Of a DNA stretch of 64,000 nucleotides, positions 1 to 64,000 are shown one piece after another; the first letter of the stretch is position 1, and each line of letters begins with the position of its first letter. Position numbers and translations under genes: made by a program. The stretch covers positions 6,386,001-6,450,000 of the forward strand of contig NC_042997.1 in the NCBI RefSeq assembly GCF_006345805.1, written 5' to 3'. The notes under the pieces are model-generated. The model had not been told where the DNA came from, made no database searches, and saw nothing but the letters and a program-made list of their open reading frames with translations. The DNA comes from Octopus sinensis. Its lineage: Eukaryota.

Positions 1-1206
1 AATACATGTCTTCAAATTCCAAAACAGACATGAAGTAGAATATATAATTTAAATAAGAGTATTTGAAAAGCGATCTCTAAATTAGTCAGCAGAAAATTAA
101 AGTTATTTAGTTATGTAAACCAGGAAATGGATTGATATATTTTGATTTTGCGAAAAATATGTGAAGTGCTATCAAAGAATGTCAACATAAATTTCACATC
201 CTTTATCAATGTCACTTGTGATATATGAATCTGTATCTTCGCAGCATGTGTTCTCAAATACTATTAGGTACTAAGAATTCTTGAGACATATTCCTACTCA
301 ATTGAAGGGAAAATCCACGAAATGATACCCGAGGGAGAAAGTTGAAGAAAATTACTTGCCTGGTCCTAATTCGGAATTGAGGGTGCTGTTCGAATAGGAA
401 AATGAGTATAAACGACATAGCGCATCGCTTGGTCCCGCAATCGAAATTTACAGCTTCACAAATTTAAGCACAATGCATTAAACTCAACTTCTCTCAGCAC
501 GGGTAAGTAAACTAGGCTCAATTTCTCGATGTATAATTTCCAAAATTTGCGCACACATAGAAAACCAACACTCAATAATATGTAAGGGATAGCGGCCCGG
601 GTCCCTGTTTATATTACAAAAAAATCGGGTACGTCCAACATCAAGTTGGGAAAGACTGAGAGTTATTTGTGGATTATTAGACGTATATATGTAAGGTATA
701 GTAACGTTTGATAGTTATGATGTATTTTTCTCTTAATCCCTAATTTTATGATCATTTAAAACCTTTCCTATTTCTTTTATCTCCCTTTGCTGATTGATCC
801 CTAATGCGCGCGCACACACACATACTGTATCATTCTCCTTCTCCCTCTCTCTCTCTCTCTCTCACACACACATCTAGATAACTTACACGTGCATACATAT
901 ACACGTATTTTCGATTATCCATCACAAACACGTTATTAATATTTATCTTTAAATATTTTAACAACGAAATGCTTATATGCGGTTTCTGAATATACAAATA
1001 TGTTTTGTACATATTTCACATTCAAATGTCTCACATTGTTCAATTTTCAGTTATTGTGCTCTGCAAATCCGGACGTGAATTTCCATAAGCTAACATATAT
1101 CTCATATATAATACTTTATAAAAATATGAAATAAATTTTGTGGATGAACAGGCTTCCACACCCTTTATTATTAATAGTCTAATATGTGTGTGTGTGCGCG
1201 CGCGTA

Positions 1207-1547
1207 TAGGGTAAAGACGCCCTTCGGTAATGAATGACCATGGGATTACATCTACAATGTTCCCCTGTGATGTACATGTCCGGGCAAGGTTGTTCATTGA
1301 AGACTGGTAATCGCTCATGCATACAAGTCTCCCTCGTCCACGCCTCTAATGTTATCCAAGAGAAAGACAGATACACCTTGGCACTAGTGATGCTGCAACT
1401 CATTTCTACAGCTGAGTGAGCTGGAGTAACGTGAAATAAAGTGTCTTCCACAAGGCATATGACAATTAAAAATCATGTCCTGGAATCTAACTCACTATCT
1501 CATGATTGTGATCCGGACGTTCTAACCACTAAGTCACATGCCTTCAC
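1207..1547 (-). mobile_element. tRNA-derived SINE (cephalopod type)
   Basis: The minus strand begins gtgaaggcatgtgacttagtggttagaacgtcc...gagttagattccagg (A/B-box-like). It continues with the ...cactttatttcacgttactccagctcactcagctg body shared with the copies at 18346 and 54750. Confidence 0.75.
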
Positions 1548-1998
1548 TATATTTGTATATATATGTATTTATGTATATATGAATACATATATGTAACTAC
1601 ATTTGTGTGTGCGTGTATTTATCTCTGTGTGTTTGTGTGAGAAATTATATGGATAAACAGATTAGACACACCCACCATAGTAGATACATTAAATGCATCA
1701 AATAAAAAATATACATATACGTATACATGCAGAACGAGAAGAAAGCAAAAGGTGGTAACTTTCAGGTGACGAGACTCTATCGTTAAATATACAGATAGTT
1801 ATATTATTAGATGCAAAAGACAGAGAAAAGTAATGAGGTGGAAGAAAGGTGTTATAAGTCTAACAGCAATTTACGGTGACACGACGATCCATAATGATAA
1901 TGGTAGATTTATCTCATCACTATATACGGCCGTATGGATGCAGATAGCGTCGGGTGAGATGAGCCTCCGTCATATAGCAATATTATATAAATGCAAGG

Positions 1999-2042
<44 letters not shown>

Positions 2043-2066
2043 AAATAATATCGTGAAGTATGTTTT

Positions 2067-2281
2067 CCACCTAACTGTGGTTAACCCTTAAGGGTTCATG
2101 CTACTGTAGCTTGTAGTCCCAAGAAGACAATATACTATAGCTGGAGATGAGAACGATGACTACCATTTGGAAATTCTGATAGGGCCCAGTTAGTATCTCA
2201 AAAGCCAGCTGGAAGACATGTCTTCCTGGGGCAACAATCTACAGTAGCATCAGCCTTTAAGGGTTAGCCACATTTAGGTGG
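2067..2281. mobile_element. MITE-like fold-back element with long terminal inverted repeats
   Basis: ccacctaactgtggttaacccttaagggttcatgctactgtagcttgtagtcccaagaagaca matches the reverse complement of the right end (ccacctaaatgtggctaacccttaaaggctgatgctactgtagattgttgccccaggaagaca) over about 65 bp. Confidence 0.65.
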
Positions 2282-2380
2282 CGAATATAATTCCCGATGT
2301 CATGCATCTGCTGTTTATACCTCGCCCAGATGTTTAATCTTATATTTAGACTGCCATATTAGTATGGCGATAACTATTAA

Positions 2381-2447
<67 letters not shown>

Positions 2448-2452
<5 letters not shown>

Positions 2453-2800
2453 CAAATTTGGACAAGAACGCAAAACATTCAAATAGGCGATACAAAAAAC
2501 GGACGGGTCATTCGAAGCCTCTAATCTTCAGTCAAGGACCGGATCATCCTCGCAATTTCGGCTGATTAATCTTGAGATTGCTCCGATCTGGCCAGCCCCA
2601 AGGAAACACTAAGCTACGAGCATTAGATTTCTTGGAAAAAGGATCGAATGTATACGAAACAAGGACAGAAAAACGGACGATGTTACACGAATATAAATAA
2701 AAATACAAAAAGTAATACGAATATAAATACAAAAAACAATAATAATAATAAGAGGACGAAAACAACGGTCGTCTCTCGACATTAGACAGTTCAACTTAGC
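2448..2800. repeat. Unclassified non-coding element abutting a (TA)n tract
   Basis: A higher-complexity block directly after (TA)n 2386-2447. It resembles a dispersed octopus repeat I recall, but there is no second copy in this window. Confidence 0.35.
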
Positions 2801-2937
2801 TATATGCATATGTGTATGCGTGTATGTGTACGTGTGTATGTGCTCGCTAAACGTAATTGTGTTAATATGCTTTAGTAACACATTCTGCGCCTGTCTGCTT
2901 CCCTCTCTCTCTCTTTTTCTCCCTCCCGCTCTCTCTC

Positions 2938-2999
<62 letters not shown>

Positions 3000-3635
3000 A
3001 TATATACATATAAACATATATATATATATATATATATATATACACGCTCTGTCTCTCACCCACACACATGTATATATACACGCGTGGATTGATTATCATG
3101 TGTAATTTAAGCTACGTTATATGCTAATAACAAACGGATGATATAAATATAATGTGACTCTTATGTATTCCTATGTTTATTAACATTACAGAATTGCAAG
3201 CCAGAATTTCATATATTTCATATCCTTTATATCACTAGGTTATTATATAAACTGCCACTCTTCTATGATAATATAAGGAATAAAACAACATGAGATAAGG
3301 AAACGTTTCAGGGCCATTGAGGGAATAGAATTAAAAAATAACATGGAAATATGCATCTTATCAACATTTTCAACATATATTAACTAAGAAGGACAATTTT
3401 TATTCCCAGTTTTCGATGCTAAGACAAAAGAATTTGAATTCTACATTTCAAATTGATTTTAAAACGATAATTCCAATGAACCCCTTGTAGATCTGGTTTG
3501 TATAATTAAACATTCTTACGCTTTTGAGATTACCCATAGAGTAACATGTTTTGAATCATATACACATTCACAGTATTATATATGGGCAAACCCGTATACA
3601 TATAAAAGATAAAAGATATTTATATATATATATAT

Positions 3636-3848
3636 CTTTTACTCTCTTTTACTTGTTTCAGTCATTTGACTGCGGCAATGCTGCAGCACCGCCTTTAGTC
3701 GAGCAGATCGACCCCGGGACTTATTCTTTGTAAGCCCAGTACTTATTATATCGGTCACTTTTGCCGAACCGCTAAGTGACGGGGACATAAACACACCAGC
3801 ATCGGTTGTCAAGCAATGCTAGCGGGACAAACAGAGACACAAACATAT

Positions 3849-3923
<75 letters not shown>

Positions 3924-4073
3924 CATATATACGACAGGCTTCTTTAAGTTCCGTCTAGCAAATCCCCTCACAAGGGATTGGTCGGCCCGGGGCTATAGCA
4001 GAAGACACTTGCCCAAGATGCTACGCAGTGGGACTGAACCCGGAACCATGTGGTTGGTAAGCAAGCTACTTAC
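3636..4073 (-). mobile_element. tRNA-derived SINE with internal (TA)n/(CA)n; 5' end slightly truncated
   Basis: Near-identical in reverse complement to 44271-44650: B-box ggttcagtcccactg, body ...cggttcggcaaaag...ggggtcgat..., tail cagtcaaatgactgaaacaagtaaaagag. Confidence 0.9.
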
Positions 4074-4097
4074 CTATATATATATTTATATATATAT

Positions 4098-4610
4098 ATT
4101 TTATGCGTTTCAGCCATGCTGGTGCTCCGGCTTTACTGCGTGCGGGGATTTTTCCAGTATTAATTCTGGAGAAGTAGTGTGTTGGACGTTGCCGTTCTTC
4201 TTTTTGCCTCCTACTGCGTTGTGGTTTCATCCAGAATTGCAGGTGTTTGCTGAAGACTTCCATCTCTGCATCTTGCACATCCCTGAAATTCTGTCGTAGG
4301 GCATTAAATAGTTACGTTCCCTTGAATAACAAGTCCTTTCAATATTGGGTTCCTATCCTCGGTGGAGAAGTTGCGACATTTGGTTCTGTGCAGTGTCGTC
4401 CAGTTCGGGGATTCATGTAGCTTCCAGTTCAGGAATTTTGAACCAGCCCCTCTATTATTTTCCTCATGTATAATATTGTATATCTCTCACGTCTCCTCTC
4501 CAGGGTGTAGAGTTCCAGTTCCCTCAATCTCTCGCAGTTGCCCACGTGTTTTACGGAGTCTATCTTCTTTGTGGAGTGGCGTTGCATCGCTTGTACTTCC
4601 GTAATTAGTT
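4098..4610 (-). mobile_element. CR1/L2-group LINE 3' fragment (ORF2 C-terminus), degenerate
   Basis: The minus strand translates to EVQAMQRHSTKKIDSVKHVGNCERLRELELYTLERRRERY...NPRTGRHC...LFNALR, homologous to the copy at 8904-9668. Confidence 0.8.
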
Positions 4611-5346
4611 TTCCGCAATTACATATAATTGGCCAGATAGAAATTAAAAATAAATGAACGGCTATTAAAACCGTTAATACGGTGTAAGTTAAATAAATAA
4701 AAAAGTAAATAAATTATATATGCTGGAAGCGCCCCTGGTCTATACACTTCGGACAATAGGAAACTGACTCAAATACCTTCTAGTAAGTAAAAATTACTTT
4801 AATCGATGAGTACTTTATTATGATAAATACTTCAGACATAATTATCAATAATAGTTAAGATTTCAATTCTTTACCATATATTTACCCTTTCCTTGACCTA
4901 TCCTATTTGCGTAAAAATCTATGATTATTATTATTATTATTTATTCTAACTATGCACCCTCCTGTATATAGGACTTTCCAAGCAAATACCTATTTATAAG
5001 TTTAGTCATTTACATAAGGGTTTAGAAAAATACACACGCAACAGGACATGATTCTCACCATATTCAAACTTAACGTCTCATTTTCTTGTCTTTTCTGTTT
5101 ATTTATTTATCTGTTTTCCACTCTGATGAAAGAACTCAATGTTTAAAATCAGTTTTATTACCAACTCTGATGTATATTTTTAGCATAATAATGATGAAAC
5201 CAAAGAACATTAGCTACAGAAACAGCTGTAAGGGGAGATGAAGTTTTTTTGTAAATAGTTTATAATACTTGATGCAAATGAATTGTTGTTCATTATTATC
5301 TACATTTTCTATTTTCTTCAAATTCTCTCTCTCCCTCCCTCCCTCC

Positions 5347-5378
<32 letters not shown>

Positions 5379-5519
5379 GTATGTATATACATATATATAT
5401 ATATATATATGTAAATATATATGTATATATATGTATATGTATATATACATATATATATGTACATATGTATGTATATGTATATATATATTCGTATACACTC
5501 ACACACACACACACACACT

Positions 5520-5551
<32 letters not shown>

Positions 5552-8197
5552 TATGTGAGTGTGTGTGTGTAACTGTATATAGGTATGAATGTCCGCATTA
5601 TGTATATGAGTACCAGTGTTGTGTGTGTTGTATAGAACATTGGAAATTTATAAGCACTTCATCCTCAAGAGCCTACAACCTGGCGTTAAACTGATAATAT
5701 ATGTTTTCTATAGCAATCGAAGCTCATATAAGCAGAAGGCGTTTAGTTTCCTAAAACGATGATAACGCAGAACAAAGAACGAATTAATTTCCCAGGGTAC
5801 TTTCTTTCCTCATTTACACATCAGTTGCCAATTTGAGTATGTTTGATAACAGAATATAACAAAATATATTCTTTTTTGGAAAATCAGCGTAATATATCGT
5901 AATGATAGATGTAACATAATGAATCATGATGACACGTCAATTATAATTGATTTGAATATATCTATAAATAAGAAGCGTTTTGGTTAGGTATACGTCTGTA
6001 AGAACCCTGTTATCAAATACTTGAAAATTTAATAAGAATTTTTCGAGTGATATTTGTACACTTTTCAATATAAATGTGATTTCAGTTTTAAAAAATTACA
6101 GGTTTAAGCAAAGACACTACCGTGTAATAAGTAGGAAGAATAATTCGAATTTCAAATGTAAATTTATAACAAAATATTGCAACTTATTTATCCGGCACCT
6201 TTCTTTATCTAATTATTATTTTTTTTCAACCTTGTATAAAATTTCATTGCTGGAAACGAACTAATTTTTTAGTTATATCGATTTGGAAGAACATTACAGA
6301 GACAGACTATTCTTCACGTAATTCCTGGTAAATAATGGAATATGTTTCCTTTATATATTTAAGAGTAATCTTCGTTCGTGAGATTATCTCCCCATCTCAA
6401 TCAGAGTAAGATGTAAATGCCACTAGGTGTAGCTTAACATTCTCTCTAAGTCAAAATAATTTCTATTTTATTTTCTATGGCAGCATGGCGTTATAATTTG
6501 TCGTTAAATTTCTCACTGTTGAATTTGCTGTTTCCCTTAGGAATTTTTGTTTACATACACAACTTCATACACGCAGAAACACATGCACATACAAAAGCGC
6601 GCGCGCACACACATGTCATATTTCGACTTATTACCCGTAACCTGAAAATACATGTGTAAATAAATATATGTATTTTCAAGTTACAGGTAATTATTGACGA
6701 CCTGTTTATATAGATATCCGTCAAAATATCAAATTTATTTAATTATTATGGACATATATTACTGCTTGCAATCAAATGGAACTGTAATAAGGGTTGAGTA
6801 GCGTATCTATATATGTAATCTAATAATAAAAATATATTAGCATGCTGACATATTTATATGTGATTTGTTGATAATCATACAGATATCTCTAATATATCGG
6901 AAGTTAAGCGGAGAGAAGATTTTCATGAAAGACAGCAACATAATTTACTAAGCTCTGCTTTTCTTAAATATTATTTTTAAACTGTTAATAATGATACGTT
7001 CAGATTTAAATTACTATATCAAAAATGTTTCTGTTTTACCTTACATATTTTACCATTGCCAGTTCATTTCTCTTCATTGGTGTCACTAAGATACTTATGT
7101 ATACAAAGAATATTACGTTAAATACATCTATTGGATATTCAGGTCTACGTTTTGTCATTCATAATATTACGCCATCATTTTACAATATATATATATACTA
7201 ACAGATATATGCAAATGAGTTCACAAAACTAAAATGGAATACACATTTATATGCATTCGTATATGTGCATGAATATATGTTTCTGTACAAACATTATGCA
7301 TAACTATATATCTCTAAAATGAATAAAACCATTTATAGAAAATTATAGTGCGACGCTCTGTTTCCTACAAAATTCAAATATTAAGAATAGGAACTGTGTC
7401 TCGAATTCAGAAAAATAAAAGAAATAATATTGTAGACGAAACAATATCACGGATAAGAAACAGTATTACAGATAAAATCCATAACGCATTGAGACATTTA
7501 TTTCATTATAATTTTCAGTACAGAGGGTTGTAAGCAATGCCCACCTAATAAGAAAAGGGGACAGAAAGTGGACAAATAGATAAGAGAGAAGAAAAAACTT
7601 TTAGGAAGGATACTATGCAATTGATACACCTATTTTAAATACATTTTTTTTACCATTTATTCTTCATTTCTTATATTTTTCGATTTTCCTATGGCATGAC
7701 TTCATACTTCCTGTGTTTACGTATACTGAATGTATAATATCCTAAAAAAATGAGCAACTATTTTGGAGTCTATCTGTAAAATGATTGCTATTTCTCCTGA
7801 TAACTGTGTTCCTGATTATTTGATAAAGGTTTGTTTCCTGTACATGTACCCCATGTTAAACAAATGAATATTGTATGAAAGGGGTTACAATAGCGACGAA
7901 TAGAAAGATAAATACATTTACATGTTTTTTTCATCATACCTCGGGTAAATTCCAACGTAAGAGGCTCAAGCAGAAAGCATGTACAGTCAAATTTTCCAAA
8001 GCTGTTTATAACTTTTGTAATGAGATAATTAACTAACCGACTAGAGAAAAGTACGTCAACTATAAATATTTATATAAAGTTAGGATAAACATCATATGAG
8101 ACGCTTAAAAATGATTGAATACTTGCTTTTCGTACCTTATCTCTCTCTCTCTCTCTCTGTATATAAGTTGAGTTGTGGGGTATCGCACGAGTGGAAT

Positions 8198-8576
8198 TAT
8201 ATACGAAAGAAGGTTTGAAAATGCAATTTAAAAGGTTTTTTTACATAATTGTCACATTACATGTATAAATATAGTGTTTAGTAACAGAGATATGTTAAGG
8301 GCATAAAGAAGTTCAATAGTGTGATGAGAATATTTGGAAAAATTGGCAGAAAGGAATAAAACTAATATCTCTGTTACCAAACATTATATTTATACATGTA
8401 ATGTGACAATTATGTAAAAAAAACCTTTTTTAATTCATAATATTCAATGTGGCAATTATGTAAAAAACTTTTTTGAATCCATAATATTCAATGTTACTTT
8501 TGACAATCTTTTACCAAAGAGTGAAACCGGTTAAGTAAATAAACATCTTTTAAATTGCATTTTCAAACCTTCTTTC

Positions 8577-8584
<8 letters not shown>
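8198..8584. repeat. Long interrupted inverted repeat flanked by (TA)n
   Basis: 8198-8293 is the reverse complement of 8366-8430 plus 8549-8584. Confidence 0.75.
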
Positions 8585-8621
<37 letters not shown>

Positions 8622-8903
8622 ATATCGTTTCAGGATTTGGTTTACAAGATTCTTTATATGAGTTCGTGCGTTGAAGCATATTCTGCTGTGTCTGGGGAGG
8701 GTCATTTCCTTTTTGCGCTTTATAAGGTAACAAACTCACCTGTAAATTTTTATTTCTTAATTTTAGAGAATTTCAGAAAAAATATAGTTTTATGAAAATA
8801 TAATTAAGAGAAAGTGGAAATTTTACCGGTGACTGTGCTACATTATAAGGCACAAAAAGAAAATGACTCTCCCAGGACACAACAGTATATATATGTATAT
8901 ATA

Positions 8904-9668
8904 TCTGTGAGGGACCTGAGTATCGACATGAGTGATGATACCTCTTTCCAAGTGCACATTACCAGGATGGCGACAAAGTGCAGACGACTGGCTGGATGGA
9001 TCCTAAGAACATTCAGAACCAGAGATAAGGAAACCCTGATGGTCCTCTGACCGACATTCGTCCTCAGCCGCCTGGGTTACTGCTCACAGCTATGGTCACC
9101 CACCAGTCTGAAATTAACAGCGGACCTTCAAGCAATCTAGAGAAGATTCACAAAGAAGATCGTCTCTTTGCAACAGCTCAGCTACTGGGAAAAGTTGAAA
9201 CGGCTAAGTGTCTAATCCTTGGAGAGAAGACGGGAGAGGTATGCAGTAATATATATCTGGAAGATCCTGGAAGGAATTGTGCCAAATTTTGTCATTGAAA
9301 CTACACCAATGCTAGAAGGGGACGACACTGCATATTGCCAAAGCTCCCAGCAATGCCATCACGCTTCAGTACCAGCTACTGCAACAGCCTGGGTTTTAAG
9401 GGCCTACAGCTTTTTAATATTCTCCCAAAGAGTCTGAGGAACTTGCACAAAATAGATGTAGCGGCTTCTAAATCAAAGTTGGACCTCTTCCTGTCGAGAG
9501 TCCCAGATGAACCTACTTCACGGAAAGAAGTGCAAATGAGGGTAGTTATATCAAACTCCATTCTTCACCAAGTGCCACATATTAGAGGAGTCTCTTAGTA
9601 ATAACAGTGTAGCACAAAACGGCAGTGCATAAGCATGGCCGCAGCTCTGAGCTGAAACTAAAAAAAAT
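8904..9668 (+). mobile_element. CR1/L2-group LINE 3' fragment (RT thumb/C-terminus), degenerate
   Basis: RDLSIDMSDDTSFQVHI...LAGWILRTF, YCSQLWSP, SLERRRERYAVIYIWKILEG, LQLFNILPKSLRNL...KLDLFLSRVPDEP; ends in an A-run. Confidence 0.9.
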
Positions 9669-9680
9669 ATGTATATATAT

Positions 9681-9828
9681 GATAGTCTTCTTTCAGTTTT
9701 CGTGAAACAGATACACTCACAAGTATTTGTTCGACCCGAGGGTTAATTAGACGACATTAGACCAGTGTGGCACGTAGTGGGACTGAACCCGGAACTACGG
9801 GGTTGGTGAGCAAGCTACTTTTATCCAC
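9681..9828 (-). mobile_element. tRNA-derived SINE 5' fragment
   Basis: gtgggactgaacccggaac...ggttggtgagcaagctact matches the SINE at 3636-4073. Confidence 0.75.
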
Positions 9829-11943
9829 TTAGTTTGCAACACAATAGCTGCGGGCTGGACAAGGACACTATTCTGATGAGGATGATAACGATAAAAATGA
9901 ATAAAAACGGGAGGGGCACCGGGAAAACACTGTTCACTTTAAAATTTAAGAATAAAAATTAAATATAAAGTAATTAGTTTCAAGTATAAAGCTTTAAAAA
10001 TAAAATTCTTTTTTCATTCATCTTCCTCGTCCAGGTCCCCAAGTAAATTTCCTGTCACCAACAGGAAAGTATGCGTTGGCAGGCCCGGATGGAGGGAAAC
10101 AAAATCGTCATTATTACAGCTCCTCCTGGCCTCAAATCTTCTAGTGTGACAGCCTCCACAACCACCTGATGAGGTCAAAATGGACCGTCTAAACTGACTG
10201 AGTCTTATCGTTCTCGGTCTAGAAGACTATCCAAGTACACATCAACAAGCCCTCGCCTGAGGTAGAAAATGTAAAGTTCCACCTCTTTCTCACTGGAAGG
10301 GGCCTAGACCTTTTCTGTCAGTGGCACAATCCCCAGTGACAGAGCCTCTCGCTCTGGTGGCACAATTCCTACCGGAGGAACCTCAGGTTCGGTCGGTGGC
10401 ACATCGACATCCACCGACCGTCCCCCGTTTGTCTTCCTTCTTTTTCTTTTGCGTTTGCGGAAGTCGGGGCCTCTGTCGGCAAACCCGTGTGGCCCTCCTC
10501 CTCTCCAGCAACCTGCATTTCTCCTGGTGAGTAACCACCGTTGATCACCTTTCTCTTCCTTTTCATTGAGGCCGACGCCTCAACAACTTCCTTCGTTTCT
10601 CCCTGCAATGTGTAAGCGGAGGGTACCTTCATCTTTCCTTGCTCCTGGACCTTACCACGGCCGTCCTTAATGTTGCCTGACTCCAGGCATGAGTGACCCT
10701 TAGGAGGGCTACCCTCAAGTATCACTGGGCACCATGAGCCAGCTATTATCAAAAAGTCAGGGAAAGTCATTTCACCCGTGGCCACTGGGGTCCATAGGGT
10801 CAAATTCGCCTTTGCCCCCTCCCAGTCGACCGCAGGCTTTTTATCTACATTTAAGAGCCTGGGCCCGCTATCGCACTCCACCCTGCATAGGTGCCCGAGG
10901 GCAGACCACATACCCAGGCACTTATCACCTTCTTCCCACGATATGTGTGAAGAAACAAAATCTCCTCCACTTAGAGGGGCTGGCCTGCCACAGTTCAAGC
11001 TTCCTCAGGGGTGTCAAAAGGCAAACACACCGTGGCATATGACACACCTTGTCACATTATAATTTTTGGCTGGCAAACATTTTGCCAGCTCTTTATCAAT
11101 AATACCCCTGTCGAAGAAGGCGATGGTGTCACGCGACCTAGAATAGGTCCGTAGTACCCCTCTCAAGGTCTCCAAGCTACTTCTTCGGTGGGACATCTCC
11201 CACTGTAAAGCGAAGGCCTTATTTTTTTATATATTTTCTGCCATGAGAACAAAATATCCACATAAAATAAACGCAAAAGAACCAAAAATTGTAAACACAG
11301 GAAAAATAAAGAAAACTGTTCAATAAATGCAGATGAAATGAAAATAACAGTTCATATCAAAACAGTTCACAAGAGAAAGGAAAAACATTTCACAGAGAGT
11401 AAATAAAAATATATAGTTCCAGGCAGGAAAACAAAATCAGGCCACAAAGGTACTCCGGCCCTATTCGATCCCGGCTCCGTTGCAGCTCTCAGTTGATGGT
11501 AAAATCCAATTCTTTGCTTGTGACTAAGCAAAAAAATTAATTAATTAATTAAATCTTCCTCAAATCCGCAATTTTCAAAACCTCTTAGGTTGTTTGAAAT
11601 CAACAATAATCGTTCTTCAATTTTTCTCCACTGTAGAGAAACAACAGTTTACTCCAAAAACTTCCGGCTTCCTGCTCCGGCCGTTCAACCAAGCCTACCG
11701 GCAACAAGCCAAACACACTTTTGCTTGCTAAACAAGCAACAAATTCACCGTCAAGAGTAAGCGAAAATGCCACAGAACTGGGCAGAATACAATATAATAA
11801 AAATATAACACAATAATTCTATCCAGCTCAGAAAAAACAAAATCGCTTACATTCAATGCGACCTTTTTCTTAAAGACGGAGCTATAGACCTACACGTCTT
11901 CCCTTGTTCACTTCAGCAAGTAACTAACAAACACGCATGCGTA
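9823..11943 (-). mobile_element. gag-like ORF1-only element A (L1/Tx1-type ORF1-like, decayed zinc knuckle)
   Basis: Minus-strand ORF remnants 11196 to 10017 include VILEGSPPKGHSCLESGNIKD (decayed CCHC in the same context as element C), a Lys/Pro-rich C-terminus and a stop after LGDLDEEDE. No RT or endonuclease was seen. Confidence 0.55.
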
Positions 11944-12059
11944 AGCAAGCTACTTTATTTCTTAAAATTTGTCATATAGGACAGTACAAAGTTTGTGTAG
12001 CTTTGCGGGATGGACCAACACATTTATGAATGAAAATGAAATATAATGAATAAATGAGA

Positions 12060-13100
12060 GACGAGACCAACACCCGCCGATTGGATTTTCTCGAAAACAT
12101 ATTTTCTTTTTTTTTTTAATCAATACGAGGTTTCAAATCGCTTATAAGAAGGAGGCACTTTAACATCTTAACATGTTTTTTAAAGCACACAATTGAGGTT
12201 ATAAACCACTACCAATAATACAATAAGATGAGGTTTCAAACCCTCTAACGAGGTTTTCACCACTTACTCATCGATATATTCATCATTATCTTCAATGCCA
12301 CTTGAGTTCCTGTACCCCGCCGTTTCCCATGCCTCACTCATGTAGGACATGTAAATTGTGTAAGGGCCAAATTCTTTGAGCCTTTCCCACAATGAAAACC
12401 TTATGACCCCCACAGCTATCTGCAGAGGCCATTCGGGATACCGTGTGAAGTGTATATCTATTGTCTCTTTATGTTCTTCTACTATTTTTCCACCTCCCCG
12501 CCCTTGTGGAAAAAATAATTTATTCATCATATTTAAGGGTGGCGGTCGTTTCTTCCGCCGTGGGTGGCACAACTTCGGGACATGCAGACGGCAGATAATC
12601 TCCCCACTGCGATGACCGGTACTTCTTTCTGTTTTTCCTTTTCTTCCCGACTTCAGGAGAGTGGAGCTATTCCGCATTGACTGGAGTCTCTCCCCCACCT
12701 CCCGAAACCTTAGAAAGAAAGAAAAATGAAAGAAGGGAAAAATAAAAGAAGACCTCACAAATAGAACAGACAGGGAATCCTTCGTATAATATTCCAACAG
12801 GTAATCCAATAGTCGGGGTTATACTTGAAATACAGCAGTTAGATAAATTCCAATTTTTCTAGCGAGATACGCCCACTAGAATTTACAAATTATTTGCCGA
12901 AAAAAAAGCCACACCGAAGAATTTTTCCAACAAAATTTCTCAATTCATCGTTATGGTGATGAGAATACAACATTTCTGCTCGCTAAAGCGAGCCATAATT
13001 GACATTTTTTTCTTTTTGTTCTTTTTCATATTAACAAACCAAAGTTCGCGTCTTCTCAATCCCGCCCAACTAGTGTTGCATTCTGGGTAACTGGAAGTAA
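12060..13100 (-). mobile_element. Element B: ORF1 C-terminal-like remnant (basic/Pro-rich)
   Basis: ORF 12264..12809, plus an alternative frame PEVGKKRKNRKK...CPEVVPPTAEE resembling the C-terminal part of element A. The homology is weak. Confidence 0.35.
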
Positions 13101-14600
13101 AGAAGCTTCATTATTTCAATTATTTTGCCATAAAGGCATTACATAGAGGTGACACTACAAAAACATGTGGGGACATATAACAATTAAAAATATGTAAAAA
13201 TAAAATGATACTGTGAGTGACATGAAAATGAACACGAGAAAATAAATTAAGTTTATGATAATATGCTTGATATCTGAAAATGAAAATATGAAGAGTGTGC
13301 TCCTCACCCAACACTGAGTAACACCACTCGCTGCCTTTGAGTCCTAATTCTTCTTTAGTCCCTGGTCTCTCAATGACAACATTCTTACGCAACCTTTTTC
13401 ACCGGGGGAGTGGTTTTCTAAATTCTGTGGTTTCTGCTCTCTTTTCATTTTCTTTTCTTCTTGTGGGGAAAGGGAGTGGGTGGGTCTGGTGTCTGTATGG
13501 GGCAGGTGGGTCTGAGTGGTCTTGGGTGTGATGGAGTTGAACTGTGGTACCATATCACAAAATAAATTAAGTTTCTTTTCTTCCTCTTCTACATTCTACT
13601 CTCTGCTACTATCCATTCTTCGTCCTTTCGTCTGTTTTTTTCATCCTCTTTTTTCTCCTTTGTCTCCACAACTGGTTCATCTGTTTTTTCCTGTTTTATT
13701 TTCTTCTGTAGAGGGTAGCGTGCTCTAATGTGGCCTTTTTGGCCACATTTAAAGCATCGCGGAATTGTGCCCCCTACCCATACTCTCAATACTATTTCTC
13801 CCATCGTCAACGTTACCGCCAAATTTTCCAGCTCCTTCGCCTCCGCTTGTATGATCGTATCCAGTATTTTTCCTTTATAACCTCTTTCCTCCGTCTCTGT
13901 GGCTTGGAGGACAGTCACCTCCTCCTCACTTCCAACGAGAACGGCTGCCGCAACCCAAGCCAATTCTATGTCCGGTGGAATTCCTTCTACACTCACCTTA
14001 GAAGTCTTCCTTCCAAGCTAGGTGGGTAGAAGTACTAGTTCCTCAGTTTTTACAGTTGTACCTGCCAGTCTCTTTGCATCCATCTTCTTTCCTAAACTGG
14101 AAAACCACCGTCCCATATACGCTTCCTTTTGCTATATATCTTACTTCCTTCGAAAGCCCCTTCAGAGCTTTTTCTACTTTTTCCATCCCCATCCGCTCCA
14201 CCTTCCTACACTCCACTGAGTGCACCTTGTAGGTAATAGTGTTCTTTTCCATAATTACCATAACGATTTTCGGGAGTAATAAGTTTACATCACTTCCCAC
14301 CTTCTGTGTCATCTTACTCAGCTCCTTCAGTCCGGTTAGGTCTACTTCCTTTTTCTTGACCTCTGTCGCCTCACCAAAATTTTTACCCTTTCCAAATGCT
14401 CGTTTACCGCCTTAACGTGCTCCTCCTCTGATGAGGATAGTTCATACTCGCTAAGGTCTGAATACATTCTTTTCCACTAGTACAACACTCACCAACAAAC
14501 CGTTGGCGAGTAGCTAAAAAAATGCTGTCCGTCTCGTCAAAACTCAACACAGCAAATAACCCGACGCATTCGCAGAAGCAAATTACTTACCTCACAGCCA
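13100..14600 (-). mobile_element. gag-like ORF1-only element C with CCHC zinc knuckle
   Basis: ORFs 14043..14312, 13589..13996 and 13344..13553 join into ...KGSVYGTVVFQF...LGRKTSKVSVEGIPPDIELAWVAAAVL...LRVWVGGTIPRCFKCGQKGHIRARY (CX2CX4HX4C with the last C changed to Y). No ORF2 follows. Confidence 0.7.
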
Positions 14601-16342
14601 CCCCTAGATAGGTAGATATACCGCTTCGGGTGTATGTATGTATATTTGTGCGTGTGTGTGTGCATGCGTCAGTGTGTATGTATAGCATACGCGTTTTTGT
14701 TGCATATATAAGACATTTTAGTCGTTTGGTTCACTACATTTGTAGGGAAGAATTTTCGAAAAAAATATTGTAAAGGAAGATGAAAAAAATTAAAAGTATA
14801 GTGACAATTTTAACAAACATGTTTGGATAAGATCGAAATATGTGCACAATATCATGAATTAAGATATTTAACTATATTAAAAAGTTAAAATGTAAATTGC
14901 CATGTTATAAATAAGTGATATTTGATAATTGTTCAGTTTGTTCTTTTGGTATCAGACGTTAAGTTGAAATTGCTTTTGTGAGATTGATTGGGTTATGAGA
15001 CTCTTTTAAAACGAAAGACATAAACAGGAAGTATGAGAGGATGTTCTCGAATGGAGGGAAGTTGTTTACAATGTAATTCAATGTTTCAGTCGTCGTTAGT
15101 TTATTTAACAATAAATGCACGAAATTTAATTAAAGTAGATATAGATAGGAAATCTTAAGTTTTAAAATATGTTTTGTATAGAGGAATTGGTATAAAATGT
15201 GGGTGCACATGTCCTTACATGATATATATGATTGGTAACATACGTTAGTAGTTATATACATGTATATACATGTGTGTTCGCAAGCGTGTGGTCTCTACGT
15301 GTGTGTACTTATATTTTTTACACGCATATACATAGTCACACACATGCAAACAAATATACGTCTGTATATGCACATACATATCAATATGAAATACTGTAAG
15401 AATGGGTGAGAGGCAAAAGAGTCATTTGATGCATTTATTTAGTGTTGCATATATTCAATAACCGATTGATTTGTCTCTATTCTATTTATATTTTTGTGTG
15501 ATCTTTTGCCTCCCATAGTTTCAGATATGAGATAAAAAATATAAAAATAATTGGAAAATGGCTTCAAAAGGAAAGTATTTTGGCAATCGTTTGCCTGTTG
15601 AGGGTAAACGGGAATTTTGAATGCCCAGTGACTGCGGTTTTTCGATCATATGTTCCACACGATTCAGGAAACAAAATAGAGGTAATTACCCAACGTTCTT
15701 TGAATATGTAATTGAAGACAGTTAGGATTTGAAGAGATTAGAAGTTTATCCGTGTCTATTTTCCCATTCGGTTTTATTTATTTAGGAGTCGGACATAGCA
15801 GCGTATACTGAATATAGACAGGTAATATTAAGCCACATTGAATGATAAAAATCACGCTGCAGACAACACGTATTATATATCCTGTATATGTGCTAGCTAG
15901 ACTAAGAAGGGTATGTCCGGATTACCAACAGATAATCATATGATGATTGGTTTGAATAATATGAGAGATCGATTTTCTTATTGTGGAGTACTGCATAAGT
16001 GTTCACTGTAAGCCATATATTGGGCACATTTTGCAATCAAGCAATTTGCACACACACACACACAAGCCCTCACATATATATCATACAAGAACACACACAA
16101 CACATCTCATGCATTCATATACAAACATGCACACACACGTAAACAAGATTATCAAACGTATATATTGCGTCTTCAGCTACATTATGGATACCTTTATGGG
16201 ATTGAGACCATGGCGGAATCGTTCAACCGGCGTTGTTAGGAGCGTCAAAATGTATAACCATTGGCTAGGAGGTTATACATTTTGTTATACATACGAATCA
16301 CAAGGAGGGAGATTTAAACATGCATAAATATATGCGATATAT

Positions 16343-16448
<106 letters not shown>

Positions 16449-16549
16449 ATATATATATGTGTGTGTGTGTGTGTGTATGTATACACATATATACATACAC
16501 ACATACATATAAATATATATAAAGATACATATACTTACATACTGATATA

Positions 16550-16619
<70 letters not shown>

Positions 16620-18162
16620 TGTGTGTGTGTGTCTGTGTGTGTGTGTGTATGTCTATGTCTGTGTCTTTGTGTCAATGCTTGTCGGGCCCACTCACGCACA
16701 CCGCTTGTCAACTGGTGCTGGTGCGTTTACGTTTAAAAACAAAATGTGCTGCATTCAAACGACAGAGACAACTATCACATAAAATAATCTGTATGATTCT
16801 GATATGTACCACGAGGACGACGTATTTCGTCGTCTCTATGGGACTGTGTCAGACCGCTATATATTAATAGTTGACCAGCCCACTAATCGCCTGTTGGCCT
16901 CCGCCACAACATATTAGTACTGTTATTTCAAATGCATTCTTTTACCTAGTTATGAGTAATTATGAATTTATTTGTTGGTGAGGTACAGTTATTTTGGCTC
17001 AATAACCATCATCCTATTATTATTACTTGTTTCATTATATTTAAGGGCACTCATATGTAACGGTTACTTGTTGATATGTATACGTCAACGATAAACGAAA
17101 CAATTATTCATAAGATATACTTCCAATTGTAACAGAAATTTGACTTATGCTAAAATATGAAATACACTGGATCAATTGCTTTCTCTGTGAATTGCTATTG
17201 ATATAGATTAAACGATTTTATTTGATTCTAAATGACAATGAAGACGCGGATACAAATTAGAGACAGATAGAAGAAACATAAGGTAACGTCGCGAACCGCT
17301 TTTCTGTGTTTGCAAAGCAACTGTTTATCGATTGATTACAGAGCGACTCAAATTTAGATATAAATACAATGGTTATGGTTCTGGAATTAAAGAAGCGTCG
17401 AATAAATTTATGCAGATAACTAATTTACTTAAAATAGTAAACAAATTTTAATAGTCAATTTAATATTGAATTGCTGTGAACTCTGTGATGTATCAGGTAT
17501 TAATGGAGATAGAAATGTGATATAATGTCGCTCAACTCACATCAATTGAATTATTTCTGTTTTGTGTGTAAAATTGGCCATTTCAATATGAAGTGTCAGA
17601 GCACTTACTTTCATCTAATTCGTATATAAATAATCAGTAATTATTACCCGGTATCATACTTTGCTTTAAACTTGAATTGTTTTTGGCACATAGCATCATT
17701 AAGGTTTTGAACAGTCTGATTTGAAAAGTAAATATGATATATTTTCATCATAATAGCCCAGCAAATGAAATGAAGTAACGATAATTATTCCCCTTCCAGC
17801 AACTTATTAACTGTCATTATGGGTGCATTTCTTCCTTTTAAACTGGCATGAGTGGTGGAATAGTCTCTGTGCATATGACAGTCCCATGTATCTGTATTTT
17901 CCAGTGGTTTACTGAATTTTATATTTAGAAGTTATATAACTGAACGGAAGTAATCATTTATTTAAAATATACAACCGAATCTGTTTGTCTAACATTGCCC
18001 TCAGCAACATATTTCTTGCCGACATAGTATCAAAGATGATAATATTAGTTATTGGCTCTTATTCAAGTATACTTAATAGATGAGAATAACAATGGACATT
18101 CCGATGACAAAAAGGCGTTTCTTTAAGCTAAATTACCTAGCTAACTAGCAATGTATATATAC

Positions 18163-18259
<97 letters not shown>

Positions 18260-18345
18260 AGAGAGAGAGAGAAAGAGATAGAGTTAGATATACATGTATA
18301 GGCATACACACATGTATGTAGATTTATATGTATGTACGTACGTGT

Positions 18346-18570
18346 GGAGGCGCGTGGCTTAGTGGTTAGGGTGTCAGCATCATGATCGTAAGATTGTGGT
18401 TTCGATTCCTGGACAGGGATACGTGTTGTGTTCTTGAGCAAAACACTTCATTTCATGCTGCAAAACACTTCATTTCACAAAACACTTCAGTCCACTCAGC
18501 TGGCAAAAATGAGTTATGATGCGATGGACTGGCGTCCCGTCCAGCTGGGGAACACATATGCCATTGAAAC
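18346..18570 (+). mobile_element. tRNA-derived SINE
   Basis: ggaggcgcgtggcttagtggttaggg (A box)...ggtttcgattcc (B box), followed by the body shared with 1207-1547 and 54750-54990. Confidence 0.85.
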
Positions 18571-18654
18571 ATTTACTCGTGTGTTCATGTTTGAAGCTAT
18601 GCATATGTTGTACAATAGTTAAGTATATAAAGTGTATAGGGCAGGAATGGGTGT

Positions 18655-18781
18655 GAGGTATGAACGCTCCTGTGTTCACTCCTACAGCGTGGCATCTTCC
18701 CTAAGTGTCTTCTGCTATAACCACGGGCTGACAAATTGCTTATGAATAGATGAGACAGATGGAGTCTGAAAGGAGCGCTCC

Positions 18782-18853
<72 letters not shown>

Positions 18854-19060
18854 ATGTCTGTGCCATTCCCTCCTACCATTTGTGAACCGGCGTTAATGTG
18901 TTTTCGTATCCGTAACTTAGCAGTTTCGGCGCAAGTGACCGAAAGAAATTGTCGAAGGAATAAAATGGGTATATGTACTGGGGTCGATTTGTTCGAAAGA
19001 AAAATTAAAGGCGGCACCCTAGCATGCCCGCGGTCTAACGAATGAACTAAGATGAAATAA
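18655..19060 (+). mobile_element. Diverged SINE of the 44271 family
   Basis: gtgtcttctgctata..., cgtaacttagcagtttcggc..., ggggtcgatttg...aaaggcggcaccctagcatg. Confidence 0.75.
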
Positions 19061-20812
19061 AAACAGAAAAATCAGGGTTGATACTGTCGGTTTCCATAAT
19101 ATAACGTAATATATGCATACAAACAATATATATATTAAATAATTACGTATGCCTTTATTCTGAAATAGAAGTCTACTGACAGTTATTGAGCCACTTATGC
19201 TTGTTATAGGGAACATTCTACGCAGTATAGATGTTTTGACTTGATCGCCTCTTTTTGTTTTAACTCAAAGCACAAACGCTAGTATATAACTCTGCTTAGA
19301 TCTAGTACAAAACACGGCAGTTGTTTGAATGTTAGACATTCAATTATAGAAATTTGGACATGTCACTTAAATTAACAGGGAATTCTATTATATGACATTG
19401 GTTTCACGAAGATCAGTCACATGTTTTCTGTCAAATTAAGAACACATATTACTGCAACTCTTCAGTAGTGAGAAGCGATTATCTTAAGCTGTATCATGTC
19501 GAGTATAGGACTATTGTACTGTATAGATTATATACTTGTTATTTACTATTTAGTTATTATGAATAGCGTGAAATATCACTGTCTGTGACATATAAATCTG
19601 TTCCTTAAAAACAAAACGACATGATTGTCGTTACTATTCTCCCCAATTTCTTAAATCATATGATGCTATTTATTCACCATGGACATCCTATCCCTCTTTA
19701 TGTTTGCCATAGATTACTTTATATGCTGTTTCTTTCATTGCTTAATAGAATGAATGCTTATTTAATATCATGAAGAGTGATTTTTAAGGTTTCCTTGGTT
19801 ATATATAAAATGACATATATTGATAGGAAAAAGATGGTTTCCCCAACATATTTGGCTTTCTGAAACATTATTTGCTATTTTAATGTACTATTCTGTTTTT
19901 GAAAATGTATGAAGGAAAATAACGACCGACTATACTGTGCATCTCAGATCATGAGTTCATGAGTAGAAGTTGGGGATATTTAAAGGCACATGCTGAGAGG
20001 AATTATTCGGAGTTTCAATAAATGCAACAAGACCAAAGTTTCAAGTAAATATTACCCATTTTTCATATATTATAGGGTTAAGCAATTAGGAAATAACAGT
20101 TGCTACGCAAGGACAGAAATCGTGTTAGACAGTGTTGTAACTCAGCTATAACTTGTAGCTTATTTTGTCGGCTTCAAATTTACCAAGATTTAAATTTATA
20201 ACGCAATGGCGCAAACGCAACATAGGAAAATAATTTATCTGATGCTCTAATAATTCTGCATATGGGTTACACTCATTTATCAATATAAATATATTAAATG
20301 AAATGAATTACTGAACACAATATCTCATGCATTTTATAGCACATAATAACCCTATCATGCTTTCAAAAGGTTTATGCTACAATTCAAATTAGTGTTGGTT
20401 ATCAGGAAATATTAATCAGGAGATCGTAAACTATAATTTCAAGGGAATAGTATTCATTTCCTTTTATTTCTAGATACATGCGTATAGGAAGTAACACTTT
20501 TTGACAAAAGAGAAATATGTGATGGCGGTTTCGAAATAATTACCTATTCCATATCCACTGAAAAAAAATAATACGGAGGAATACCGTCACTGAAATATAT
20601 ACAGTACTTATTTCGGTTTTCAAAATTCTTTTCTATTCCAATTATTAAAAAAAATATATATATATCTTACCTTCAAATAGATTTCTTGTTGTATTTTACT
20701 GTTCTTTTTAGGTAAAGCAATATTGGCAGTGCAATATTTTTCTTGTTCATATTACTGAAACATAAAGAAAGAAAATTTAATTACGGTATTCCAAGATAAA
20801 TTCTGCAATAAA

Positions 20813-22051
20813 TATATTGCGTTGGCAAGAAAGTAATTTCGGAATTTTAGTGTGAAGATGTCATTTGTTTATCATACACAAAATTAACTTTCATCATGTT
20901 GAATGAGCTTTTGCCATTTTTCTGGCAACGTCATGATTCAGCGCTCAGGTACTTATCAGCCAAAGAAATTAAAACAAGTACGATTTCAGGTCATAATCAT
21001 TATTGAGCATTTTACCATTCAAACAATTTTGCAAAGTTATAAATAAAGGGTAATCTGATGGTGTAAGTTAAGGGCTATACGCTGCATATGACACACGTCC
21101 CACCCAAGCACCAATAATTTTGTACGAGTTATGAAATACGCATGTCTAGCGTTGTCATGGTGGAACACAATTCTGGATGTTATTCTTTGTTTGCTTCCTC
21201 CAGTTTCATTAGTTGTTGACCGTAAGCATCTGATTTCACATTTGGTTCTTTGGAAGCAGCTCAAAATACAAAATAGTTTTGTAATCCCACCAAATTGACA
21301 CCATAAGCATTTTTTTATGTATTTCATCTATTTCGTTATGGTTTGTGCTGGTTCATTTCGCTTGGATCATGATCCTTTTCGTTTGACGTTATTGTAGACA
21401 ATACATTTTTCATCACAAGTGATGATTCGTTTAAGAAAAATGTGTCGATTTCATTGTTTGAGATGCATATCACAAATATTGATTCGTTTTGTTAAGGGAA
21501 TCTCAAGGTATGTGGAAGCCAAATATCGGGTTTCGTAACGAGTCAAAGATATTTTAAGAGATTTTCTGTCTTTGTGTGTGATGCATCTAACCTCACTGCA
21601 ATCTCTCAATATAACAATGAGCTTCAATTATAGCTTTGGTTCGGTCATCATCACAGTCAGTAGGTCGACCAGAACGATAGTTATCTTCGAGACTAAAATC
21701 TCCAGAACGGAATTTTTAAAAACATTCTTACATATTCATTCTGTTAAGCAATCAATACTTCTCATATCTCTTTGTGAGCCTCAACAGCCTTCTTCCTTTT
21801 ACGGAAATTAAAAAAAAAAGCAAAATAAATCGAAAGAGGTCGTTTTTGCACTCCTTGTTATAAACAAAATTAAGCGCAATTTTCTCCATGCTGTAAACAA
21901 TATTAAGCGCAATTTGCTTCTAAAGTAAAGTAAAACTAACGGTTAGCAAAAGTCAAAAGGTAAAGAACATAATAATGACAAATGTCATTAAGCAAATCGT
22001 AATTCTATATATTTGCGAAGAAAGCAATTAGTTTCTTGTCAACTAAATATT
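20813..22051 (-). mobile_element. Near-full-length decayed mariner DNA transposon
   Basis: The transposase remnant IVFHHDNARHAYFITRTKLLVLGWDV (ORF 21037..21327) matches the mariner HHDNARPH...LGWDVL motif. The ends are imperfect TIRs (tattgcgttggcaagaaagtaatt versus reverse complement tatttagttgacaagaaactaatt), and the length of about 1.24 kb fits the family. Confidence 0.85.
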
Positions 22052-22386
22052 TATATAAATGTATTAGCATAGCTATGCTTCCCGTTTCGTATTTTAAAGA
22101 ATATTAATTTTATTTCCACGTCTATTTTGTAGCATTCATGATATATGTCACCCTGGAAAAAAAAACATTTAAAGCTGCAAAATTTTTAGATGGTTTCCTC
22201 CACTCACTCTTTCTCTCTCTCTCTCTCTATCTCTCTCTTTCGATTTCTTTTTCCTTCTCTCTCTCTCTTTCTCTCTCCATTCTCTCTCTTTTTCTTTCTC
22301 TCTCTCACTCACTGGCAGGCATATGAGAAAGGAAGAAAGAAAGAAATGAACTCTCAATAAATCAAATGATATCATTATAATTCAGA

Positions 22387-22951
22387 GGGCGGCGAGCAAG
22401 CAGAAACGTTACCACGCGGGGCGAAATGCTTTGAGGTATTTCGTCAGTCTTTATGTTCTGCGTTCAAATTCCGCGGAGTTTAACTTTGCCTTTCGAGGTA
22501 GATTAAATAAATACCAGTTACGTACTAGGCTCGATGTAATCGACCTAATCCGTTTGTCTGTCCTTGTTTGTCCTCTCTCTGTTTAGCCCCTTGTGGTTAG
22601 TAAAGAAATAGGTATTTCGTCTGCCGCTACATTCTGAGTTCAGATTCGGCCGAAGTCGACTTTGCTTTTCATCCTTTCGGAGTCGATTAAATAAGTACTA
22701 GTTACGCACTGGGCTCGATGTAATCGACTTAATCCGTTTGTCTGTCCTTGTTTGTCCTCTCTGTGGTTAGTAAAGAAATAGGTATTTTGTCTGCCGTTAC
22801 GTTCTGAGTTCAAATTCGGCCAGGGTTGACTTTGCCTTTCATCCTTTCGGGGTCGATTACATTTCAGAGGAGTCGATGTGATCGACTTAATCCCTTTGTC
22901 TGTCATTGTTTATTTCCTTTATGTTTAGCCTCCTGTGGGCAATAAAGAAAT
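22387..22951 (+). mobile_element. SINE (ggcggcgagc...gcagaaacgtt family) with about 3 tandem internal ~175-bp subunits
   Basis: The subunit gtatttcgtc...gttctgagttcaaatt...gtcgatgtaatcgac...gtaaagaaatag recurs at about 22436, 22612 and 22781. Confidence 0.85.
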
Positions 22952-23628
22952 ATATAACATTATAATTCAGTTTCCTTCAATTTCATAACATCTTCGCTTT
23001 TATGCTTCACTTCAGAATTACTTCGATTTCTCACTGAATAATACTTCTAAACTATAAATATGCACATTATATTTCTAAAACATATGATACGAAAATAACC
23101 ATGTGATCTTTCAATAAATACTAAAATACATGACTTACTAAATCCTGAATTAGTGTCTCTTGAAAGGTATTTGGAACAATGACAGAGAACGTGAAGCCTC
23201 TCCTCGGACATTTAAATTAAGTATTTAAAGCTAATGAAATCTTATTATTTCAAAATTTGCTTTTGAAAAGGTTATCTCGGCTGATGAATGATGGAACCTA
23301 TGGGTTGTTTAATCGAATTTGTCGGTATAAGAACGCCTTCGACAATCCGGCGTAAATAGAACAGATTGCCCATGGAAGTTACCGAAGAGTTGAAAATTTA
23401 GCCATAAAATCGTCTAAGAAGGCCATGTATATGTAACGGATATTTATTCATGGCGAATGAAACCCCTATGAGATGTTGCGAGTATATAGTATATAAATGA
23501 ACTACCCCGATTGTTTTCCTTTCACTCTATCTTCCCCTCCCACATTGTATTTTCCTTTCTTTTTCTGTATATAAGCCTAGATACATATTGCATTAATATA
23601 CGAGTTATATGTATATGTGTATGTGCAT

Positions 23629-23710
<82 letters not shown>

Positions 23711-26700
23711 GGTGTGTGTGTGTGTATGTGTGTGTGTGTGTATACATACATATGTATATATGTATATACATGTATGTGCGTATAGAGTACTACCCATCGA
23801 ATGTTTCATAAATTTCACTCTGCATTCTTCTGTAGTAGCAATAATGGGTATCTTTATACTTACGTTAATAGGATTATATGTGTGTGTGGATGTATATATA
23901 TATATATATAAGTTAATAAACAACATTTTATTAAAAATATGTGTCATAAAGTATATGAGGAAAATTTTCTAAATAGAGAAAGGCTAAATGTCTAGGTGTA
24001 GCATTTAATGGAAAACATCAATTAAGATATTAACATACTTAACGTTAATAATGTCAGCAGTCTATTCATGCGCCCTTGGAATAATTTACATCAAGAATAA
24101 AGTGCATTAATGGACAAATTTTAGAAAAAGAAAAGTTTAAAATAATATTCATCCTAAGACTATGGGAGAGTATTTCCCATTTGTTAATTTACACCTCCTG
24201 TATTCAATAGAAAATTAATAGAAAATTATTAGAATGTTGTCAGCATTTAATCCATTTATTTTATCTCATAGCTACGAGTATGTGAAATATTGTATTCGGA
24301 ATAATATTGAATATGTTTTTGATTATTTGATAAAAGTGTTTGAAATATTAATTACTGAGAAGTGTGAAGGATTTAAACGAAAAGTATCACCAAAGCCAAA
24401 AGTATACGACGTGTTTGCATTATTATTAAATACTTATCCAACGTTGATCGGTAAATTCAAATTATAAACCCTGTAAAGAATCACTTTATATTACATAATA
24501 TATAGTATAATTATATTCGCAAATGTCTCAAGAAGAAACATTTCTCTTTAGCCGAAAGCCGTTCTCAATTAAAACATGCTCTCTTAATACGTGTTATATG
24601 TGGTAGAATTGATTACTGATGTTAGGTTGCCATTATCTAATAAAACATTTTGGAATAGTTTATTTTTAACAGCTATATATTTATATACCGCTTCACTCCG
24701 CCTATTGCGTTTCCAAGAAATTTCGTATTGTACGTACACTGCCTTGACATGGGCGAGATACGCGGGCTCCTAGTAGAAGATATGGGACTTATTTCAATGG
24801 GTAGTTATAACTAACCTATACATGGATATCCGCATCTAATCTTTAGACTGAAATTCAGAAGCGAGAGAGGGAGACGAAAAGAGAGAGGGAGAAATGTGTT
24901 GCCCCATTTCTGTTTGACTTCGGAAATAAATCAGATACACTTCAAAGACGTAGAAGTTTTAAAACATATTAACTTCGTCATTCCGTGAGATTGTAAGCAT
25001 GTGGATATCTTCCACGTAGTTGGTGAAAGATGTGCAAGTACTATAGATATTAAGTATGGTGAATATATGTGATAGATGTAGGCTTGGCAAGTTGGTTCGC
25101 ATTAACATTAGTTAAGATCTGTTTCTGAAATTTTCATCAATCAAGACTATATTGTTTACGAAGAGGGACACTTTTTAGTGAATGTTGTTCTGTAAAAATG
25201 AAGCGGGGTTAGAAAACAAAAGACGAAGACCACTACGGGAAGGAGGGGAAATTTGCAAGTGATTATGAAGTTGATAATGGCGAAAAAAGTGTGAGCATTA
25301 TAAGTGTGACATTTCCCATATACTCATCAGGTTCAGCAAGGTAGAATAAATGGCTTTCAACAACCATGCACTCCACAAGGTTCTCTTTGAAAAATAACTG
25401 ACGTATGCTTTTCGCAAAACCTTAGCATCTACTATATATATGTGTGTGTGTGTGTGTGTACATACGCAATCGTGCATGCATATATGGATGCCTTGTTGAT
25501 TTCTTTGGCATGATGTGACTCAACACGTGCCAGTGCTACGGATAATTTGCCCAATATTCTCTTCAGTATCAAGATAACTATACAAGCCAATATCCTTAGC
25601 CACACAGTATTTCTTATTTACACACAGTTCTGAATGCTTCAAATAACATACAATGAACATATCTGGTTGTATATTAATAGTTTCTGCAAGAATTGTCTTC
25701 TAGGTGTTTGTGATTCCTTAGATTCGCCGGTGACATCGCTTCCCAATAACGCTGACAGTAACACTTATGCAATATCGATGCTATATATAGGCTTAAGGCA
25801 ATCATTTTAAGAGAAATGAACAATCAAAATAATGTCTGACCAAGAATACTTAACAACCACCCACATAATATCGAAATGTAAAAACATTTGACTTTATTTG
25901 AAACCATTTTCAATAACCAAACGAAATAAAACCCAAAGCAGTTTCAAATGCAACTGGAAGTATTTAGCTGAAGAAAATGTAAAGAAAATATAGTACAAGA
26001 GTATATTATGTATACTATTATTGGAATAATATGAAGTTTAGACTCTAAAATGCGTATCAATTAGAAAGCACATATCAATAACAAATTTCCGCATATTGAT
26101 TTAGCACATCAATAGACAGAATCACAGAAAATACGGTTGAGATGGAAAGTCGACCTCTGAAAATACTAAAAACATTAATATTGATGTCTACAGAATATTT
26201 TCTTTTATTTGTTTCGCGAAATCTATTCAGGCATTATATAGTAATAAAACGTAGATGAGTTGAGACGTCTTATTTTTTACACACAAAAAAAAATTTAAGG
26301 CACCAATGCAAAATTTAAAGCAGAGCGTTAAATCAGCCATCTTAGTAAGTTAGATAACGACTTGCTTTAATCTGTAACAGGTATGTTACAGAATAAGTAG
26401 TAAATTACGAATTGCCTATACAACTCGTGCATGCCAATGTGGCAGAATATGCAGCCTTCGAATGGTTGTTCTACCTTGGAAATAGCAGCCATATCTCTCA
26501 GGAAGTTTTGACACATCTTTTTGAAGTTACATTTTCCAAAAATATGTTCGGTTCCCTGTATGCCTGTATGTTTGCTGTATACCATGAGGGTCGTGAATAT
26601 GTCAGGTTTCACTGCATTTATTTATGTTCAATGAGAACTAACCTTTTACGAAATGGTTAAAAGCATCAAGAATCACAAATCCGCTAGGGGAAAATATATT

Positions 26701-27009
26701 TGCAACGTCAGGTCAATATAAAAATTAAACTGATGAAAGTTAGTAAAATATATCCGATAAGGATCCAATGATTTTAGTTGTTATGCATTTATGTCTTGAA
26801 AGAGAAATTAACTTAAGTTTGAAAATGTGACGCAAGAAAAGATCTTTGAAATCCATTACTTCCTCTCCGATACCAGAACAAATATTTATTATAAATATGG
26901 CCCTTTTTAGTTAAATATTAAATATTTAGAAAACAAGATAAGTAAAGTTAATTGATAACAATATTTACTAAGTAGACATACATCCATATGTAAGGTTTCT
27001 GATCATACG

Positions 27010-28790
27010 GCATACACTGAACCGTGAAAGAAACGCGAGGCGTGTGTGTCTGAAATGTTTTAAGTTTATTAAGTCAGCGAAAAATTTTGATAAATCTGAT
27101 AATGCCAATTTCTCCGATGCATTTTGACCACAGTCTATGGGTCGTTCTTATGTGTCCTGGTAGTGGGCGGTTCCAGCACCTCGCGATTGTAGGGCGTGAC
27201 ATGTTCAAAAGAACATACACCGTCGGTACTCTGAGCGACCTCATTGAACTCATTTTATACCAAATTACCAAGTAAGTCGTTTTTTTCCGTTTTTAAAATT
27301 AAAATATCTTCCAAACTCACCGATGTTGGCAACGTGTTAATGTCTATCTCTTCGTACATCACATGCTCCTTTCCCTCAAACTTCTCCCTCGGTCTATGAA
27401 GTTGCCCTCCGCTCTCGACAGCACATCTCGTTTGTGCCGGTCACAACTCACAGACCGAAACATCCACTTTAGTAATGTCTATCCTTTGATTTCCATCGGC
27501 TAGTTCTTTAATGAAGACGTTATAAAAATGACACAACTCTTTCACAGGGTGGGGACTGGGGTTTGTGAACTCTTGTATGCCTGGTTGTATTTTTGTAGGG
27601 GCGAGGTCGGGGTCAGTGTTGGGTGGGACAGGTGGGGGTGTCATCAACACTGGTGTGTTCTCTTTGCCTTCTTCATGTTTCTTTTTGAAACCGTCGTCCA
27701 TGTCTTTCTTGTATCTTCTTCAACTTGTTTACGCGGCTCCTTACGGCACACTCACTCCGACTTTGACGCCGCAACGGGTATGTGTGCGGTCTCCACCGGT
27801 GTAGCCTCTGGTATTTTTGCAGAGTGTGCAACGCACCGTAGATTCCTGCCCTCCAACAATACTCTCAATTTCTTCTCGCCTACCACAATGATTTCTACGA
27901 TGGCTTCCAGATCGGTGTGGCAGACTGGATGACAATTTTCAGGCCTTGCTCCAGCAAGTTCCGCACTGTCATTCTCGCGGCCTGGAGGAATATATCATTC
28001 CAAGACAAGGAAGCCACGGAATATTACCTGGCATTTTCCTCTGAGGAGAATCGCACTTCCACTGTAGCATATTTCGCACCACTGGCCAGTACGTTATTTC
28101 CAGCCATATGGGTGCGAAGCGCTTCTCGATCTCCTTCATATCTGTCATTTCTATTCTCTCTTTCTTAATAAATGATTTAAAGATTACCGTCTTTTTATCA
28201 AGGTCTTCTGCGACTTCACTAGGAGTGGTCAGTATAACCTAGTACCCGTCCTTTTTCGTAAAGTCCTTATACCTCTGTTTAGGTCCTGCATTTTATAACA
28301 CTTTCTTCCTCTATAATAACGTTAACAACCGCAAAATATTTGACATTTTTCAAATCTTTACTTCCTCATTTTTCCAACTCCTCCACCATGCTGTTCACGC
28401 ATCTCATCAACTCCTCCGATGTCTCCACGTCGGACGATCTCACGTTTTCAGAACACATGTCAAAATAACAACATTTCTCCCTTTAAAAAAATGGGAATAA
28501 TGACACAAGTCCACCTCAAAGCAGTGAAGAAGAGTGGTACGAAAATAAACACAACAACATAATGGAAATTATTAACAAAGTGATATAAAAGTTAAACAGA
28601 CAAAAAGCGATTTTGATCGTTAATAACCAACACAGAGTTCAAATTGCGAATGCCAGGAACGCGGTTCAAATTGATTTACTCATAACCTCCACGACATGAA
28701 CTACCATTTGGGTTTTCATGACAACTGTTTGCGACTGCTACCCACGGCATTCAACGCAGTCGCGTCTAGCGTCATGTTTCATAGAAAATT
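27010..28790 (-). mobile_element. gag-like ORF1-only element D (distant relative of C)
   Basis: Minus strand: MTDMKEIEKRF...SGAKYATVEVRFSSEENA...IIVVGEKKLRVLLEGRNLRC...WTTVSKR...TPPPVPP. This aligns by eye with KGSVYGTVVFQF and LRVWVGGTIPRC of element C. Boundaries are approximate. Confidence 0.6.
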
Positions 28791-30237
28791 GAAAGGCTAC
28801 CTGAAATTTGTGCCTCAGCAATAAACCAGCATTTTTTTGGAATATTTACATATATCACCTAAATCGATTTTCAGAATTTAACAGAAAAGTTAGTTTTGAA
28901 AAAAATCGCGTTTCTTTTGCGGTACAGTGGATACAAAATTTTACAGTATGTTGAATACCATAAATGCATAGTATATGGCGAATCAATATATACTTTTACC
29001 ACTATAAACTAAAAATAAATTCGTATCTAATACATGGCAAGCCTGTTAGCAAGAAAAGTCCTTAGCGAATTACAATGAATATATTAAGAGAAAAAACATA
29101 ATCATATATTTATATATAATTTACGGCGACAGATGACCACAAAAGCCTAAACTGCAAATATGTTAGTTTAATCACAACAAAATAACTATTATTTTCCAAA
29201 ATGTTCATAATACGTACCAAAAAGCAATACAAAGTGTAGCTGATAAATATATTGATTTTGTGAGGTAACAAGTAACCAAATTAATTGTTGACATAAAAAC
29301 ATATGAATATTTGACAAAACATGTCAAGTTATACTGAGTTTCGGATTATGGTAAGTGCTTCAGTCAAATAATATCAAGTTATTGATATTTTGATTGCAGT
29401 GGGACTTTAAAAGGATATAAAGTAAATTTTAGGAAGGAGACAGGAACAATCCTCATATGGATAGAAGCTTCTGAGATAATTCAAAGCTTTCAAACAAGAG
29501 TAGAGCCATACCAACATGCTGAATATATAGAAAGCTGTGCTACTAATCAGGAGGTATATTATGGCGATTATTTTGAATACAATATCTTTAACAAAAGTAA
29601 TTCAGTTGTCCAAGAGGCATAGTGAAATAATATAAGAATTCAGGATTGCACTGACTGACTATATACTTTAAAATATTTCAGAAAAAGGATAAAACCAGAT
29701 GGCTAATGAAAAGAACCTTTATAACAATGAATGTATAACCCAATTCACGTCAAAACGAAACATTTTCCATTGATTTCCAACATGTTATATAGCGCATATA
29801 AATGCACTTCATACGACACACACAATCATTTGTAGAGTAGAGCAACTTAGACTTTGATTAACAATAGGAGAGAAAGGACTGACAATGATTGAAGAGTCTT
29901 TATCATTACTCTTCGCAATCACATTCAGTGTGGCACGAAAAGCGGCAGCCAAGTCTCTACAACTTGCAAATATATCAATTCCTAAGATTCATTGCCTTTC
30001 GGAACAAAAATCTAACGTTTGGACCATAGGAAACTTACCATTCGCGTAAAATACGGGGGGGGGGGAGCAGGAAATACAGCGACAAAGAAATATAAGATTG
30101 TATTGGTAACTGCAAAGAAATATCTTTGGAAAGATATGGTACGTGTTGGAGAATACAGAGTTATATTTAGTATAGCAATTCAGATAACTGTGTCACGATT
30201 ATAAGAATGTGGAAGGAATATAAGATTTAAGTTGGAA

Positions 30238-30677
30238 TGGCAGAAACATTAGCACGCCGGGCGAAATGCTTAGCGATATTTCGTCTGCCGTTACGCTCTG
30301 ATTTCAAATTACGCCGAGGTCGATTTTGCCTTTCATCCTCTCGGGGTCGATGAATTAAGTACCAGTTACGCACTGGGGTTTATATAATGTACTCAATCCC
30401 TTTGTCTGTCCTTCTATGTTTCCTCTGTGTGTAGCCCCTTGTGGGCAGTAAAGAAATAAGAAACATTAGCACGCCGGGCGAAATGCTTAGCAATATTTCG
30501 TCTGCCGTTACGTTCTGATTTCAAATTACGCCGAGGTCGATTTTGCCTTTCATCATCTCGGGGTCGATAAATTAAGTACCAGTTACACACTGCGGTCGAT
30601 GTAATCGACTTAATACCTTTGCCTGTTCTTGTTTGTCCCCTCAATGTTTAGCACCTTGTGGGCAATAAAGATATAAG
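30238..30677 (+). mobile_element. Two tandem copies of the same SINE family as 22387
   Basis: agaaacattagcacgccgggcgaaatgcttag... occurs at about 30242 and 30460. Confidence 0.85.
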
Positions 30678-32557
30678 AATGGAATAGTGCCTGGAAAACT
30701 AAAAAGAAACTGTGGGTAGCAAGCATTGTGTTGGTTTTATACAACAAAGAAGACTGAGAACCGTCTATAGCGAATAGAACTTGAAATATATCTACAGAGA
30801 TTATTTGCGTAGATAATTGTTGCACAAATATTACAAACGATACTTTAAATAAATTTTAAAATACAGTATTGAAATTGCAGATACAATCAAGTGACAAGTT
30901 TTAATACAACGATATGCATTAAAAGCAGACAACCTACAAAGCCATATATATTATACTAATATTCCTATTTATACAGAATCATACAGAAACAAACATGATT
31001 TTTAGTGAGTGTGAAAGTTTATGTGCATGTGTATGGGTGCGTTTGTACGCGCGCATGCACACGCGTGTGTGTGCGTTGTGCGTGTGTATAGAATATTATG
31101 GCTGATGTATTTCATCATTCAAACACCAATATTCTTTTAAAAATATGTATTTATTACTTGAAACATTTTAAGTATAGATTTTATATTCTGGAATATTTGT
31201 TTAGTTTGGATGGTCATGAAGCAAACAATATACACACACTGGTTCACTTTCGCTTGTTCATTAATAAACAAACAACATATCTATATCTTGCTTAATCGTT
31301 CGGTTTAACAATCAATCAGTTTTCTGCCAATGTATATTCATCGTTTCTAAGCAGATTTACCTGAGAAACTACGTGTCATTAATGAGGTTGACGAAAGAAC
31401 TTTGATAGGTAACTCATTCATTGTTTTTTTTTCGGATCGGTTGGCTCGTCGGTTAACCAGTTGCATGATCAATAAGTAAAGAAGTAAAATTGAATGGTGC
31501 ATATGTTTATTAGCATCGGAATGACATCACCCCATGAAACATCACAATCCGTTTTAACACGCAAGTTCTCAACAAGAACCTTGAAACAAAATGCGAAAGG
31601 AAAGAATTGTTGTTAAACAAATAAATCATTAAACTCGAATCTGTTATAAACTAGAGTAAGTTGAATACAGTTTATTCCACATCTAAATCATTCACCTGGC
31701 AAATATCCAGTGGCAAGTATTCCTAAAATTATTTGTATGTGTGTGTGTGTGTGTGTGTGTGTGGCTTTGTGTGTCTGTGTGTGTGTTTGTGTGAGTGTGT
31801 GTGTCTTTGTGTGAGTGTGTGTGCGTGTGTTTGAACGTGTATGCGGCTGCATGTGCAAGTGCGCTTAAAACTGTAGCTGTTGTTTCTCAGCGGTAAATGA
31901 ACTTCAACTTTCAATAGCAAGTATTTTTTTTTCTGAATCTTTACATTTACTCTTTGAAACTAATCACCGACTCTGTTGCTAAACATCTGTACCATCAAAA
32001 TATAATGCAATATAAACTAGATTAGATTCTATGAACTTAATGCTACATCAATTGCATTATTCTGCAGAACATATCCGCATAATTACCATCAATAATTCGA
32101 GTTTCAAGGTGATACATATTGCAGTGATCACTAATAACAATACTGCGAAAATCAATATTAATCAAGATATAATCATGAATGAAATTAGATGTCATATTTT
32201 GTAATCATCGATGGATTGTCAGTGGATTTATTCAGATGTGAGGCAGATTAATTTTTCCAGGTCATACAGGGTTGTTATCTATCTTCTTAATACGCAACTG
32301 GTAAAATGATGCATTTTGGATATATACGCCGACAAACATTCAAAGGTTTCAGACATCGTGAGCGTAGTACTTTCCTAATGAGTAAGTTTGGAAGTAGAAG
32401 CAACACATGTAATATATTTATAAAAATCTAATGGAGGAGATTTGTTTGTTTCAATTCTTATACACTGCAATATTCGATTTGTTGTTCAGGCATTTAACAA
32501 TGAAAAGTTAATAGAACATTTCACAACACACACATGCACATACGCAAACACACGGGT

Positions 32558-32650
<93 letters not shown>

Positions 32651-32829
32651 TATAATTCGCCATGATAGATCGCTAGCAACTACATACATTCTTTCTTTCC
32701 TTGTTTCTTTCTGTGTTGTTTCTCTGGAAGTGCATAGGCACGAAACGTTAAAGACTTTTTCTATTCCAGAGCGTTATAGTAATATATATGTTTATTTTTC
32801 TACACCACCTATCTTCTACACTCAGGCCT

Positions 32830-33260
32830 ATTCCCGATTTTTAAGGAGTGGGTAGCCACAACAAGACATGCACTCGGCGGGCCATTCATTCCCAGCCTCG
32901 AAGAGGCCAGCCCAACTCTATGCTCGGGTGAAGGCACATAAAGCAACCCCCAATATCCACAGCATGGTCGGCAACACTCCCATCGCATCATGCCAGTTTG
33001 CTACCCCCTTGAGCAACAACAAACTCACTCAGCCATCCACAAATACTCGCTTAAGTTTCCTATAATGTATAAATCCTCTTGCCTCTTTCATTCCAACATC
33101 TGTAAACACCAAAGCTTTCCTCACTCCGTTCACCCATCGACACAAACCGAGGTCTGCCTTCCGTTCTGCTGCCTACCACTCTACATTCATCACTCTTCTT
33201 AAATGCTGTTCCTCCATCCTCTTCATCCTCAGTCACAGCATTCATGCGTGACATGAAAGG
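32830..33260 (-). mobile_element. RTE-clade LINE 3' fragment, degenerate
   Basis: Minus-strand frames give KRVMNVE..., GSRTEGRPRF...WVNGVRKAL, resembling the RTE C-terminal R(P)RGRPR..W.DGVKK motif. Confidence 0.6.
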
Positions 33261-33268
33261 CAACTAAA

Positions 33269-33401
33269 AGGGGCGGGAGCGGAAGGCACTGGAAAACCAC
33301 TCCTCCTAGTAAGTTCATACTACTAAAAGGACAAGAAGAATATATTTTTAAGAATATGAAATTACTAGGAGTGGATTTCCAGTCCCTTTGCTCCAACCCC
33401 T
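33269..33401. repeat. Small fold-back element (~48-bp arms)
   Basis: aggggcgggagcggaaggcactggaaaaccactcctcctagtaagttcata versus reverse complement aggggttggagcaaagggactggaaatccactcctagtaatttcata. Confidence 0.7.
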
Positions 33402-34522
33402 GTTACTCGCATCTTACGTCATATATACACTGTCAGTATTTCATCTCAAATCCCTGCTAACATAGAATAGATTTACCAAGTGTAACCTAGAATATACTCG
33501 ACAATTTCGATTAATGTACAAACGCAGGTCGTTACTGTTGCTTTTCGTCGTGAGAAAACGAATCCATTACAAAATTAATTCCTAAGAAAACTTCAGTAAA
33601 TCAATATGATACAGAACGACAATAGAACTATGTTTAAATATGTGGGTGCCAATGATCCTAAAATTCGAAGTGAATTTAAATATTTTTACTTTATTCCTTT
33701 TACAAGTGGGTAGAGAAAGGATTGTTAGGCAGCCTTTGTAACACCTATCTTCATCCAATTAAGGGGAATGGCGGTATAAGCCAGTTCCTGAAAGCCACAA
33801 CTAGCCAATGTCCACTGTGGGCGTAGCTGAATCGCAAGATATTTTTACAAAGGAATCCAAATGACACACAAATTTAACACAAACACACAAACCTACGCTG
33901 CTATATAAGCTGTTCAGCAACTCTCCATCCGTTACACTGAGAATTAATTTTTTGTCAATTTTTGGTCTGAAACGGTTCTTCCATTTCAAGCGCATAATTC
34001 AATCTGAATCGCAAAATATGAGTGAAGATAAGAAATTGAATCGTACGTAGGCGATATAAAATTGACTATTATATAAATAAATTGATTTTTGATTGTGTTT
34101 AAACTGTAATTTTTCCTTATGTTATATTATTGATTATCTGGTCTTCTATATCGAATGGATGAAAATGTCTATATCGACTACTGGAACCTCAAATGTGTTA
34201 TCACTAATATGAAAACAAAAGACGAAGAGTGATGGGGAAAGAAAATCCAGTTCTAGTTGGACACTCGGGAAGATTAGAAATGTCTTTAATCATACGAGCA
34301 TACGTTCTTCCACATAAAGCATAGGGAGGAAAAATGGAGATTGAATGAACAATGGAGAGAGAATAATATGTATGTGTATATATGAATACACACACAGACA
34401 TATAAACTGATAGATAGATAGATAGATAGATAGGTAGATATGTGTGTGTGTTTCTGTGTACGTGTGCGTTTGTGTGGTGTGTGTATAAACAATTTCCAAA
34501 ACGACGTATATACAACACACAC

Positions 34523-34570
<48 letters not shown>

Positions 34571-35422
34571 GTGTGTGTGTGCACATATAGATATATAGTT
34601 GAAATTTTCAGAAAATGAAAATCGACGACAGGTATAGAAACAACACACAGGTTTATTAGTTTGACGCCCGGAAAGGTGAGACAGTATTTTAAGTGGGAGA
34701 CTGGCACACTTAAAAGTGCGCGCAATATATACTTAAAACTGGAAATACCAGAGCCAGTGTATTTAACGTTAGGACCCCTTAAATTAATGAATTTAAACCT
34801 CATTCAACATCAACATATCGTGTAAGATTGATTACTCTAATAACATGAGTTTGTGCATTTTAGCGTTCTCAGTTGTGTTTCTAAGAAAAAGAAAGATTAC
34901 AGCACTGTGCTATCACGCATTATTGCACAGGCACTAATGAAGACATATTGAAATATTGAAAAAATTAAAGCTTGGACGTAAAGTATTCTACAGTTTTCAA
35001 TGCTACTTTCCATCAATGTTGCATTGCTATGGTGTTTGCACACATTTCAATTGAATTTAACACCGTAGGATAGTCGTCGATAATTACTTTATTTTTCACA
35101 TTTTCCGTTCATAAAATTGGTTTCAAATATTAGATATGAATCAGGGAGTACTTACCGTATATTATGAAGCCGAAAGATGAAAAGCAAAATTGACCTCAAC
35201 ATTATTTGAATCCCGAACCTAAAGACGGACAAAATGCCACATCGAAAAGTATTCCGTTATTATGTTTCCAATTTTGAAGTATAATCGAAACTGGTAATCA
35301 ACTGCACTTTACATTGTTTAATTTATCAAACCTTCCGAGTAACAAATATTCTCTAATTTTAAATACATTCACAAATATTATACATGCATTTATGTATGTA
35401 AGTATGCTTTCGTGCATGTATG

Positions 35423-35430
35423 TAATTAAC

Positions 35431-35491
<61 letters not shown>

Positions 35492-35786
35492 TATATATAT
35501 ATAGGTACACACACACACACATACATATATATAAATATATATATATATATAGGTACATATATATTTATATATAGGTACATATATATATATTTATATATAT
35601 GTACATATATAGATATTTATTTATAGGTACATATATAGATATTTATTTATAGATATTTATTATAGGTACATATATATATATATATATAGGTACATATATA
35701 TATATATTTATATATATGTACATATATAGATATTTATTTATAGGTACATATATAGATATTTATTTATAGATATTTATTTATAGGTA

Positions 35787-35817
<31 letters not shown>

Positions 35818-35838
35818 ACGTATATATATACATATATA

Positions 35839-35883
<45 letters not shown>

Positions 35884-35930
35884 TACGTATATATGTATAT
35901 ACAAATACACATATATATGTGTGTGTGTGC
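35423..35930. repeat. (TA)-rich compound micro/minisatellite
   Basis: (TA)n with repeated tataggtacatatatagatatttattta units. Confidence 0.9.
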
Positions 35931-36494
35931 CCATGCGTGTATGAACGAATTAATCGCTGACAAGGTATGAGAGACGAAAATTATAAAAAACCAAAACGAT
36001 TTTAAATGTTTGTTACAGAAAATGATGATTTATGATGACAAGGAAACCTATATAATAGCTTGTGGGATAGAAACTATTACTTTAAGTTAAGTAGATACAT
36101 TTTAAACTTAAATCGAATTCAGACGGTTGATTCTGACGCGCAACTTTTCAATGCTACTTTTTTTGTGATTCTCTTCATACGATATTTTTCTAACTTCTAA
36201 TACGGAAGTTTATGATAAATGGTGATGTACACAATTGTTACTTGCATTTCATGTTTTTGTTGAGGCAATTTTAAACCTTGTATATCTTCTCTAAGCATAA
36301 ATCTGACAAACCCAGTGGTTATTAAGAAATGTATTCCAAAATGACCGTTTCTGTTTTAGAATTATGGCAATTCACTAGCGTATACCGCTTGCAGTGATGA
36401 AAATGTCTTCTCTCCTGTTACCGGTACGTTGAAAACAACAGTAATGAATTAGTTAAACCCATAATAAATAACTCGAAGGAAACAATATATATGT

Positions 36495-37432
36495 CCTGTT
36501 TGTGGCATACATTAATGACATAGATGCCAATTTAAAGAATGCCACAGTATTGAAATATGCAGACGGCATCAAGCTGTACCTTGAAATCAAGAGGACTGAT
36601 CCTGATGTCTACAACTCTTTCCTGCAATCAGACCTAGACACAATGCAGCAATGGATCACAGACTGGCAACTGAAACTGGCTGTGGACAAGTGTACCACCA
36701 TGCATTTTGGGAGGAAAAACCCTGCGTCCACATACACCCTTCACAACACTGATATCAAGAAATCCTCTTGCGAGCGTGACCTAGGCATCACTGTCAGCAG
36801 TGATTTGCGTTGGACAAAGCATATCTCTAAAATTGTCAAGAAGGCCGAGGGTGTCTTGGCATCACTCAGCAAGACTTTTGTTAGCCGCTCTCCAGCCATC
36901 TATTTAAAACTGTATACAGCTATGGTACGACCACACTTGGAATTCGCATCATCAGTTTGGAATCCCTATCTTGCTCAGAACATTGACCTCCTGGAATCTG
37001 TCCAGAGACGTGCAACCAAACGCATACCCTCCATCAGACACCTACCATATTCTGAGCGCCTTCTTTCCCTGGGCATGGATTCACTGAAGCTCCGGCGTCT
37101 GGCGACGGACTTGGTAAACACCCACAAGGTTATCAACTACCTCACCAACAACAACACTGAACACCTTTTTGATCTCCATGTGTCTAACACACGTGGACAT
37201 GCCTACAAAGTCAGAATACAGCACAGCTCCCATGACTTTCGGAAACATTTTTTCACGCTCAGGGTTGCTCAAGCGTGGAATAACTGCCTGCATCAGTTGT
37301 TGACTGCCATGACACTGCATCCTTTAAGCCCTCATGCTTCCCGAAATCCGTCGAAATTACACCTGATTATATATACACTTTAGATGAGTTGTAGTGCACC
37401 TGAGCACTGTACACAATTATTGTTATTACTAT
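36495..37432 (+). mobile_element. CR1/L2-group LINE, 5'-truncated ORF2 (RT C-terminal half)
   Basis: ORF 36502..37383: YINDI...KYADGIKLY (YADD-like), ERDLGITVSSDL, LYTAMVRPHLEFASSVWNPY, LESVQRRATK, TRGHAYK, FFTLRVAQAWN; (ATT)n-like tail. Confidence 0.92.
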
Positions 37433-37436
37433 TATT

Positions 37437-37510
<74 letters not shown>

Positions 37511-37766
37511 TATATACATATATATATATATATATATTTAATTAATCAATATAGGGTGGCAAGGAAAATTTTGTAGAATTTTATTGCCACCAGCGGCCCA
37601 GTGGGAAAAAATTAAATAGTCATAGACCATTTTTAAGTTCAACATTAACAATTAAGGAACGACCATAATAGGCCATTCACCCACTAGAAATAACAGCCAA
37701 AGCTTCTACCGCAAATAAAGATTAATTCCGTAAACAGGAGAAAATTAAAAAAACATTTACCCTGTA

Positions 37767-37871
37767 ATTTCTTGTACGGTATACCGTTTCATCCGCTGTT
37801 TAATGGTAAACTAACCTGATTAAATTAAATCAAGCCATCTTCCATAAGCCCTCGATTCTTCAGCAAGAAAT
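37767..37871 (-). ncRNA. Type I hammerhead ribozyme, copy 1
   Basis: The reverse complement has ATTTCTTG-CTGAAGA-ATCG(1-nt deletion)...CGGAT-GAAA-CGGTATACCG-TA/CAAGAAAT. Confidence 0.8.
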
Positions 37872-38251
37872 AGCTATCAAGTCGGAACAGATATTTACAC
37901 GAGGCATACCCAATCTTGCCAAGGCAATATCTGACCTAAAATTTCAAATCGTCGCACTCGCGCCAAATTTATCGGCAGCAAATAAATATCAGCCGTCGAT
38001 TCCATTACGGAATTAACCAAAAATTCATAATTAATCAATATGGGTGGCAAGGAAAATTTTGTAGAATTTTATTGCCACCAGCGGCCCAGTGGGAAAAAAT
38101 TAAATAGTCATAGACCATTTTTAAGTTCAACATTAACAATTAAGGAACGACATAATAGGCCATTCACCCCTAGAAATACAGCCAAAGCTTCTACCGCAAA
38201 TAAAGATTAATTCCGTAAACAGGAGAAAAATAAAAAAACATTTACCCTGTA

Positions 38252-38359
38252 ATTTCTTGTACGGTATACCGTTTCATCCTCCGTTTTAATGGTAAACTAA
38301 CCTGATTAAATTAAATCAAGCCAATCTTCCATAAGCCCGCGGATTCTTCAGCAAGAAAT
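38252..38359 (-). ncRNA. Type I hammerhead ribozyme, copy 2
   Basis: Same core; stem II ATCC/GGAT retained, with variant sequence next to it. Confidence 0.8.
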
Positions 38360-38814
38360 AGCTCAAGTCGGAACAGATATTTACACGAGGCATACCCAAT
38401 CTTGCCAAGGCAATATCTGACCTAAAATTTTACAGGGTAAATGTTTTTTTAATTTTCTCCTGTTTACGGAATTAATCTTTATTTGCGGTAGAAGCTTTGG
38501 CTGTTATTTCTAGTGGGTGAATGGCCTATTATGGTCGTTCCTTTATTGTTAATGTTGAACTTAAAAATGGTCTATGACTATTTAATTTTTTCCCACTGGG
38601 CCGCTGGTGGCAATAAAATTCTACAAAATTTTCCTTGCCACCCTATATTGATTAATTATGAATTTTTTGGTTAATTCCGTAATGGAATCGACGGCTGATA
38701 TTTATTTGCTGCCGATAAATTTGGCGCGAGTGCGACGATTTGAAAATTTTAGGTCAGATATTGCCTTGGCAAGATTGGGTATGCCTCGTGTAAATATCTG
38801 TTCCGACTTGAGCT

Positions 38815-38921
38815 ATTTCTTGCTGAAGAATCCGCGGGCTTATGGAAGATTGGCTTGATTTAATTTAATCAGGTTAGTTTACCATTAAACAGCGGATGAA
38901 ACGGTATACCGTACAAGAAAT
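38815..38921 (+). ncRNA. Type I hammerhead ribozyme, copy 3 (intact)
   Basis: Stem I ATTTCTTG(38815)/CAAGAAAT(38914), CTGAAGA 38823-29, stem II ATCCG/CGGAT, GAAA 38898-901, stem III ACGG-TATA-CCGT, predicted cleavage after GTA at 38913. Confidence 0.92.
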
Positions 38922-39298
38922 TACAGGGTAATGTTTTTTTAATTTTCTCCTGTTTACGGAATTAATCTTTATTTGCGGTAGAAGCTTTGGCTGTTATTTC
39001 TAGTGGGTGAATGGCCTATTATGGTCGTTCCTTAATTGTTAATGTAACTTAAAAATGGTCTATGACTATTTATTTTTCCCACTGGGCCGCTGGTGGCAAT
39101 AAAATTCTACAAAATTTCCTTGCCACCCTATATTGATTAATTATGAATTTTTTGTTAATTCCGTAATGGAATCGACGGCTGATATTTATTTGCTGCCGAT
39201 AAATTTGGCGCGAGTGCGACGATTTGAAAATTTTAGGTCAGATATTGCCTTGGCAAGATTGGGTATGCCTCGTGTAAATATCTGTTCCGACTTGAGCT

Positions 39299-39403
39299 AT
39301 TTCTTGCTGAAGAATCCGAGGGCTTATGGAAGATTGGCTTGATTTAATTTAATCAGGTTAGTTTACCATTAACAGCGGATGAAACGGTATACCGTACAAA
39401 AAT
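39299..39403 (+). ncRNA. Type I hammerhead ribozyme, copy 4
   Basis: Core intact; the stem I 3' strand lacks one G (CAAAAAT); predicted cleavage after 39396. Confidence 0.85.
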
Positions 39404-39782
39404 TACAGGGTAAATGTTTTTTTAATTTTCTCCTGTTTACGGATAATCTTTATTTGCGGTAGAAGCTTTGGCTGTTATTCTAGTGGGTGAATGGCCTATT
39501 ATGGTCGTTCCTTTATTGTTAATGTTGAACTTAAAAATGGTCTATGACTATTTAATTTTTTCCCACTGGGCCGCTGGTGGCAATAAAATTCTACAAAATT
39601 TTCCTTGCCACCCTATATTGATTAATTATGAATTTTTTGTTAATTCCGTAATGGAATCGACGGCTGATATTTATTGCTGCCGATAAATTTGGCGCGAGTG
39701 CGACGATTTGAAAATTTTAGGTCAGATATTGCCTTGGCAAGATTGGGTATGCCTCGTGTAAATATCTGTTCCGACTTGAGCT

Positions 39783-39896
39783 ATTTCTTGCTGAAGAATC
39801 CGCGGGCTTATGGAAGATTGGCTTGATTTAATTAATCAGGTTAGTTTACCATTAAACAGCGGAGAAATGGATGAAACGGTATACCGTACAAGAAAT
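39783..39896 (+). ncRNA. Type I hammerhead ribozyme, copy 5
   Basis: Core intact; short insertion in the stem II region (cggagaaatggat); predicted cleavage after 39888. Confidence 0.85.
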
Positions 39897-40276
39897 TACA
39901 GGGTAAATTTTTTTTTAATTTTCTCCTGTTTACGGAATTAATCTTTATTGCGGCGGTAGAAGCTTTGGCTGTTATTCTAGTGGGTGAATGGCCTATATGG
40001 TCGTTCCTTAATTGTTAATGTTGAACTTAAAAATGGTCTATGACTATTTAATTTTTTCCCACTGCCGATTGGTGGCAATAAAATTCTACAAAATTTTCCT
40101 TGCCACCCTATATTGATTAATTATGAATTTTTTGGTTAATTCCGTAAGGAATCGACGGTGATATTATTTGCTGCCGATAAATTTGGCGCGAGTGCGACGA
40201 TTTGAAAATTTTAGGTCAGATATTGCCTTGGCAAGATTGGGTATGCCTCGTGTAAATATCTGTTCCGACTTGAGCT

Positions 40277-40382
40277 ATTTTTGCTGAAGAATCCGAGGGC
40301 TTATGGAAGATTGGCTTGATTTAATTTAATCAGGTTAGTTTACCATTAAACAGCGGATGAAACGGTATACCGTACAAGAAAT
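40277..40382 (+). ncRNA. Type I hammerhead ribozyme, copy 6
   Basis: Core intact; the stem I 5' strand lacks one C; predicted cleavage after 40374. Confidence 0.85.
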
Positions 40383-40766
40383 TACAGGGTAAATGTTTTT
40401 TTAATTTTCTCCTGTTTACGGAATTAATCTTTATTTGCGGTAGAAGCTTTGGCTGTTATTTCTAGTGGGTGAATGGCCTATTATGGTCGTTCCTTAATTG
40501 TTAATGTTGAACTTAAAAATGGTCTATGACTATTTAATTTTTTCCCACTGGGCCGCTGGTGGCAATAAAATTCTACAAAATTTTCCTTGCCACCCTATAT
40601 TGATTAATTATGAATTTTTTGGTTAATTCCGTAATGGAATCGACGGCTGATATTTATTTGCTGCCGATAAATTTGGCGCGAGTGCGACGATTTGAAAATT
40701 TTAGTTCAGATATTGCCTTGGCAAGATTGGGTATGCCTCGTGTAAATATCTGTTCCGACTTGAGCT

Positions 40767-40873
40767 ATTTCTTGCTGAAGAATCCGAGGGCTTATGGAAG
40801 ATTGGCTTGATTTAATTTAATCAGGTTAGTTTACCATTAAACAGCGGATGAAACGGTATACCGTACAAGAAAT
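40767..40873 (+). ncRNA. Type I hammerhead ribozyme, copy 7 (intact)
   Basis: All stems and core as in copy 3; predicted cleavage after 40865. Confidence 0.92.
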
Positions 40874-40991
40874 TACAGGGTAAATGTTTTTTTAATTTTC
40901 TCCTGTTTACGGAATTAATCTTTATTTGCGGTAGAAGCTTTGGCTGTTATTTCTAGTGGGTGAATGGCCTATTATGGTCGTTCCTTAATTG

Positions 40992-41075
<84 letters not shown>

Positions 41076-41520
41076 TATATACATGGAAAAAGGTAAAAGA
41101 ATATATGATGACAGTAGAAAAAATTTAAATGAGAAGTGAAGTTGTAACATCAAATTGCTTGATATTCTCAATTATTCTACTTTTCACCTCTTTTACTTGT
41201 TTTGAAATATGTATTTTATTGGAAAGGTTATCTGTATTTTATCATATAATTTAATTTGTTCTTGGCGTTTTTTTTTTTATATCGCAATGACCAAAATTGA
41301 AGTTTAATTCTCTTGCTTGCTGCCATAACGTTACAGTGATAAATGACAGTTTTATAAACTATTTTAGGAACAATTACTTTATCAAAATTTTATTCCTACT
41401 AAAATACGACTGAAAAGTCTCTGATAGTCATACTAAAGTTGAGCCAATAAAATAATCTTTATACACGTGCATATAGACATACACGTATGCACACACACGC
41501 ACACACACATATATATATAC

Positions 41521-41603
<83 letters not shown>

Positions 41604-42671
41604 ATATATATATGCATACTATATGTATAAATATGCGGATATAAATATAGATGTGCATTCAGTTGATGTATCTTAAATCATCTGTGATGCACGCTTAATT
41701 CGGAGGATTTGCAGCAGAAGAACGTTTCAGAATGGAACTTCCAAAAAAATACTACAATAAATAAAGTGTGTTGATGCATAAATTTTCCATCCCCTCGTTT
41801 TCATATCTTCATTATTTACTCAGTATGCAACAGGAAGTTCAAAGATTCGAATTCAGTTTTTACCTATCAAATGAAAAATCTTTAACATGTTATCTTAAAC
41901 GATTCCAACCAATGGTTCCTCTCTGTGGGTATGTGTGAGTGTGTGTTTGTATGGGAGTTGCCTGTGTTACTAATTGACAATGAGACCAAAATATTAAATT
42001 CAGAGAGAAAATTAACAGTAGAATGTTTGTGTGCGTTTGTGTTACTGAATGGCAATGAGATGAAAATATTAAATTCAGATATAAAATTAACAGTAGTAAT
42101 GAAGTTTCTTATAATCGATTTGTTTCGTATTATAATGTACGCCAGAAAATCAGTAAATTTGGGAGATATTTTCCTTTGAAGTTACTCAGGAAGAATGTAT
42201 TAATCATTTCGTTGATTGCCTCTGAATAACATTCTTTGCAGTGATTAAACAGTTTCATTCCCAAGTATAAAGAAACTAACATTTGTTGCTCTCCCTTTAA
42301 GTTGCTAGATGTTTTGTTTTTTTTTGTCTTATGGATCTGTGTTTATATATTGTTCCTTTCACGTCTAGAAAACGATATGTTGCTACCATATTTGTCTGTC
42401 CTTCGGTGAAATATAGGGATACATTTTGAATATCCGTTATTTAGACGTTGTTTGGGGAAGTAACGTTCGTGTCATACAACGCTGTTCTTGTCTTGCAAAG
42501 TTGTGATTTCCGCTTCTGCACGTATCGGCTGTACATTTATATCGTTGCTGGTAATCAATTTATTTTTATTGTTCTACTTCATGTAAAATCTACGCTGTTA
42601 AAATGCAAATATCAAATTTACCTATCTCACCATTGATTGAAAAATGATAATTGAATTTTTTGATATATATG

Positions 42672-42723
<52 letters not shown>

Positions 42724-44270
42724 GGGTTCTCGTCAGCGACGCTTACATTACTTGACGAATCTCACAGAAGCAAGTAGTCGAACTGGTCCTGTAACTTAAA
42801 GAGGCGGAGCTACTAATATACATGTTTTCTATTGAAGACGGATCTTCAAAATGTTCTTGCATCGGAAGATTATCAATTCGTTGATTATTTTATATCTAAG
42901 GATTTTTATGCTTTTAATCATATAATTGGAACTATTCTTTGACTACGTCATTTAATTAGGCTGCTGGTTTCTCGAATATATATTACACAAAATGTGAAGC
43001 TGTATTTTTGGGGGGTTTTTCTTTTGCAGATATATATAATTCTTTCGTTTATTTTTATATGTATGTCGTGATGAATCTTACATTTGAATTTTATTAAATA
43101 AAAGCCAGTAACATATGTGTAACCATTCTTCAAAGCTTTCTATCATATATCATCTGGTCACTGATATACGGATATTTTATCTGTAAGGAAGCACTACAAT
43201 AATCACAGATTTTACTCATATTGCTCTATTATAAAGGTTTCTTATGTAGTACTTCAAGCTACATATGAATTAACCCTTAAGAAGTTTACAAACTGAAGAT
43301 CTGATAAAATTTAAACTAATAATTATGATAATTAAAAATTACATATTGCATGATAACACGTGTACAAACTTATTACGTATTTGCATAGTAATATTTTGAT
43401 TAAACCGATAATGACGTTTCATTTATTTACATCGTACAAAATAATCATAGGACTTAGTATTATAAAATTGGAAGAAGTATATTAAACTATTACGTAATAA
43501 TAGATTTCCTAAGTTATGAGACTGTTCAGTTAGATGAAATAATGTTATTGTACAACACGCATAGATATTTCTTATTCACTTCATTTGTATAATATTCGTG
43601 TTTCGATTATTATCACAGTGATGTCTCACATCACGGTATTATTCCGATTACAGTCACAAATGCAGATTCATAAAGAACATTTATTGTAGAGATCTGAAAG
43701 GGCAAAAGTTTGATTGATGTGAATTACAAGATTCAATCATCAATGATACAAATGAAATAAAAATAAGAAATGTTAGCTGGGAAAATATAATGAAATATAA
43801 TATTCATCTCCAATTTGTTTTACTTGAAAGAAATCTTATTATTCAATAGAGGAAATGTGCTATATAAAACAGAAATATCGTTGAGCTTGTAAACAGTGTG
43901 CTATTTGAGAAGCATTTCTCTCTTTTGTCAATTATGAAAACATAGATACGGATATTATATAATCAAACAAATAAGCTTACAGAGATAAATATACAAAGCA
44001 ACTGCAATATGAGCCAAGCCTAATTGGGAGAATTGTGTATATCAGAATTGCCACATTGTTCTAGCAGATATACATGAGAGAATTTTTCCACCATATTTCA
44101 AAGTTGGATACATTTCTAGAGTAAAACCAAAGATGCACCTTCCTTTATATCATATTAACTTACCGTGTACACCTTGTGCTTTAAGAAATGATTGCTGTGG
44201 GGATATTTGAATACCCCACAGGAAGTAAAACTACGTAATTTAAACATTACTTTACAGAAGACTGAAGTAT

Positions 44271-44650
44271 AGGCGCAGGAGTGGCTGTGCGGTAAGTAGC
44301 TTGCTAACCAACCACTGCGTAGCACCTTGGGCAAGTGTCTTCTGCTATAGCCCCGGGCCGACCAAAGCCTTGTGAGTGGATTTAGTAGACGGAAACTGAA
44401 AGAAGTCCGTCGTGCATATGTATATATACATATATATGCGTGTGTGTGTTTGCCCCCCTAGCATCGCTTGACAACCGATGCTGATGTGTTTATGTCCCCG
44501 TTACTTAGCGGTTCGGCAAAAGAGACCGATAGAATAAGTACTGGGCATATAAAATAATAAGTCCCGGGGTCGAGTTGCTCGATTAAAGGCGGTGCTCCAG
44601 CATGGCCGCAGTCAAATGACTGAAACATGTAAAAGAGTAAAAGAGTAAAA
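44271..44650 (+). mobile_element. tRNA-derived SINE, with an internal deletion in the tRNA-like head
   Basis: aggcgcaggagtggctgtgcggtaagtagcttgct...; body and tail as in 3636-4073; ends in aaaagagtaaaagagta. Confidence 0.9.
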
Positions 44651-45340
44651 TATAACAGTTATTGGCGCCAGCTGAGAAACTGATACATCTACACCATAGA
44701 TGTGCTTGTGAGTATTGCATATAAATACTCATATTTAAAATAAAATAAATAAAATATATAGAAAGAACGTGTGTGTATTGTAACCCTATCAGCTAGTTGA
44801 CAAATCTTAGGTAAAATACACAAGCAAAATGGAGTTCAATTTTAACGAAGAGTTCATGGAAATACTAACAATAATCAAACTTAAAAAGAAAAATAATGTA
44901 CTTGAGAGTCACTAATATGCTCATATTTCAAATAACTATCAATGAATTTTGTTCATATTTCTGGCAATGACAACTTCGTCAGTTATGCACTATATTTTAA
45001 AGAATGAAAAATCCGAATGAGACAGGATATAAAGACAGACCGATAAGAATTTTTGCCCGGGATGCTCACGTTTCTTATTTTTTTACTGTTCACAGAGGGG
45101 AAAAAGTAATATATACTAGTTCATAAATTATACAGACATAACGTTTTAAATGAAAATTATTATGATATCTATAAGCACAAAAAAGAAAGTATCTTTACTG
45201 TTAACGTTTTCTTTCATGGAGCATCTATGAGTCTCTCGTAGGTATTCATAATATATTACAAAAAAACGATCGCAATTATAACATGTATTAAAATTTATTT
45301 GGGAATGTAATGGCGGTTTCATTATTTAGTCTCTCGCTAG

Positions 45341-45382
<42 letters not shown>

Positions 45383-45498
45383 GGGTGTGTGCGCGTATAC
45401 CTAGTTATTAAGTTGAAATTACTTCAAATTTTAATCGTGATTCATATTTTCATACGATTGTAACCAGTGTATAAGCGTGAGAATATAGAATTGAAAAA

Positions 45499-45872
45499 GG
45501 CGGCGGGATGGCAGAAACGTTATCACGCCGGGCGAAATGCGCAGCCGTATTTCGTCTGCGGTTACGTTCTGAGTTCAAATTCCGCCGTGGTTGACTTTGC
45601 CTTTCATCCTTTCGGGGTCGATAAATTAAGTACCAGTCACGCACTAGGGTCGATTTAATCAACTTAATCTGTTTGTCTGTCCTTGTGTGTCCCATCTGTG
45701 TTTAGCCCCCTGTGGGTAGTAAAGAAATAGGTATTTCGTCAGTCTTTATGTTCCGAAGCTCAAATTTTGCCAGGACCGATAAATTAAGTACCAGTTGCGT
45801 ACTGGAAACGACCTACTCGACTGGTCCCCTTCCCCAAAATTTCGGGCCTTGTGCCTAGAGTAGAAAAGAATA
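45499..45872 (+). mobile_element. SINE (22387 family)
   Basis: ggcggcgggatggcagaaacgttatcacgccgggcgaaatgc..., tail ttcgggccttgtgcctagagtagaaaagaat. Confidence 0.85.
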
Positions 45873-46041
45873 TAGAATTAAACTTATAAAATGAATTAAG
45901 AATTAATTTTAAAATATTTAATTTTACTGTTTAAGTAAAAATTTAACTTCTACCTTGGAGATCGTCAGAATGTTATAAAATTTCTGTACGGAAATTTCTT
46001 GGAGATGTCAGAATGTTATAAAATTTCTGTACGGAAGAAAA

Positions 46042-46583
46042 AATTCTTTCCTAGTCTAGGCACAAGGCCCGAAGTTTTTTTGGGGGGAGGGCGCAGTCGA
46101 TTAGATCAAACACGGTACTCAACTAGTAATTAATTTATCGTCCCCGAAGTTATAAAAGGCGAAGTGAACCTGGGCGGAATTTGAACAGAGGATATAAAGA
46201 CAGACCGCTAAGACTTTTTGCCCGGGATACTCACGTTTCTTATTTTTCTACTGCTCACAGAGAGGAAAAAGAAGGACATAGAAACGGATTAAGTTGATTA
46301 CATCGACCCCAGTGCTTAACCGGTACCTAATTTATCGACCCCGAAATGATGAAAGGCAAAGTCGACCACAAGGGGCTAAACACAGAGGGGACAAACAAGG
46401 ACAGACAAACGGATTAAGTCGATTACATCGACCCCAGTGCTTAACCGGTACTTTATTTATCGACCTCAAAAGGATGAAAGGCAAAGTCGACCTTGGTGGA
46501 ATTTGAACTCAGTACGTAACGGTAGACGAAATAGGGCTACGCGTTTCGCCCGGCATGCTAACGTTTCTGCCAGCTCGCCTCCC
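46042..46583 (-). mobile_element. SINE (22387 family), compound, inverted relative to 45499-45872
   Basis: Reverse-complement head gggaggcgagctggcagaaacgttagcatgccgggcgaaac and tail ...ttcgggccttgtgcctagactaggaaagaatt. Confidence 0.85.
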
Positions 46584-48869
46584 TAGCACGGAAAATTATT
46601 TGTATCTATATATTATAACTGCAAGTCGTAATTTGGTTAATATTACTCATATTTTAAATGAGATAATTCTTTGCAAACTTAACACAAGATCAACATTTTT
46701 GAGAAAATGTCAGGCGAATAACATCTACCAAAGAACTTCACTCGTGTTATAAATTAGTAATTCGAATGGGTGATAGTTTAAGTTCATCAGGGTGAGTTTT
46801 TAGTCGACAAGATAAAGATTCTAAAGAAATGCCACAAACCATTTTGTCCGAGGCGTTATCGCATCTGCTAGCTCGTCGCCTTAATGATGGAAATAATTAA
46901 AATTAAATTTCAGTTAAAATCATTAATAAACAAAAATCAATACGAACAAATGAACTGAATAAGCTACACTATCAGTAACAGAACATGTAACGAAACATAG
47001 ACTGAATGCTCACTGACCCAGAAATTCTCACGGGTTGTAATTTTATGAAATTAAGAATTAATTTAAAAGTATGTACATAATTCTCAAGCTTAGTAAGTGT
47101 TGAATCTGATCGTGCTTATTAAGGTAGCAAAGAGCAATGTCATCCTTCTGCTCAGATTTACTTTTAAGTATGAAAATAATTTTCCCGTAATTCATTACTG
47201 TTTTCTTGAAATTGCTCGTAGTGATTATGACGCTAGCTAAATCTTATTGAATTAAAGAAAAGTAAAATTTCATTGGCTTAGATAGGCCTTGTTTTAAATA
47301 ACTGAAAAATAATAGAACCTTTTCCGTCGCTTGTATACTGGATAACAGCAAAATGTCTAAAAGCTCTCCGCCCATGCTATAAAGCACGATTTCTTCGAGA
47401 GCAGAGTTTTTCGAAAACCAAGGAACTACTGTATCGCTAAATTTGCATGCTTTTAATTGTATGTAAATAATCTTGTCTTCTGAAACATCTTTAACCCATG
47501 CTAGTATTGGAAGTAGTCAAGCCATAAACAGAATGGTAGTTTTAAACATTCGCATTCATTGGCATTAGTTTCTTTCATATGTCAATGATAGACTTTAGTA
47601 ATTGAAATTGACTGAAATTTAGATCACTTGTATCATTACAGGTTTCAATTTTCGCTTGACGTGACTATCGACATATGTTGTCTTCATATTAAATCTTTGT
47701 TATCGCTGACGCATTGGTCATGGCAATTTAAAACTTGAGTTGAAACCATGGATATTGTTTTATTCAGTTTAGCCAGAAGTTTCTTTGTTGCTTGTGCGAA
47801 TAGTCATAATTACTGCATTTAATCTGATTTGGCAAATTTTCTAGCGCCTTAATTACAGAAATCAGTAAAGAAATTGAACCCTGAAATATCCGGTGAAATT
47901 ACTAATAATAGACAAATTCTTTTTATTTTGCTCTTCGGAAATGTTCAATAGACAATCACATCTTCTTTGAAATAGTATCTGTATCCATATACTTATGTAT
48001 AGAATTACGCATATGTGCACATAGGTAAGCACATACAAGCATGCACAGAAACACACACACGCACTCATTGACTCATTCATAGCTGCAAATAACATGCACA
48101 CAGTCAAACACCAACATAGACACGAATTGAGACGCACGAATATAGTCTAATAAACCATTAGCAGATACTATGAGGATTCGAAGTGCGGTGAGCTGGGATG
48201 TATTCGTCTGTTCCTCGTCAATCTTTGAATGCATTTGCAACCTCATCGATCCCGTTATATATTCGATACTCAAATGCATTAAGTCAGTCTTTATCTAATG
48301 TTTAACTGATATTAAAAATTAATGTACCTGAAAAACCTACCTTCATCTTTAATGATTGTGCATGGTTTATGCGGTGTTACAATCATATCGTAGATTTCTT
48401 AATAGTATTGAATTCCATGAATTGACATGCTGTTTACTCGCACGTATACGCTTTTGGTTAATGAAATCGTTCTACTGCATATTTTTTTGGAAATCTAGAC
48501 TACTTACATTTTATAAATTTCTCGAAAATTCTTTCGTTTTGATTATGTATTTGGTTTACTAAATTACACACTTATAAACATTTGAATTCTTAATGTGTTT
48601 TAAAATGTGTTACACGAAATTTTTGTTTAATAATGATACGTTTTATTCAGTTATTTCTTATTTACATGAAAGGGACCACTCTGTCCACGAGCTTAGTTTT
48701 ATGGATCTATTGATGCGATCAAATTCAAATCTGTCTTTGATTTTACTTCTATATTTCTCCATTTCAAAATGTGCAGTTTGTTTCTTAATTTCTTAATTTC
48801 TTTAATATTATTTCATTAAATAGAATATTAGTAATTTCATTTGTTTTCAACTTTTGGAAGAGTGCCAGC

Positions 48870-49040
48870 AATTTCAGAGGAAGGAATAAGTCGATTACAT
48901 CGACAGCAGTGTTGAAATTGTACTTATTTGAAGAATCCTCAAAGGATGAAAGACACAATCAACCTCCACAGAAATGCGCAGATCCAGATGATATGCCGAC
49001 AAGAATTTTGCCCGGCGTGCTCACGAATATGCCAGCTCAC
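48870..49040 (-). mobile_element. Diverged SINE fragment (22387 family)
   Basis: gtcgattacatcgac...aaaggatgaaag...gcccggcgtgct...gccagctc. Confidence 0.65.
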
Positions 49041-49679
49041 TATCGTTATTTTTATTAATTAATATCAAAAACGTTGCTTTTATTAGTAGAAATTATGATT
49101 ATTGTTATAATTATATTTGCCTCCCGCAATTAATGCATTTTGAGAGTTCATTAGCTTTGTCTAACTATCTTTCTCTTTCACTCGCTTTCTCTCCCTTTCT
49201 CTTCCTCTTCCTCTCTCTCTTTATCTCTGTAATAGGCATATATATTAGATGTATATATCCAAATATATATGTGGAAAGAAAGAGAATGGGAGAGAGATCT
49301 AGAAAGGGAGAGACAAATGAAAGAAAGACAGAAAGACATAGAAAGAAGGAAAGAAATTATGTATGCATATAAGACTAATGGAATAAAACTGTAGAGGTAT
49401 CTAAAAACCGTTTGCTAGAAGAATTTATCATATATATATTGTGAATGTGTGTGTATGTGTGTGCGCATGCGTGTGTGTGTGTGTGTGTGTTTGCGTTTGT
49501 GTATGTGTATATATATATATATAAATATATTGGGGGAATAGATAAATAGATAAACAGCTAGCTACGATGTATATTTTACTTCTATAACTTTCATCCAGAT
49601 GCTGCCAGAATATTCTGTCGCACCAACATTAGAGTAATTGCAAGTTTTATTTCTTTTCCCTCATATGGCATTATATCAC

Positions 49680-49900
49680 CCTAGATTTATCTCTTGTGAT
49701 TTGGTTAGTTGGTGAAGGTTGTCCTTATTAACGTTTTGACTTTTGATGTGGGTTTCTCTGGCATCTCAAATGAAACCGAAACAAACAAAAAATTCCAAGT
49801 CGTCTTTGAAAGCATCTGCATCTACGCCACGTAGATTGCCGGGGATTTCTAGTGCGGTTCTCCAAAGTTTCATCTTTCGGATCCTTTTCTTATACAATAT
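49680..49900 (-). mobile_element. Highly decayed LINE 3' fragment
   Basis: GNLRGVDADAFKDDLEFF resembles RNLHKIDVAASKSKLDLFL (9.4 kb) and RRLHVDVDVFKKELDILL (51.1 kb). Confidence 0.4.
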
Positions 49901-50722
49901 TAACTTCTTACATTTGATGAAGAAGATACGATCTTTAGAAAAAGGCAATTACGTACACTTAATATTCCGGGATTTTGCATACAATGTGAGAATTTATGAA
50001 ACAAATCATTATCTTATATTCGTCTCAAAGTTTTAGCAAGTTTCAACTGCGGCTCTTCAAAAATGTTAAAAGTAACATTATTATTTCAACCATTTTCTCT
50101 AGGTTTACTTACGAATAACATAATCACTCACTAAAGCAGTACATATAGGGAAAAAAAGTTACGTCATCTATGTTAAATTAGAAAATAGCTGCTTACACAG
50201 TGAGAGCACACAGCCAAAAGTCTAAAACTGTTATACATTGAACGCAGATTTTAGCATTTATACCTATTGACCTGTCATATGTCATTCTTGCCAGACAAAA
50301 TCTTTGATGTGACCTTCAAACGCGGCCTCATATGAGCTTAACACGCAGGCATAGCGGAAAACAAAATAATTCCGCTGTATCATCCTCAACATCATTATAT
50401 CTACCTTGTCTGACAATAGTCTGAATTATATTCTCTTTATACACAAAAAAGCAAAGATTTTCAGAACCACCAGAAAGTATACAAATTGTGATACAGCCCT
50501 ACATCAGAGACATTAGTTCATGTATGTATGTATGTATGTATGTATGTATAGTTATATAGATAGATAGACGGATGGATAGACAGGTATGTATATATGTGTG
50601 TATGCTTTTTATATATGTATGCATACATATATATATATACAAAATTTAAAGGACTGACCACTAAAAGTGGACAGTCTATATACTAGATAAAGACGTCAAA
50701 ATCGCTATTCTCCACGAAGAAT

Positions 50723-50803
<81 letters not shown>

Positions 50804-50844
50804 ACACACACCCATACACATATATACCTACTCTATCATTCTTA

Positions 50845-51910
50845 TATTCTTTTATTTGTTTCCGCCATGCAGCTGCGGTCATGCTGGAGTACCACCGTGA
50901 TTTTCACTGTTACTTATGATTATTTTTCGGCTTATTATCTCACCCTTGTAGATTTCAGATCGACACACATGTGAGTGTCTTTGACTCCGCTATTGGTTCA
51001 TTTCATGTATGAGGGACTTGGATTCCGCTGTCCTTGTCTGTAACTCATGCAGAGCCGTCATTCCTTCCGGTAATGTGGAGAGGAGGATGTCTAGTTCCTT
51101 TTTGAAGACATCTACGTCCACATGTAGTCTTCTTAATTTTTGTAGCAAGGCACGGAATGGCTGATGAGCTTTGAACCCTAGGCTATTGTACTACGTGCTC
51201 CTGGCATTTAGATGGAGTGAATAGTATGTATGGTACAATATAATGACGTCAAATCCTGGTATTTTTAAAACAGTCTATGCCGAAATTAGGTATTATCCTT
51301 TCTAGAATTTTTTATTATGTAGATAGGTATGTATCGCTCATACCTTCACCTGAAGGATTAAAATCGTGTCGCAATTTCGCTTCAGGTTTCAAACTCATAA
51401 ATTTTTTGCCTGTCCCTTTAGCCCATCCGCTGCTCTGCTTCAAACTTTTTTATTGTAGTGATGCTGAGTCGCTTCAAGGTCCTCTTCTAATTTGGCACTA
51501 TGTGGTGACCATAGCTAAGAGCAGTAGTACAGGCTGAGAACAAAGTTCCTCCGGATGTTTAACATAACTTCTTGGTTTATAGTCTCGAAAAGCCAGTTGT
51601 CTGAAATTTGTTGTCATCTTGCGTAATGTGTAGATGAAATAATTCATCATTTTGATCCCCAAGCTTTTTCACTGCTGTGACTCTGGGATTACAGTATACT
51701 CGGGACCTGTATATGTAGGATTCAGTGCATTTGTGAGGTGATAATGAAGTACTGAATTGTTTCCCACATTAAACAGCATGTTGTACACCTTAGTGTACTT
51801 GTATATTGCATTTAGATCCTGCTGTAAGCTTGCGACGTCATCTGGTTATTATATTGCCTGTGATAATTTTGTGTCATCGTTGTAGCTAAAGAATTTGCAA
51901 GTTTGCAAGG
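50845..51910 (-). mobile_element. CR1/L2-group LINE 3' fragment, degenerate
   Basis: Minus strand: FFSYNDDTKLSQAI...SLQQDLNAIY...MLFN..., later LHVDVDVFKKELDILLSTLPE; tail cggtggtactccagcatgaccgcagctg. Confidence 0.8.
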
Positions 51911-52234
51911 TATTTACATTTACACATTTACCCTTAAATTAACATTTAATACATGTGCTTAATATATATGTATATACACACACGCGCACACATATACACA
52001 CTTATATATATATATATATATATATACAAAAAAATTTAGGCATAATAATTATTTACTGTTAAAATACTAGTTCATACATGTGCTTTTATTTGGTTAATTT
52101 GATTATATTTGTTTAATTTACACAACATACAAAATATAAACACATACTACTGACATACAACCGCATATAAATATATAGATTACTATATAATTTTTTCTAT
52201 GTTCACAATTTTTGTGTTTACAAAATTGAAAAAC

Positions 52235-52500
52235 AATATGCCAGTAAGAAAAGATGTAAGATTGCCAGCACTACAAGCTCCTCCTGAACCACTTATGGGT
52301 CTCCTGGAAGGTCCTTCGTCCAGTCAAGGTATTATCTGAGAAAATGAAACGATACAACTTTGCATTTCAAATAACATTATTTGGTATATCTATGGAGATA
52401 GTTGCACATGGATTTACACTGACATTCAAAATTTAATGGCAACACTATCGCCTCATTCGCTACCTGTTACCCAGAAATGAACAACCCTTATCAACAGAGT
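52235..52500 (+). mobile_element. Helitron RepHel N-terminal fragment
   Basis: Frameshifted translation DVRLPALQAPPEPLMGLLEG...RYNFAFQITLFG...HGFTLTFKI*WQHYRLIRYLLP matches the Helitron motif G.V.LP.L..PPEPL..LL...YN..FQMTSFG...G...FKIQGQVYH.IGSLLP. Confidence 0.75.
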
Positions 52501-52509
52501 CAGTTTTTT

Positions 52510-54112
52510 TCAACTATTTTCAAACAAGATGATGGTCGTTAATCCCCTCCATTTGATAGATCGGTACCTCCAATGCTTCGATTGGTCATCACGCGGGACG
52601 AAGTGGAACGCGTTATTCAAGGCCTCGATGTCAACAAGGGTCACGGCCCTGACTGCATACACCCACGGGTTATCAAAGCGTTGGCTCCGGTCATCTGCGA
52701 GCCTTTAACACGTCTATTCAATATGTCATTGGCGACGGTTGTTATAACTGCGGACTGGAGAACAGCGATATTCTGCCCAATTTTCACGAAAGGGAGCCGC
52801 GAGGACCCGCTTAGCTCCCGACCGGTTTCCCTTACTTCAATAATCAGCAAGATGTTCGAAACCATCCTTAAGAAAAGTATGATGCTCCACCTCCAAAACA
52901 CAGCATCTATCTCTGATTCCCAAAACGGCTTCGTGCCAAAGAGAGGTACTTGGTTTGACCAACTTACTGGTAATGGAAGAATTGGTGACGCGCATCCTCG
53001 ATGATGGTGATGCTGTTGACATCGTTTTATTGGACTTTGCCAAAGCTTTTGACTCGGTAAACCAACGCCTATTACTTGTCAAGATTCAAGCATATAGTTT
53101 CCCTCCGGATATTGTACGATGGGTTGGTGCCTTCCTCTCAGATCGCTCCTTCCAAGTCCAAGTTAATGGTTCGCTGTCCGACGTCTCCAATGCGAGCAGT
53201 GGCGTGCCTCAAGGTTCAGTGCTTGGGCCCTTATTGTTCTTAGTCTTCATAAATGACTTACCCGACGACCTCACGCAACGCACCCTTCTATTTGCCGATG
53301 ATGTCAAACTGGTCGCTCCTCGCGGTGATATAGAGGATCTTCGTCGATGCCTCCACCAAATTTGGAGATGGTCTAACGAATGGGACCTCTTTCTGAACGT
53401 GTCAAAGTGCTGTCATCTGCCTGTTGGCTCTTCTCCTGCAAATCTTGGTGGATTCTTCCTTTTGGCCTTCGGCTCAGTGCGTCCATGCTGCCAACAATGC
53501 ACGCGGAGTTCTGTTCTTCATTCGACGGTCATTCGGAATGCTCACAGCAGCCATATTCCTACCGCTCTATGTCACGCTGGTGAGAATCATATTGGAGTAT
53601 GGGATTCAAGCCTCTTCTCCTTATCTCCTCAAAGACATACAGGATCTCGAAATAGTCCAGAAGCTGGCCACCCGCATGGTTCTTGGACTCAAGCATTTGT
53701 CTTATGAAGAAAGGCTGAAGACGCTCGACCTTTATTCTCTAGAAAAACGACGACGCCGTGGAGATCTCATTCTTACTCACAACATCATAAGCGGAAAGTT
53801 TAAGCTCTCGAAAGAGCTGTTCTTCACTCCTGCTCCAGAGCGTCGGCTGCGGGGTCACTGCGAAAAGCTCTATCTGCGACGATTTCATCTCAATCGAAGG
53901 AGAGGGGCTTTCTCCGTCCGGGTTGCGGATCCGTGGAATAAGCTGCCGGACGAGATAGTGAAGATGCCGACGACCGCTCGGTTCAAAGTCTCCCTTGACC
54001 ACAAGTGGCCTGAACTCTTTACATGAACACCATCCTGTACATAACTCCATGTCCCCCTACATGGCCTTGCTTTTGGAATTTTGAGCCCCAAAATTATTTA
54101 ACTAACTAACAA
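52510..54112 (+). mobile_element. CR1-clade LINE, 5'-truncated, with a nearly complete RT domain and two frameshifts
   Basis: ORFs 52573..53004, 52955..53707 and 53424..54026: KGHGPDCIHP, RPVSLTS, LDFAKAFDSV, SGVPQGSVLGPLLF, LFADDVKL, YEERLKTLDLYSLEKRRRRGDLI, FSVRVADPWNKLP; (CTAA)n tail. Confidence 0.95.
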
Positions 54113-54228
54113 CCAAAGTTCCTCCAAAGTTACTTTATGAGGGATGTAGGACACCAAAAGTAGAGCGTATCCAGTGACATAATATATATATTACGTATCT
54201 ATACATATATAGATATACGTATATACAT

Positions 54229-54302
<74 letters not shown>

Positions 54303-54749
54303 ATATATATATATATACATGCATATATATATGTGTGAGTGTCAGTGTATGTATAAGTGTGTATGTGTAGTATACACAAATTTTGTACACGTTCGACTAT
54401 TCTCCGGAGACATTTGAACCCATTACAATATCATTCACTCTATTTTTCAAGAAAATTCTCATTGTAGACATTACGTACTATAGACCGAGTCAATTCGAGG
54501 AACCATGAGATGGATAGCTGTATTTCTAAGTACTTATTTCCATCTCACCATAACTCACCTGTAAGAGAAACGCTACCAAGTGACATGATGTGGTTATCTC
54601 GTACTATATTCCACTCACTGTACACTGACTGGTTGTGTTAACCGGTGGCTCGCTGTAAATAAAATGCCGAAAATAAGCACTAAGCAGCGACATGTATAAA
54701 TAGAAAAAAAGCAATTGTCTGTATTTTGTGGCCAGATCCGTGATATCGT

Positions 54750-54992
54750 GGAAGCGCGTGTTGTTGTGGTTAGAATGTTTGACTCATAGTCGTAAGCTTG
54801 TTGTTTCGATACCTGACCCTAGCAACGTGTGGTGTTCTTGTGCAAAACACTTCAGTTCACGATACTTCAGTTCAGTCATATTAAAAATCAGTAATCCTAC
54901 AACGGACCAGCGTTAGGGACTATATACCTGATGGGAACGGGAAAACCGGCCCTATGAGCCTATATGTCGCGGGAAAGGACTTTACTTTTTCT
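54750..54992 (+). mobile_element. Diverged tRNA-derived SINE (18346 family)
   Basis: gtggaagcgcgtg...gtggttagaatg...gtttcgatacc...gcaaaacacttca...aaaaccggccctatgagcc. Confidence 0.7.
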
Positions 54993-56426
54993 ATTTATTT
55001 AGTGATACACTCATGAAATATCTTATCCTCAATTATGTGAATTACAATTTTACAAACTGACTGTAACTCCGGTACCGCAATGTCCACTGCATATAATATT
55101 CTCATTTCCATTATTTTGTGTGTCCAGATTGCAATCAAGCGCTTAATTGATTGCAGCATTGAACTGGATGTTTTCTTTAGTTGTCCTTCATATTGCATTC
55201 ACATCTTTCTGTACTTCCACCTTACCGTATCCATACGCGCACGCGCACACACATACACACTCACAAACAACGACTTACATTCATACATACATACACACAC
55301 ACATATATATACACATATATATGCATATGCCTATATATATATATAGTTACATATACGCCTGTATGTATGTGTACAGATATATTTATATATGTTAGTACAT
55401 ACATATATACATATATACATACATACATACATACATACATACTTATATACATACATATGTATATATGAAGAATAAAAATACATGAATATATTGTGTTGAA
55501 AAACAGTTCCCTCATATCCGGCGATCAAAGTAGAATATAATACGAAATTATATATCGAATAAGATTATTATTTCTTTATCGTCCTTTCCTTTCCATTGTA
55601 TTCGACCGGTATATTTATGTGTTGATGTTGTTTTCATCGAAACATCTTAAATACGCAGTTAAAGAAGAAATAATCTAAGATATATGAAAAAGCAGCAACT
55701 TCAGCAACAACACCATTAACTGCACTATTGTTTCGATAAAAATACAAAATGTAATCTATTTTTTTATTGTTTCCATTCAATATTTTATTTTCGTTACTGG
55801 ACAACATATTTAGAGATATCAACCTTGCAGCAGAATATTCTGGGAACAAAACGAGATGAATTTTATGGTGCCAATTCATATTTCAACAATGACTAAAAAT
55901 TATTAGATAGGGTTTCATCGTTCTACAATGAAATATAACACAGTAGTAAAATAGAATGACAAGGAAAAAATTGATGTATAACAAACTTAAGAATAGAACC
56001 ACACGTATTAAATCTTATAAGTACAAAGAGATAGTTGCGCTACATAATCACAATAGTATAAATAAATATATGTGCGTGTGTATATCTGTATACGTACATA
56101 CCTATAACCCTATTTACATACACATATGTGTATGTCTGTGTACGTGTGAGAGAGAGACAGAGAGAGTTGTCTGTGTAGCAGGCTTTTTGTGCATATTCGT
56201 ATCCTTTGAGGACAGAAGTATATAGAAAGAGACACTAGTATACACATATTTTGAGAGATAGACAGAGAAAATTGGAGTGAAAGACAAGGAGAAATAAAGT
56301 ATGGATTAGCAATCTTTTAGGTCTCAAGAATTCCAAGTATGAAGCCAGTTAAGTTAAAGTACTATTTAGGAAACGTTATCTACACATTCACATGCTCACA
56401 TACACATGCAGACTGGTTACCACACA

Positions 56427-56482
<56 letters not shown>

Positions 56483-56494
56483 GTAATAATAATA

Positions 56495-56543
<49 letters not shown>

Positions 56544-56625
56544 TTAATAATAATAATAATAATAATAATTATTATTATTATTATTATCATTTTATTATTA
56601 TTATTAATAATATAATTATTATTTC
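56427..56625. repeat. (CTA)n-(AAT)n-(ATT)n compound microsatellite
   Basis: Direct reading. Confidence 0.95.
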
Positions 56626-56639
56626 TACGATAAGTGCAA

Positions 56640-56810
56640 ATTCTGAAATTCGGAGACAGGGTACTTGTCGATTTTATCGACCCCAGTGTTTTCCTGGTAT
56701 TTAATGTATCGACCCCAAAAAGATGAAAGGTAAGGTCGCGCTCAGTGGAATTTGAACTTAGAACATATTGACGGGCAAAATACCACTAAGCATTTCATCC
56801 TGTGCAATAA
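56640..56810 (-). mobile_element. SINE fragment
   Basis: gtcgattttatcgaccccagtg...aaagatgaaaggtaaggtcgcgctcagtggaatttgaact. Confidence 0.75.
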
Positions 56811-57355
56811 CAACAACAACAAAAGCAAAAATAATAATAATAACAAAGTAGACAGCTGCTGGACGTGTTCTTCGGTGCTCCGACCTGTCAGCAACCGAAG
56901 ACACTGAAGCACCAATACAATCGAGCAGGATAACGGAAAAATAACTCTCAAAGATTGGAATGTCTACAACTTCTGTCAGTTCCTATACTTTCTCCCTGTG
57001 CATTGGAAACTGTTAACATTTTTTATTCGAAGAAAACTACAGTTTTCTCTGTTTGGAGAATTTTAAAACTATAACAGCTATTATTTTAAAACTGTAGTAT
57101 TTACAATTTTCTGTGAAAATTTTATTTTCCTTTTTTCCTGGACTCCTCGAATATGTAAACAAGACTTTTATTGCAACAGCACAATTCAATGCACGATAAA
57201 AAAGAAAATAAGCAGTTAAGCAGCTGCCAATATATACAATTGCACAATTACAAAAAAATATACTGCACAATTACAAAAATTCTAAACCACAGCAAAACTT
57301 ATAAAAAAATTCAGAAATTCAGAAATTCAGAAATTCAAAAGTTCAAAGGGGGGAA

Positions 57356-57422
<67 letters not shown>

Positions 57423-57509
57423 TAAGTAATTGAGATTCTAGTGAATTCTAAAGAATTAACATGAATATGGTCCTTAACTAGGATGCACCGGATATCTATA
57501 TGGTGTTAA

Positions 57510-58493
57510 CCATACGACAAGTGGGGTGATTTAGCTAGGAAAACATTTATTGAATTTGAGGGAAAATTATGGACCAGAGCTGATACCCCTAACTTTTTCG
57601 ATATTCCTATGGGCTCAAGTGATTCGGCTGAGGTAACCAATTTATTAGGAGCATATCTACTGAAATGCATTAATAAAGAGATCCCTGAATTGCAAGGTGG
57701 TCTATATAGAGATGATGCTTTGTTTGTTGTAAATACCAATAATAAATCACACATAGAAAGAATTAAAAAGAAGATTAATAGGTTCTTTAAAGATTTCAAC
57801 CTTAGCATAACCTATGAACCAAACATTAAAATAGCTAATTTTCTAGATATTACTTTAGACCTTAACTCCAAACTACATTATCCATTTAGAAAGGAAGGGG
57901 AAATCACTAGTTACGTAAATAAATTATCTAATCATCCCCCAAATATAATAAATTCCTTAGTTAGAAATATTTCCATAAGAATATCCAAATTATCATCTAA
58001 TTTTAATATATTTAACTCACACTCAGGACATTACAATGAGGCGTTATCTAGAGCAGGATATAACCAGAAAATTACTTTTGAAGATACGGAAAAACTAGGA
58101 ACTCATCATAATAATTTAAGTAAATTAAACAGCAATAACCACATAAATAACAAAAATGATCAAGTCGAAAAGATACATAGATGTGGATCTAATACAACAT
58201 CTAATCGTAATGATAAGTATAAGGATAAATACATAGACCATAACACAGATAGCCCTGATAAGGCAACCTTAAATAAAATTAAAATTAAGAAACACACTAT
58301 TAGTAACATAGACAACAACAATGACCATACCGGAAAGGATAGTAGAAATAGATTTACAACGGCAAAGTACCCTAATGATATTAAGAATATTAATAAAAAC
58401 ATAACAGAGAATACTTATAATAAGGGTAAAATAAACTTGGATAAAACTAGCAAACATGCTAACAGGAACATTAATAAATACAAAAAAATCTGA
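57510..58493 (+). pseudogene. PLE ORF, part 1 (reverse transcriptase C-terminal half)
   Basis: The frame is open from 57510 (ARKTFIEFEGKLWTRADTPNFFDIPMG...) and ends just after an A7 run at 58482-88. Confidence 0.85.
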
Positions 58494-59838
58494 TGATGGG
58501 ACGATTAATTCTAATAACCCTAACTCTAGTGGGAAAAATTCTAGCAGCCCTAACTCTAATTCTAAGAAATTTAATAAGAAAGACATAATATGGCTAAACA
58601 TCCCTTTTAACTGTGCGGTTTCATCAGATATTCAGGGTAGATTCAAAACAATTCTAGAAAATAATTTCCCATCCTCTCATAGATATCATAAAATTATTTC
58701 TAAAAAAACAGTCAGAATTTCTTATTCAACTCTCCCAAACATGTCCACTTTAATAGCTAAGATCAATAATAATAACATAAAACTAGCCAGAAATAATTTA
58801 ATAAATAAAAATAAAAATACAACGGAAAATTGTAATAACAGTACGAAAAGTAATAATTGCAACAATAATAATAATAATAACAATAATGAATGTCATAAAA
58901 TAAATATAACCAAAAGCCATGGAATTGTTAATAACAATAACAACATAAATAGGAATGATTATGTTAGTAATAGGAATAATACCATGAATGTAAGTACAGT
59001 GAATGAGAGTAACAACATTATCAGCAACAACACTACACATCTGGAAAACAATATCGACAACAATACTAATAGCATCTACAATATCAGCAATGATAGTAGA
59101 GTTATAGAACCAAACGATAGTGTAGGAATACCGACAAATGATAATACTACTTTAGAAGATAACATCAACTGCAATAATGATAACATTATATTAGATAGCA
59201 GCACCAATAATAATAATAATAATGAAAGTAGGGCTTTAGAACCAAATGAAAATGTAGGAATACCTATAAATGATAATACTGTTTTAGATAATAATATTAA
59301 CTACAATATTGATAGAGTTTTTTTAGATAATAGCAATAATCAAAATCATGATAAATTTACCCGCTCTGCTTCGAGCAACAATAATATAAGACTTCTATCC
59401 TCAAGGTATTCCACCTCTAATTATAATGCCCCTAGATGTAACTGCAGAATTAAATCAAAATGCCCGGCCCCTGATTTATGCGGGTTAATTAACATAATCT
59501 ATAAGTGCTCCGTAACCACAGATAATAATTTCTCTTATGTTGGATGCACTGTAAATTTTAAACAGAGATTGAATAACCATCTCTCATCTTTTAGATTACG
59601 TCATAAGGCTGATAGCACCACTCTTTCTAGTAAAATTTGTGAACTAAAAAACAATAATATCAAATATAACCTTAATTGGGAATTAGTCAGAAGAGCAAAA
59701 CCCTATAAAAATAGCAGAGTAGGCTGCCAACTTTGCTCCATGGAAGCATTTGAAATACTAATGTATAAAACTAATGGAGAAATTCAATTAAACAGCAGAA
59801 TTGAACTTGGAATAATCTTGTATACATGCTCGGTTTAA
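58456..59838 (+). pseudogene. PLE ORF, part 2 (thumb, Asn-rich insertion, GIY-YIG endonuclease)
   Basis: This ORF is in the +1 frame relative to part 1; removing one base near the A7 run would fuse the two. Confidence 0.85.
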
Positions 59839-61135
59839 GACTCTTAAATATTTTAAATGATATTTTAAATCATATCTCAATTGATAACTGTATACTGGAA
59901 TCATTTTACATAAAATTCATTTTGACTTACATATCACTCCTACATAGTATATTATATATTTAACTGGAAAGATAAGTTCTAACTAGCTATGATTATAATC
60001 TTTTCTCTCTCTGATGGTACTATTTAATACTTATTGACTTAAATTATTTGATTTATTTATATTGGACCATATTATTAATAAATTAAATTTTGCTCTATTT
60101 TTATCTCCATTTCTTAGTCTATCTTTTATCCCATTACAAATATTAGTTAGTTAATTCTCTTAATTTCTTTTAACTTTAAAAATTAATTCTGCTAATACCA
60201 GACCTATCGTAGTGTATTGTGATGTGATATAATATATCAAAGTAATATAATATAATATAGTGTAGTGTATTATAGTTTAGTATAATAATAATATAATTGC
60301 TTAATTTCATTTAAAAACATTATGTATGTATTATAGTTTAGTATAATAATTATAATAGTTTAATTTCATTTAAAAACAACCCCATTTTTCTTTCCTTTCT
60401 ATTGACCTCTTTGTAACCTGACAATCTATTAATAGTAACATTTATAAATAAATAAATAAATTGTTGACCTCAGTTCGAATTTGTTCCAAACAAACTTAGT
60501 CTTTTTTGTTAGTATCAAATTGTGCCCATCCCCTTAGCTTCCCCTTTCCTTTCTCTTTGACAGCTTAAGTAGCAGTAACTGATTAAATTCCTTCTGCCTT
60601 CCTCCTCTTTCTGTGATTCTTGAAAATTTCATTAACTACATGAACCACTACAATATAAGACTGTCATTTTTGCTTCTCATTCGGACTCCCTGATATTTTC
60701 GCATGATTGTACCCTAAATCTCTCCACAAAACTGGATTACGAACTATAAGGACATACACAAATTTTGTAAGTTCAAGACTTTTTCATCGGATCTCCAAAA
60801 AATCGAACTTATCTGCGATTCTTGTAAATTTCAATAACAATCTGTTCCTCTACACGATATGACAGTCACTATGTTTTTACTCAGACTTTCCTCTACATAA
60901 TGTGGCAGTCACTTTGCCTCTTACTCGGATTTTCAGAAATTTTGCATGACTGTATCCGAAAATTTTTTCATACAACTTGATCAAATATTCAATATGAGCT
61001 ATATGTAGACATGCATAAATTCTATAGGTTTAAAACCTTTCATCGGATCTCCATGAATCGAACTTTCTTCAATGCAGTTAACCTTACAACCTCTTTTGTA
61101 TCTACCCCTTTTGATGTTTGGGAATTCTGATATTT

Positions 61136-61223
61136 TTTCGGCTGACGAGCACGAGCCATCTGTATTCACTGCATTTTTTGTAGCTTATTAAAGATGTCCT
61201 CGTACGAAACGATCGTACCGAGA
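61136..61223 (+). ncRNA. Type I hammerhead ribozyme of the PLE 3' repeat
   Basis: Stem I TTTCGG/CCGAGA, core CTGACGA (61142-48), stem II GCACGAG/CTCGTAC extended by CATCT/AGATG, GAAA (61206-09), stem III AC-GATC-GT with a palindromic loop, predicted cleavage after GTA at 61217. Confidence 0.88.
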
Positions 61224-61554
61224 TTTTAATCCATTCTTGTTGCTTTTTTCCTTTATAATATATATAATATATATATATATAATATATATATATATAATTT
61301 TTTTTCTATCAGTAAGTGAAAATAGATCAAAGTGAATTGGTGCTTTTCAAGGCCAAGATCAGCGCTCTCATTCATTGCTATTACAAGGAGTCATATGAAT
61401 CCTAGGTTGAGGTCACTTTGTCTACTTATCACACAGGAAAACCCATTACTGATATCCTCACAACCTGCCGAATCTATTTCACCAACCTATTTCTCTTCCG
61501 GCTACTATTCCCTTAAACCCTCTCATAGTTATGATTATCTCAAGTACAAGTTCA

Positions 61555-61635
61555 AATTACACTGAGCGCGACCTTACATTTCATCTTTTTGGGGGCGATA
61601 CATTAAATACCAGGAAAACACTGGGGTCGATTTAA
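61555..61635 (+). mobile_element. SINE fragment
   Basis: aagttcaaattacactgagcgcgacctt...ttcatc...ctggggtcgattt; reverse complement of part of 56640-56810. Confidence 0.65.
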
Positions 61636-61764
61636 TAATAAATGGAAATGATAATAAAGTCGGATCAGGGGAAATATTAACAATGACAAATAGTGAAAAC
61701 GAATCAATGAAAATAATATTGATAATAATAATAAGAAAAGAAGCGGTTGGAACCTCCTTATGCT

Positions 61765-62853
61765 CTCAATGATGGTACAAGTAGTGATAGCGTCGCAATA
61801 AATTATTGGTAATTGCACAAACTGATAGTCGCTACCTCATATGAGTGACAATGAAAAAAATATTGTGAATAACGGTAGTCATGAACCTGAAGCCCTTCAC
61901 AGTTACAGTGTTGCACCTGCCAGGCTTAGATATACTGGTCCAAATTCAACATGTCGTTATCCAGCAAAGGACTAACATACATGGCATAGATGGAACAGAC
62001 AAGTCAATACTGTGGTCATGGAATGTTACTATTTGAGCAAACCCGTACAGGAAAGTTGTATTAATCTTAGGGGATAGCGACAACGTATGTCTGATCAACG
62101 GAGAGAAAGAGGATTCAGTTCTATATTTAGGAGACGCTGAATTATGAACATTATTTACATTTGACGGTTATTTGTCCTGATATGGCATAGGCGTTAAGTG
62201 CACATGCCACTAACCCCCAGATTCCGAGGCATTTACCTGAATAATAATAAGAAGAAGAAGGAATATATTCACAGACATGACAGAGTTGGAACCTACATAC
62301 ACTGGAAGCTATGCCAACATTATGGAATAACAACAGAAAAAAGGTGGTATAGGCACACACCAGAAAAGGTCACAGAAAACGAGAAAGCAACCATACTCTG
62401 GGATATGCCGATACACACAGATAGAGAAATTAAAGCCAACAGACCAGATATAGTTGTCAGAGATAATGAAGAAACAAAATGCTTTCTAATTGATGTATCA
62501 ATACCGGCAGATGACAACGTATCTCTAAAAGAAATGGAGAAACTTTCAAAATACGAAGACCTGGAAATAGAGGTAACCAGAATGTGGAATCTAAAAACAG
62601 AAACAATTCCTCTCATAGTAGGTGCATTAGGCATGATAAAAAAAATATTCAGACAAATACATAACAAAAACACCAGGACTTACAAACACATATAACATAC
62701 AGAAAATTGCACTATTAGGCACTGCACACATCCTACGCAGAACACTTTCCATACAATAACAATCAGAGCATCACAACAAATCACAGCACAAACCCAAGGC
62801 ACACAGAGCTGCGCTCGGTAGTGAAGTGAAAGCACGCTATATAAATAAAATTA

Positions 62854-62860
<7 letters not shown>
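61765..62860 (+). mobile_element. R4/Dong-clade non-LTR element remnants (5' end and RLE-endonuclease 3' end) in (TAA)n
   Basis: The 5' part gives W..VNTVVMECYYLSKP...RG*RQRM, the N-terminal motif of Dong/R4 ORFs. The 3' part (62198..62695) has EYIHRHDRV, ILWDMPIHTD...NRPDIVV...LIDVSIP...EKLSKY, IPLIVGALG (RLE domain). (AAT)n lies on both sides. Confidence 0.8.
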
Positions 62861-62913
<53 letters not shown>

Positions 62914-62970
62914 AAGAAGAAGAAGAAGAAAAGAGAACAAGAAGAAGAAGAAGAAGAAGAGAAGAAGAAG
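62858..62970. repeat. (AAT)n then (GAA)n microsatellite
   Basis: Direct reading. Confidence 0.95.
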
Positions 62971-63224
62971 GGAAGTGGATTTTAAATACATTTAGGCTTA
63001 TATTTGATGACTTTGGTGATACTATGGCAGCGTAGGTTCAAAAGGGAGAAAGAAGATACGCTGGACATCGACAGATGTATTAGTAATAGAGGGAGCTTAT
63101 TTTGGTAGTGATTATGTGGAAGCAATGATAGTGGTAGAGAAAGAATAAAGAGATGGTTGCAATAGACCTGAGGCGGGGATAGAAAAGTATTTGAGATTGG
63201 TCAATAAGAGAAAACGTAGCAGTG

Positions 63225-63885
63225 GAAGAAGTAGAAGGAGAAAAGAAGAAGGAGGAGAATAAGAAGAAGAAGAAGAAGAAGAGAAGAAGAAAAGAGAAAT
63301 GAAGAAGAAGAAGAAGAAGGAAAGAAGAAGAGGAAGAAGAAGAAGTGAGGAGAAGTAAAGAAGAAGAGAAGGAGAAGAAGAAGAAGGAAGAAGAAAGACA
63401 GAGAAGTAAGAGAGAAAAGAAGCAGAGAAGTAGAGGGAGAGAGTAGAGAAGAAGTAGGAGAAGGTAGAAGAAGTAGAGAAGGAGGAATGGAGAAGAAGAG
63501 AGAAAGAAGAAGAGAGAAGGAGATAGAATAGAGATAGGGAGAAGGCAGAAGAGAGCAAGATCAGGAGAAGAAGAAAGTGAAGGAGAAGAAGAAGGAGAAG
63601 AAGCAGGAGGAGAAGAAGCAGGAGAAGAAGCGAGGAGAAGAAGCAGGAGAAGTAAGGGGGAGGAGAAGAAGCAGCAAGAAGGAGAAGAAGAATAGAAAGG
63701 AGAGAGGAGGGAGAAGGAGAAGAAGAAGAAAGAAGAAGAGAAGAAGAAGAAGAAAAAGAAGAATAAAGAGGAGGAGAGGAAGTAGAAGGAGAGAGAAGAG
63801 AGAAGAAGAAAAAGAAGAAGAAGGAGGAGGAGAAGAAGAAGAAAAAGAAGAAGGAGAAGAAGAAGAAGAAGAAGAAGAAGAAGGA
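63225..63885. repeat. Degenerate (GAA/GGA)n polypurine tract
   Basis: About 660 bp that is almost entirely A/G on the plus strand. Confidence 0.95.
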
Positions 63886-64000
63886 CATTGAAAAATACCT
63901 TAGGAATGTGAACATAGGTTTGAAATTTCCCCAAGGCACCTGATAATGCCTGAAGGGTGTATCAGACGAAATGTTGGGTTAACAACAAACTAGATGAGGA

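Follow-up and report, generated by a model that had tools for sequence, protein, structure and literature searches.

The block between positions 37539 and 40996 of the window, by which we mean the whole 64-kb stretch of octopus DNA that was analysed, is probably a single retroelement insertion: a non-LTR retrozyme, non-coding and non-autonomous, that arrived by target-primed reverse transcription with twin priming. The enzymes used for the insertion were probably those of a Penelope-like element. These 3.5 kb are made up of seven copies of a 491-bp non-coding unit with 36% GC, and for 38430-40996 the period given by Tandem Repeats Finder is 484 bp. When one unit was compared by BLAST with the 64-kb window, the family proved to be confined to 37539-40996, with no further copies elsewhere in the window. 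Unit alignment and BLAST show two arms arranged head-to-head, which together with the flanking microsatellites are as follows:

37436 to 37537, no strand: left (TA)n target microsatellite, with a copy of ATATTCATATATACAT at 37504-37519
37539 to 38429, minus strand: inverted arm, 1.8 units (unit alignment and BLAST coordinates)
38429 to 38430, no strand: head-to-head junction of the arms, with a 2-nt (TT) microhomology (sequence and alignment)
38430 to 40996, plus strand: direct arm, 5.3 tandem units (Tandem Repeats Finder, unit alignment and BLAST)
40995 to 41084, no strand: right (TA)n microsatellite, with a second copy of ATATTCATATATACAT at 41069-41084

The inverted arm extends from unit position ~324 at its 5' end (38429) to unit position 236 at its 3' end (37539), where it terminates in ...CCCTATATTGATTAATTA. 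The direct arm runs from unit position 8, 7 nt past the predicted ribozyme cut, to a 3' terminus (unit position 131, ...CCTTAATTGTTAAT) that adjoins (AT)n. A sequence-only reading had described the block as a tandem of seven units; seven copies are indeed present at that place, but the tandem is not a simple one, with 1.8 units reverse-complemented relative to the 5.3 direct ones. Since the block is not a single seven-unit tandem, seven sense ribozymes on one transcript are impossible. The units had also been said to lack coding capacity, and this was borne out: the longest ORFs in the array are 66-72 aa, they are disrupted from copy to copy, and no homologues of them were found. The opinion that ~490 nt lies at the large end for the class did not survive comparison with the published retrozyme consensus lengths of 51-972 bp; most of the published families have at most seven repeat units (10.64898/2026.07.22.740005), a typical maximum that the array reaches.

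The differences between the copies comprise 31 indel events and 24 substitutions. There is more noise in the interior copies than at the edges, and the outermost segments are identical to each other. Because indels outnumber substitutions and the outermost segments are identical, the apparently defective copies described below may be long-read assembly noise. Such a pattern is typical of poorly polished long-read repeats and could be taken to mean that an assembly artefact, such as a chimeric long read or a collapsed or expanded repeat, accounts for the inverted arm itself and for some of the copies. We consider this extremely unlikely, for the junction is asymmetric, joining unit position ~324 to position 8, unlike the perfect fold-back left by a missed adapter, both outer ends of the array are anchored in unique flanks, and the O. 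sinensis locus L011 (described below), regarded as an independent assembly, has the same inverted-pair architecture in miniature.

As the sequence-only reading had proposed, each unit of this non-coding, low-GC repeat contains a hammerhead motif; it is of type I, in which helix I is open and the other two helices are closed. The core CUGAAGA is present in all seven copies, beginning at 38823, 39307, 39791, 40284 and 40775 on the plus strand and at 38351 and 37863 on the minus strand, as is the site GAAAC...ACCGUA/CAA, in which the slash marks the cut. The conserved nucleotides named in that reading (C3 U4 G5 A6 N7 G8 A9, G12 A13 A14, the pair A15.1-U16.1 and an H17 that is not G) were likewise found in 7/7 copies, and C15.2-G16.2 is also present beside this canonical core. 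The predicted cuts fall after 38913, 39396, 39888, 40374 and 40865 on the plus strand (spacings of 483, 492, 486 and 491 nt) and after 38260 and 37775 on the minus strand (485 nt), so that the earlier figure of 483-492 nt holds. With a descriptor that demands at least 5, 4 and 3 bp in helices I, II and III, respectively, five of the seven copies pass, with helices of 6-8/4-6/4 bp, in agreement with the claim of three correctly placed helices in the intact copies. The two failures are due to the 3' strand of helix I in the copy cut at 39396 and to a 1-nt deletion in helix II of the copy cut at 37775. The individual copies are:

37767 to 37871, minus strand: hammerhead, core start 37863, cut after 37775; carries the helix II deletion and fails the descriptor
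38252 to 38359, minus strand: hammerhead, core start 38351, cut after 38260; helices 8/4/4 bp; Hammerhead_1 aligned over its full length, 19.0 bits
38815 to 38921, plus strand: hammerhead, core 38823-38829, cut between 38913 and 38914; helices 8/6/4 bp; Hammerhead_1 19.1 bits
39299 to 39404, plus strand: hammerhead, core start 39307, cut between 39396 and 39397; helix I 3' strand damaged (CAAAAAT), fails the descriptor
39783 to 39896, plus strand: hammerhead, core start 39791, cut between 39888 and 39889; helices 8/5/4 bp; 8 nt inserted ahead of the 3' strand of helix II
40277 to 40382, plus strand: hammerhead, core start 40284, cut between 40374 and 40375; helices 6/5/4 bp
40767 to 40873, plus strand: reference hammerhead, core CUGAAGA 40775-40781; Hammerhead_1 positions 1-45/45, 21.4 bits, E 0.0041

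In the reference copy, helix I is formed by AUUUCUUG/CAAGAAAU. The helix II domain comprises 68 nt (40782-40849), consisting of a 5-bp base, AUCCG/CGGAU, that carries a long hairpin; this extension includes 6 G-U pairs in 18, and such pairs cannot form on the opposite strand. GAA follows at 40850-40852, then helix III, a 12-nt palindrome (ACGGUAUACCGU), and A17 at 40865. Given the palindromic helix III, the motif could work either singly or as a double hammerhead.

A chance origin of this motif is excluded: the descriptor found no match in 200 dinucleotide-preserving shuffles of the whole 64-kb window, searched on both strands (25.6 Mb). A second descriptor, which requires a helix II of at least 6 pairs, tolerating one mismatch there, and a helix III loop of at least 2 nt, matched in 147 kb of real octopus DNA only the array and two hammerheads in Penelope-like elements. 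The minimum-free-energy fold of a 118-nt segment is the exact hammerhead three-way junction (-36.3 kcal/mol, z = -5.0), and 99.6% of the helix cells are paired across the array copies, as against 23-46% in slid controls. Folded as a linear monomer, the plus strand reaches -145 kcal/mol (z -5.7) and the minus strand -97 (z -3.0); the circular monomer is 62% paired (z -4.6).

The comparison with Rfam that had been suggested as a check gave a divided answer. At the gathering threshold a scan of the whole window did not report the motif, and none was found at E<=10 on a 3.9-kb slice. In targeted 161-nt scans of three copies, Hammerhead_1 aligned from end to end (1-45/45) on the correct strand each time, but at 19.0-21.4 bits, below the gathering score of 34. 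This shortfall coincides with three departures from the consensus, namely an insertion of ~60 nt in helix II, an A-U pair at 10.1-11.1 and A17. The pair at 10.1-11.1 is A-U in all array copies, where G-C is usual, and no loop1-loop2 tertiary contact is identifiable in the array hammerhead from its sequence; for these two reasons activity could be weak. Among the seven near-identical copies there are no variable pairs from which covariation could be read, and no ribozyme-bearing relatives of the unit were recovered at other loci. The low Rfam scores, the A-U pair and the lack of covariation could be cited in favour of an ordinary satellite or local tandem duplication in which a hammerhead-like motif was fortuitous or dead, with no ribozyme biology behind it. 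This we judge to be very unlikely. A fortuitous motif is contradicted by the empty shuffles, by the exact folding of the 118-nt segment, by the plus-strand-specific and G-U-rich nature of the structure and by a related hammerhead layout in a Penelope-like element of the same window, while the insertion footprint and the 5'-truncated relatives in O. sinensis argue for an RNA-mediated origin and against local duplication.

Turning to that footprint, the exact 16-mer ATATTCATATATACAT occurs in the window only at the two places listed above, and the paired copies are a candidate long target-site duplication, although the "duplication" is microsatellite-like and three one-mismatch variants lie elsewhere in the window; (TA)n makes up ~4% of the window. 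At L011 there are two short relatives of the unit, about 80% identical to it. One is a 5'-truncated copy (unit 146-234) and the other a miniature inverted pair in which unit 129..76 is joined to 196-234. Both lie in (TA)n and their termini are the same two 3' ends as those of the array; they are short non-coding fragments with no RT attached. The two 3' termini (unit positions ~131 and ~236) are each situated ~12 nt past a hairpin and end in AUUG(A)UUAAU. The block bears hallmarks of a retroelement that the sequence-only reading had missed, in its insertion into (TA)n, its flanking duplication, its inverted-plus-tandem arms and its 5'-truncated O. sinensis relatives. Evidence of the retrotransposition expected of a non-LTR retrozyme comes from the (TA)n and identical 16-mer flanks and from the truncated and inverted relatives in O. 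sinensis with their matching 3' termini.

A candidate for the source of enzymes lies 17 kb downstream of the array, in the form of a Penelope-like element with a hammerhead of its own:

57419 to 61253, plus strand: Penelope-like element, 5'-truncated and frameshifted; RT with a YRDD motif, then a GIY-YIG ORF at 58456-59838
61136 to 61223, plus strand: the element's own hammerhead, core CUGACGA 61142-61148, A17 at 61217

The element is flanked by (AT)n at 57360-57418 and (TA)n at 61254-61298. Its GIY-YIG domain matches Pfam with an E of 1.4e-3, and it shares 64% identity with an O. sinensis protein and 71-84% DNA identity with L011, where a 3' fragment lies inverted upstream of this element. 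Proteins of Octopus sinensis, O. vulgaris and O. bimaculoides are the closest to those encoded by neighbouring transposon ORFs. Located ~40 nt from the element's 3' end, the hammerhead has the helix I UUUCGG/CCGAGA and the helix II GCACGAG/CUCGUAC with an insert of ~43 nt, followed by GAAAC and a palindromic helix III, ACGAUCGU. Two O. sinensis copies retain this hammerhead, with compensatory changes; across three copies 92.9% of the helix positions are paired, compared with 21-50% in slid controls, and there are two compensatory pairs, one of them a change from G-C to A-U at 10.1-11.1. Judged by sequence, this switching in octopus Penelope hammerheads suggests that A-U may be tolerated at that position. 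The array and Penelope hammerheads are organized alike, with a long insert in helix II, then GAAAC, a helix III that is palindromic, and A17. The presence of a Penelope-like element with a hammerhead in the same window fits mobilization of the Penelope type, and the element belongs to the candidate family of enzyme suppliers. It counts against this reading that the copy in the window is itself defective.

Two other relationships to mobile elements must be weighed. An intact 293-aa ORF, the C-terminal part of a LINE RT (jockey/CR1-like), lies at 36502-37383 and stops ~50 bp short of the left (TA)n. LINEs are the elements best known for twin priming, and inverted-plus-direct arms with microhomology, such as those seen here, are the classic LINE-1 twin-priming signature. 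The same element might therefore have been mobilized by a LINE, for instance of the family of this ORF, and LINEs were left open as possible mobilizers by the authors who described retrozymes (PMC7229834). We regard this as rather unlikely. Among the elements in hand, only Penelope-like copies (57419-61253 and L011) share with the array its (TA)n target and its architecture of inverted 3' fragments, and they have its hammerhead layout as well. In the literature, Penelope-like elements are the ones credited with a (TA)n bias and with tandem and inverted insertions (PMC8557442), and the proximity of the LINE is explicable if the array landed in a microsatellite beside it.

The second possibility is that the block represents no independent family but consists of terminal repeats (pLTR-like) of an autonomous Penelope-like element, stacked and rearranged, with the coding part of that element missing at this locus. 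Penelope-like elements do carry hammerheads in their terminal repeats (PMC4209133) and form partial tandems with inverted 5'-truncated copies (PMC8557442), and Xenopus retrozymes are related in sequence to Penelope terminal repeats (10.64898/2026.07.22.740005). However, the 491-bp unit has no detectable similarity to the 3' regions of the Penelope-like copies, Smith-Waterman scores being inside the shuffled range; 5.3 plus 1.8 units are present without any ORF remnant; and the unit relatives in O. sinensis are not joined to an RT. A stack of terminal repeats is thus a distinctly unlikely explanation. The array was also considered as an autonomous Penelope-like element in its own right; as it lacks both an RT/GIY-YIG ORF and similarity to the Penelope 3' region, it was not filed as one.

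The preferred reading, a non-autonomous retrozyme, is in keeping with what is known of the class. The 491-bp type I hammerhead repeats are within the range of ~50-1000 bp, the GC content of 0.36 is below 45-50%, and a Penelope-like element is co-resident. Metazoan non-LTR retrozymes (coral, mussel, axolotl; Cervera & de la Pena 2020, PMC7229834; vertebrate survey 10.64898/2026.07.22.740005) resemble the array in consisting of non-coding, low-GC repeats, a few hundred bp long, that each contain a type I hammerhead, in having a monomer that is predicted to be highly self-paired, in coexisting with Penelope-like elements and in that any flanking duplication exceeds 4 bp. They have been proposed to be derivatives or passengers of Penelope elements (PMC7229834; 10.64898/2026.07.22.740005). 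The array differs from them in its helix II domain (68 nt, versus about 4 bp plus a loop), in the A-U pair at 10.1-11.1, in the absence of recognizable canonical loop1-loop2 contacts, in being known from sequence alone, in its pair of inverted-plus-tandem arms and in its cephalopod host, for which none has been reported in the searchable literature. Penelope terminal-repeat hammerheads (Cervera & de la Pena 2014, PMC4209133), including that at 61136-61223, are also of type I. As in the array, their helix II is larger than usual, their helix III is small, palindromic and suited to a dimeric (double-hammerhead) mode, and they are associated with (TA)n-targeted tandem or inverted insertions. The array unit differs from the elements that bear them in lacking an RT/EN ORF and Penelope 3' sequence similarity, and, compared with the "minimal" Penelope hammerheads, its ribozyme has a more stable helix I (8 bp) and helix III (4 bp plus a 4-nt loop).

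Older examples of tandem genomic repeats that encode type I hammerheads are newt satellite 2, Schistosoma Sm-alpha, which is SINE-like, and cave-cricket pDo500. The newt-type helix III is short and palindromic, like that of the array. In these systems, by contrast, helix II is compact, the tertiary contacts are defined, and both cleavage and transcripts have been shown. With LINE-1 twin-priming inversions the array has in common its outward 3' ends, its 5' ends joined with microhomology and its flanks, a candidate target-site duplication. It differs from them in its presumed repeat RNA template (circular or multimeric), in its target, (TA)n rather than TTTT/A, in having no poly(A), and in the enzyme, which is probably of the GIY-YIG/Penelope type.

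A life cycle can be proposed on this basis. Multimeric plus-sense transcripts would cut themselves after GUA (for example between 38913 and 38914) to give ~490-nt monomers, which a host RNA ligase would circularize. An RT with an endonuclease, most likely from a GIY-YIG Penelope-like element, would then nick a (TA)n microsatellite and prime cDNA at internal sites of the circular or multimeric template, at unit positions ~131 and ~236. If both ends of the target primed, as in twin priming, two arms would result, with their 3' ends outward and their 5' ends joined centrally, and several passes around or along the template would yield tandem units. We infer transcription, cleavage, circularization, the choice of enzyme and the choice between rolling-circle and linear-multimer templating. 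The start of the plus arm, 7 nt from the predicted cut, could be a record of an RNA 5' end generated by the ribozyme. More specifically, and tentatively, the array and its O. sinensis relatives may be the footprint of animal retrozyme integration, in which a Penelope-type nick in (TA)n is followed by internal priming on circular hammerhead RNA at two modules, each a hairpin plus AUUG(A)UUAAU, with priming from both ends and repeated passage around the circle; this is possible, although we would not wager on it.

The claim of a cephalopod non-LTR retrozyme is thus upheld in part: in the type I motif of each unit, the octopod host, the insertion footprint and the co-resident Penelope-like element, but not as regards a simple tandem. 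The statement that no description in octopus was known also stands, in that the searchable literature holds no paper on cephalopod hammerheads or retrozymes. The array probably extends the retrozyme class to cephalopods. The class itself, the link to Penelope and the tandem architecture have been published already, and what the array adds is incremental. Retrozymes are a recently recognized route to abundant small circular RNAs in animals, and their copying back into DNA has only been inferred. The array is a clean, young insertion, and its (TA)n target, duplication, outward 3' ends and inverted junction offer a model of Penelope-type twin-primed integration. If it is confirmed, the class reaches cephalopods, and Rfam-based annotation overlooks hammerheads whose helix II carries a large insertion, in which case the class may be under-counted. 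If the reading of the array as an integration footprint is true, the 68-nt helix II domain defines a cephalopod-specific hammerhead variant that standard models miss.

A BLAST search of the whole window with one unit (40375-40865) as query confined the repeat family to exactly 37539-40996, with no other place in the 64 kb, and Tandem Repeats Finder returned a period of 484 bp at 38430-40996. The sequence-only reading had described seven tandem units. The repeats are indeed at this place, but alignment of the units after cutting at the predicted ribozyme site revealed that they do not form a simple tandem. Instead, 1.8 units are inverted and 5.3 are direct, and both arms lie between (TA)n microsatellites, as listed here with unit positions numbered from the predicted cut.

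37436-37537: left (TA)n microsatellite
37539-38429, minus strand: inverted arm, 1.8 units, from unit position ~324 (at 38429) to 236 (at 37539)
38430-40996, plus strand: direct arm, 5.3 units, from unit position 8 to 131
40995-41081: right (TA)n microsatellite

The arms are joined head-to-head between 38429 and 38430 with a microhomology of 2 nt (TT), and each has its 3' end on the outside. The length of the reference unit is 491 nt and its GC content 36%. The absence of coding capacity reported earlier is borne out, since the ORFs are at most 72 aa long, differ from copy to copy, and the longest conserved one (66 aa) has no homologue among 5.8 billion proteins; this protein search likewise offered no route to other genomic copies. 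The differences among copies comprise 31 indel events and 24 substitutions, and no difference separates the outermost segments, 37539-37774 and 40375-40996. The excess of indels and the identical edges suggest that the interior differences are long-read assembly or polishing noise, so that apparently broken ribozyme copies may not be real.

Every unit contains CUGAAGA and GAAAC...ACCGUA, the latter followed across the predicted cut by CAAGAAAU. The elements are arranged as in a type I hammerhead, as follows.

Helix I: AUUUCUUG/CAAGAAAU, 8 bp, open
Core C3-A9: CUGAAGA
Helix II: AUCCG/CGGAU, 5 bp, or 6 where the sixth position is C, then a long imperfect hairpin
G12-A14: GAA
Helix III: ACGG-UAUA-CCGU, including A15.1-U16.1 and C15.2-G16.2
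H17: A
C1.1: paired with G2.1

On the plus strand cuts are predicted after 38913, 39396, 39888, 40374 and 40865, giving spacings of 483, 492, 486 and 491 nt that agree with the 483-492 nt proposed before, and on the minus strand after 38260 and 37775. A home-made descriptor, requiring at least 5, 4 and 3 pairs in helices I, II and III and allowing a helix II domain of up to ~110 nt, was satisfied by five of the seven copies and had no other match in the window; in 200 versions of the window shuffled with dinucleotides preserved, both strands included, it found 0 matches. With the core and cut-site motif in every unit, these matches uphold the claim of a hammerhead per unit. The two remaining copies fail, one because the 3' strand of helix I is damaged (cut 39396) and the other because helix II has lost 1 nt (cut 37775). 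A second descriptor demanded 6 or more pairs in helix II, where it tolerated one mismatch, and a helix III loop of at least 2 nt; in 147 kb of real octopus DNA it matched only the array and two hammerheads belonging to Penelope-like elements. No paired position varies among the seven array copies, and covariation from them is therefore uninformative, neither for nor against the structure.

Predicted folding is in line with these matches. The minimum free energy fold of 40763-40880 (118 nt) is precisely the hammerhead junction (-36.3 kcal/mol, z = -5.0). For the linear monomer, the plus-sense RNA has a predicted energy of -145.2 kcal/mol (z -5.7) versus -97.4 (z -3.0) for the complement; as a circle, the plus strand is predicted at -140.6 kcal/mol with 62% of positions paired (z -4.6) and the other strand at -93.6 with 50% paired. 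Six of the 18 pairs in the helix II extension are G-U, which implies that this structure exists only in the plus-sense RNA. Helix III and its loop make up a perfect 12-nt palindrome, a feature that allows metazoan type I hammerheads to work as dimers in tandem transcripts (PMC4209133).

The Rfam check that had been proposed gave a divided answer. At the gathering threshold no ribozyme was found in the window, nor was one found at E<=10 in a 3.9-kb slice, in which other ribozyme classes were also absent from both strands at E<=10. Only in slices of 161 nt was a sub-threshold match exposed: Hammerhead_1 (RF00163) then aligned over its full length (positions 1-45 of 45) on the expected strand in all three copies tested, with scores of 21.4, 19.1 and 19.0 bits against a gathering score of 34, and E-values of 0.004-0.026 that apply to these small searches. 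The array motif thus stays below the curated threshold for membership. It departs from the consensus by an insertion of 60-61 nt at the model's 6-nt loop, by A-U rather than G-C at 10.1-11.1 and by A rather than C at position 17; its helix II domain of 68 nt, with this A-U pair, hides the motif from Rfam. The motif is real and improbable by chance, yet it is an atypical hammerhead.

The locus looks like the product of a single retrotransposition event. The block is embedded in (TA)n, and the 16-mer ATATTCATATATACAT occurs once on each side, at 37504-37519 and 41069-41084, with no further exact copy in the window; this flanking pair is a candidate for a long target-site duplication. The junction between the arms is asymmetric, which makes an assembly artefact of the fold-back kind less likely. 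When the GIY-YIG ORF of a neighbouring Penelope-like element was used as a protein query, one Octopus sinensis protein was returned, and this led to a second locus in this species (L011; GCA_006345805.1, CM016863.1:63895024-63916331), which holds two short relatives of the unit (~40-90 nt, ~80% identity), both inside (TA)n and without a ribozyme.

L011 3960-4046: relative 1, corresponding to unit 146-234
L011 6379-6432 and 6432-6468, abutting: relative 2, a miniature inverted pair, corresponding to unit 129..76 (inverted) and unit 196-234

The outward ends of these relatives, ...CCCTAAATTGAYTAAT and ...CCTAAATTGTTA, are the same termini (unit ~234-236 and ~129-131) as those of both array arms. 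Comparison of the two loci therefore points to three independent insertions with a common target, common 3' termini and 5' truncation, and two of the three (the array and L011 6379-6468) have the inverted-pair topology. As (TA)n makes up only ~4% of the window, summed from the tandem-repeat annotation, repeated landing in it is not chance. A stable hairpin (GAAUGGCC...GGUCGUUC and GGUGGCAAG...CCUUGCCACC) precedes each recurrent 3' terminus by ~12 nt, and each terminus ends in AUUG(A)UUAAU, a pattern that may reflect either recognition by an enzyme or microhomology with a (TA)n primer. A scan for bacterial-type promoters and terminators, irrelevant for a eukaryote, was useful solely in flagging the hairpin before one of these termini. 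Of the five observed 3' ends none coincides with the predicted ribozyme cut, as would be expected if initiation took place internally on a circular or multimeric template and not on a cleaved linear monomer. The 5' end of the direct arm falls 7 nt past a predicted cut and would be compatible with a ribozyme-generated RNA 5' end, although coincidence is possible (~3-6% by chance). In the mechanism that we propose, cDNA synthesis would have started internally on a circular or multimeric RNA, and the product would have been integrated into (TA)n by twin priming.

The likely helper in mobilizing the array is a Penelope-like element, of which a defective copy is located in the same window.

57419-61253, plus strand: Penelope-like element, 5'-truncated and frameshifted
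61136-61223, plus strand: hammerhead of this element, located ~40 nt short of the element's 3' end; core CUGACGA at 61142-61148, A17 at 61217
L011 11794-11875, plus strand: O. sinensis copy of this hammerhead
L011 7715-7625, minus strand: O. sinensis copy of this hammerhead

The reverse transcriptase frame of the element has PMGS and YRDD motifs, the ORF downstream of it (58456-59838) ends in a GIY-YIG module (Pfam E 1.4e-3), and Asn-rich low-complexity expansions are present. The element begins directly after (AT)n at 57360-57418 and stops at (TA)n 61254-61298. In the protein databases its closest match is from O. sinensis and bears the name "myelin gene regulatory factor-like A"; this entry is apparently a piece of a transposon that was annotated wrongly. 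The inverted 89-nt repeats at 56671-56759 and 61548-61636 were considered as termini of the element and rejected, being two copies of an unrelated SINE-like repeat. Its hammerhead has the same layout as that of the array, with a long helix II insert, GAAAC and a palindromic helix III (8 nt in the element), and was likewise not detected by Rfam, even at E<=10. Among its three copies (one in the window, two in L011) 92.9% of cells are paired versus 21-50% in slid controls, and there are two compensatory pairs, one of them a change from G-C to A-U at 10.1-11.1. One of the L011 copies belongs to a 3' fragment that lies inverted upstream of the element, as is classic for Penelope. Elements of this group are known to produce partial tandem insertions with inverted 5'-truncated copies, to prefer microsatellites including (TA)n, and to carry hammerheads in their terminal repeats (PMC8557442; PMC4209133), and animal retrozymes have been proposed as their passengers or derivatives (PMC7229834; 10.64898/2026.07.22.740005). 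The lack of similarity between the 491-bp unit and the available Penelope 3' regions, with Smith-Waterman scores no better than those of shuffles, speaks against a direct derivation of the unit from them; short BLAST matches in L011 11800-11950 were for this reason dismissed as chance.

Mobilization by a LINE is a weaker alternative to the Penelope-like helper. In its favor, the C-terminal 293 aa of a jockey/CR1-like LINE reverse transcriptase are encoded intact at 36502-37383 (plus strand; 72-80% identity to Octopus proteins), and this ORF stops ~50 bp short of the left microsatellite. LINE proteins also gave access to three more loci of 20 kb in O. sinensis, O. vulgaris and O. bimaculoides, and unit relatives were absent from them. 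At 52573-54026 on the plus strand lies another reverse transcriptase of LINE type (RVT_1, E 1e-21), split by frameshifts over three overlapping frames.

Transposon ORFs and repeats place the host of the window among the octopods. The nearest proteins to its transposon ORFs come from O. sinensis, O. vulgaris and O. bimaculoides (64-80% identity), and its interspersed repeats match loci of these three species at 84-95%. Copies of a SINE-like repeat with common motifs GTCGAT..ATCGACCCC lie at 30242-30679, 46256-46492, 56671-56759 and 61548-61636. Among these copies are a tandem pair of 217 bp and an inverted pair, 94% complementary, on either side of the Penelope-like element. A tRNA or SINE origin of the unit itself was rejected, as ARAGORN found no tRNA-like gene in window 30-47 kb. 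In a GC-richer stretch (10-14 kb), an ORF at 13589-13996 (minus strand) matches the CCHC zinc knuckle weakly (Pfam E 0.001, which falls short of the curated cut-off); it is possibly gag-like and probably part of another retroelement. Near the window end, 63225-63883 is a long imperfect (GAA)n tract of 215 repeats with strong purine skew.

Judged by sequence-level criteria, the array fits the class of non-LTR retrozymes, with which it shares tandem units of a few hundred bp, a type I hammerhead in each, non-coding sequence, low GC, a flanking duplication of more than 4 bp and co-resident Penelope-like elements. Published retrozyme consensus lengths are 51-972 bp, with at most 7 units in 75% of families (10.64898/2026.07.22.740005); a unit of 491 nt is unremarkable within this range and not, as first supposed, at its large end. 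What is particular to the array is its cephalopod host, the helix II domain of 68 nt in which pair 10.1-11.1 is A-U, and the clean insertion footprint, which supports twin-primed integration into (TA)n. Its palindromic helix III is also more stable than that of the "minimal" motifs of newt or Penelope. For cephalopods, full-text literature searches found no paper describing hammerheads or retrozymes, and an exact 19-mer from the unit gave 10 matches in JGI metagenomes, all bare 19-mers that we attribute to chance, given the lack of further similarity. The two arms constitute an inverted repeat of ~890 bp (37539-38429 versus 38430-39320). A read-through transcript of both would form a long double-stranded hairpin, a possible source of small silencing RNAs.
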